Source of the DNA: Lingula anatina
Taxonomy: Eukaryota > Animalia > Brachiopoda
Length of the DNA: 64,000 bases
Direction: 5' to 3'
NCBI GenBank assembly: GCA_051362555.1
Contig: CM120641.1
Span: 20,894,001 to 20,958,000 of the forward strand
Part shown: piece by piece, positions 1 to 64,000 of the stretch
How positions within the stretch are numbered: position 1 is the first letter of the stretch
Layout of the letters: each line of letters opens with the position of its first letter
Notes under the pieces: generated by a model
Databases searched by the model: none
What the model saw: the letters and a program-made list of their open reading frames with translations, nothing else
What the model was told of the DNA's origin: nothing
Translations under genes and position numbers: made by a program

Positions 1-5
1 TTGTT

Positions 6-1016
6 ATGGCATTTTCGGAAGAACAGCGGCAGCGAATAGAGAAATATGGTGGATTTGCTAGAGTGAAGGATGAGGATATGAAAAAGGAGAAGTATGATGG
101 TCAGCGTTATCAGATATCTGCACCAGAAGAAGTAGACATAGAAACAGAACCTAGTCCCGTGACAAGTAAAGGAGGGCAAAGCAATTCAGCATTTTTGAAT
201 AGTGAAGATATTATGGAAGGGAGTGCAATAAATGGACACCACATTATGAATGGACACATAGGCCCTGATGTACAAGTAAAAGTGAAACACAAAGGAATGG
301 AAAATCCAGATATTGATATGATTGAGGGAAGAATGACCCCTACCAAAGTGGCTCGCCGTGATTCGCCACAGGATTATGCAAAATATGGACACCAGCAAAA
401 TGGCAGTGCAAACAATCTCCATCAAGAAAATGGAGAGGAGAATGGGATAGATGGTCCCCATCGGGAAATGGCCATTGACTGCCCACCTAGTTTTGTTGCT
501 GAGAGCAAAGAGCCCCCCAGGTACCCCCCAGTCAATGGAGGTACAAGGCAGCTGGGGTCAGGACGAGGGAGGAATGAACACAAACCAAAATCATGGATAC
601 CTATGCATCAACAGCAGCAATATCAAATGACTAAGGAAGAGGAGCTAGAAAGACTCCGTTATCATCAGGAAGAATTGAGGAAACGTCGCGAAGAAGAAAA
701 CAGAATTCAGAGAGAACAGGAATTTTTGCGTACTTCACTTCGAGGCTCTAAAAAACTCCAGGCATTGGAGGATAAAAGGCCTGCATCCCCTCCAACAGGG
801 TTTGTGAACACAGCCTTCGAGGAAGATGATGAGGAAGAAGCCACTGGAGCTGTGGCTGCTGGTGGAGAAGCAATACCTATGAAACCAGTCAAACCACCCA
901 GACATTTTGACCAAGTGGACCAGAAGCCTCCACCAGCAGCAAAACCACTTGGTAAGTTTTAATTAAATTATTAAGTTTTAAAGAAATATATTTATTTATT
1001 TATTTTATTTATTTAT

Positions 1017-1051
<35 letters not shown>

Positions 1052-4000
1052 TCGATGTACAGTATTGTGAGACATGTATCTTCAATATTGTTTTATTACA
1101 TAAAATGTGTATTATTTGAGACAATGTAAAAGATACAGAAAAAAAGATTGCCTTTTTTTCTGACGATGAAAGGTCATTAGAATTGTTGATACCGTTCAGT
1201 CCCAATCACTGAGAGATATTTCTGCTTGGGCTTCTCTATGTGGATTCTGAACAAAACTCTTTCTGACTAAAAGAAGTCTGCAATATATTGACTTTGAATG
1301 TACACCCAGTTCCAAGGGTCATAAGATAAAAAAAAAAGAATTCAGCTTTGAAACAAAACAGTTCAGTGTGCTGCTCTTAGAAAACATTACAAAGAGCAGG
1401 GGGTTGTGATTGGATGTTTGATGCCTGACAAATGGCTCCATCTGGACCAGATTGTGTTCCCCCATGTGGGTGTGTAAGGTGATCTTCTTGCCCTCTTCCA
1501 ATATTTGCCAATCTAGAGCTTGGGAAGAATCATGGCCGCCAGCTGCCCAACTTGTTCTTGCTGAATTCACAGTAGGTTTTTACTTGGTTTTTCTTAAGAT
1601 TAATCAACTAAAAGAGGGTGATTTGTTGGAACCAAAATGTTGATATTAGTCACCATGTTTTACTTATCAGGGTGCATTGCTTTAAAATGGCTATTCTTTA
1701 CCTCATGCAATTTCATGCCATTGGTATTCCTGTGGATAGTAGCAATTGGATAGTAAAAACTGGAATAGTTTTCTGCATGAGAAAGATATGAAAATCAAAC
1801 CCATTGGTTGAGATAACTTGTTAGTCTACTTCCCATATGTACCCTGGTTTGCCCTTAGACAGAGATTTAAGAGATGTTTTGAGAAGCGGATATATTTCAT
1901 AAATCTTGGGCTCTCATCAGGATGTCTCCTGCCAGGTTCAAAGAACACCATGCTATGTATAGAGCTCACCCAGTGATGTATGTTAGTTGGATAACAACAT
2001 TTGTACAGGGACATGGTACTTGAGAAATTGGCCATAGGAAGGAAATTGTGGCACTTATTTCACTGTTAAAATCTTTGTCCCTGTGAGGACTGGTGTTCTC
2101 TCCGAAAAACAAATGCTTGTTATTCAAGTGTTATTCAGAGATGGTCGTCATACAACTCGAGCAAAATTTGGTCCATACAGGGTATTTAGATTCTAAACCT
2201 TAGATTTCTGTCTACAAGTAGCTGATGTCATCTCTCCCCCCCCCCCCCCCACAACCACCACTACACACAGCATATGTGTTTATTTAGCAATCAAAATGAA
2301 TCGATATCAGCTACAATTAGAACAATGTTTACAGGCATTGTACTTTTGTATATTATTTCTACAGATGTTCTTTATGTTTCAGCTTTTCTTAGCAGTTACC
2401 CAATATTAAATTTGCATTAAACTGATATATATTACCAAAAATACCACTTGTTTACATATCTTGAAAGAAAAACTCCCTTAGTAACAGTGGTTCATAAAAC
2501 CATTAAAAGCCATGACTCTTTGGGTCTAATATGAAAACCAGATGTTATATTTTACCTCTTGAGACATTTGTTAGTTTCAAGGGCTGGAGGTTTTAGATTA
2601 CAAGTAAGTTCAGTATGAGTGATCCCTTGGTTATCACTCATTCTCTCAATTAAAGAAAACTAAACACAGCCATGGTTTACCTTTCACCTTGACTTATTTC
2701 AGGTGTAGAGGAACTTTTCCAGTCCTTGAACCACATACAGAGTAAGCTACAGGCGGCAGAGAACCAGACCGACATCACATTTTTGCGCAGTCTTTTTCTC
2801 AACAGCCAGTTTCAAGAGGCCGTCAGAGTGCATCAGAAAGTTGTCGAGGTGGCGTCCTCTCCACGCGCCCCCCTCACCCCTGCCTGTAAAAATGCTCACG
2901 AAATATCGCACGACGTGGCGGATTCACTACAAGGTGTGCAGCACCCAGAGGCCTTAGAATTGCTACAAATTCTGAGCAGATATGAAGTTCAGGTAAGCAG
3001 AATGTGGTGGGATTCTCACTGAGTATTTTACTTGGAATTACTTTTCTGCCACAGAGATCCTTCTTGTCTATATTTTATATCAGATTAGCAGGTGCCCTGT
3101 ACTATTGCAGTTTTGATGGCCCAAGGGGTAAAAAGGAGCAGGGATCTTACAAAAGTCCATTAAAGTGTTCTCATAATTTTTGGAGTTTGCACCATGCCTA
3201 AAATGTTTTAAGTATCGGGTACCTACTCAGGGAGGGAATTATTACAGGTCACCGATATAACTGACTCAACCCATGCAGACAGATGAGTTTCAGCTGCTTT
3301 ATGACTGTAGGGCACTGTGAAGGCCTGCTCACATCAGGTTCAGCTTGGGCACAAAAATATTTCAAGTTCAATGGTTTTCAAATCAAAGTTACACCTGATG
3401 TTAACAGGCCCTTGTATTTAGCCCTTGTTTCTTTTAGACCTGTTCTGTACAATACAGTACTTAATATTTCAAGCTACTTGTGTTCAAATTCATTTTACAT
3501 GTAAGTAGTCTAAAGGAAATCTTTGGAAGGTTTAATGAATTATTTCAAATATGAAGAGGGAGTGTGCACTTGGGCCTGCTGCTAGGCTGATTACTGCAGT
3601 GATAAGAAGAGAATATTTCAGAGTTACAGTATAGTCTATATCAGCCTATGTATATTCAACTTAATGTAAAGTAATGGAATTAACAGAAATATGCACCAAT
3701 CTGTCAGGATTTCATTGAAGGAAATTGTAGATTTGTGGGATTAGTTTGCTGCAATGTGTATTAGGCTGGATTCTGGCTCCTGAATAATGGGCAATTTAGC
3801 ACTTACATTGAAGCAAGAGGGTGGTTTTTCATAATTTGATAAGTACTTCATCATATATCAAATATCACATATCAAAATCTTAGAAACAATTTTTTTTTTC
3901 AATACGATGTTATCTGAGATTCACTTGGAAGCACTAGGCAACAGAATTGACATGTATTGTACAAAATTTGGGTCAAATTTCAGTATAATTTAATCAACAG

Positions 4001-5133
4001 AATAAAAGGAAAATGTTCCCATCACTTTCTTTCCAGGGTCTTCTGACAGCCCATGACGGAATTGCTCAAAGTGAGGTGTCCCCAGCAGAGCCTGTGCCAG
4101 AAGAAGAGATGTCCTACTGGGACCAGATATCCCCCCAGCCTGAGGAAGGCGAAGAAACATTAAGGGTTGTCAGACTCATTAAAAATGCAGATCCTATTGT
4201 AAGTACATAAAATGAAAGTACAGTCTTTCAGTAGTACGATCTGACAGCACACCACAAATGGCACTGTTAATTTATTTTTTATGATGTCAAGAATCTATAA
4301 GTATGCGATGAATCCTTGTTCAAATGAATTTCAGGGCTTTTGACAGAATTTTAGATTCCTTGATGCTTTGTTTATTTTAAGACAATTAGCAGTGGGAAAA
4401 ACTTAACAAAGAAGGAGAGTTGGAAGTCATAACCAATTAAGTTAATTTACACAAACTATCTATTGGTTGGTTAGTAGCAGGAAAATTTTTTACCCTACAA
4501 GCACTTCAGTGTTGGATTCCTAGAAGAATACCAGTCATACTTCTTAGTATAGATTGTTGCCCTACTGTAATATAAAGCAGGAGATCTGATGCAAACTAAA
4601 CACAGATGCTGCAGCTGCCATATGTTAAAAATGTTAAAAGATTGATGTGTCTTACTATGACGTCACTGCTTTTGTTCCTTGTGATAATAATGAGTTCAAA
4701 TTTGAACTCTTTATTTATTTTTATACAGGGAAGTCGGGTCTACTTTAGTTTATACTGTTTATCTGCTCTCCTGCAGGGGCCTGCTCTTGTATTGGCTCTG
4801 AATGAAACCTGCCGAAGTACAATTCAGGACTCTGTAAATACCACATACAAATATGAGCATTACTGCACAAAATTTTTACAGATAACCCCCCCCCCCCCCT
4901 TTATCATTTCTTACCATTTGCCCTACAACACTACAGACATATTTTGTTTCCCTACATTTGTACAGTTTCACCCCATTTTACTTATAATCAACATTTATCT
5001 TTTATCGTTAGGTTGTGTGGAAAATAGACCAGGGGAAAGGGATGTAAATCTGTTCAAACCTCGAGGGAAAAGCAGTAATAATAGTTATTGTCACATGTTA
5101 GTTGAGAAGCCCTGCAGTACCCCCCCCCCCCCC

Positions 5134-5165
<32 letters not shown>

Positions 5166-8100
5166 GTGAGAGAAACTGGATAGCATAACAATACAGGCCA
5201 TTATTCTGTCCATGAGTGATGAGTTAAAAAAAAGATCTTAGTTGAATTCACACTAGGAAAAAAAAACAATGTTGACACTGTAATCTAGAGAAACAATTCA
5301 TCCAGGGGGAAAGGTCTGGAAGTCTCTTCTCACAGAAGGCTGGGTCAGTGAGCTGGATGCATTCATTCAAGTAGCAGCCTACATAAAGAGAGGTGTGTGT
5401 GTGTGTTTGTATGGAATCAGTATACATGGTACTGACAAGTGTGTGAAAGTGCCACATTGTACACACTACTCACGCTCTATGTGACTGCCTGTGCAGACCA
5501 ACAGTATGGGCCACTTAAAGTGGACTTCAGATTTCTTTTCTGCTTATTCAATGTGACAGTGATGTTTCCTGGGTTAGAAGTTATTCATTAAAAGAAACTG
5601 TATAGTTTGAACAGGTGCTTGACTCCTGGCAGCTTTGCCATTTTGAAGTAGAGGGTAAATGCTAAAAGTCTTGTAGAATTATGTCCCCTGTTACTTCCAC
5701 TTTTCAAACAACAACCAGAAGTATTAACTAAGCTCATCAAAGTAAAAAAAAAAAAATTAATATTGGAAAATAGTTCAGTTGCTAAATGTATTATTCAGCT
5801 CAAGTTGTGCCCTGAAGATGGGTATAATTTAATCATGCTTGCATTTTGACACACCTGAGGCAAGCTGCCAATGTAAACATGGTTCAAGTGCTTCTCTGCC
5901 AGTCCATCAGCAGATAAGTAGAATTCCTCAGAGGTTGCTCTGTAACATTATAGCCATCATAGATCACTGTAACAAATAGATCTTCTCAACCCCAGGGCCA
6001 CATACTTGTTCATGATAGAGTGAAAATGCCAAAGGAAGTGTTTTTTTAAGTAGATAACTCTGATATGTGTAATTTACTGAAGTAAGACATTTGGTATGAA
6101 TCCTGGGATTGGTGTAGAATTTTAGCAGGTTAAAAATTGATTGTAGAGGCAGGGTTGCACACTCCATTTGCTTAAATTGCAGCCTTGTAGTGAAACGAGT
6201 CAATTAACTTGGTAGTTTATAACAGGTAGCAAGAGATTAAGCTGTGCCAATCAAGAAGGAAAAGGCTATTTATCTTGTTAAAGAGATACCATTAATATTA
6301 ATTAAACCAGGCATTGGTTTTCTCTATATATTTACGTTTTTGTGTGCAGAACCTGTTACATCTTATTTCTTGTACTGAGTTCATTAAAGAGTTGTGGTAT
6401 GATATGTAGCAGTGAATGAGGAGTCTGAGCTGCTTGCTGATAGGCATGGATTGATGTGGGTGGGTGTGTGTGTGTGTTATGGTACAGCCTACAGCAGTTG
6501 GAAGGACCTCATTAGCGGGCTTCCTTGATAGGAGCAGAGGGAATAAGGCCGTGTTCACATTGTGACCAACTTAGATTTGAAGTCGACTAATTGAAATCAC
6601 CATAGCCCGCGTTTACACAAGGACTCTCATCACCCTTCAGATTTTGTATAAACTTCCTTGTTAATTCATGCACTTTTGATCCCTTTTTGTGATGTCAGTA
6701 AGTCTGATGTAGCTTAGTAGTCATTATATAAATGCAGCCTGGAGGCAGCAGAGATATGACACACAGCATTGCATGACTGACCAATGTTTATTGGTATGCA
6801 GCATGCTAAAGTTAATACAGTTGTATGAATGTGGATAGTGTGTTCCAGTTATATATACATGTCAGACTATACATCTTTTTAAGAGCCATAGACTTCTGTA
6901 TGGAGATGAATAATGTCTAAACCCCACCTGAAGATGTCATATGTTCAAGTTCTTGAGATTAGATTGTGGGAGAAAGTAAATGGGTTTTGGAGGTCTATCA
7001 GAAAAGACAGCAAGTCACTCTGAGTTTGTGTTTAATGGAATAAATTACCTTCATAGTCTGACACACATGCAGAGTGATGATGGTATTTTACTGAATGGAT
7101 TAGTTGCATTTAATCAGATATTAGCTTCAACAGGTGCAGCACATTTGTGCCTTGAAGAAGTATGAAATGTCAGTGTAAGTCGGTGTTAGAGATTTTCATA
7201 TTCGACCATAGCAGATAAGAAGAGCCTTCGTATTTTGTTCCTTTCCTGGTCAAATGGTGTTACCTTGAGTTAATAATTCATTAACTCTGGAACCATGGAG
7301 TTCATATTTTGATAGCCTTGTTTACAGTGCCATAGATACTGGTAAACCTGCCAGCATTAGGAGAGCTTATTGGGTAATTAGACCAGCTTATCATTCTATT
7401 TATTTGGCCTTTGTCCAGTACACATGAAGACAATGACAGAAATAAACATATCTAGTAAACATGAAGACAATGACAGAAACAAACACATCCAATAGACATG
7501 GAAGTGATAGCAGAAATAAACATGACCAATAGAGTCTGACATGAAAATACTAGTTGAAATATATTCATGTTGAAATTTTGCTCAGTGGTGCACATCACCA
7601 CACAGCTTAAAATTGACAAATGTTTTTTTAATTTGTGGGAGTCAACAGTATATCTTATCAAAAAGGTAATGTCTGTGAAAAATCTGTTAATGTCACTGTT
7701 GTGGTTGTTTTTTCTTTTTACAATGTGACTTAAATCTGTGTGAGTCAACAGTTCATCTTATCAAACAAGTAATGCTTGGGAAAATTTTTTACATGTTTTT
7801 AATTGCCTTTTTTAGGGTGCTACTATTCGCAATGAGGATGAGTCTATTGTCATTGGGCGGATTGTCAAAGGCGGTGCTGCTGAAAAGAGTGGTAAGCATT
7901 ATTATATGTACCCTCTAAGATTTTCAAGGGGTTAAAATTTGAAGTATTCAGACTGCTTGTTAAGTAAAGAACTTTAAAGTGGAAGACCATTACAATTATA
8001 TGAGTTATTAAATCTTGATGAAGATTGAATTTACGTGACTGAGGTATGCGATTAGCTTCAGGAGTGTTTCCTAATTGAGCAGTTAGCACACATTTTAATC

Positions 8101-11100
8101 CATTTAAGCAGTTGTGGTTGTTTTTAACACTTTTAAGTGGAATACTAGCCACACCAATTTGATTGATTGAAACACATAATTACTCCAATTGGTATTTTGT
8201 GGGCAACAAATCAGATGTGACTTAAATCTGTCCTGCAAAATACAAATTTCCCATTGTGGAAATGAGGTGACTGATAGTTGTTCATGATATCTTGAACTGT
8301 TCTGTGTGGTTTTCATTGCGTGATCCTTGTGTTCAGCTAATATTGCAATTCACATTAAGAGTCATGATGATCCTGTTCTTTGAAAGCACAGTCAGAATTA
8401 TACTTGGGTAGACCGGAAATTGTTGAACTGGGCCCAGTTTCACAAAAACATGAGACAAAAATTGTGCTCAGCTTCAGTTAAAAATAAATCTGCAATAGCC
8501 GATGGAATAGTTAAATAACTTTTGCTGTAAAAGAGAAGCAATTTATTTCTTATATATGTTCATATATGTGGACTATTGCTGCTTTTTCTTGGGTCAAATA
8601 GTCTGAAACTTAGCTCTAATAGTTTTAAACTAATTTTTGTGACACGGGCCTTAATTGTCTCTAGATAACCATCCAGGCCAGATCAGGCAGTGTTATAGTC
8701 ATGTTTCCAGTCAACTTGTGTCCTCCTAATCTAGTTTACCCCATCTCAACAGGTTATCTGATAATGATAAGCTCACCAGAAGAAATTTCCATCAAATGAA
8801 AAGTGAAATTACAACATTTACAATGACAGTGGGTGGGACACATTGGGGATGGGATCAGATCCTAATGGCGATCTCTTCATAAGCAAAGTGCTTTCAGAGA
8901 TGGGTCATGCCGAGTTAGGTCAAACCCAACTGGAAATGGGACTACAAACTTTTGCTCAATGCCATGTGAGGCAGTTAGGTTTTCTGGTAACCTCAGAATG
9001 TTGTCTGTATGAGTTATAACAGTTCTCACTGTGTCTTCACATGAGGAAACAACTGGAAGTGATGTTTTAATGAGGTTTATGGATAAGACTTTCTTTCCAT
9101 GGAGACTATTGAATTAAATGTGAAAAAGAAAGTGTTCCTTTGTTTACTGTGATTGTCTGAACTAAATGGATGATGTTATCATGCTTTTGCAGGCTGTTAC
9201 TGGAGAAAGAGATATATTTTGAGGAGATAACAGTCAGCATGCAATGTCATTTGATATTCACTTGAGTTTTTTTTTTTTTAGAATTGCAGACAAATATATG
9301 GTTTACTTAGGCAGTGGTATATACTTATAAAATAGAGGGTAATTTGTGCAAACAAATTAGCAGCTATGTTTTGATCCCTTATTTGTAGGATTACTCCACG
9401 AAGGAGATGAGATCTTGGAGGTGAACCATATAAACATGAGAGGGAAGAATGTCAATGATGTGAGTGACATGCTGGCTAATATGACAGGCACTCTCACTTT
9501 TCTCATCTACCCCAAACTGCAGTTCCAGTTACCTCCCAAGGAACATCACATGGTGAGACATGAGTATTGTTTACTGTTAGAAATTTTCAAATCTTCTCAG
9601 TTTAAGATAGGGGTACATATTTTTTGCTGTCAGCTGGAAGGGGTAATATATGAAATAAAGAATAAATTTAAAAAATGGAATGAAAATAAAGAATGTAGAA
9701 ATGAAGATTCAAGCATAAGATTAAGAATACAGAAATGAAAAAAAATAAATAAATAAAATACAGTAATTAAAGCAAGTACCCAGCTAATCAGAAGGTTAAA
9801 CCTTCTCTTTCCAGGTGCATGTCAAAGCCCACTTTGATTATGACCCTGAAGAGGACCTGTACATTCCATGTCGCGAGCTCGGGATTTCCTTCGTAAAGGG
9901 GGACATCTTGCATGTGATCAACCAAGAGGACCCCAACTGGTGGCAGGCATACCGAGATGAGGAAGAAGATCAAACACTGGCTGGGTTAATTCCCAGTAAA
10001 TCTTTCCAAGAACAGTAAGTGTTTGCATTCATATTTTTATTTTTTAATTTTATTTTTCAATTTAACTATAGTTCTGAAATGGTCTTGTTCTTACAGGATC
10101 GTGTTTGAACCCATACTGCTATGCTGAAATGCTCTTGAATAGATGTAATTGTGAACCTCATTTAAATTCTTAAATAAATTGGTTATGTTCTGATAAGATT
10201 TAAAAATGGTACAATATTGTTTCATCCCTGAATAGCTGTTTTCACTTCATAGCAGCAATAACAGATGTATTGTATTTATAGATATAATACAATTGCAGAC
10301 TGGCTGAGGACTGCAAAACAACATATTAATTGAAAACAAAAGTCTATAATCATTTAATTATATTACTTTTAAATACCTAAATGCCTTCCAAGATAAAGAA
10401 AGTTGCAGTCATCCAAAGCTCTCGTCTGAGATCAAATGTTTCTTTTTCTTTGTTTTTTAAGAAATCTTCAATGATGCCATTGATCAATATTATGTTTGGT
10501 TATGACATTATCTGTCAATATGTTTTAGCAGACCTCAGTTTTGGAGATGAGATCATGATAATCTATGCTTATTGTATAATGATAATAATAAACTGCACTC
10601 TTTATGTTCTTCTGTAGAAGAGAAGTATTAAAGCAAACAATAGTTGGAGACAAAAATGAAGACAAAAAGAAAAGCAGTAATTGTTCCTGTGTGAAAAAGA
10701 AGAAAAGCAAGAAAACACTATTTAACCCAAGCAATATAGGTGATTTTTAGTTGTTTTACTGATGCTATTTACATTAATTGAATGTCCTCAATTTACTTTG
10801 AATGGTATACATGTGTTACAAATTTGATATCTTGCATACATCATAACTTGCTTTATATATATATATCCTAAGGATCATTAAAAATCCACATGCTAGAAAA
10901 TGTTAATAAGCTTGAAGTGGTTTTCACATTTATATTAATTTCACGTTTGATTGATATACCTGAATTAGAATTAGAATTATTCACATTGATAATTCATAGA
11001 ACATTATGATTTGTACAGAAAAAATATAAGAAACATAATATTCAACAAAACAGATACAGGTGTATGCATATTTGATCAATCTTAACCGGAACCTGAAAAG

Positions 11101-14100
11101 TCATTTTCACTGTTAGAGGTGCAAGTCATCTGGAATTCAGATTGGTATCTGTGTTTTTTAATCCAGATTCTGAGGAAATTCCTACTTATGAAGAAGTGGC
11201 ATTGTACTACCCACAGCCTAACAGGAAGAGGCCAGTCGTGTTGATAGGACCACCCAACACAGGACGCCATGAACTCAGACGGAGACTTATGGAGAGTGAC
11301 GTAGATCGATTTGCTGCTGCAGTACCTCGTGAGTGCTACATTTCTCAACTTTTTGTGTGTAGATTTTATGACAGAATGACATTTTATTTATTTATTTATT
11401 TATTTATTTCACTTTAAAAAGTTTCTAGACATGCCAGTAGTTAAATGAGTCTGATGCACAGGGTTTTGGAATTAAAGTTGAAATAGACTTTTTACTTAAA
11501 TGTTTGAGTTAATGCTCAGAAATAGCTAATTCTATCAATTTCAATCAAGAAAATATATAAGAAAGCTATTGTAATATTGAGGATTGTTGAATGTGTAAAG
11601 CTGGTTTCTTGAAGTTAATTAGATGTGACTGTGCTTAGCAGGTGATCTGTGGTCTAAAAAACATTGTTCTCTTTATAATAGGGAGAGTTGTATTGCTTTA
11701 TGGTAGTGCCACTAACAATCAAGAATAACAAGAAATTGACTTGAAATATGGTTGTTTTTGTATTTAAGATTTGAGGCCATGGACTGAGTTGACTTAACTG
11801 TACATGCTGTAAATCTGATAGACTAGCAAATAAGAAATTGGTGTCAATTGATAATTTTAGCTTTGTGGTATAGAATTTCCAATTTTGTCCTGAAATTTAT
11901 ACAATTGAAATTTTTAAACATACAGAATTTTATTGGAATAAAAATATTGTTAAGACTAGTAAAATAAACTTTGCCTGAATGTTACAATTCTTTCTGGTCA
12001 GGGAACATTTCTGATTATAAGGCCACTGAACAATTAGACAGATAGTTTTAAAAATTACATTTTAGTTGTAATATAAGTTCTGCATTTTGTTCTCATGGTA
12101 AAAGTCACACATTTTGCTTGATCATGGAAGGTGCCTTTTTGCTGTTTAATAATAATAATAATAATAATTTGACTATTTCATTTAAACACATATAATTTTT
12201 ATGTACAGACACAGATGTGTCTGTACATATAGCCGTCATCTGCGTCTGTCGTCGCCGTCGTCGCCGTGCACTTTTACCGATAACACGATAAGTGAAAAAC
12301 TGTTTTTTCTTTTTGTTTGAAACTTACAGAACTGATGAATATTCATAATACGCAGGTCGAGTTCGAAAATCAGCATGATCGGGTCACTTATATGGAATTT
12401 ATGCTGTTTTTTCACTTTTTTCAGCATATATGCAGCACCGATAACACGATAAGTGGAAAACCATTTTACCTTTTGGCTTGAAACTTACAGAACTGATGAA
12501 TATACATAATACGGAGGTTAAGTTCGAAAATCAGCATGATTGGGTCATTTTTAGTGAATTTAGGCTATTTTTTCTCTTTTTTCAGCATATGTGCAGCACC
12601 GATAACACATAGGGGGAAAACCATTTTACCTTTTGGCTTGAAACTTACAGAACTGATAAATATTCATAAGAAGCCGGTCAAGTTTGAAAATCAGCACGAT
12701 CGGGTCACTTATAGGGAATTTATGCTGTTTTTTCACTTTTTTCAGTATATATGCAACACTGATAACACAATATAAGAAAAACAGATTGGCCAATTGTCAT
12801 TATACTCACAGGAGGGGCCAATCTTACTAAAACGCAGGTTGAGTTTGAAAATCAGCATAATCAGTCCATTATTTTAGAAGTTATGCTGTTTTTTCACATT
12901 TCCTCACATTCAATTCTTAGGCATGTTAACAGTCTCATTATTGAACTAATAAGATACGTAAAAGTGTTTGTTTGACATTTCCTGCATCTTAAAAACATTG
13001 TTAGTTGATTTTTTAAAAATGGTGGTAAACTTGTTATCATGTATTGTGTAATAAAGTGTCAAAAATGGAAATAAACTCATATCATTGCAGTTTGTCAGAT
13101 GCATTCATCCACTATGTTCAGAATCTCAGAATGGAGGAAGTTGGACATTTAACACTGTTCTATTGATACTTTTCCCATCTCATCAATTTTCTTCATTGGT
13201 CATATAAAAAGGGAAGTAAACTGTTTATTTTGTTTTATGTTAAAAAAGTGTTAAAAATGGAAATAAACCCATTTCAGAACAGTGCTGTCTTGTTTACATC
13301 TTGGCATTTTCAGTATGTGACTTTGAAGTTCCATGGGCCTGAAGACTTTTGCTTGTCACATTTTCTGAATAACCATGATACTAATATTTTATAATTAAAA
13401 ATTGATGGTCATTATGCTGTAAAACATTATGTAATATTGCATCAAAATGTGAAGAAACCCCTATTTTGGTCACTGCTCCCATGATGACCATTTAAGGAAA
13501 ATCATGTCACTTACTGTTCTCAAACTTACAGGAAAGAGACATGGGACTAAAATACAGCTTCAGTAGGCAATGCAGTCTGTTTGGTAAATTTTTCTGGCAA
13601 TTAAACAGTTTTTTGTGAAAATTTAATTTTTCACATATTGGCATTTCCAAGGTGTGACTTAGAACCTCCACGGGCTTGAAGACCCATGCTAGTCACATTT
13701 TGTGAAAATCCATGACACTTATATTTTATTATTAATAATCGATGGTCATTATGCTGTTAAGCATTATGTAATGTTGCATCAAAATAGAAGAAAACACAAT
13801 TTTTGGTGCTGCTGCCTTGATGACCATTATGGGGAAACCGTGTTACTTATGACTGTCAAACTTTCAAAAAAGAAACACAGGACTAAAATGCAGCCTGAGT
13901 TAGAAAAGCAGTCTAATTGGCTTCTTTTTCTGGAAGTTATACATTTTAGTGTAATATTCATTACCTTTTTGGCATATTCATTGTGGGACTCGGAGCTCCC
14001 ATGGACATGAAGCCAAATGGTCATCATATTTTCTACATGTCCATCCTATTTATAGTCAATAAACAAAAATTGGTGATAATCATTCTCTAATTTATTATGT

Positions 14101-14728
14101 AATGTTACATCAAAATTGACAACAATCTTTTTGCACTGCTACTGCAAACATTATGAAAAGAAAACTGTGCCACTTATTATAATTTTAAACTTACAAGTAC
14201 GATTTTTAGGATTGGCCTTCAGCTCATGAGAAAATCAGCTCTATAGTTGGATTATCATGTTTATTGTATTTATGCATTTTTTGTGAAATTTTCATTTTTC
14301 TCATTCTGGCACTTTCTAAGTATAAACTTGAACTCTGATGGGCCTGGAGCCTTATGCTTTTACTTTCGTCTGTGTTACCTGTTGTGCATAAGTTGATGTT
14401 GACTGTGCAGTTAAACATAATGTATTATTGCATCAGGATTGGTAGTCTCCTATTTTGGGCATTATGGTTTTGTGCTTTTCTTAAGGTGTGACTTATGGGC
14501 CTGAAGACCTTTGAGTGGGTCAGGCTGTAAATTACCCTTGGGTATCAGTAGATTAATTTCAGAGTTATAAAGTCATTTGCTTTAATAGGCCATTAAATGA
14601 GATTACGTAAAGCACACTTGTTGATATTTCCCTGTAAACTCCCAAAGGTAAAGCTCTCTGCTAGATTAATAATAAGGAAGCAGTGATAATTATGCAGGTA
14701 AATTTTGTTTAATATTGCAAATAAGTTT

Positions 14729-14787
<59 letters not shown>

Positions 14788-16881
14788 AACTGGAAGATTA
14801 AAAGTTTGAATAGCATCTTCATTGGAATTATATTTACCACAAGCTTTGCCAAGGCGGTTATATTTTCACCCCTGTTTGTCTGTCATCCACATAACACAAA
14901 AAAGTTATGGACCGATTTTGCAGAAATTTTCAGGAACTGTCGGAAGTGGGCCAAAGAGGACAATGATTAATTTTTGGTGGTGGTCCGGATCAATGATCAA
15001 TCAATTATCAATAATAATCAACAATTGCTGCCTTGGCAGAGGTCTGCACTCTCAAAGTGCTTTTCTAGTTTTGTTGTTTTCCTTTATAATTTTTTCTCAA
15101 ACACTTGCATTTGTGACTTTTAACACTCATCTGCCTGGGGCTCTGCACATTTTCTGTATTGCTACATAAGCAGTTGTATTGTTTTTTATGTCTTTAAACA
15201 TTATGTAATATTATTTTATGCACTGTCATCATTTTTCAAATATTGAGACTTTCATCATGTGAATTTGAACTCTCATGGTCCTGAAACTGTAATCTTATTG
15301 AAGGGGTGGATTGAGACCATCTTCTGGGTCTTCCGGAAGACAGTCAGGTTATTAAGTTTATATTGACTGGTATCTATTTTTTTCTGTTGGAAGACCATCA
15401 AAATGGAGGATGGATCAACATAGATACTTTGTAATACTGTCAGAAAATATCTCTGGGTCTGCTCCTGTTATTGACCATGTTACCTGTTGTGCAAGATTAA
15501 AATTCAGTGTTGACTGACAGTGCTATTATAAGCATTATTTATTATTGCATCAAAATTGACAAAATGACCTTTTTTGCATCTTTATTTTCTGTTTTTTGTC
15601 TGTACATTTGACAGCTTTGCTGCCTTGTTTTTCTTTAGATACCAGTCGTCCACGACGTGACAGTGAGGTGAATGGGAAAGACTACCACTTTGTGCCGAGG
15701 CATGTGTTCGAGGCAGACATCATGGGGAGTAGGTTCGTGGAGCATGGGGAGTATGAGAACAACCTGTACGGCACCAGTATAGAAGCAATAAGGAATGTTG
15801 TCAGTGAAGGAAAGATCTGTGTTCTTAATCTCCAACCACAGGTAGAGTATCAAATACGCACCATTCTAGGTAGCAGGGGTCACCCTGACACAACTTGTTC
15901 TAGTCTGTGTATTAGCTGTAAGTAAAGCTCCTTTGACATATAGTATGTCCAGTGTAGTGTTAGAACATGGGACTAATGAGATGAGTCTTTGAAACTATAG
16001 ATGTTAGTCTATCATCCATTTGATTTTTATAGACAGAAGACTAAGATTTTCATACGAGAAAGTCTTTGATGTACAGCTTATTTATATTTGGTTATTTTCA
16101 GTCTTTACGGATTTTGAAGAATTCTGATCTGAAGCCGTATGTTGTATTCATATCGCCCCCATATCTGGAACTTTTACGTCAGAATCTTGCCAAAAATGGC
16201 CATCATGCAACAGTAAGTGTTCTGTTTGAATGTAAAATTTGAAATTGTATATATATATATAAATAGGTGAAAATTTGGAAATTATGAAGCTTTCAAGCTG
16301 TCCTGTTCTAAAAAGACTCCATAACATATGTTAAACGGCTTTTGAAAAGTTATGTTCTTTAGTAAACAAATATATTCATTTGTCAACGATAATAATGAAA
16401 CCTATCACAGTCTTCATCTCCCCGATGAAGTCTGAATGTCAGAAGACAGATTATGGGCTGGTGAATCTCAGTTAATTTTTCTAAAGCTATTGACAAATGA
16501 AGCTTTATTTTTTCATTCTCTATGCTTTATTTTAAACAAACTATCTTAGAGTTCATGATCCACCAAGATTTGCCAGAGCAAAATTACTGTTTTAATTTGA
16601 AGGCTTAAAAGTCATCACGGTGGCATATGTCCTTTTTTCAAAGTGACTTGTGTTCATTACATGCTTCTTGCGCCTAAATTATAATTTTCTCCCATTTCCA
16701 GGAAGATGAATTGAAGGAGATTATAGAAAGAGGACGTGAGATGGAGAATGATTATGGTCATTACTTTGACTATGTTATTGTTAATATGGACATGGACAAA
16801 GCATATGATGAAATGTTACAAGAGATCAATCGATTGGAAGAAGAACCACAGTGGGTGCCAGCCATGTGGCTCAATTCATAA
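6..16881 (+). CDS. MPP5: MAGUK p55 subfamily member 5 (PALS1/Stardust). Exons approx. 6-951, 2703-2992, 4037-4198, 7816-7891, 9389-9552, 9815-10014, 10618-10739, 11167-11328, 15639-15841, 16102-16212, 16702-16881
   Basis: Phase-consistent GT-AG exons encode ECR1 [12 protein letters not shown]2-like [18 protein letters not shown] and two L27-like helical regions. These are followed by a PDZ ([34 protein letters not shown]), an SH3 ([26 protein letters not shown]), a Lys-rich HOOK and a GuK ([26 protein letters not shown]). Further upstream exons outside the window are possible. Confidence 0.95.
992..1050. repeat. Compound (TTTA)n-(TTAG)n microsatellite
   Basis: Directly visible in MPP5 intron 1. 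Confidence 0.9.
7423..7535. repeat. ~37-bp tandem repeat, about 3 diverged copies
   Basis: catgaagacaatgacagaaataaaca.. recurs at ~7423 and ~7460, with a degenerate copy at ~7497. Confidence 0.7.
8430..8651. mobile_element. Short MITE, PIF/Harbinger-like termini
   Basis: Imperfect terminal inverted repeats ggcccagtttcacaaaaa ... tttttgtgacacgggcc, with no coding capacity. Confidence 0.6.
14731..14784. repeat. (TA)n microsatellite
   Basis: Directly visible. Confidence 0.95.
14827..15070 (+). mobile_element. Short HINE (Helentron-associated) element nested in the larger element
   Basis: 5' gccaaggcggttatattttcacccctgtttgtctgtc and 3' ccttggcagaggtctgcactctcaaagtgcttttctagtt. This gives a subterminal IR gccaagg/ccttggc, a 3' hairpin gcact..agtgc and a CTAGT end, the typical HINE layout. 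Confidence 0.75.
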
Positions 16882-19403
16882 TACAGGCAGGGCAGCTTAG
16901 ATTTCTAGACTGGCATTCAATGGAGAAACAGGAATACAATTTTTAGGGTTCTTATGGAGAAGACTCCATATTTTAGCCAATAGCTTAATATTTTAAGCTG
17001 TCATACCTTGCACCTCCGATTTGAATTTATATGAAACTTTTAAAGCCTTAGTAAAAAAAGAGAGTATATTTTATGTAAAGTAACAAATTAGAGTGCAACA
17101 AGAAAACTCTTGGTTGCTGTACCATTTATGTTGTATATGACTTTGAAAGCAGAAAGGTGATCAGTCCTTCTGAAGATGGTTCCATCTTGGTTTGCCAAAG
17201 GAATTGGTTTATATTTTTATCACAGTTGTGCACTGTATTCCAGCACCTGTAATTTAGAGTGAACCTGTGTGAAGTAAGACTGTAATGATCCAGTTGACAA
17301 AGAGTGACACACACACACTGGGAACCAGGCATGTTCAGGCTTGAGATGGTGAAGCAGCATCAGGACCACGTATCTTTCTTGTTCCCTTTTAATGCAAATT
17401 TTAATAAGCCCATTTATTTATATGATAACATATTCAGTAGTAGTGCAAGATTTGAAATGAAACACCAACTTTTCACTAACTCAGGCTCCAGGAACATATC
17501 TAGTCAGCCGCATCATCTTTGTGTTGCACACCATGTAAAAGTATTTCCAATTACGGGATGAAATATCTGAAGATTTTATGTGCAATTTCTCCGACAAATG
17601 AAAGATATTTGAAAGGCGTTGTTACATATTTGGAATTTGCCTGCATTCTGTCAGCAAATCATGCACTAACTGAACATGCACAAACTAAATCACCACAAGT
17701 GCTTTGTACTCAATTATAATATAGCTTCAGAATTTTTAATGTCACATTCATATTTTTATAAGCAGTCCAGAAAAAAAAATGTATGTTATGTACAGTATTG
17801 AGCCATGTAGATTCTGATCATGATTGTGAATTTTACCACCCTCGAGTGGTAAATCAAAGATATATTTTTTTCATGCACTTATTTACTTCTGGAAAGCGTG
17901 GGATTGGGATTTATTCTCCCTGTAATTGACAATAGATCATAAACTAACATATACAAAATGTTTTTTTTTTTTCCAAAGAAAATTTGTTGTTGAATTTAAA
18001 CTTCATCGCCTCTTTATATAGTATTTTGAATAGTTTTATCTTTTACCATTGTCATTGAAGTGAACAAAATTATGAACTGCTGATCCAGTCTTGTACAGAT
18101 TTGTACATATCATTTGTAACTTAAATAATAACAAATATACATATATTAAAGAAAACGAGTTGATGTTTTAAATTAAAATGTGGCATGCATAATTTGTATT
18201 AATGAAAAAATTCATTCATAGTGATTGCGATAGAGAAGCTTGCAGGTCAGGTTGTTTCCAGTTCAATGATCTTTAGTTTGATGTTCTTCCATAATTTTGC
18301 AATGGTACACCCTTGGTAAATTGCTAAAACTGATTACTGACTTTTGACTGTCATTAAAACGGAGTCAAACACATTCACATCAGTGAAATTACTATGTACA
18401 AATACCACAAAATGTAAAGTCTATTAATCCTATAATGGTCACAGGATAGTGTCCAGTGCACACCTGCATAAAGATAAAGTCCTCTTAATATCATGAGTTT
18501 CTTCAGTTCGCTCAGTCAACAGTGTAAATTAGTTCACTAGACTACCAAAAAATTACATCCAAAGGAGTCCTCCACTACAACATCAAAAAATACATCAGAA
18601 ACCTTAGCTTAGAGTGTATATGTTGTACTGCTATTAATAAATGTACCTTCTATTTTCTAAGACATGATGAACATAAATTGAGTCTACCTGAAATATGCTT
18701 TTCCCAAACCAATTTCTTACTTTTTCTAGCCTAATGGTGGTAAATCCTCAGCCAGGAATCCTGGCACCATAATACACATCTAGATAGATTACATTTTATT
18801 TATTCTGAATTGTGAGCAAAAGCACAAGAAATAAAGAAAACATTCTTTTTCACAATATCAGCAAGTCAAGAAGTCAAAATTGAATTGGAGAGATAAACAT
18901 ATCAATAAATCTCTCTAGTACATTTGATAGCCCTAAAAGATGCGACTGATCTGAACTCCAAATAATTGAAATTAGTGATTTTTTTCTCTGAAGCCCAATT
19001 TGGACTTGAGTATAGTCACCCAACTGTCTACAAAATCAATTTTAAATGAAAACGTCCAACTTACATCAGAATTTTGAGTAGTTTATTACGTAAGCTGATT
19101 ATATCTGGCAGTCACCTGAAGAATGAAATTATTTCAGGTTGCATAAAACAGTTTAAACAGAGCTGGATATTTCAGAAAAAACCTTCTCCCATATGTATAT
19201 GTACATGTAATGTTTCTAATATCTAGAACGTTTTGACTTGTAAAAGTGATAACGAAAAAGTTAACTTTTAGGGATTACCATAAAATCATTCATTATAATC
19301 AGCTATTTTTTCTGACACAAAATACTTAGTGCAGAAAAATGTAAACTTTAAAAAAATACAGACAATGACTGTACATAAATAACATGAGAATTAAGAAAGC
19401 TGA

Positions 19404-22189
19404 TCAGGTCTTGGACTGGGAGGAATCACCATCCTTCACCATTTTTTCAGCATGTTCCAGAAGCTCATCCTGTGACAGTGTAAAACCACTCTCTTTCCAC
19501 AGTTTTCTCAGAGCTGCAAGCGTAACTGCAATTTCTCGTTTCTTCAATCCCATCTTAACTAAAAACTGTCCATGCACAGGAAATCTGGGTATATTCCAAT
19601 CATCAGGCTGCGATAGAAGTTCTTTATTACCAAAGTACTTAAGAAGTTCACATATCTTTTCTTTTGTTTTCACCACACTTCCTTCTGTGTCACAGAGCAA
19701 TTCCTTGCAGTAATAGATTTTATCTTGGGTGTTCTGATCTCCACGATGCTTCTGAACAAACAGTGCTATGCCCAGATCATCATTTGAAAACTTGACTCTT
19801 TCTCTAAATTGATAAATCTGAAAACATAATTAAATAAGTGTAGGAGGTCAGGTCACTTTACAGCTAGTTTATTAGTTTTCTTTCTTTTGCACTGGCAAGG
19901 CCATCAATCTATCTATTAGGGCACATTCAGAACAGATGATCTGAGTACTAACTGATCTGCCAACTACTTCTCCCCCTCTGCCCCCACTTCAAAAGTAATG
20001 CCACTAATTCCATGATGGTCTCTCTGCCTCCTCACCCACCGTTGCTGCAGGGGCCTTACAATTAAATCCCAGAGCCAAGGTTTTAAGCCATTTAATGGCG
20101 GATGTGGAGGTGGGGAGACAATCGGAAATCAGCAGCATTGCTTTTAAAGTAGGGTCAGCCATATTTAGTCAGCGGATCATCTTTTTCTGAATGCGCTCTT
20201 CCATTGTTTACAGTTTGGCCATTACCCAGGAGCAGAGAGGTTCTTGCACTACTTGGTCAGGTCACAATGTCTGTGACATGTACAATTAAAAAAGGTCAAG
20301 ACGTAATGATCACTGTTTGTGTATCAATGGTAATTCATATCACCCCCAAAATATGCGATTATTTCTTTCTTTGTCTATTTGTGACCTATCCTGAAAACTT
20401 CATCAAAATCTGTCAATGACTTTTTGCATGATGCTGCATACAGACAAACAAACAAATGGGAGGGAAAACATCCTTGTTGTAGGTAAAAATTGCCATAAAT
20501 TCACAAATATCTTAGAAAAATGTTCTACAAATTATGCCTCTCTATTTTGCATTTTGACTAAAACAATAAGAAAGACATGCCAAGGTAACAATGATGATTG
20601 CTTAAAGCATGGAATAACCAAAAATGTTTCTTAATAACTGTAATTTATCAATATATAAAAACCATGTATCATTTTTCTTACATCTTCCTCCTTATGAAGA
20701 AGAGCTGTTACCATGGTCATTGGCTTTGGGTCCAATTCTTTTGCGCTAGCATACACATTTTTGAATTCCTCTAGGTTACAGTCTAAAGGGAGCCCTGCAA
20801 TCAGAAAATGCATTTGGAAGTAAATATAAATCAATTTTCTATGCCTTGTAAGAAAGCAGGCTGAAAAATTATCATTTTGCTATGCTTCATTAAAAGAAAG
20901 AAATAAAAAAAAACTTAAATCTGAGATAATGTGATACTGAAAATGTTGCAACATTCTCATTATATCACCCGCTTTAATCATTTTATAACTAAGAACTAAA
21001 TAATGATGAGCTAAAAACAAATCAAATTACAAATTGGCATGAAATGTATAAATATAAACAGATTTATAATATTTGTAAACTATACATTCCTTACCCATAT
21101 ATTGCAGAAGGCCAAGATCAGCCATGACTCCCATTATACTTGGTGCATGATTACCAACAACTATTTTCTGTAGTTCTGTCCAAATGCGCTCTCCAGAAAT
21201 TCCTACAAAAAAAAGTACATGCCCTAGACATTGAAGATAGCTCATACACAGACATATGAAAAAAAATTCAGAGAAGCAGATGCAATGACATCTGGGCAGA
21301 AAGGACAGTTAAAGCGTTGAAAAAGAATTTTCAAAAATTTCAGCGCTTATCATCTCAACAATAGGTGCTGACATATGGAAAGCAGAGTCTGTATATAGCA
21401 GGTACAGAGCAGGTGTAACAAAGTCAGTCTTAATCTACTAGCATTTGAGATATAACAAAGAAGGAGGTGTTGTCAGATAACACAGGCTTTGTCAAACAGG
21501 TCCCTACTGTGGTTTACAAAAATAACTGCCTCTGTAAAGTTCAATACCTGTCTAGTAAAAATGAAAAATAACCTGAAGAAAAAACATCTTTCAACTCAAC
21601 ATTTCTCTTCATAACAAGTTGCTGCTCAAAATATGAGGATAAATGTACCTTTTAGACCATGCCCATTGTTTTTTATTGCCTCTAATGTTTCAACCAAATG
21701 ACAGTTTGGATCTGTAGCTATCCGTCCAAAGAACCTTCAATAAAAATAAGTGTCTTAACATGGAGAGGGTATACAATACAAAATATACTGTTATTATAAT
21801 TCCACCAAAATTATTATGGCACTATGACCAATAAGGAGTCAATCATCCATTTTATCAAGTCAATCAGAGAGTAGATTTTTAACAGATCCCTTCCTCCCCT
21901 TCAGAAAGTAACAGTGAAAGTTAAAAATGATGATCTTTCACAGCAATTTGGCATCATTTCTATTATTTTTCAGATATGCACAGAGGGTATTAACCCCTGC
22001 ACCTCCAGTGTAGGGTTTGTAGACTTGTGAAAATGATGATACAAATGGATGATCCCTAAATATGTATTTAACAAAATCAAAATTTAATTACCAAAATAAA
22101 CATCAATTTAAACATTTTCAACTGCTAGCATCTTAACGCCTGATAGTGTAAGCAGATTATTTGTTAAATTGTCAATATTCAATATTATC

Positions 22190-22238
<49 letters not shown>

Positions 22239-25200
22239 TTTTAACGAGAATGAAAACGCATCTTAAGTTGTATTTAAGTTTAACCCCACTGGACCAGATA
22301 TTAGCCTCACTTGTATAAGCTGAGGTCATAATTTAACAATGCTATCACCATCGAACTTCTTAAAAATTTTGTCTCGGGCAATTGGTTTAATTTGGACCTC
22401 ATATCTGGTTCAAAAAGTGGTTCTCATAGAGAATCTAGTTCAGCTAACAAATTATGTAACTTGTATTATAAAGCACAGACTAAATCTATTCTCGGTGAAA
22501 TTCATGAAAAAAAAAGACTGAATAGGCACAATCAGACCCCATGGCCCTACCTGAAGTATCTAAGTATCCGTAAATAATCTTCCTGAATTCTCTCCTCTGC
22601 ATTTCCTACAAACTTCACTCTCCTTTGCTCTAAATCTTCCTTGCCATTGAAGTAATCATACAATGTTCCATCAAAACCTAAATCAAAATAATTAACTCAA
22701 GAGAACATGTAAAACATATAGGACAGTCTGCGTTTAACTTGACTTCCATAAAATTTAAGTTTAACTAAAATTCAAAACCTGGACATTGATGTTGAATCTC
22801 AATGGGATTTAGTTAGTAGTTGCTACATTTTAACAAAAATATATGTATTCCCAAGCATTGTATTGAATGCAACATGTAATCCCTTACATATGTTTTTTGT
22901 AATAAATAAGTCATTAGTGCTAAAACTATTTTTAAAAAATAACCTAAGAACATTGAATTAACAGTAAGATCTCTCCTGTTGGCATCAAGTTGCCAGTCTC
23001 TGGTGAATTCCACTTTAGCACGACGTCCATCTGTCACCACATCTATACGCAGGGTGGTCACTTCATAATTTTCCTGGATTGAAAAAATTATAATACTGTT
23101 ATGTGAAATCATATCTCTAAAATTATTTCTAATTCTATCACATATTTATAAAAAAAATTCCTCCAGTTAAGCAAACAAACATGCAGACCAATATATTTGT
23201 GAAAACATTTTTTTGCAAGTAACAAAAGTCAAAATTTTATGTCATTAAAATATACTGCACATTAGCAACAGCAACCAAAAAAATACAGAATAAATCTAAA
23301 TACTTACAATTTCACAAAGCTTCCATACACTAACATAGTTCCCAAAACATTTTTTGACATGTAAACAAAATAATTTCTCCTACTCCTAACTAACAATTCT
23401 TATAATTTCATTCTCTGTTTAAAGGCTCTTTTTTGTACTTCAGATGTTACCCATGTACTGGTATCACCAACTACTTGAAGCTGATAGTTTTATTTCAAAT
23501 CTTTATTTTCACACATGAAATTCATCAGTCTCTCTCTCCAGTATGAGAACGACTCATACCGGTAACTATAAACATAGAAGACTCCATGCATACACAGGCT
23601 TATGAATCTTGATTTTGCAAAGTTAAAAAATGATGACCTTTGGCAGCAAAAAAAATATTAAAGATTTTAACTTGTTTTAGATCTGGTATACCTTGCTGAT
23701 GAAAGGCCTTGAAATTTCCAAGAAAAGTTTAATGCCCAATGCATGCCTAATAGCTTTCTTAGGTGCTGTAAGTAAGGAACACTCTGATTGGTTGCTACAA
23801 ACCCAGGATAGATGTTACTTCAACTGGCCATGGGCACCACTAACCAGCCAAGGAGGCCTGTACAGATTAGAATGGTAAAGGCAGAGTTTTGGTTTACACA
23901 GATCCATATTTCATCATTAAAAAAAAAAAAAAAAAAAAAGCTGACCTTGTCATTGATTCTTGCAGTTATGGTCCCGTGTTCTTCTCCTTTTGCATTAATC
24001 ATTCTAATTTTTTCCTTTTCAAACATAGTTTTCATTTCCTCTGGTGTAGCGGTGGTAGCAAAGTCCACATCATGTGGAGTCTTTCCCATCAGCAGGTCTC
24101 TCACTGCTCCTCCAGCTATACGCAGCTCATACTGGTAACTTTTAAATAAAGATTCTAGTTTGAGTAGCTCAGGTGTGAAAAGAGCCCTAGAGAAAAAGTA
24201 AACAGGTAAGGTTAACTGTATGTAGGTTATTTGACAAAATCTGTAAGTACTTGAACTTTCTTTGTAAGAGTATTCAATACTGTACTTATCGAAGGTATAC
24301 TTTACACATATGATAGTGTTTAAAAGTCATATTTTTATATCTAAATATTCTGCAAAGCCACTTAGCTTTCCCAAGTCAGACCTTTAAAATGATATGAACC
24401 CTCAAATAAAAATTTCCAATACCTAATATCATAATCAAAATGTCCAGATGAGAAAACACAGGAAACGGGCATTTCAAAGAAAGTAAGGTGATACAAAAAT
24501 AATATATATTACTAGCATATAACTCTTCTTGAGTTTTAAAATGGTAGATGACCCAACGATTCATAAACAAATTGTAATGAGTTGGAACAACGGTACTTAT
24601 CATCTATAGTCTGTGCCATTAAAGGGATAATAACTCTTCGTATGAGATCTATATTTTACAATAAAACATTGTGAATAACTCATAGAAATATAATATATTC
24701 TGTTTTACCACAAAAACGGCAGTTAAAGGAATTATTCTGATATCCGAGCTTGTCTTTAGACCACGTGACCTCCACTGATGGCTATACTCTGTTAAAATCT
24801 CTTAAGAGATTTTAACAAAAAACCAAACTTTTTAGAAAAAAACCAGGGACTAACTTTAAATGTAAAAATGGATTCATTAATCATTGGTAAGTATGGAAAA
24901 ATTGTTGTTTACTCCAGGAAAATTCATTTTTTGGTCGAAACGAAGAGTTATTATCCCTTTAACTTTTCAGCTTACTGGACTTGTCGACCACTTTTCTTCG
25001 TAGATCTGAATAAAAATTTCAATAAGACGGGGCATTTTCTCCAACTGCATTGATAATTTTGTCATACATTTTTTTTAGAATCATCATACACCAGCGACAT
25101 TTCAGAAAAAAAATGAAATCAAACCAAAAGTTCTTGATAACATATAGAAAAGTCTAAGAGCGCATTCTCAACGAATTAAGCCAAGCTTTACAAAGCCGGT

Positions 25201-26156
25201 GACCTAAAAATGGCGGACGTACATGAAAGAAAAACCGCCTAATCTTTTAATAGTCTCTCCGCCTCTCACACGCCTCCCCACACGTCGTCCCTGCGGGGTA
25301 CAGTAGGCCTAATTAAATCTCGGCTCCGAACATTAATATTTCCGTGAATATCTCTGGTGATATTATCTCCGTAGATAGTCGATTCATTGCTGCTCTACGG
25401 GCCAAATTATTCCTTTTTCGTCTCTGTTTTCAAAGATAATAGAACAGAAGAGCTTTTTTCCTTCGATCGCCTTCAGCCGCCATGCTTTCTTCACCACAAG
25501 TTTAACTGATGAGCATGCGCACTTAATATTTCTCAGGTAGCTTCCGCATGGCAAACGGAGACGCGATTTAATTACTGTACCCCGCAGGGACGACGTGTGG
25601 GGAGGCGGAGAGACTATTAAAAGATTAGGCAGTTTTTCTTTCATATACGTCCGCCATTTTTAGGTCACCGGCTTTGTAAAGCTTGGCTTAATTCGTTGAG
25701 AATGCGCTCTAAGTGCCATGTCAGACCCCTAAATTTACATATTCTAATAAAAAAATCTGCTGTTCCAAACAAATTTTACTGGTTGCAGGTGTAGAACCAG
25801 TGGCTAATGTGGCAGACTGTAAATAGCAATATGTTTTGCCTTTATATCACAATGTTTTATTGCAAATAACAGTTCCCTGTGTCCGGAGTAATTCTCTATA
25901 GTGCACTGCGCTGTAATGTGCATTTTAGTATGACAGCTCTGTATCTTATCAAAAACAGCAAATTTTACCTGAATTCTGGTGTATCTATTTTCATAGTCTT
26001 GAGTTTCCCTTTTTTCTTGAAGTTAGACAGCTGTGAATATGATGCAATTCTTGACCAACTTTTGAAAATCTGTGTTGTTCTGGGAAATAGTCTCGACACA
26101 CCTGTGGCAGTCCAAAACATATCCTGAACGATGAAACCTGTAATTATACTGTGCAT
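19404..26156 (-). CDS. TRNT1: CCA tRNA nucleotidyltransferase 1. Exons approx. 26156-25969, 24186-23946, 23073-22944, 22677-22551, 21734-21649, 21202-21095, 20794-20682, 19817-19404
   Basis: The spliced product has [19 protein letters not shown], motif [31 protein letters not shown], motif [11 protein letters not shown], motif [15 protein letters not shown], motif [11 protein letters not shown] and a C-terminal FPVHG. All junctions are GT-AG and in phase. Confidence 0.95.
19919..20199. mobile_element. MITE with PIF/Harbinger-like termini in the last TRNT1 intron
   Basis: Imperfect TIRs gggcacattcagaacagatgatc ... gatcatctttttctgaatgcgctc. The terminus resembles that of the 25158-25709 element. 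Confidence 0.6.
20290..20490 (-). mobile_element. Degenerate short HINE-like fragment
   Basis: tcctgaaaacttcatcaaaatctgtc...acagacaaacaaacaaa..gaaaacat..aggtaa resembles the reverse complement of the 5' part of the 14827-15070 element type. Confidence 0.45.
22191..22237. repeat. (CA)n microsatellite
   Basis: Directly visible. Confidence 0.95.
24619..24962 (+). mobile_element. ~340-bp TTAA-flanked MITE, Kolobok-like (copy 1)
   Basis: ttaa-agggataataactcttcgt ... acgaagagttattatccct-ttaa: perfect ~19-bp TIR, TTAA target duplication and AG..CT termini. Three more copies are in the window. Confidence 0.85.
25158..25709. mobile_element. Foldback MITE with ~170-bp near-perfect TIRs and TAA target duplication (PIF/Harbinger-like), in TRNT1 intron
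   Basis: taa-gagcgcattctcaacgaattaagccaagctttacaaagccggtgacctaaaaatggcggacg... is mirrored by ...cgtccgccatttttaggtcaccggctttgtaaagcttggcttaattcgttgagaatgcgctc-taa. Confidence 0.85.
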
Positions 26157-26690
26157 GTACGTCAGTTTAAATACTATGTCTATGATGAAAAAATGCGACT
26201 TACAGAGAGTACTTCATAGCCTAATTCTGAAATTTCTCTCATCTAGAGGCGATGACACTGTCATCAATCCTGATCATCCTTAGTGCTCAAGAACTTGAGA
26301 CGTTCCAATGTTTAACTTTACGTATTTGACTTAAACTGTCGAGTGGAGAGCAGAGAAAACGATTTTGTATTTAACTCATTTATATCTCCAGTATTTTGCT
26401 GTATACACGTTCTTCAACAAATGTCAAGTACCTACAAGGGGATGATGCAACATATCACATCCTACCTTATACAAAACAGTCCCTTCAACTAACCGAGATT
26501 GCCCAACGAGTGTTCATCAAGGGCGCAGCCATTTTCTGCTGCCCCGCAGTAAATAAGAAGTTAAGCAATTGTTTTGTCTTAATTTTGATAAAATACAACT
26601 TTGCGCACCATTGAACATCGCTGTATTACATATAATCCTCTAATCATTATAAGCACTGACAAAAAAGAATCCCCTAACTCTATTAAGAAA

Positions 26691-26730
26691 GTGCTCTGCG
26701 GGATACTTTTTTTTCTATCCCGCAGAGCAC
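26691..26730. repeat. Perfect 15-bp inverted repeat with 10-nt spacer between the TRNT1 and UGT starts
   Basis: gtgctctgcgggata-cttttttttc-tatcccgcagagcac. Confidence 0.85.
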
Positions 26731-27239
26731 TATCCCACGCTTGGGCTAGACGGCCCCGACTAACCAGAGCTCAGATAAAGCTGCCTCCAGTGTATCCCAC
26801 GCTAAGCTGTCGCCTAGTGGATGTCCCCTTACAAAGCTTTCTGGGGTGGGACTTATTGAAAGTGAATTCACATCGTTTAGAATGGGTAAAAACACTAAAG
26901 TACAATATGATAGTATAAGTGGCAAAAAAGCATGGATCTAGTGGTCTGATTGCAGCACACCACTGTTATCCATATGTCTCTTAACCCTTTTGAAGTACAT
27001 TAATTTTATGTTTGATAAAAGGAAAAGTATTGATTGGCAAAACATCTTGGTAAATTGTGAAGAATTATCCATATCAATGTATTAGTAATTTAATTAAAGA
27101 AGTAAAAGGACCTAATCAACTTATCAAGTTAATATGTATTAACTATGTGTGCTAGTACGTGTTGGATACTGGGGTGATAGCAGATATCTCAATTTATTCT
27201 CATTATATTTATTTCCAGATAAAAACTGAAGACATCACC

Positions 27240-28850
27240 ATGCAGGCACAACCCATGAAGTTCCTGATAGCTGTGATGGTAGTCACTTTAGCTCAGGGTG
27301 GGAAAATCTTGATCAAACCATTTGGACAGTGTTGGGGATCCCACCTCTTAAACCTTGAGTTTCTAGCAGGATTCCTTGTTGACAAAGGACACGAGGTTTA
27401 TTTCATAGCACCAAGCAGATATGCTGGACCATATAACCCTTATGCCAAGAACTTTAAAAATAAAGTCCATTTGATCAAATACACCACTCCAGAATTCGAG
27501 ATGGAACATTCATTCCAATCTTGTGATACATCCGATTCTATTGACAATATCAGGAAAGAGAGCCCTACAAAGCAGCTTCATTATAGAATGTCACACGAGT
27601 TTAGCCACTGTAAGGCATTATTCATGTCAACTGGCTCTTTGAAACACATCAAGAATCTAAAAGCCGACTTGGTTATAACAGACAGTCTGGCAGTGTGTGG
27701 GAGTATTTTAGCTACCTATCTTGATATTCCATATGTGACTGTTGATATGGTGCCAGGTAGTCACAGGTCTGTTTGGGATTTGCCTCACACCCCATACCTA
27801 CCTGGTGTTGATATGCCATTCAGTGATCAAATGACATTGATGGAAAGAGTGCAGAACTCGGTCTTTCAATATTTTCTTCAACCCATTCAAAACTATATTT
27901 TCAGAGGCTACTTTTTAAATCCGTTTAGGGAATTGTTGGAGTACTGTAATCTTACTGATGTAACTTTAACAGATCTTGTTAACCATGGAGCTGCCTATAG
28001 AATTTACAACACCGATTTTTCAATAGAGTATCCAAGCCCAGTGCTTCCAAATATGGCTTTCATCGGTGGATTTTTTAATACTGGATCTAGACCTTTAGAA
28101 AAAGAGGTGACTTTGTTTCTTCAAGATGTTGAGGAAAAGGAGGGCTTGGTCATTGTGAGCATGGGATCTCGAACCCGCTATGACATCCAGTGGGGTAATC
28201 TATTCGCTAAGGCTTTAGCACTGTTACCATGTAAAGTCATATGGAGACACATACCTGACACAAATGATCTTGATGATTTCCCAAGTGAACACGGTAAAAA
28301 TACAATGATAGTGAAGTGGCTTCCTCAAAGAGAATTGCTCTCAAATCCTAAAACAAAACTGTTTGTAACTCATGCAGGAGCAGGGTCTATGTTTGAAGCA
28401 GTATATCATGGTGTCCCTGTCTTGACCATTCCTTTAATTGCTGACCAGCCCCATCAGGCCAAGAAGTTGACTGACCGCTTGAAAATGGGGACATATCTGG
28501 AAGTGTCAACACTGACAGCTGACAGCCTGCACTCAGAATTATTGACAGTACTGAATAATACTGTGTATGCAGAAAATGCAAAGAAAGCATCTAAGATTTT
28601 AAGACTTAGTTTAGAAGGTCACGGACAGAAAATACTATCCGTTATAAACTCTGCTATTGCAGCCAAAGGAGCTATGCATTTACAGTCTAAACTAAACCAT
28701 ATGTCTTGGTATCAATATTATTCTGTTGACGTGATACTGGTAGTTGTGATATGTTTGATGCTTTTACCTATGCCTCTTTATATCTGTAGTAGATTTTTCT
28801 CTAACATGACAGTCAGAGATAAAATGAAAGTGGCAAGCAAAAATGATTGA
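27240..28850 (+). CDS. UDP-glucuronosyl/glycosyltransferase (GT1 family), single coding exon
   Basis: Signal peptide, then GGKIL..GSH (catalytic His position), the UGT signature WLPQRELLSNPKTKLFVTHAGAGSMFEAVYHGVPVLTIPLIADQ, the GAMHL..SWYQYYSVDV motif and a C-terminal TM helix. A likely 5'UTR splice acceptor atttccag ends at 27218, so ATG 27240 is the probable start. Confidence 0.93.
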   Translation: MQAQPMKFLIAVMVVTLAQGGKILIKPFGQCWGSHLLNLEFLAGFLVDKGHEVYFIAPSRYAGPYNPYAKNFKNKVHLIKYTTPEFEMEHSFQSCDTSDSIDNIRKESPTKQLHYRMSHEFSHCKALFMSTGSLKHIKNLKADLVITDSLAVCGSILATYLDIPYVTVDMVPGSHRSVWDLPHTPYLPGVDMPFSDQMTLMERVQNSVFQYFLQPIQNYIFRGYFLNPFRELLEYCNLTDVTLTDLVNHGAAYRIYNTDFSIEYPSPVLPNMAFIGGFFNTGSRPLEKEVTLFLQDVEEKEGLVIVSMGSRTRYDIQWGNLFAKALALLPCKVIWRHIPDTNDLDDFPSEHGKNTMIVKWLPQRELLSNPKTKLFVTHAGAGSMFEAVYHGVPVLTIPLIADQPHQAKKLTDRLKMGTYLEVSTLTADSLHSELLTVLNNTVYAENAKKASKILRLSLEGHGQKILSVINSAIAAKGAMHLQSKLNHMSWYQYYSVDVILVVVICLMLLPMPLYICSRFFSNMTVRDKMKVASKND

Positions 28851-29421
28851 CCTATATTTTAGTTAGCAAGTGAAACAGAATCATGCAAGTAATGTATTTA
28901 AATCATGGCATATTTATTTGAATATTCCAGTTTCTGCTATAGTATGGATAGCTTGTACTTTTGGAGTGTTTTTAATCTTGGATTTTCACAGGTGAATGCT
29001 TGTCTATACAATTTATGTAAGATGCTAGAAAGAAAAGATGTAAATGTATTTTTCTATGTGTCAAACCCCCACAAATGGCTAAACCTTTTGTCACTCTTAT
29101 GCTAGATGTTGACTTTTTTGCAGTTATATAAGAATATTATATAAGTAATAGGTAGCTTGCTTCACCATCATGAATAACAAATTACATGAAGATTTCATTT
29201 AGTTCCTTAATCTTACATCAGTTTGAATGATTATTCCCCCTTCGTCTAACCCCACAATGGGAATACGTCAATTTCTACATTGGAAAAATTATTAAACCCT
29301 TGTTTAAAGGGACACTGCTCTGTTGCAAAACGTTGAATATATATTATAAAAGAAACAACAGCAATTCATATTTAAATAATCTAGAACCGATAACAAACAA
29401 GTTTGTATATTTGTCTAAAAT

Positions 29422-29761
29422 TTAATGGGACAAAAACTGTTTATTTTGGCAAAAATGAATTTCCTGGGGTAGACAATTTTCCCATACTTACAAATGGTTA
29501 ATGAATCCATTTCTAAATTCAAAGTTAGTCCCAGTTTTTTTTTCTAGAAAGTTTTTTTTTTGTAATAATCTCTTAAGAGATTATTAGAGTAGAGCCATCT
29601 ATGAGGTCGCATGGTCCAATGGCAAGTGCAGATTTCAGAATAATTGCTTCAACTGCCATTTTTGTGGTAAAATAGAATATACCCCCGGTATTTTTACGGG
29701 TTGTTTACAATGTTTTTACTGTAAAATATATTTCTCATACGAAGAGTTGTTATCCCTTTAA
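29422..29761 (-). mobile_element. Kolobok-like MITE (copy 2, more diverged)
   Basis: Reverse-complement match to 24619-24962, ending tacgaagagttgttatcccttta a. Confidence 0.8.
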
Positions 29762-30358
29762 TATGACAACCCACCTTGGTAGTGTTTGATGGGTCTACTT
29801 CAACAACAACAACAAAAAAATTATATACTGTAACTTGGGTTAAAATGGGGGGATGTTCAAAAAGATACCTACACTAATCAATGATAGACTGGTGAGGACA
29901 TTAATACAAAGCAAGAAAAATCTATGTCTACATTTAACTAGAATCTTGATAAGCAAGTCAGAAGTCTATTCTAAGCTCAATGAAAAAGTCTCTAAAAACT
30001 CGAAAGCACTTTAAGATACCAATCAACCTATACAAAGAATCCAATAAACTGGAATAGAAGCATGTATCTGTGACGTTTGTAAATGTTACTTTAAAAAAAC
30101 CCATGTAAAATCTAGACAGTTCATAGAGAAAAGTAATCCGTATGTCCCTACACATTTCTAGGCCCATGCCATCACCACTAAGAACAAGAATTTTTGCAAA
30201 TTTTAACATTAAATCATTACTGTTGTCTGTCATTGGTATCACTATATGTCTGAGGAGGACCAGCCAAAAATAATTCACTAATATCATGATCTTGCAAAGA
30301 GGAAAAAAAAAGAGGCCGATCACTATATAAACAGGCAAACTCAAATGTCACCTGCACC

Positions 30359-30691
30359 TCAAAACTGTCCTATACATCCCATAAGACTTTTTCTAGGTGT
30401 CAAATATTGCATGTAAACTAGAGGTAACAAATCACTGTTGCCACAAAACTGTCCTATACATCTAATACCACTTTTTTAGGTGTCAAATATTCCATGTAAA
30501 CTAGAAGTAACAAATCACTGTTGCCACAAAACTGTCCTATATATCTAATACAACTTTTTCTAGGTTTCAAACATTCCATGTAAACAAGAGCTGACAAATC
30601 ACTGTATCACAAAACTCCTATGCATCTGATAGGACTTTTTCTAGGTGTCAAATATTCCATGTAAACAAGAGGTAACAAATCCCTGTTGCCA
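30359..30691. repeat. ~83-86-bp minisatellite, 4 copies
   Basis: The unit caaaactgtcctatacatc...tttctaggtgtcaaatattccatgtaaac.agaggtaacaaatcactgttgcca is repeated four times. Confidence 0.9.
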
Positions 30692-30867
30692 TGGTTCACA
30701 GTTACAATGGTATACAAAGCCCTTTAGTCAAACCAAAATGCACAGTCACTATCGACGATTAGTTTTTCCAACCAAATCACATTAACACATATTTCCTGTC
30801 CCTTTTTCCTGTGGTCCAAGCCTGTCATCATGTTGACAAGACAGTCCTTTCCTTTTCCAAATGACAT

Positions 30868-33800
30868 TTAAGCAGTGTCACTGTTCCATGTCTTCATGTC
30901 TGTCACCATGGCATTAAACAGGTCTATCAGGTGGTTTGGAGAGCTACTGTTTAGGTCCGTCTCCGTACATCCTGGACAACGGAATCCACCTGGCCCTGAG
31001 AAGTAACATCTCTTGCACTTCTGATTGAGAAAAAATGAAATTAAAGCACTATGTGCCCCAACCTTTTCAACCCACTTGTCATTTTGTTGTCCAATATAAG
31101 ATGGATGCATAAGCACAGCAGGAGTATAAAATAGCATTAGCTAGATGTTCACACACACAAATGCCACTTCCTGAGCTTTCAATACTCTTTACCACCAGTA
31201 CAATATGTTTTCATGATGCTGCTGTAAAATATTAATTCAAATATCATTAAAAGAGCTGTTAGTCAATTTGGAAGGAAAATGCCAAAAATCCTTCCTTAAT
31301 TTGTCATTATGTAATTTTGTACTGTCTACCTGACAATGCACATCTCCAGTTCTCCTGCAGTACTTGCATTCAACACAATGATTCCTGGGGCTGTCTACTT
31401 CACTGCACAACTCACCTGAAGACAAATCAAGTAATGATACTGCACAGTTTGTGTCTGCTTTCTACTTGAAAATGTAACTCTTTAATTATCTTAAATAAAT
31501 TGCAAGTAAACAATACCGTTTATGTGCATAAAAAGTAAATAACAGTTCCAGTATGTTCAGAAGGAATGGTTATGCAAATGATATGTTGTCAGGCATGTGC
31601 CTTATAATGGTCATTTGAATATTGAAAAAATCTTTATTCGAAAGGGAAAACTATCTCCTCTGTATCAATTTTTAAGTTTGAACCCGAATTCATCTGTGCC
31701 AACTGCTGTACAACTATACTTGTCTTCATTATGGATGGAGCAAAGGGATGAAATTGAACTAGCCATTTTCACTAATCCTTTAACTATCAATATCCATATT
31801 TTATATATTTGTGATCAATCATAATGTATTACCTATACACCAAGAGTACTTGTATGCCTGTTTGCAAGCAGGATAGTTGGGACACAGCACTGTGGAGGGG
31901 ATACAGTACTTCAGCTTGGCACTACATCCACAGCAGGGGAAATGTATGTTACACTCCAGATACTGGGGAAGGTTCTGAATCTGGTGACAAAATGGCAATG
32001 GATCAGTTTGCAAAACTGGTTATATTAACACAACTGAAGGAAAAGCTGAGCTACTGGATGTAAGGTTTCAAGGACAAAGATGCATCTGAGAGGTTAACAA
32101 GAGTTGAAATTTCATCTAGTGTAATGAAAATCTATTTTAATTTTATCAAAAATATATCATCAGCGTTTCAATTACATCACAGAAACATCCGCTAGTTTTC
32201 CTAATAGGATGTGAAGAGGTGAAGTCATAGGACAAAAAGGTTTATATTAATTATGCTTTCAAATAAAATCTAATTAAACTTTGATAGAATTTAATAAGCT
32301 CTATGAAATATGATCTTCATTAAATTCATTTTTTTAAAAACTTAAAACACACAAACACCTGTTGGAGCATCATATAATCATTTACACTGATCACCCACCT
32401 TGGTCAGATTTTGAAATAAACAAGGGTCATCTTGTATTTCTTGCAGTCCAATGCCAACTTGAGTGAGGATATTCAAAGGGTTTGTGCACCCAATACACTG
32501 GCAATCACTGCATTTCTTTCCCAAAGACAAGCATCCACATGACAGGGTGGAGCAAATGCCTCCCTCTGCACCAGACACAGTGCATTCACATCTGGCACTG
32601 CCTTCTAACTGTGATGTAAGCATGACTGGGGTCTTTGTTGGTTCTTCAATAGGATCTGAAAGGAGAACATGCTTTTGGTTTCCTCATATGACAATATTTG
32701 AGTAAAATTCCTTTGAAGTGTCAAATGATGTCATTCTTCAGGTACTGAGTACGTGTGTATTATCATTAGAACTTCTCTCTAAAGCATTAGAAATTAACAT
32801 TTGGCAAATCAACAGAATTACAGCCATTATTTGAGACAAAATTAATTAACTTAAAAATCTAATGTATATTCACTTGGTAAGTTAAGAGGTATTACAAAAC
32901 CAGTGGAAAATGAAAGAGAATATAAGAAGAAAAACAACATGAACAACAGGAACCTACTAGAAAAATCTATGCCAGGATAAATGTTATTTCCTTCCCCAAA
33001 CCCTGAAACAACTGGCAGAGTTTTGCCAGTGAGCTCAATGAATGGCTTCTTAAACAATCCATCTAGTCTCTCATCAAAACCAGACAAATATTTCTTGAAG
33101 TTTAAAGCCGTGTTCATCTTCAAAGTTATCTGTAAGATATGGCAATGTGAACAAAGATAAGAATTTATATTAAATCACATTAAAGAGAACACCTACTGTT
33201 TGTTGAGAAGTTCAAAGTAAAGCAGAAGTGAAGTCTTTACTTCCTTCTGTTTACATATATATCTTTAGATAATTCCAATGTACTTGATAAGTAGCTGGAC
33301 CACCTTGCTGCTTATTTGCGAAATGACCCCTGCAAATCAGTCCCCAGTGGCAGTACTTTTCAAACTTTAATAATAATTTTTACTCATTTTTTTTCTGCAA
33401 TTACATAATAATCTTACCTTGTGGTATGGACAGGTCTTAAACTGACCCCCAGTGACATCACAGTGGTCATTTATATGCCTGGTATGAAAGAAAGGTTGGT
33501 AGGAGCTTCCCTCGGTTACCAGCTTGTAACCAGGAAAAATATACGGAGCTCTGTTCACTTCCACCTGGATGGTACTGAAGTGGGCATGAAGACCAACTAT
33601 GGTGCTGAATGGAACTTCTATATTAACCAGAAGTTTCACATTCCTATTATGTGGGAAGGTGCCCGTTTCAAACTGGTAAACCAGCTTCCTAAAGTGGAGA
33701 GATAATATTATAAAAGCCAATGTCCTGATATGGCACTGCATAGACAGGCATACTGAAATATGAACATATATTGGATTGAATATATATAACTTCCAAATAT

Positions 33801-36800
33801 AAAATAAAATAGCTCTATCCAGTGGAAATACAATGGCAATAACATAAAAGATGATAATAATAACAATGAAACTGTAGATGAAAAGTTTTGAAAATCCGGA
33901 CAAACGAGGCATTTAGTATATCATAAAAGCAGCCTAAAAGCAACTGCAAACCTCAATAAAATGCAATTCTTAACAGATTATCAGTAACACCAAATACACT
34001 CAAGAGCTTTACTAAAAGCAGCTGGTATCAACAAATAATAATTTTGTTAGTATTAATAGATGGTGGTATTAGGAATCACATGGTAATAATTGCATGCAAT
34101 AGCAAATTAAGCTACATGAATATTTCTCTATCAGATGATTTCTTAAGAATCTCATTTACATATTACCTGACGTTTGTAGGTGGTTTCGCATTTATAATAT
34201 TGACAATATAGGTAACAATAAAATCATTCAAAATGGCTTTAAATACCCCCCCCCAAACAAAAAGCATATCCCAATTGAGTGAAGCATGCAGATGTTAATT
34301 AGAAAATGCAATGTTGAACTGTTACTTTACACAAAAAGGAGACCTTTAAAATAAAAATAACAAGCATTTGGCTTAAAAGAACAAATTGATTCATATAAAA
34401 ATCCCAAAACAAATCAGAATGTGAACAATCTAGTTTGTGAGCATAAACTATAATACACAGATCTCCCCATCGAAGCAGCCAGGTTTTGTCCACACCCATG
34501 GTCACAACTTTAAACTTTCTTATGTTCATACAGCCTTATCAACGAGATGGTGAAAATTTTGATTCACCCTGTAGTGTGATATCAATGATGAGAAGAGTAT
34601 AGAGACTCTATAGATACCACCTGACCAGTCCATTAAGTCACTGACGCTCATTTACCTGATGAAGACTGGTGGTATTGATTGCAACACTGGATCGTTGCTG
34701 CATATCATTAGTAATAAAGGATTAGTCAATTAGGGTGCAAAACAAAGCAAGCATACACACACACCTGGTGGAGAAAATAAGCTTGATTTTAGCTAGCAGT
34801 GGCACTGGGCCCTCTATGCTGCTATTAGAAAACTACAAGAAAACCAGAGGCTGTGAAGGATATCACAAGTTTAAATATCAACACACAGTTGTTTCACAGA
34901 AGTTGCGCTTATATCTACTACAGGAAAGCACAAACAGATGAAGAAATTTCTATATAATAATGTGACAGAGTTACATGTACCAATCTTTAAAATAAGGACA
35001 AGGTATTACACACATAAATTAAATCAATTCTTTATTTTATGATTAAAATCACAAACCAGTTCAATGTTTACTGGTCAACATAATTGGCATTTCTATTAAC
35101 AGAAATGTTTACCTTAAAAGTTCCAATTTGGAGCTCCTTCATTCTAAAATTCCTTGGCTTATGCATTCCTTTGGTTTGCTTCCATGTAGAAACTAGTTAG
35201 ACAAAAATAAAGTATACACTAAAATATAAACGCTCAAAAAATTTTCAACATAATCATTTGGTTAAAATTTGATCAAAAAGTAATAAACTTTGGCTTTTTT
35301 TTCACTCATCTTCAACACATGAGGAAACATATGTCTCATACCCAATATATGCTACATACACAGTCATACCCTAGCTATTACTTAATAAAATATCTACTTT
35401 TGTTATCTTAGTTAAGTCTATATGGTACTGTTCTCACTTAATTTTTCTATCATTACAGATTACTAATAGAAATGATCCATTAGGCTAATAAATAAAGAAC
35501 ATACCACGCCATGGTGGTACTGGAGGCAGTGAAACTGTTCCAATCTGAACATTTTCCCCCTGGCTGTCACAATTCTGTCCAGAGACCATTAGAGGCTGAC
35601 CACTGAAGTAGTTCACATCTGGTCTCTTCCCTTCTCTTGGTTGGTTCCAATCTACATAACCACTAGAGGGCAGTCCCACAACCTTGTCAAAAAGAGCTCC
35701 ATTTTTATCCAATAAAGGGGCAACAGAGTTTTTGTTCTGATAAAGATTATGTTTCCTTCCTGCTACTATTGATCCCCTTGACAATGTACATGCAAATCCT
35801 TTTTGCGGTTGCTGATTGGAGACAAACGGCTGACTTAAATAAGATTGACCAATGGTAGAGGATCTATTTGGCAAGGACAACAATTGGCGAATCAAGGGGC
35901 TATCTGGTGAGGCTCGTTTGACTGAAGTTCCAATGTCTTCTCTAGCATAAGGAGGGCTCAGCGTGGCACCAGCGAACATAGCAGGAGAATGTGTAGAGTA
36001 TGTTAATTTGGTAATGTCATCAACATGAACCTGGTACTTCTGGTTTTTGACAGTTTGCTCATCAATCAAACTTCTCATGTCGTCTGCTGCACACTGGGTC
36101 TGCTCTCTTGGTTCAGGCAAGGGGAACACGGAAAGTCCAGTTTCTACAATATGGCCCTCTCCTTTTTGCTTGTTGTTTGTTCCACAACTACCTTGACTAG
36201 ATTTTGAACTGGTTGGATTCAACAGCTCACTACTTGTACAAGTAGATATGCCAACTGGACTTACCTCCATCTGCTTGTTGTGAGTTGCATGGAGTAAAGG
36301 AGCACCTTGTACAGATAAAATAGACCATGGCATTGTTTCAGACCCAGATATGTTCTCAGTCTCCATAAGATCAAGAATTTCTTTCACTGGCTCAGAAATC
36401 TGCCCACTAACCATCTCCTGGCCTTCTTTTCCAGAATAAGGTCCCACTGTGGCTTTATCTTGGGAAGCATTGGAAACAGCCCCTTGTAAAGCTTCTTCTT
36501 CCTCCTCCTCTTCTTGCTCATTTAGCTTACAAGGTTTGGCTCTGAGGGGCGTTGAAGTGGCAAGAGGAGAGTCTTGGATTAGCTCGCCAACCGGGTTCTC
36601 AGGGAGAACCTCTTCCAACTGTTGTTGGTTAACGGGTGGCTCCAGAGAATGTGGAGCAACTGGACAACCAGAGACCATGAGAAGTTCATTTTCACTTATG
36701 TCCTCTGACACAGCACTCGATGAGAAGTCTTCATTTACACAGGCACTTGGTAAGTCTTCATGGAATGCACTGTCAAATGTTTGCTGTTCAACATAAGTCT

Positions 36801-38110
36801 GACTGGATGTCATTTGGCTATCACCAAATCTCCTCTTTTTGTCACATGATGTGCTGGTGTGGTCACATGATATGCTGGTATGCCCCTTTCGCTTTCTTGC
36901 GTTGTGCAAGTTGTCCCCTATTGTCACACCTTCCCCAGGCCCTGCTGTTGGCTCCACAGAGTTCCCATGCTGGTTGTCCCCAGCAACTGAAACTTGAACG
37001 ACATGGCTCCTTGAAATTTGCAAGTTCTCAAGCTGCTGGCTTCCACCACTGTCCCCACTGATAGCTTCACTCATTTCTGTTCTATGGGGCCTCTGATACA
37101 TGCAGGATGGTAGGTTGTAAGGCCAAACCATTACATTTGGGTCAAGATTCAAGGGCTGTTGCCAATCAGTACAGACTGGTTGACTAACAACATGTGGTTG
37201 GCACAAGGGAGCAGACCATGTTGAGCTATGCACTGCCCCCTCTCTATTCACAGTCCATCTGATCTCACTAACAGGGGCTGAAAAGCTTTGAGAGCAAACC
37301 CCATATCCATCAGGTAGATTAGATAACAATGCTGTATCTTGGAAGCTTGTATAATTGCATGATGGGGAAGGACCAGAGTCCCTTGGGAATTGTGACTGTT
37401 GGGAGTAATTTTGGTTCTGGTTGTAAATAGTTTCTTCTGCAGTGTAATCAAATGAGTTGTTTCCACACATATTATGGTGTCTGTATGGTGTGCAGCTTTC
37501 TGCAAGTTGTGACACATAGTTTGCAGGACTGAAATAATTACTGGCTAGGGCAACATTTCCATAACCTTCATTGCAGTTCACATGTTCTCGTCTCTGAAAA
37601 TCCCAGTCAGTTTTTCCTGTACTTTCCACCACTGGTACAACACTGCCACCATAACTGATAATAGAGCCAGCGTGTATTGGCTTAAAAGAAAACATCACAT
37701 GATCAAAGGGTGAACAAACATATTTGACAGCGACAATTAATTTTAGACACATTGAAGTCGATCAGTTTATAGTACATGATGTACTGGTACATACTCAAAT
37801 ATACATATATGACAGATACACACATCAAACTGAAATAACTTACTAACACGTACTTTTCTATGACAAGTTGTCAACGACCGATTGTTTTAAGAACTGACAG
37901 TCTGATTTTGTACTTGATGCTGAGTGTGTCACAGGACCTGTGTTCGGACTCATTTTGGGTCATGAGATTGACGACAGGTTTCCCTATTTTTTTCAAGATC
38001 TCAAATTATCAGAAAAATACCATGTGAAATGAATATCTTTTTAAAACTGAAACGACTTTGATACATACCTTCTCTTCAAAAGGCAACGTAGATCTATCCA
38101 AAGAAACCAT
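30868..38110 (-). CDS. Uncharacterised ~1150-aa protein: long low-complexity N-terminus + TRF2/HOY1-type PH-like domain + CXC motif + Cys/His-rich zinc-binding C-terminus. Exons approx. 38110-38069(?), 37680-35505, 35192-35113, 34832-34765, 33688-33418, 33129-~32958, 32655-32399, 31980-31833, 31415-31330, 31020-30868
   Basis: A 755-codon ORF is followed by eight phase-compatible exons giving NFRMKELQIGTFK..LLAKIKLIFSTRKLVYQF..IEVPFSTIVGL..DVTGGQ..DERLDGL, then CEC..CSTLSCGCLSLGKKCSDCQCIGCTNP and HCVECKYC..HCQKCKRC..CPGC. The first exon, the start codon and one donor (~32958) are uncertain. Confidence 0.8.
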
Positions 38111-38228
38111 AACGTTTAGAACAGAAAAGAAAAACGAAAAGACATGCAACTTCAACCTTTCGCTTTTCGGCGTAGCAGAGTCGGCAAAAATGTGCTGGGT
38201 TACATATAAAATTGTGCAAGAGATTAGC

Positions 38229-38573
38229 TTAAAGTGATAATAACTCTTCGTTTCGGCCAAAAAAATAATTTTCCTGGAGTAAACAACAATTTTCCCATAC
38301 TTACCAATGATTAATGAATCCATTTTTACATTCAAAGTTAGTCCCTGGTTTTTTTCTAAAAAGTTTGGTTTTTTGTTAAAATCTCTTAAGAGATTTTATC
38401 AGAGTATAGCTATCAATGGAGGTCACGTGGTCTAAAGACAAGCTCAGATATCAGAATAATAGCTATAACAGCCGTTTTTGTGGGAAAACAGAATATGTTA
38501 TATTTTTATGAGTCATTCACAATGTTTTTATGGTGAAATACAGATTTCATACGAAGAGTTATTATCCCTTTAA
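38229..38573 (-). mobile_element. Kolobok-like MITE (copy 3)
   Basis: ttaaagtgataataactcttcg ... acgaagagttattatccctttaa, the reverse complement of copy 1. Confidence 0.85.
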
Positions 38574-40077
38574 CATTAAAACAGTACTTATTATTTCATT
38601 AAATATCATTTCATTTTTTAAATAAAACCAACACACTAAGACTATAATTTAAAGCAGTAATTCTCTGTTGGTCTGGTCAGTTTAGAAGTTCGTCGTGTTC
38701 ACCAAAATACCCGCTTGGTTAGATGTAAAACAAGTGGAAACAGTGGTTCGATCCCGTAGCGTGCTAATTTATTTCAAGACGGATAGTCAGTTAGTTGTTC
38801 GTTGCAAAACTACGGTTTCATTGTAAAAGTGGACCTACAAAAATGCTGATGATTTCAAGCTAACCAAATAATTGCTGTTTGACACAACAAAAAGCCCCCC
38901 ACCCATCACGTATCATCCTGTATTGTGAATGTGTTAGAGAAGCGAGTATCCCGTATTGCGAGTGTGTTAGAGAAGCAGATGGTGTGCAATGCAAGATCAT
39001 TCAAGTTCGAAGTGGTTGTTCCAGTTGTTATTAGTATAATGGGCAAAGGCAGCTACCACAACTAACAGCGTCATTTTTTTCTTCTTATTATTAATACTTG
39101 CAAAAAATATTCGCAAGTGTATAAGTCTGCTTATCTGTTTGTTTGTGGCCAGTTATAATTTTTTTGTTAATCCAGACAATGTTACTATTATCTCATCTGT
39201 AAATTTTTTTGTTACTCCAGGCAATGCTACTATTATCTCATCTCTTTTTAACTCTTATTTAAAAAGTGCAGCTTAAGTCTTAGTTTCTGGTGTCCTCGAA
39301 GATAAAGAGATTACAATATCCAACAGCTGAGAGCACTTATAACATAATATCCCCATTTTTGAATATAAACACTGCAAACACTTTAAATTGTGTGAAGTGG
39401 ACAACACCTTAGTACAGTATTACGTACATGTGAGAAACATGAAATATTTTGAACAGTTTAAAATAATATTTGTACAAAATTATACCATAACCCTGAATAA
39501 TAGATTGCATCCATGTGAGAGCCAACATAAGCTTTTACCAGTGACAACTGCTTAAAAAAAATATTCAAAGCCATGCAATATAACTCAATTAATCTTTTTT
39601 ATTCATGAAGATGGTTTAAACTTAAAAGTTTCTTTTCCAGACTTTTCTTTCAAATTACATACTGTAACAATGAAAAATGCATTCCTTTTGACCTATAATA
39701 TTTCACCCATCATATCCAAAATAATTTTTACAATAATAAGCCTACAAAATGACTAATCAATATAGTACAACTACATATACTTTGGTCATAATTTGAACTA
39801 TATATAAAACAAGACTTATTTAAATGATGTCACTGGTCTTACTGCTGATACCTGTAGGCAGGTTTGGTTTGGTTGGAGAAGGGGGTGGGGTGAAACCACT
39901 GACTGGATAAGGTCTGTGGATCTAAAGCTGATTTCTAAATCAAAATTTAATCTTTAATTCTATGCCATATTTCAGATTGGGTCAACAAAGGAGATAAAAT
40001 GTCCACATTTTTAGAATACCCCCCCCCCCCCCCCCTTTGAAACAGCTGCCTACAGTCCTACAGTATCAGTATTGTAT

Positions 40078-40404
40078 TTAAAGGGACAGCATATGGGATC
40101 TTGATAAAAATTTTACATTTAATGAATTTCCTGGCAATGGCAGCCTACGAAATTTTGTAGTGATTACCAATCACCACCCTTCTGAGTTACAAGTTGAAAT
40201 ATGCTTTCACATTTGTGAGACCATTTTTTCTTTACTTGGTGCAATCCAGGTACACAGATAAAAGCATTCCCTATTTATATTTTGCATAAATGTGCAAACA
40301 ATTCCATACATGAAAAGGATATAAGGTTTTCCTGGGCATTTGGAAAAAGCTATCTCAAAGAGAAAATAGGAAGATTTCGGACAATCCCATATGTCATTCC
40401 TCTA
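40078..40404. mobile_element. Possible second TTAA-type (Kolobok-like) MITE family, degenerate
   Basis: ttaaagggacagcatatgggat ... atcccatatgtcattcctct forms an imperfect TIR. The right-hand TTAA is not intact. Confidence 0.4.
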
Positions 40405-42471
40405 CAAAACTTATATTTTAAAAATAATGTAATATAAGCAAATCTCTACACCTACAAGTTATAAGCAAACCTCTACACCTACAAGTTAACTTCAAAGAGT
40501 AATTGCAGCAAATATACTAAAATGATATACTACTATTCACCATTTACATTTTGAACAAAGAAAAGCTATTATGTATAAGTAATCAATTTTCTGTAACTCT
40601 CAAGTTGCATTGTTTGGTTCAATATCATATACTAAATCCTAAAATGGACAAGATTCAAACTTTGACTAGTTATAAGGAAATTGGAACAGACTAATAAATC
40701 TAATGCTTATCTGTAGAAGTGTTATCTACAGGTAAGCACTATAGACAATGAATTGAGTTGAACAGTTAAAGAATGGGGGAGGGGGGGCATGACCTCCTTT
40801 GCATCTTTGATTTTTACATGCAAACATAACGAGCAGAGCTTGGACAAAAATTAATACATAAATTTTGCACTTGCAACCTCCTCCCCTCAGTAAAATCCAG
40901 AATCTACCTGCCAATAGTACAACCACATCTTTTAATATGTCACTTTCTCATAAAGGACCTCCATAAAAACCTTATCTGCAAGTTTATACCAATTGAACAT
41001 AACTTAAAGGTATGCTGAAAATAGTTCAATTAAAAAATAAAAGCAGCTATTGCATTTATAAGGTAACAATTATACTATGTCACATGATTATTCAAGGATG
41101 GATTCTTTTTTTACGAGAATTGTAAAGATTAAGTCTTGAAGAATCAAAATGAAAAGTACCAAACATGCTTCACAAATAGCTCACATCCTTCACATGTAAT
41201 GTAATTAAGCCAGTTAGATCAATTATGACACATTTCAAGCACAGAAAGATGGCAAACACATGTACTTAATACTCCGACCACACTCGCAGGAATAAAGCAT
41301 TATATTCGTTCAAGCATTACATGCCTACCACATGTACCACTCGAAACAGAACACAAATACTCAGAAGGGAGAGGAACAACTTACCATAAAACCTGAGTAA
41401 CTATCAATATACAGGAAAGAAATGCCACCTACATCATATACAAAGGTGAAGATATTCTCCCAAATTTACTTAAGGTTTTCATGTATTGGGTCAATTGAAA
41501 TGTCACTGACAAAGGTGATGATACATAATGGAAACATGTTTGGTATAATTCAAAATTTATATTCCTAAAAACTAAAACTTAACACTGTATATTGAGATAA
41601 TATAAGGTAAATTATATCACAATATGGATTGCAAGCTGGAACATTAAAATGGCACCATACTTAAGTAAATAAAGAGAAAAAATATTAAGACTTTACACTG
41701 TCTGTTAAAATAACAGCATCTGAAATTTTCATAGAATCTCAACTGCTGTTCAGATATTCAGTATCTAAAGCATGTTTGTATATTGATGTACTTTTTGGCA
41801 TATAAATTTCTGTTGCATCAAATGGTATTGTTAACTATAAAGCACTGATATAAAACCATGCTATTGGGAATCAAAACTAAAATAAAGGGTAAAATAAGGT
41901 GAATAGTGGGTAGCTGAGCAGCTTATTAAAAAAACACTAGGCATAAATGTCTCATCAAACACTATTAAGTGATCAAGGACATTATAACACCTAAATCTGT
42001 ATTAATCTGAACCTGTCAAACATTTTGGAGCAGATTTATATGATCATCCATTTATTCTAGTGATGAGATTTTAAAGATCATACTTATACTCCTCATTGTT
42101 GGAAATTTCAGAGCAAATTTCTTGTCAATGTATGCAGTACAGGTGATTTTACTCCACTACTGATTTAATATAAATAGAGGCATGTCATCATTGCATTGGT
42201 ACCTGTAGTTTAGTTGCACTGGTCAAAGAAATTTGCTCATCTTAAACAAATTCTTTTATTTTTTCACAAAACCGTACAGAGTGTGTGACAGCCATTTTAT
42301 TTCCCTTTGATAATTTCAGGCACTTTTTAACTGTCTCTCTTTTTATGCTGTCAATGAATCTCAAGAATTTACAAAACACATATCCTAGCTGCTTTCACTT
42401 TCAGTCAATAAAAACCATTTATACTCCTCAGCCAGCCATGTCCTGATGCTGAATTTCCATGAATCCTAGTT

Positions 42472-44641
42472 TTAGCTGTCAACTTTTTCAGGATGTGAAC
42501 ACTGCATGAAACATGCCTCATAGTTAGGCAACCTGCGAAATCCCAATTTCTCATGCAGCTGTTGTGATACTACATTGTCTGTCTCTATGTAACAGTAAGG
42601 CGTCCGTCCATTTTTCAAATGTTCCTGTGCCAACTGCGAAAGCACACATTTGCCATGTCCTTTCCCCCGGCACTCTGGCAGTACATAAAGTGCACCCACA
42701 GGTCCGTAACAGTATGTGCACACATATGCAACACACTGCCCTGTAGACGTAAACAGAGCAGCTGACAGATAGTCTTGAATGGCTACAGAGAGGAATTTGG
42801 ACTGCTTGGGCAAATAGGAGTTGAACTTCCATTCATTCTCCATAGCATCTATGTGTTCCATAGTCAGATGGCCCAACCTCATTCCTTCTGGTGGTGGTCT
42901 AAAAATAAGTTTGTAATGTTTTGAATTATTTTATTAATTTATTATTTTCATTTTGACTGTATATCAACATAGGGACCCGTATATTAAGGTTAATGTCTAT
43001 TCTGTAGTTGTGTACAATCGAAGTGAAGTGTATGGGTCAAAAGCAGTGGGGAATGCAGGAATTACCTAGAGAGAAAGAGACTGTGTTACCCCTGTAATGT
43101 GCTACATGTACATATTTTAATAAGCAATCTGTTCCTAAAACTGTTACAAATTTAGCATATAAATTTCAATTGAAAAGATTTAAGGTACTTACAGTATGAC
43201 TAGATCCTCCTTCTCCAAGACATAAATATAGGTTCTTGCAATAAGTTCTACTTTGTACCCATGCTGTTGTGCTAGCCCTGTCAAAGGCCCATAAAGACTA
43301 GAGGGAGCAGCTGAAAAGCAAAGAAATAATCAGTATAATCAAAACAAAATCATTTTTGCTATAAGACCCAATCTTTTTTAATAGGGCCTCAGAGGCAAGA
43401 AATGATCTTATTAGAACAAATGATAATCTTTGTGTAAGAAAAAGTGAGCAAAAGCTGTTTTATGTACAGACCAGTAACTAAACTATGTTAGTTTATGCAC
43501 TTTGAAATAATCCTGTAAAATAACAAAAATTCTAACACTGAAAATAGAAGGGGAAAACCAGCAAATCACATGCAAAAGAAGAATTAACATACACCTGCAC
43601 AAAAAGCCACTACCAGTATGGTAGTTGGTATATCATGATCATTATACATTTCATCCTTACTTTAGTTTTATATATTGTTATAACAAGTGTGAAGCAAAAA
43701 ATAAATGAATCAATGAGTAAATAGAACAAATGTCTCCATTTTAGCCAAGTTACAAGTTAATCAAATACAATAATCAATGTAAGTTAATGAATATAAAACA
43801 TTGACTCTGGCTTCAATTTTTGAGGTAACATATAAGTGCTGGTCGCTTGTGATGGCTCTATGTACAGATAACAGTGTCTGTACATAAAAAGGGAAAACGT
43901 TTAACAAGTACATGCCAAACAAGTTATCGTAGGGTTTGGTTTGTACATGATATAAAAATATTATGCATTCATAATATTTAAGGAAGAGTGTAAATTCACC
44001 TCTGAAGTAGGGGGGAAACTTCCAATCAATTACACCACCTTTATGCAGAAATTTGGTGGCTGCATCTTCTGAGCCTGGTTTGTGGTAGATGAAGTACACG
44101 CTGGATACATGGTCTTCAACCTGAACCCACAAACAACTTTAAACAACACACTGCAATAGAGCTCTAATCTAATAAAGTATTCCAATTTGTGTCTACTTAC
44201 CACCGGTCATTAAAATAAAAATAAAATTACACACATGGGTTAACATGGGAAGAAAGAATGCTAAAATCAACCGTCACAAAGTAAGTAATTAGCAAATAAT
44301 AAATCTTTGTGTGAAACAGATGGTTTTAAATAGGTCAGATTCATCCTATCTATTTGGCCTTAGTTGCCCCCACCCCCATTTAGCCACCATAGTTCTCTTT
44401 ACCTTCCAGTTTGATAAATATATTTGTTTACCAGCTTTAGAAAAGAACTGCCAAGAATTTTGTTGCCCAAATATACTGTCTCGGCATTTTAGTCAGCTTT
44501 ATCAGATAGTGTAAATATGTAACTGGACAAAATCTGTGGAAAAATGGTCAACAACTTACAAGTAACATGCATTTTCCTTCAATGTTGAAGGGTAAACATT
44601 AATATTAAAACACTAATATAGTTGTAACTCTTGATTCTTTA

Positions 44642-44682
<41 letters not shown>

Positions 44683-46811
44683 CTCAATCTTTTACAAAAA
44701 TAAAGCACAAAAATCAGAGTATTCAGTGTAACATCCTTTGGCTGATTTAAAAGGTCAAAAGTATACTTTACCTGTTTAGCAGAATCTTCAGGCGATGCCA
44801 CAACAACCTCAAAATTTGGCCATCTATCCAGTAAAATATCGAAGCTGTACTCTTTATTCAGAATTCCCTTCAGTATATTGCACATCTGAAAATAAAAAAA
44901 GAGAAAGTTACAAAAATGCACGTGGCAAACTTATCGGTGTGCCATGCAAAAAAATCACTTTAGATAAATTAACAAATTCATAACAAATAGATTTGGCAAT
45001 TTTAATTAACTCTTTATTCAATATTTCCTACAGTGCACATCTGAAAAATTAAAAGCTAAAGGCTAGAAAGATGCACCTGACACATTTAGCGGTATGCCAT
45101 ACAAAATAAATGAATAAATAAATTACACACAGATCCATATCAACAAACAGATTTTACATTCATCTTCACAGATTTTAAAAAATAATGAGAAAACTGAAGT
45201 ATCAAGGCCTGATTGTTAAGTAATTATGCCTGTGAATAGTTTCTCTTCAACTGTTTGGCTTGGTCATATATCATCATAAAATGGGTGATGGAGAAAAAAG
45301 AATGCAACAATTAAGTCAATGATTTATATGTTTGCATCATGCATATATATATATATCATATAATCATGAGAGACTATAATAAATTTCATAATATTTACAA
45401 TAAGTATTATATCAAAATGGGTACAACTGTACATAATTTTCAATTCAGCTAGCCAGCTATTCATCAACAGAAATGAAAAGAAATATATTTATGATGCCAA
45501 TACTAAATGTAATGATAAAATACATTGAAAGACTTTTTACTGTTTTGTAGACACTGTGAAGTGCAATTTTTAATTCAAATCAAGATGTCTAAATATTGCA
45601 CATGTACATTTTGCACTTGCATTTAGGCCTTTCCTTTTTAGAAATGATTTTTGCTTCATTCAAACTTTTTGTCGTAATTACTTCCAAATTTTTGGTCCAA
45701 GTCAAGTAAACTATGCCAATATAAATCATTTTACAAAAATATCATATTCTTAAATGGGATAGAAAGAAGTGAATCACAAACACACACATGCACAAATTAT
45801 CAACTTATGGCAAATTTATTCCAAATTAATGAAAATTGCAGCTTTTCCTAAATTAATTCATAACCTACAATAATTGGAAAGGAGTTGTTAAAAAACACAA
45901 TGATATTCATTTGTCAAATTATGAACATGAATATTTCACAAGGACTTCACGTGATCAGCAACATTCTCACATGTATATCATATGTGAACTGACATGCCAC
46001 TTGCTCCTAAGTAAAGAGGGCATATGTTTATAAGTTAAGAAGGGAGATCAGAGGAATTGTCTGCACTTGGAGCAACCTAGTACATATTTTGTTTTGAACA
46101 TCAAAATATTAGATCCTCACTTTTCTAGGAAATTGTAACTTTGAGAATCGTAAGAAACACAATTTTCTTTTATGTGTTACAGTGTTAGCGAGAAAAAAAT
46201 CCTAAGTGCATGCACTGGCTACAACACCAATTAGGGCAATGTCGTCTGCCATGACAGACAAGAGTAATGTCACATTGTGTCTGTCCATAAAAAAATTCTA
46301 AAATAATAAAAGAAAATAAAGAAGAGCATATTAAGGAGTTGAAACTGCTAAAGACATTCCCTGGATATATATATTTTTAACAAGGCCTAAAAGATACTCG
46401 AGGATTACAACCAGAATTGGGTTCTCACATTGGAACCGGTTTAAAATCCAATGACGTAAACATTTTTTCGCAATCAGAATTAATATTTTAGTCTAGATCT
46501 ACATGTATATTGTCATCACAATATGTCGACTAGACTATGTGATGAATGTTGAGTTTACAAAACTGTTTTAGGAAAAACACGGGTTGCATCATCCTTACCT
46601 TACGTGCCACTGATAGGGTGTGAGATCCATATATATAACTTGCCTATTCAGCCATGTACAACATGTACGAGTCTAAATACACTCAGACACGTTTTTCTTC
46701 ATACCTAACATCTATTTTAATAATGCAGGTTACCTGTAAAGATCTTGGGTAGTCCTCTTGCAAAACTCGAATCAATTCATTGAAAGAATGGGAGCTAAGA
46801 TGAAGCGGCAT
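42472..46811 (-). CDS. Glycine N-acyltransferase-like GNAT protein. Exons approx. 46811-46734, 44885-44772, 44120-44000, 43310-43193, 42898-42472
   Basis: N-terminus MPLHL..LQEDYPRSLQMCN..LLDRWPNFEVVV and VIDW match the GLYAT N-domain pattern. The C-terminal GNAT has GALYVLPECRGKGHGK (acetyl-CoA motif A) and YCYIETDNVVSQQLHEKLGF. Confidence 0.85.
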
Positions 46812-47220
46812 TGCACCAAGTTCTTTGTTTCACACTATATTAACTTAGATCTCAATAACTACCACTAAACAGACAATATGCCCTTGAATAACCTCAAACA
46901 CACTTGAAGGTCGTGTGGACTTTGTACTCCCTTTACTTGTTAACTTCCGGTTTCTGAATTTAGAAGGAGACTGTCGCGCGGAGTAAGCGCTGACTTTGAA
47001 CAGAGATGATGTAATCAAATCGCCCATCTAAAATCATGTAAAGTGAAATGAAAATATTAAAAAAAACTTTTGTAGATGTATTAACATAATGATGACAAAT
47101 AACAACATTAATGATGATAATTTTTATTCTAAAAATGGTCCTGATATTTTTGTAATTTTGCAAAAAAAAAAAAGTGGAAGTGATCAATTGAAAGTAATTA
47201 AGATGAATTGCACCGTTTTA

Positions 47221-49443
47221 TTTTTATGCACAGACACAGGTGTGTCTGTACATATTGCCATCACCTGCGTCTGTCGTTGCCGTCGCCATCGCCGTCGCCG
47301 ATGCCGGCACCGTGCACTTTCCTTGTAAACACGATAAGTGGAAGGCAGTTTTACTTTTTGGCTTTATATTTACAGAGCTGATGAATATTCATAAAACGCA
47401 GGTCAAGTTCGAAAATCAGCATCATCGGGCCATTATTGTAGAAGTTATGCTGTTTTTTCACTTTTCAGCATATATGCAACACTGTAAACACATTTCAAGG
47501 AAAACTGATAGGCCTGTTGTCATGAAACTCACAGAAAAAATCAGTCTTACTAAAACGCAGGTCAAGTTCGAAAATCGGCATGATCGGACCACTATTTTAG
47601 CAGTTATGCTTGTTTTTCACTTTTCAGCATATATGCAACACTGTAAACACAATATAAGAAAAACAGATAGGCCAATTGTCATTAAACTTACAGGAGTGGT
47701 CAATCCTGCTAAAATGCAGGTTGAGTTCAAAAGTCAGCATAATCGGGCCTTTATTTTAGAAGTTATGCTGTTTTGTCACATTTCCTCAAATTCAATTCTT
47801 AGGCATGTTAACAGTTTCATTATTTCATTAATAAGATATGTAAAAGTGTTTGTTTGACATTTCCTGCATCTTTACAACATTGTTAGTTGATTTTGTAAAA
47901 ATGATGGTAAACTTGTTATCGTGTATTGTGTAATAAAAATTTCAAAAATGGAAATAACTCATATCATTGCAGTTTGCCATATTCAATCATTCACTATGTT
48001 CAGAATCTCAGAATGGAGGAAATTGGACATTTAACACTGTTGTATTGATATTTTTCCCATCTCATCAATTTTCTTAGTTGATTGTATGAAAATGGCAGTA
48101 ACCTGTTAATTTTGTTTTATGTTAAAAAATTTGTTAAAAATAGAAAAAAAAAAAAAAAACATTTCAGAACAGTGCTGTCTTGTTTACATTTTGGCATTTT
48201 CAAGTTGTGACTTTGAAGTTCCATGGGCCTGAAGACCTTTGCTAGTCACATTTTCTGAATATCCATGATACTAATATTTTATTATTAAAATTGATGGTCA
48301 TTATGCTGTTAACCATTATGTAATATTGCATCAAAATTTGAAAAAAACCTATTTTGGGCACTGCTCCCATGATGACCATTTAAGAATAAAAACCATGTCA
48401 CTTCAGAATCTCAGAATCTCAGAATGGAAGAAATTGGACATTTAACACTGTTTTATTGATGTTTTCCCCATCTCATCAATTTTCTTAGTTGATCATATAA
48501 AAATGGCAGTAAACTGTTAATTTTGTTTTATGTTAAAAATTGTTAAAAATGGGGAAAAAACATTTCAGAACAGTGCTGTCTTGTTTACATTTTGGCATTT
48601 TCAAGTTGTGACTTTTAAGTTCCATGGGCCTGAAGACCTTTGCTAGTCACATTTTCTAAATATCTATGATACTAATATTTTATTATCAAAAATTGATGTT
48701 CATCATGCTGTTAAACATTATGTAATATTGCATCAAAATTTGAAAAAAACCTATTTTGGGCACTGCTCCCATGATGACCATTTAAGAAAAACCATGTCAC
48801 TTACTGTTCTCAAACAGTACAGTAAATATATATAGATGTGTCTGTACATATTGCCATCACCTGCGTCTGTCGTCGCCGTCATCGCCGGCGCTAGCACCAT
48901 GCACTTTCCTTGTAAACAAGATAAGTGGAAGGCAGTTTTACTTTTTGGCTTTATATTTACAGAGCTGATGAATATTCATAAAACGCAGGTCAAGTTCGAA
49001 AATCAGCATGATCGGGCCATTATTGTAGAAGTTATGCTTTTTTTTTTCACTTTTCAGCATATATGCAACACTGTAAACACATTTCAAGGAAAACCGATAG
49101 GCCTGTTGTCATGAAACTCACAGGAGTAATTGATCTTACTAAAATGCAAGTCAAGTTCGAAAATCGGCATGCAGCCTGAGTTGGAAAAGCAGTCTAATTG
49201 GCTTCTTTTTCTGGAAGTTATACATTTTCAAAGAGTGAACTTGAACTCCCATGGGCCTGAAGCCTTATGCTTGTTACACATTTTACTTACATTGGTATTA
49301 CCTGTTGAGCATAATTAAAATTTGATGTTGAATTTGCAGTTTAACATAATGTACTTTTGCATCAGAATTGACAGTAGCCTATTTTGTGCATAGTTATTTC
49401 ATGCTTTTTGTCTGTACATTTGACAGCTTTGCTGCCTTGTTTA
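47221..49443 (+). mobile_element. Composite copy of the Helentron-like element (long copy with internal duplication plus a second, internally deleted copy starting ~48836)
   Basis: Same 5' hairpin, microsatellite, ~160-bp units and 3' end (tgtctgtacatttgacagctttgctgccttgttt) as 12196-15630. 48001-48403 is repeated at ~48411-48802, and the 5' head restarts at ~48836. Confidence 0.8.
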
Positions 49444-50469
49444 TTTTAAAGTTTAGTATTGATTCAAAACTGAAGTATACCCACTGTACTCCAACACAAG
49501 TACTTGTGCAAGTATACCATCAAGAATAATATTACCTTTGTTATTGTAATACATTCTTGATACCATATCTTTACCCAGTATATGCTAGTTAACTCAAATA
49601 TACAGCAACTGGTACATGTTCCAATTAAAAAGAGTGCAACATGAAGTTTGATTTTTTTAAATGAGATATAAGTATAAGAATGGTCAAGAATATCACAAAA
49701 CTGTCAAATAACGTTAACTAAAGATATAATATATCATTATTGGCTCTTTCAGCATGCAAGAATAATTGATTCACAGTCAAATTATATACATATATTACTG
49801 TGCTTAAATTGAATCTTTATGAAATTATAGAATTTGTGCAAAAAATGAAAATCACATACAAATGTTTTCCTTCCATTACTTCTTAAAAGACATTAGACAT
49901 CAGAAGTAATATATATCTTATTTCAAAAACAATCTTGATAAGACAATCAACATCGATCATCACCAGCTCCAATATCATCACTAGCTGAAATTTTTATTAT
50001 AATATTTATATGACATCACATCAGAACTATAGTTAAGATGGAAAATAAACTTTTATTAAAACTGGAAGTGTATATACATGCAGCATACTTGCACTTATAA
50101 TTAACTAAAATATATTGTAATTACTACAAGTGAATATCATAAAACTGTAAAAAAAAAATCACCAAAAATTAACACTTTAAGTTGGTAAGTATTTTTAGGC
50201 CTGAAACTCCTGAAGAACTGGTATCAACAGGTACACTGAGCATCATCACCTGCCCCAATATTATATATTACCTGATATTCTAATTATCATAATTACATAG
50301 TATCCCATCAGAAATAAGTAAGACAGAAAATTAACTTAAGTTTATCAACAAAAGACTAGTGCGCTTAACATGATTACAAAGTATTTCACTTAGTCTATTA
50401 ATTGTCAGCCCAAGTTTGTTATGTTAATGTGGACAGTATCTAACATAAAACTAATACAACTATAAAATT

Positions 50470-50473
<4 letters not shown>

Positions 50474-50544
<71 letters not shown>
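50474..50544. repeat. (TA)n microsatellite
   Basis: Directly visible. Confidence 0.95.
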
Positions 50545-50550
<6 letters not shown>

Positions 50551-51191
50551 TATTATCATATGAAGAATTGTGAATTATTAATGTTTCTCCCACTGGAATG
50601 TACATCATGATACATCATACATCATATTTTTTATGAATTACTGTTCAAAGAGGAACAAAACACTGATTTTTCTGAGTTATGCATATATGCGGTTCTGGGC
50701 CTTTTTAGTTAGTGAGAAATGAACCACATGTATACATGTGCATGGTGACAGTCTCCATGGGGTTAAGGGATTTTTGGTTGTCCCAAATTTTTACAGAGTA
50801 ATCATGGTGAATGTCAGAAAGGGGGATCAAAGGTTGTTTGTTGGTAAATTACAGTTACTATGATACTGTTTAAACCAGGAAATTTGTTCAGTATAAGTTT
50901 TTCAACAGAAAATCTTATGCTGGGCACCCTTAATTGTGACAAGTATTACATTGCAAACACAGAAACTTATGAAGATAAATGTTTCATCATACTAATGTCA
51001 CTTATTTCAGTTAATGGCATGGGAATAAGTTCTCATGTATTTTGCTTATCTTTTATATATTTATTACTATCATTATATATATATTTATGATTTAACATTG
51101 TACCTTTTTAATCATACTTCCTATGAAAAGGTGAACATCAATAAAACCATTCAATCAGTATATTTCCCAGAAATCAGTGATCCTTACTAAT

Positions 51192-54100
51192 TCATGATTG
51201 CAACTTTAGTCTTCCAATATATGGTAAATAATATGATCCAAAATAAAGGACACCATTGTCATCTTCTACCTCACTGACATTAGGCACATCTCCAGACGGA
51301 TCGTGCAGGCTGCGTATTATGTTTCCAGAAGCATCCAGTTCGATCACCAATCCATATTTAGGTATCATCTTAAGCAGAAATTCTTGACTGAAAACCTATT
51401 TCAAAGATACAAAGATACAAGATTAAAGAGTTATTACAGGGATAAAACTTTTAGCCTCCCAAAAAGTCAGAAATCTGCCAATAATCGGAAAAATCTCATC
51501 CTTGTCCAACAACATGCACACAATAACACAAATTTAAACAGTACAAATGACTGAAGGCACTTGCAAGTTAATTAAGTAACTGCAATTATTTTTTAAAACA
51601 GAAGGAAAGTTAATTGAGATATGGCCACTTGCAAAAAAACAAATGCAAAACTTTTTTGGGGATTAAAACACATTGCGCATTTTCATGCCAAATACCTTAA
51701 AAATTAATTTCTTCATCCAAGGTTTTGTACTAGTATAGTCCAGCAAAGAAAATTTTCCAGCTCTCCTAGTGGTGGCCAAGCCCACCCAGTACCCTCCACT
51801 GCTGCTTGGTCTAATATTGTCAGGGGCACCAGGGAGATTATCTGAGAATATTTCTACCTCACCTTTTCTGGGGCCCTTAGTATGATATCTGGAAAGAAAA
51901 TACATTTTCAGATATAAAAATAATTTAATATAATAAAATAAAAAATACAATATATTAAATTTTAAAAAAAATCAAATTCTTTTTTTCTGACACTTACTTC
52001 TGGTGTATGCATTAAGTTTTTGATTAATTATGGAACATAGCAAAGATAACATTTAATTCCATTCAAGTCACAGAACAAAGAGTTGACAAAGACAGAATTT
52101 TCACACAATAATGTATTTATACTGTACTGGAGTATTTTGCATGTACAAAGCTCTGCAATAAGGATGAAGTCTTTCTCTGGGGACAGCTGTACTCCATTTG
52201 GAAAACTCATATTTTTCAAAATTACTTCTGTCTGTTTTGTATTGGGGTTGTATGCCAGTAATCTGTGCAGAGAGAAAAATACACAAACATTCACTATGCA
52301 TACTTACATACATCCCAAATAAAAACAAATGCACAGTAGTTTTTCTTTATATAAAAGAGGTCGAACTGCTTGTTTATACGCATATCAACTCATGTAAAAA
52401 CAACTTTAATTGAATGTAATAAATGCCCCCTCTTTATCTCTTCCTATTAATCTTGGACATAATAATAAATTTTGTCCATGTATTAATCAAGTGAAAGCTA
52501 ATTTGACAAGCCTTCATTAAAAATCTTTATGCCCCTATAGCATTATAATTGAACCATTCCTATTCAGCATGGTTGCTTTTTCAGTAGACCAGTGTCATAA
52601 ATAAATTTCAAGTTATGTTTTTGCATATGACCTTCCATTTTTTTTGGCTTCCATAGCAGCATATCTATTATATCTTCGGCCCCAGTTAGTGCTTGAATCT
52701 GTGAAATAGACTGTCCCATCTGAATCAATGTCAAGATCATTTAGAAATGCTGCTTGTTCTCCATCTACTAAAGTCTCAGGCGAGTAAAGCTGCACAAATT
52801 TACCTGCAAACCAAAATTCCACATCTCACATAGTTTAAGACATTTAAAAAAATCAAGAAAGCTTCCTAATGGGCACACAGATAAATGGCAATAGTAAAGG
52901 AAGCACTGACATGAAAAAAGTCTAAAAAAGTTAATGAAGAAGCAATTACACAAATGGAAGTACACAAAATGGTTTGAATCAATTAATGTTGATGCAATGT
53001 AACATACAAGTACATAATGCTTAACAGCAGGATGATCACCAGTTTTTAATAATGATAAATGTGCTTCAGTTACAGTGCAGTAAGCACATAGCTAGAGACA
53101 ATGTGTGATAAATGAAAAAAATAAGTTTCAGAATAAAAAGAAACATTTTTTTCCTTTTATAAAAACAGTGACAGAAGCGGAACACTTACAGTGACAAGGC
53201 ACACAAGTGATGGCTATTATTCCAGAAAACATGCATGAAATGAACCTACACCGAGTGACTACATTTTGTGACTACCATAGTAGGCGCTTACCTGTTTCAA
53301 CATTGACTCGAAATAAACCTAGGTAAGCATCCACAACAACAAGACTCCCATCTTTATCAAACCTCATACCCAGTGGTCTTCCACAAGTTGGTTCATCATC
53401 AAACTTACCTATCAACATATAAAATCAGGTTCATTTAAAGAATCACTCAAAAATTGTTTCCCATCACATACAGTAAAAACAGTATTAAATGTTTATCACT
53501 GACAAATAAGCAAGGGCACTGAAGAGAATAAAGAACAGTGCAAAACATTATATGTTACATGAACAAACATGCACAAACGGATGTCAAGAGCAAAAAGAAC
53601 TTTAAAAAAATGAAGGAAATGTAAACTGCTGGTTTATGTACATTTCAAATCTGAGATTATCTGAGAAATGCATGTTTTCAACAAAATGCAGCACTGCTTA
53701 CAGAAACGCACCATGAAAATATACTAGCAATCATTAATGAAAATGTAAAAATGTGCATGTCCTAAGCAGACTCATTTCTACACATAACTTGGAAACCGTT
53801 AGTAACTGAGTCGGATACAAATGCCAATGCTAGTTTACTGTGGTAAGGCAAGGTTTGCACATACCAGTGATATTGTTTTCAATTCAAATTGATAATTTAA
53901 AAAAAAAATTCATACAGAAATTTAAAATGTTGGTGAAAAGTTATGAACCAAATCAAATTTGAATTAAATAATATTTTTAATATTAATATTTCTTTAGCTA
54001 TCTATCTTTAATTATCGATTGTAGTAATTCTTATCAATTTTATTAATCTTATTTTCAGAGTTGCATGGATAATTTCCAGCACTTATCCAAGTACATGGTT

Positions 54101-54707
54101 AACATGATTGCAATTTTTATCACAAAACGCCATTCTTACCACAGGGTGGCTTTCCAAGTGTGGCTACCACTCTGATGTCATCCCCATTAATTTCAAGAAT
54201 CTTTCCATCTGCAGTTCCTGTGAACAGTTTCCCTGTTAAAAATATGACAGTATACCCAAGAAATTAACATACAGGTTTACATAAAATGTGCGTTTAAAAA
54301 AAAAATCAGTCTTTGTTCTTTGTTCTTTTTACATAGAAAAATTCTCTTAGAAGGAATGAAATATTTATCCCTAATGAATATTAGAAACTTACTAGTATTT
54401 TAAAGTGTAACAAATTTGTTAACTTCCTTTCTTAAGCACGTGGAAAACAAAATTTAATGATTGCCACTGGATAAAAATGACCTAAATTTCTTTTACACAG
54501 AAAAGAAAACCATTCAGTAGATTGCCAACAACTGATATGAAATTAAAAAAATGCAATCATGAATATTAAATCCATACTGTCATACCATTGTGTACAGTAA
54601 TAGACTCTGGACCACGGAGCCTATCAAGGAAAAGTTTATCAGCTTTGGCTAAGAGTTTGTTTTCAGCCAGAGGACCTATGAACTCAGGTGGCAATGGGAG
54701 GCTAATG

Positions 54708-54738
<31 letters not shown>

Positions 54739-54984
54739 ACTTGAGTCTATGATAATAAATTGAAATGACATTTAAAAAATAGAATAACACAATATATAAA
54801 TGAAAGACTATAATTGATGTTTATAGAATGGTTTCACATATTTAAATATATGACCTTTAAAAATTTTATCAAGATAAAGTATATATTTATCTGCATTGTG
54901 CCAAAAATTGGACTAAAGTCTTTATATTCGCAAATAAAAATTCGCTTTACTTTTGTGAAGCTATATATATGTGTGTATCTACCA

Positions 54985-55058
<74 letters not shown>

Positions 55059-56226
55059 ATTGGACAAAAGAAATTTGATGATCAGTTAACATGAAGTTGA
55101 TAAAGGTATCTTAAATCTTTCATACCTGTATTCAATAGGCTCTATAGGTGAAGGCAGCAAGTAGAGTGTTGTCACACATGATAAACTAATAAATATTATG
55201 AGTAATCCTAAAGTGTGAGAGCTGAAATTGAAAAAAAAAAATGAAAGTAAAATAAAATATTTGCAATCCTGTATAAATCCTATATATATATTCTGGAGTA
55301 AATCAAATATGAGCAAAACACTATAGCTACATACACTAAATCGGTAGGGGCTACTTTACAATATTGTTAATTCGAATGGTCTTAAAGCTATGATTAAGTT
55401 ATTTAATAAAATTCAGTATACGGGTCATCAGTAACTCCTTCATCTATGTATATATACGTACACTTTACACTATGACAGGGACATGGGTTAAATAATAACT
55501 CTTCGTATGAGATCTATATTTCACAATAAAAACATTGCGAATAATTCATAGAAATATAATATATTCTGTTTTAATTACCACAAAAACGGCAGTTATAGCT
55601 ATTATTCTGATATCTGAGCTCGTCTTTAGACCACATGTCCTCCATTGATGGCTATACTCTGTTAAAATCTCTTAAGAGATTTTAGCAAAAAACCAAACTT
55701 TAGAAAAAAAACAGGAACTAACTTTGAATGTAAAAATGGATTCATTACTCATTGGTAAGTATGGGAAAATTGATGTTTACTCTACGAAATTTCATTTTTT
55801 GGTCGAAATGAAGAATTATTATCCCTTTAATTTATTCTATGCTCTGTCAGTCCATTACAAAAGTTCTCTCTCTTGACTTTATTATATACATGTAGGCCTC
55901 ATTCAGATCAAGAAGAGCCGAGTACTAGCTATAGGCCGCAACCTAAATATGGCAGACATATACCTGTATATATATATAATATATATAGTATATCTTACTG
56001 GGAACTGTTCTCTCTTTTACACAACTGCTTTATCACAGACTCTGCACATTAGATATTTCATGTCAAGTTATGGGCTTAGTACATTACAGAAAAAAATAAA
56101 ACTGCTTACAACTTACAAGGAACGAGAAGCCTCATCTTTATTTGGCCCCGAAGATGAAACGGAATTATGGGTTGGAGAAGTACTCCCTGAAGACGAAGGT
56201 ACGTGGCGTTTTCTTGTCTCCGGCAT
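51192..56226 (-). CDS. APMAP: Adipocyte plasma membrane-associated protein (strictosidine synthase-like beta-propeller). Exons approx. 56226-56117, 55221-55126, 54701-54586, 54232-54140, 53408-53292, 52803-52632, 52262-52128, 51888-51696, 51395-51192
   Basis: N-terminal TM followed by PSPIEP, then GPESI, LFTGTADG, TCGRPLGMRF, FLNDLDIDSDGTVYFTDSS, FPNGVQLSP, NLPGAPDNIR and SLHDPSG..SEVE..LYFGS. All junctions are in phase. Confidence 0.93.
54986..55056. repeat. (TA)n microsatellite
   Basis: Directly visible. Confidence 0.95.
55488..55830 (+). mobile_element. Kolobok-like MITE (copy 4, left terminus slightly eroded)
   Basis: taataactcttcgtatgagatc ... gaattattatccctttaa, colinear with copy 1. 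Confidence 0.85.
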
Positions 56227-56963
56227 ATTAATGCTACTCTCCTCTGTCTGCAGTAACTGTAGCTCTATCTGTCAAATTGACGAAGCGTGACGCTAAATTA
56301 TGGTAGATGTCTAACCCAGTTTGTCTATGGCATTATGTCACGCGTTTGACCTAGGTCTTGTTTACATCAACCAGGCCTACTTTTTGAAGAACAGAGAAAC
56401 TAGCGTGCTTCTGAGTTAAACAAAGAATGTTTATTTCACGTTAGAATAAAAAATGTCACAAATTATTTATAGTTTTCAGCATACGCACGTACCAGGTACA
56501 TCCCAACATTATGAATTTGCCGGCAAAGACCTTGACCCAGATTTACATTGACCAATCAAATGAATTATGGCGGGGGTTACGATGGAATCCTCATCTGCAG
56601 TCACAAACTTTATGTGAAGACTGATATCCTTTATATGTTTATTTGACGGAGGAAGTAGTGAGATTTTCTAAGATCAAGGGAAAGGTGGGTGTATGTAAGG
56701 TGATGTTTTTCTAGAGCGCCCCTCAGTCAGATGTTAGTCTGGGGGCCTTGCAAAAGTACTGTAGAAATAAAAAATAGAAATAAGAGGGAAACATAAGAGG
56801 ATGTACTTAACTGTGGCCAGTGGAGTGTCAACAGCCAAAAGGAGAGAATACAGATAGAAAATGGTGCAAAATTCAAGAAACGCATGGCGCAGCTCGAGGG
56901 AAAAATATACATGATCACTCTCCTTGGTAGTTTCAGGTTCAAAGCAGACCCCAAACTCTTAAA

Positions 56964-57402
56964 CCCCATTTCCAGAGATTAGATCGATCTACTGGGGGTT
57001 CACGCTAAATAGCTGTCATCTGAGCGGACACGAAAGTTAATTACCCCCTTACAGCTTGTAGTAGGCAGGATGGACATTTAAGCCGGATTATCTGACAGTA
57101 ATCTAGTGAGACTCCCTGCAGGGATAGATCGATCTAAAAGCTCTGGGAATACAGCCTTTGGGTTTTGTGTTAATCAAAGGGTGCTTTCCCAGAGATTTAG
57201 ATCGATCTAAAGATTTAGTTTTAGATCGACCTAACACTCTGGGGGTTCACGCTAAATTGCAGTCAGCCGAGCGGGCAACAAAGTTAATTACCCCCTTACA
57301 GCTTTTAGTGGGCGGGACAGACGCTTAAGCCGGCCAAGCTTACAGTAATCTAGGGAGACTCCCCATAGGGATAGATCGATCTAAAATTCTGTGGAAATGG
57401 GG
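56964..57402. mobile_element. Head-to-tail dimer of a ~200-bp MITE-like unit with TAGATCGATCTA-containing inverted ends
   Basis: Outer ends are ccccatttccagagattagatcgatct ... agatcgatctaaaattctgtggaaatgggg. The core ctgggggttcacgctaaat..aaagttaattacccccttacagctt..acagtaatctag.gagactccc occurs twice (56991 and ~57239). Confidence 0.75.
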
Positions 57403-58215
57403 TGAAAGCCAAGGGAATCTATGCTGTGAGGATTATCAATGTGGGGGAGTATCAGTAAAGGGAAATAAAGGAGCGTAGGGATATCAATGTGGGGATGTAG
57501 GGAGTTTCAGAATTAAGGAATTGAGACAATCACCTCAAGTGGTTGTTACTTTCAAAAGACCATTTTTATATAAAAATATATTTGTAATTCTTCTTGGATA
57601 ACTATAAGAAGCTGTTTTTGTTTGTTCTTTAAAGTTGCAGAAAAAAAAAGAAAAAAAAACTGGTGTTGTCAGACCTCTGTCAGGCTGTAATTTATGGTTC
57701 TCCAGAATTGCACCTGGTTGGTGCCCCCCCACCCCCAAAAAAACTCAATTAGTTTGTGATCTACCCTAAATGAATGGCTTAATTTAATCCCCTTCTTTTT
57801 GCAAGCACAAAAATTGTGACCCACTGCTTCTTATAAGCCCCCCCCTTATGACAAGTATATAACTTAGTTCATATCATAAACCACAAATAGCAACATTAAT
57901 GCATGAATTTCATGCATTAATGCAGTTTGTACCATAAAATATTCAGCTTAGCCTTCCTGGCCATTTGGCCCATTCGGACCATTTAGCTGTGCTAGTTACA
58001 GTACAGTTTGGAACCAAATTGAAAGATGTAAATATTGAAAGCAGGACAGTGCATCACTAGTATTCACTACAGTTCTTGTTCTACATGTACATTTACAGTA
58101 TGTATGGTGACAATGGAGAGCATCACAATTTAATCAGAAAATTCAAGTGTAATTTTTTTTTCAGATTTTCAAACCAAGATGTGGCATGTAACTTAAAGAG
58201 TTTTGATAGGCCATT

Positions 58216-61200
58216 ATGGACAAAGAATACCTGGTAAGGTGGAAAAGTTGATTAGAAGGAATTCTCTGAACCTCTCAATGAATGTCAATGAATGTCATTG
58301 AGAGACCATTAAAGGATTACGCTGTCTTCCTTTCATGTAGGTCCGCCATATTTAGGTCTCGGCCTTGCTAGACATTAGCTCTTCTCGATGTGAATGCTCT
58401 CTAAATTGTTGAATCAACTCCTATGGTAAAGAAGATGGGGGTAGTTACATAAGAGTAGAAAGCTTGATTGTGTGAGTTTTCACAGTAACCTTTAATGTCA
58501 ATCCCTGGTCAGGTGGTGGTCTAAGTGTATCATGATTTTTTTTAGAGTGACACAAAATGTCGAATCCAAGTATTGGAACAGGTCTAGTAAATGTTCTGGA
58601 ATAGGAGTAAATTGCCCTTTTCTTCATGGAAGTTAGATTTGACACCAACTGAACACAGTGTGTAAAATACCTTGATTGGATGGAAATATGTGACAATAAG
58701 GTCTTCAAGTTGATGCACAAAACACACTACACGTGACATAACTTACTGAATACTTCAATAGTAGTGTTTAGACGTGATGAACTTGGATTTTACTATATTT
58801 CTTCAGGGTGTACTGAATTATAAGGTATTTGCAGTAATTTTGTGCATGATATATTTTATTTGTTCAACATATTTGCTCGTGACATCTTTATTTTATGAAA
58901 TGTCAGTTTATTTAATTAATATTTAAAAGGTGCTGTATACACACCAGAAGACAAAAAAGACCAAGACTTGGCAGGATGGAGTTTTAAAAGTGTGCAGAGC
59001 TGGTTCTAAGGTAGTGAAAATTAGTACACATACAGGCAGCCACACATGCACACTCTCTCTCTCTCTGTTTCTCTGTCTCTCTCTCTCGCTCTCTCTCCAG
59101 TAATTTGTTGTGTACAGATACATTGTGTCTGTTCATATAGCCACTACCTGCTCTGTCAGCTTTGCCATACAAGTCTTTGGAAATAACACATTTCAAGGAA
59201 AAGCAAAATGACTATGGACTTCAATCTTACAACAAAGCACAGGTCTACAACACAATTGATAATAATACATTTGGTAAATCATTATTAAAAAAAGTTTATG
59301 TACATATCTATGTTATCCTTTCATCTATAATTGTTCCAACATTAAACTATTCTGTAGAAACTTTAAAGCTCTCATATGATAAAGATAAAACACATCCTGA
59401 ATTATTTACATACAGTTACCTTATGGCCAACATGGACGTCAGCATTCATCAGACTGATGTAAGCGCATGTGGTCATTTATAAGTATTTTAAAAGATTCTC
59501 TTATGTTGATCAATCAGAAGCTAATGGTATGAAAATATTTCACCTTGTGTTTTGTAATTACCATATATATGATCCAGCTACCAAGCTAATGAACATTTTT
59601 GCTCTTTTTAATCTCTTGTGTTTCATTCTTTCAGGCAGTTCTGTTTAGTGATTCTGGATCTAAAGTAGACTCAGTCCATGTAAAGACAAATCAGGTAAGA
59701 TACCCATCATGCAGCCCAAATCTTATATTATCATACATATTGTAGCAGTAACATTGATTAAAAGGTGCACAATATTAAAACTGATTACAGTATGAACCAG
59801 GGTGCAGTTCCCTTTGATGATTAAAAAAATATATGAGGGAAGTGGTGTACTTTTTAGGAAAATGACATTTTTGCTTTATAAAGGTCTATTGAGCATAGTG
59901 CGCCTTGCATATTTAAGCACGCTTAAAACAATTTTGTACATGTTATCCTGACATACCAAGATATTTTAAGTGTCTAACAAAAAGGGTGCTGTAAAGTGGG
60001 TCATATTTCAAACCAATCTTTCCATTACATAATATGGTTTAACAAAATTTATGGCGGTCCTATGAAATTCAGCTAAGTAAATCATCATTACCATTGATAT
60101 AACTTATTTTACATATTATTCAAATACTTAGTTAAACATTGGGGATGAAATAGAAAGTGACCGCCATCTCATCACCATTGAGGAAATCAAAGTCAATGGA
60201 GAACAGGAAAGAAAACCAGTGAAAAATGAAGTAAAATCTAGTGATAACAGTGATATCAGATATGGTATTAATCCAATGGTCTCGCAACCTGAGAGGTTGA
60301 ATGTTAACAGTGCTGCAGTTAGTCGACCATTGAAGACTGAATTGAAAAGAAAGAGGACAGTAGGTGTATTTTTGACAAGATTTGGGCAGATATTTAATTT
60401 CTGTTGCAAAACAAATGAGCAAAAAAAAAACTTTTTTATTTGTCATTAGTTGGCTTATATATGTAGCTTCAGGTTTTCAGCCAAACGATTTACAAATACC
60501 AAATTACTCCCATGGTTAGAGAGGTACAATAATTAAAGTAATGTAATGTGTAATTTTTTTATCCAGGAGTTTATTCCACCCAGATTAGTGAAACAGCAAG
60601 TTCTCCACAGTGGAATCAATTCCCCCACTGCAACAGAGGCCTGTAGGTATCAAACTAATCATCATATAGCCATACCAGATGAGAAATCGTCCTTTGGAAC
60701 TAATATTTTTAATTTACATGGGGACCATGAAGTTTTTGCTAAAAATAAAAATGTTCAAATTGGACCATGTGATGCTGAATGTAATAACACTGAAGGAAAC
60801 TCAAACAGTGTTGGAAGTAGGGCATACAATTCACCATGGAGTGTAATTGGTCAGCCTAGAAGGCCTAGGTTACTGGAATCAAAAGAGGAAGGAATTAGAC
60901 ATGAAGATACACAGTCAAAGAAAAGTTTAAACAGTGTGTCTTTGCCAGAAAAGGGAAAGCGCAGTGCTGCACAAATTCTTAAACTGATTGGTGGAAAACC
61001 TTTTAAGCCTCCCTTGAAACAATCAGTCAGGAGTGTTTTGGATGATAATATTAAAGAAAAGATTCAAGAAGATGAAGTAAATGAAACTGCCCGGTGTCAT
61101 GCAAAGGTTCATGATAACCAGTATATTGCTCTTGAAGGCAATGATGTAACATTATCTAAGACTAAACACTTATTAGAAGATACAGTGCATTGTGAAACTT

Positions 61201-63713
61201 CAGATAAAGTTCAAGCAGTTAGTGAGACTAATGATGTAGCAGAAAATGATGCAGCTGTCATAGCAACAGAAGACGTAAGCATTTCCAAGTCCAAAGGTGT
61301 CTCTGTTGCAATTGAAGATTATGACATTACAGAAGAAGACACAACGGATGGTTACTTTGGCATCAACTTTTCTCCATTGTCACAAGTATCAGATTTTGAG
61401 CCAGACTCCCCATGTTCCAGTGAAACCTTCCACGGCAATAAATTATCTCAAGATTATAATGTTTTGGTAGCCAAGCCTTTCCCATCCAGTTCAAGCAACA
61501 GTGAAACTCTATGTAATCATGGTTGCCCCAAAACCATGTCTAGTACCTCAAAACATGAGATTTATTTTAAATCAAATACAGAGGACCCAGTTTTTGAATG
61601 TGAAAACAATGTGAAAGTTGAGATTGCCAACCAGAAAACACAGTTTGCAAAATGCTCATTACGTTCAACACCAGATGCAGAAGATACAGCAGTAAATAAA
61701 TCAGCATCTTTAGTGAATTTTTCAACCTTGGAGGACTTCAGTCCAGGTCCATATGTTGGTAGTTTCTCAACGCCCACTGGCTCTCCTCAACAACAACTGC
61801 ATGTAGTAGGTGATTCTTGTATCCAAAACCAAACCACTTTAACACCAAACCAAACACTAGGTTGCAATAATAGCATATTGAAACAAGAATTTGATGACTC
61901 TCCTGTATCCATTCAGAAAAACATTGGTAGTTTCCCTCCTCTACAAGGCTATAGATTGGTTGAAAATACATTTGGAGATGATCTTGTGCCAAGTGTGAAT
62001 TTAGGTAGTGATGCAGATACAGAGCAAACACTTGTAAGTCCTATTACACAAGCCAAGGAAAGAATATGCTCTCAAGAAAATATGCTCTGCTCTTCCAGCT
62101 GTTTGCCAAGTAGTAGAAAAAGTTTGTTTGAATGTAAGGAAAATCACTTCACAAATTTACCACCTTTGGGGAATGTACACGAAGAACAAACTGAACATTT
62201 ACATTCTCAGCTTGGTACTACTAGTTCTTGCCAAGATAGTCCATTTGAAGCAGAAAACATTAGTCCATATGAAGCTGAAAACTTTTCTAAGGCCAAAGTT
62301 GCCTTTGGTTCAATTGAAAAACGTGATGACATTGCTGAAAAAGACACAAGGAATTCTTACTTGGACATCAATTTTTCTCCACTTTCAAATGTATCGAATT
62401 CTTCATCAGAGTCAAACTTTCCATGTCCCAGTCAAACCTACAGCAGATGTTTATATGATGGTAATGGCGGAAAGATTTCTCACGATATTGCAGCAACTGA
62501 AACTGATACATGTATGTATCCAGAAGTTGTCTCTACCAACAATTCAACACTGTTACAGAGACAACAAAATAGTATGACACTAAATATTGGAGTTTTTTCA
62601 AAGGGTCATCACTTGGGAGTAAGCTCTGCTGGACAAATATGTGAGTAATGTTAAATTTAAGTAGGGTTAGTTAAGTTTTTTTTTAATTTTTTATCAGCTG
62701 GTATTTTTTTTAAAATTTATCCGATTTTTGATATTTTAATATCAAATTAAAATTAAAAAGGTGTAGTTAGATAATACGCTCTAGGAGAACTTTACAAAAA
62801 GATAATGATAGCAGTTAAGATTTCTATTTGTCCCTTTGTACTGTGATTGTACAGTATGTAGTATTGATTCACATGGAAATTAAGATACTTGCTTACTTTT
62901 CAGATGGAGATTCAAAAGCCAGAATTACCAAAGAAATGGTATCCTCAGCTCTTTCCTCACTGCCACACCCTTCTGATCTTAAGAAACAAAAGGTAATGAA
63001 GAATGTAGTTCAGAGAGATCAAGGGCCTTTGCTAACAAATGTGAGTATAAGTAATTTCAGTGCATGATTTAGTGCTTTTTGGAGTGACTGTTTTAGAACA
63101 ATTCAACACAGTCACAGCATAGAGCTACCTGTAAGTGATTAAACAGAGACTGAATGGTATGCTTTAGTTCCTTTTTTAAGTTCTTTTTGTAAGATTCTTA
63201 TTAAATTGAAAAATTAAGAAAATTATTCATGGGCAGTAGACACTGTTGTTTGTTCCTTTATTGATAAGGAAGCAGTCCCTCAGATACTGAGCAGTTTTAT
63301 TTGAGTGTTGCAAGTGAACTGATCCATGTGTCTTATCTTATACAAAGTTCCTTCAGGTGGCACATGGATGGTGCTTGCACACAGTTTGAATTAGTCTTTT
63401 TGTGTATGGTAGATGAGAAAAGCAAAACTCCGAACTTTTCCATATTTTCAGCACTAAAATCTGTATTATCTATGGTAATTCAATGTTACTGATTTGCAGA
63501 TTAACTCCAAACTTGATCAGTATGCACTCAAGGGGTCTGTGTCAGGGTCAGCAGCCAGAAGGGTAGTGTCTTCTCATGGTGGGTTCTCAGGTATGTCTAC
63601 CATGCCATCTGGTGGGCATGTCCAAGATGAAAGGGGGAACTATCCCATTAGAAGAGACAGTGCTGTGCTGCAGGAGATACAGTTGCCTTATAATAGGTCA
63701 CCAAACCAGATGG
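58216..63713 (+). CDS. ZGRF1: ZGRF1 (5'-3' DNA helicase), 5' part. Exons approx. 58216-58233, 58930-59010, 59635-59694, 60132-60359, 60567-62640, 62904-63040, 63500-~63713; presumably continues beyond the window
   Basis: Spliced N-terminus MDKEYL-VLYTHQKTKKTKTWQDGVLKV..-AVLFSDSGSKVDS..-LNIGDEIESDRHLITIEEIK matches the DUF2439 domain of ZGRF1/Mte1. It is followed by KRKRT-EFIPPR, an RSAAQILKLI motif and a long acidic disordered exon as in vertebrate ZGRF1. The GRF finger and helicase domain are not in the window. Confidence 0.88.
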
Positions 63714-64000
63714 TGGGAATCTTTGCTGATTCTGTTTGCCAAACTAGGAACTGTGTTGATGGTATGGTGCAAAGATACAGTAGTGTAATAGTTGTCAACA
63801 CGTTATGTTTTGGTATTTTCAGAATTTTGTATAATTTTGGAAAAATAACTTCTGAGATTGTTGCAAACTTTGAGTCTACTGAAAATAGTTATTCAAAAAC
63901 TATTAGGGTGTGATTCATTATGGGAAATTGATGCAGCAATCAAAGGTATGGGAATGAAACATATGTTTTGCACAAGTGAATTAATTGCATAATTTTGCAA

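What the first reader, a model, noticed from the sequence alone, without database searches (positions are those of the whole stretch)
30868..35192. Animal gene combining a plant/fungal-type TRF2/HOY1 PH-like domain with a CXC motif and a Cys/His zinc tail
Seen: small exons, two of them absent from the ORF track, splice in phase to give RNFRMKELQIGTFK-FSNSSIEGPVPLLAKIKLIFSTRKLVYQF..VNIEVPFSTIVGL..IQVEVNRAPYIF..HCDVTGGQFKTCPYHKITL..FKKYLSGFDERLDGLFKKP. Recalled knowledge: this follows, in order, the consensus of the PH-like domain of plant uncharacterised proteins and fungal HOY1-type homeoproteins (NF..L.IG.W..L.AK.YF.K.KLVW..KIEI.WSDI..DFT.GQ..H.L..D.RL..L..P). I do not know a characterised animal member. 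Inference: with a CXC DNA-binding-like motif and a ~740-aa S/Q/P-rich disordered N-terminus, this looks like an undescribed nuclear or chromatin regulator with patchy distribution. Its many introns argue against contamination.
Basis: partly seen in the sequence, partly recalled or inferred. Interest (0 to 1): 0.8.

Follow-up and report, generated by a model that had tools for sequence, protein, structure and literature searches.

The report
Ancient invertebrate PH-plus-zinc-cluster protein family
This is a real, spliced and expressed brachiopod gene of an unstudied family found in eight animal phyla and one protist, which joins a plant/fungal-type PH-like domain to a zinc-cluster module that also occurs as a free-standing gene in bacteria and archaea, and which likely acts as a nuclear adaptor protein.

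Summary
Observation confirmed. The window is Lingula anatina. Ten minus-strand exons (38110-30868) give 1150 aa, 11 substitutions from RefSeq XP_013383717. RNA reads span all 8 junctions downstream of the big exon. The isolated PH region passes the Pfam PH_TRF2_HOY1 cut-off (30.6 vs 24 bits) and is predicted to fold as a PH-like domain closest to RDR2, SYCP2 and REC114. The same PH + CXC + Cys/His tail layout occurs in named proteins from eight animal phyla and in the protist Ancoracysta, so ancient retention fits better than gene transfer or contamination. New here: CXC plus tail is one ~160-aa module that also exists as stand-alone genes in bacteria and archaea (110 of 112 motif ORFs). Function is untested; a nuclear chromatin-associated adaptor is the likeliest. 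New variant of known parts; interest 0.5.

The parts
38069..38110 (-). first coding exon (14 codons, ATG at 38110)
   Evidence: matches the start of RefSeq XP_013383717 with GT donor; its intron not seen among listed RNA joints
35505..37680 (-). large exon, aa 15-740, Ser-rich low-complexity region with no Pfam domain and no BLAST match in any relative
   Evidence: RNA depth 6-24 in run X1
36829..36897 (-). two basic clusters (aa 276-279 and 295-298) resembling a bipartite nuclear localisation signal; inferred from pattern only
35113..35192 (-). 80-nt exon, first strands of the PH-like domain
34765..34832 (-). 68-nt exon, PH-like domain
33418..33688 (-). 271-nt exon, core of the PH-like domain (invariant His879)
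32958..33129 (-). 172-nt exon, last strand and C-terminal helices of the PH-like domain, start of linker
32399..32655 (-). 257-nt exon: linker, CXC motif (Cys959-Cys993, Asn995) and helical start of the zinc module
31833..31980 (-). 148-nt exon, zinc module (Cys1038, 1055, 1061, 1070)
31330..31415 (-). 86-nt exon, two His-Cys-x2-Cys repeats of the zinc tail
30868..31020 (-). last coding exon, end of zinc tail, C-terminal helix, TAA stop
29800..30867 (-). likely 3' UTR (same-strand RNA depth 5-12 in X1 down to the edge of the stretch laid), holding an 83-bp x4 tandem repeat at 30360-30691

Best explanation
The gene is a spliced, expressed member of an old, unstudied eukaryotic family that joins a TRF2/HOY1-type PH-like domain to a ~160-aa CXC-containing zinc module, and it likely works as a non-enzymatic nuclear adaptor, predicted to bind a partner protein through the PH-like domain and to contact chromatin or nucleic acid through the zinc module. 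Shown: exon structure, splicing, family membership of both domains, presence in eight animal phyla and Ancoracysta. Predicted by modelling: PH fold; no fixed packing of the two domains (pTM 0.46 for both together, 0.84 for the PH alone). Inferred: a Zn3Cys9 cluster plus about four more zinc sites from 15 further conserved Cys/His; nuclear location from basic motifs; nucleic-acid binding as the ancestral role of the module from its conserved MSL2-type arginine. Inferred: the Lingula copy, having Ser at that position, would reach chromatin through the tail or through partners and not by MSL2-type base reading. Inferred: vertical inheritance in animals since at least the cnidarian-bilaterian ancestor, with many losses.
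Against: No functional datum exists for any member. The PH fold is common and used in cytoplasmic proteins too (FERM, PTB rows within about 2 Z units); Foldseek gave no match at E<=0.001. The Lingula CXC lacks both the MSL2 Arg and the LIN54 Tyr and has net charge -1. Full-length P0002 does not return PF24818 at all and P0001 scores below cut-off. The deep branches of the tail tree are unresolved, and a single origin of the PH+tail fusion is neither rejected nor shown (p-AU 0.118); the non-animal fusion rests on one transcriptome protein.
Confidence: 0.5

Rival explanations
1. It is a sequence-specific DNA-binding transcription factor, reading DNA with its CXC as MSL2 or LIN54 do and using the low-complexity N-terminus as an activation region, much as fungal HOY1/Phx1 pair a homeodomain with the rest of the protein.
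For: Complete 9-Cys + Asn CXC; best PDB sequence hit is MSL2 CXC, E 0.0066; 12 of 27 fused relatives keep the Arg; the region of Phx1 after the homeodomain activates transcription when tethered (PMC3438059 passages; that this region holds the PH-like domain is recalled, not tested).
Against: Ser at the base-reading position, Glu at the R526-equivalent position, net charge -1 in Lingula; the position varies (Ser, Glu, Met, Val, Gln, Asn, Thr) in 13 of 27 fused members; only one CXC, whereas LIN54 needs two (PMC4974476).
Confidence: 0.15
2. It is an RNA-binding or small-RNA-pathway cofactor: the PH-like domain is of the RdRP type and the zinc tail binds RNA as the ZCCHC4 CCHC domain helps to do.
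For: RDR2 is the best Foldseek hit of both models and the best Atlas hit (PH_RDR2, 0.90); Oculina P0113 also touches PH_fung_RdRP at E 0.012; ZCCHC4 is rank 3 (E 0.12) and a weak profile hit (E 0.15); its CCHC domain is part of an RNA-binding surface (PMC6834594 passages).
Against: All these matches are weak or fold-level; no RdRP or other RNA-pathway domain in any of the proteins scanned; by sequence the domain belongs to PH_TRF2_HOY1, not PH_RDR2.
Confidence: 0.12
3. It is a germline or meiotic chromosome factor, its PH-like domain acting as those of SYCP2 and REC114 do.
For: SYCP2 and REC114 are ranks 1 and 3; read density differs about 30-fold between runs (0.3 to 11 reads per kb per million), compatible with tissue-restricted expression.
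Against: Rank 1 is tied with RDR2; 4-9% identity; tissues of the runs are not given and the low-count runs come from more divergent animals.
Confidence: 0.12
4. The zinc module is a protein-binding or metal-buffering unit and the protein is a non-nuclear adaptor, for example in ubiquitin ligation.
Against: No RING in the animal proteins scanned; RING + CXC is also the layout of the chromatin protein MSL2 (PMC3447885); invariant Arg in prokaryotic members points to nucleic acid.
Confidence: 0.08
5. The gene is a contaminant or a recent horizontal transfer from a plant or fungus.
For: PF24818 clusters in the Atlas are mostly Streptophyta; animal scores are near the cut-off.
Against: Nine introns, eight confirmed by RNA; neighbours are ordinary intron-containing genes; same layout in eight animal phyla with lineage-wise clustering; no named plant or fungal protein among the 22 of 109 hits looked up carries both domains.
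Confidence: 0.03

Closest known systems
TRF2/HOY1 PH-like domain family (Pfam PF24818)
   Same: The spliced PH region passes the curated cut-off over nearly the whole model; predicted PH-like fold.
   Different: Animal members score 14-31 bits against 71 for Ancoracysta; no homeodomain; fused to a CXC zinc module and preceded by 550-1800 aa of low-complexity sequence.
MSL2 CXC domain (PF16682) and the CXC/pre-SET superfamily
   Same: Nine Cys with the published spacing and the signature Asn; single CXC; above the MSL2-CXC cut-off on the exon.
   Different: No RING; base-reading Arg replaced by Ser in Lingula; CXC runs straight into a ~120-aa helical plus Cys/His extension that MSL2 and LIN54 structures do not match.
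Tesmin/TSO1/LIN54 proteins (PF03638)
   Same: CXC similarity; UniRef names several relatives 'Tesmin/TSO1-like CXC domain-containing protein'.
   Different: One CXC, not two; no minor-groove Tyr; all TCR scores below cut-off.
RDR2 PH (beta-barrel-like) domain, SYCP2 and REC114 PH domains
   Same: Closest solved folds.
   Different: 4-15% identity; no polymerase or other shared domain; a shared fold shows no function.
ZCCHC4 CCHC domain / DHHC zinc motif
   Same: Weak likeness of the last ~35 aa of the tail.
   Different: E 0.12-0.96 only; no methyltransferase or transmembrane domain.

Membership tests
PH_TRF2_HOY1 (PF24818) | Score above the Pfam gathering cut-off (24 bits) | tested here: met
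   30.6 bits, E 3.5e-7, model 1-115 of 119, on P0002 residues 748-916. Not met by the single exon (14.9), by truncated P0001 (13.2) or by full-length P0002 (not listed).
PH_TRF2_HOY1 (PF24818) | PH-like beta-sandwich with C-terminal helix | tested here: met
PH_TRF2_HOY1 (PF24818) | Direct alignment or tree with plant and fungal members | not tested
   No plant or fungal member was among the sequences fetched; Atlas look-alikes only (scores 0.81-0.83)
HOY1/Phx1 homeoproteins | Homeodomain | tested here: not met
   No homeodomain hit in P0002 or in 60 relatives scanned
CXC superfamily | Nine Cys in consensus spacing plus C-terminal Asn (PMC3447885) | tested here: met
   Cys959, 961, 971, 976, 978, 985, 988, 990, 993, Asn995; 97-100% conserved in 63 eukaryotic and 25 prokaryotic rows
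CXC superfamily | Binds three zinc ions | not testable with these tools
   Inferred from the ligand pattern; the CXC part of the model has pLDDT about 50-80
MSL2 | Base-reading Arg (R543) before the fourth Cys | tested here: not met
   Ser in Lingula; position mapped from the 2lua alignment and residue names in PMC4248295 and PMC3447885
MSL2 | N-terminal RING finger | tested here: not met
   No RING hit in P0002
Tesmin/TSO1/LIN54 | Tandem CXC domains with minor-groove Tyr | tested here: not met
   Single CXC, Ser at the Tyr position, TCR 17.2 bits vs cut-off 23.5
Eukaryotic RdRP (RDR2 type) | Polymerase domain after the PH-like domain | tested here: not met
   No RdRP hit in P0002

The most novel reading that the evidence does not exclude
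The CXC plus Cys/His tail is an undescribed multi-zinc nucleic-acid-binding domain that exists as a mobile, stand-alone gene in bacteria and archaea (in an IS66-like element, beside BREX and Wadjet genes) with an invariant MSL2-type DNA-reading arginine, and that eukaryotes fused early to a TRF2/HOY1 PH-like domain to make a chromatin factor kept from a provoran protist to amphioxus. It would tie the CXC/pre-SET superfamily to a prokaryotic family and add a lost-and-overlooked ancient chromatin regulator to the animal toolkit.
Probability: 0.25. Interest if true: 0.75.

Novelty: new variant of a known kind. Interest (0 to 1): 0.5.

Why it matters
It places a domain family seen mostly in plants and fungi in a conserved invertebrate gene family with no named member in the usual model animals among the hits looked up, and supplies a second domain that hints at its job. 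It also defines a larger domain around the CXC motif that has compact, highly conserved 150-160-aa prokaryotic members, easy to express and assay, which would show whether a CXC binds DNA outside eukaryotes and where the CXC/pre-SET fold came from. It does not by itself settle a long-standing question, and the function is still inferred.

Tried and rejected
Word-index homologue searches were nearly blind: the PH exon found only Lingula P0001, the P0002 C-terminal region none of 978 candidates, the tail profile 2 of 5565; the exhaustive HMMER search found 109. No whole genome is held for the window, so copy number was not tested; RefSeq has two loci (LOC106154036, LOC106160313) whose last 372 aa align without gaps and differ only at the start, likely uncollapsed haplotypes (inference); P0001 is a model with a wrong 5' end that drops the first PH strands. 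Viral relatives: 0 motif matches in IMG/VR, no BFVD match at E<=0.001. No NCBIfam hit for 5 proteins and no PADLOC hit for the stand-alone module or P0002. A conserved prokaryotic operon was looked for and not found: apart from frame-overlap artefacts, the largest shared-neighbour groups cover 5-10 of 80 loci and come from one genome or related archaea. No PH-profile hit in 3259 ORFs around the prokaryotic genes. The fold of the zinc tail was barely tested: the PH domain filled the VIA list and the tail was not folded alone. The N-terminal 740 aa matched no relative. The GTSF-1/RRF-3 paper (PMC13650160) confirms that RDR2's beta-barrel is called a PH domain but does not show that this subdomain is the binding surface, so it was not used as functional support. 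Earlier findings of the scan: none. No RNA holder was indexed; runs were added by species label. No complex prediction was run.
Full report
Observation. A 2176-nt exon (37680-35505) and a 42-nt first exon (38110-38069) complete a 1150-aa protein. It aligns without gaps to RefSeq XP_013383717.1, 'uncharacterized protein LOC106154036' of Lingula anatina, with 11 substitutions. RNA reads span all 8 junctions from the big exon to the last exon, with 3 to 20 reads per junction and run in X1-X3 and canonical ends; strand is consistent with a minus-strand transcript. The first intron was not among the joints displayed. Read density was about 6.5, 10 and 11 reads per kb per million in X1-X3 and 0.3 in X9; tissues are not given. 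Flanking genes are ordinary: a MAGUK (L27, PDZ, guanylate kinase), a PolyA_pol-head (CCA-adding type) gene, a UDP-glycosyltransferase, a GNAT and a strictosidine-synthase-like gene.

Distribution. An exhaustive HMMER search with P0001 found 109 proteins at E<=0.001 among 1.84 billion representatives. With profiles built from 23 of the closest (so partly circular), 34 of 119 proteins held carry both domains. I could name only part of them: 20 look-ups. Named carriers of both are Lingula, Mactra, Mya, Potamilus, Sinanodonta, Owenia, Capitella, Tachypleus, Parasteatoda, Procambarus, Scylla (PH weak), Oculina, Porites, Saccoglossus, Branchiostoma and Convolutriloba (PH weak): eight phyla. No vertebrate, insect or nematode is among the named ones, but most hits were not named, so absence is not shown. 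P0049 from the protist Ancoracysta twista has PF24818 at 71.4 bits and the same tail in the same order, aligning to P0002 at E 5e-13 and 1e-21; its spacing (PH near the start, long linker) resembles the acoel protein. In tail trees bivalves, corals, spiders and decapods each group together, deep branches are open, and Ancoracysta groups with 12 unnamed tail-only sequences (94/93) that I take to be non-animal eukaryotes, which argues against animal contamination (41 of 88 rows used). One clade of all PH-fused proteins is neither rejected nor shown (p-AU 0.118).

Zinc module. The CXC meets the superfamily consensus of nine Cys and a final Asn given in PMC3447885 (passages) and passes the MSL2-CXC cut-off on its exon (27.7 vs 26.7). 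It is followed by 13 more Cys and 2 His conserved in 86-100% of 63 eukaryotic and 96-100% of 25 prokaryotic rows. The Atlas pointed to a 155-aa unnamed cluster, 86% bacterial (score 0.93), and to rotifer and ascomycete clusters (0.89, 0.78). A scan of GTDB genomes with a short motif that I recalled from memory found 123 stretches (120 loci). Of 112 ORFs with the motif, 110 hit a profile built only from the sequences at E<0.001, while 0 of 224 shuffled or reversed controls did: 98 bacterial and 11 archaeal loci, led by Chloroflexota 29, Thermodesulfobacteriota 22, Planctomycetota 17. In 61 of 66 complete cases a Met lies within 15 aa before the CXC and the stop about 151 aa after it, so these are stand-alone genes. 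The set is selected by an exact motif, so its tight clade (100/99) is partly by construction and direction of any transfer cannot be read. Contexts are mobile rather than fixed: seven loci of one Chlamydiae MAG share about 2.6 kb with an IS66-family transposase; five loci of related archaea lie just upstream of a gene pair that in L041 is PglZ and BrxL, and L003 lies before JetC; most of 80 loci share no neighbour. The module has no family of its own in Pfam, NCBIfam or PADLOC. It also occurs alone in amphioxus and Saccoglossus and behind a RING finger in two unnamed proteins.

DNA-reading residue. In MSL2, R543 is the only residue that reads bases and its loss abolishes binding (PMC4248295, passages); LIN54 uses tyrosines and needs two CXC units (PMC4974476, passages). 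From the PDB alignments this is the residue before the fourth Cys. It is Arg in 55 of 55 distinct prokaryotic motifs (46 ORFs, mostly cut by locus ends, did not match the pattern), 30 of 34 tail-only eukaryotic motifs (4 unmatched) and 12 of 27 PH-fused ones (2 unmatched); in Lingula it is Ser, and the CXC has net charge -1. This supports nucleic-acid binding as the module's old role and counts against MSL2-type base reading by this protein. The end of the tail weakly resembles the ZCCHC4 CCHC domain (E 0.12-0.15), which contributes to RNA binding (PMC6834594, passages).

Mechanism. No catalytic domain is present. The best reading (0.5) is a nuclear adaptor: low-complexity N-terminus with basic motifs, a PH-like protein-binding domain of the kind found in chromosome-associated proteins, and a multi-zinc module contacting chromatin or nucleic acid. 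The domain identities are shown; localisation, zinc binding, partners and ligand are inferred. Rivals: sequence-specific transcription factor (0.15; Phx1 data from PMC3438059, passages), RNA-pathway cofactor (0.12), meiotic factor (0.12), non-nuclear zinc adaptor (0.08), transfer or contamination (0.03).

Novelty. Searches of the held library found no paper with the Pfam or InterPro ids (0 papers; the InterPro id was recalled), none with six locus ids, only irrelevant hits for TRF2/HOY1/PH-like, none holding two of five recalled Arabidopsis ids, and, by titles and abstract starts only, none describing this layout among 15 of 19 listed for CXC/tesmin/prokaryote terms. Subscription journals and supplements were not searched. 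Databases label relatives 'uncharacterized' or 'Tesmin/TSO1-like CXC domain-containing'. Both domains belong to known superfamilies; the fusion, its spread, and the larger CXC module with prokaryotic members appear undescribed. Verdict: real; new variant of a known kind; interest 0.5.

Noticed in passing
L005, L006, L008, L018, L066, L074, L080 (one Chlamydiae MAG), about 2460 nt upstream to 150 nt downstream of the motif: The stand-alone CXC zinc-module gene rides in a ~2.6-kb repeated element with a 618-aa IS66-family transposase; seven near-identical copies among the loci compared.
   Followed up: partly
L041:3105-7025 (also L026, L043, L047, L064): In Methanoperedens and related archaea the stand-alone gene lies directly upstream of PglZ and BrxL (BREX), preceded by a small unknown ORF; in L003 it precedes Wadjet JetC.
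   Followed up: partly
proteins P0033, P0121: Unnamed proteins join a RING finger to the same CXC zinc module, echoing the RING + CXC layout of MSL2.
   Followed up: no
proteins P0014/P0124 (Branchiostoma), P0057 (Saccoglossus): Short ~230-aa animal paralogues consist almost only of the zinc module; the amphioxus one keeps the Arg.
   Followed up: partly
window 38228-38573: A ~350-bp interspersed repeat just upstream of the start codon draws hundreds to thousands of 90-95% identical RNA reads from both strands, with joints between opposite strands at its ends, suggesting a MITE-like element.
   Followed up: no
window 30360-30691: Four copies of an 83-bp unit (86% matches) inside the likely 3' UTR.
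   Followed up: no
window 27240-28850 (+): Intronless UDP-glycosyltransferase gene (PF00201, E 1e-78) converging on the 3' end of the gene studied.
   Followed up: no
window 32655-32962: Runs X7 and X8, from more divergent animals, show four other letters at the donor side of this junction, a possible allele or shifted splice site.
   Followed up: no
window 47207-47857 and 48836-49114 (+), 12500-12775 (+): Repeated non-genic-looking ORFs with the same short units, probably copies of one repeat family.
   Followed up: no
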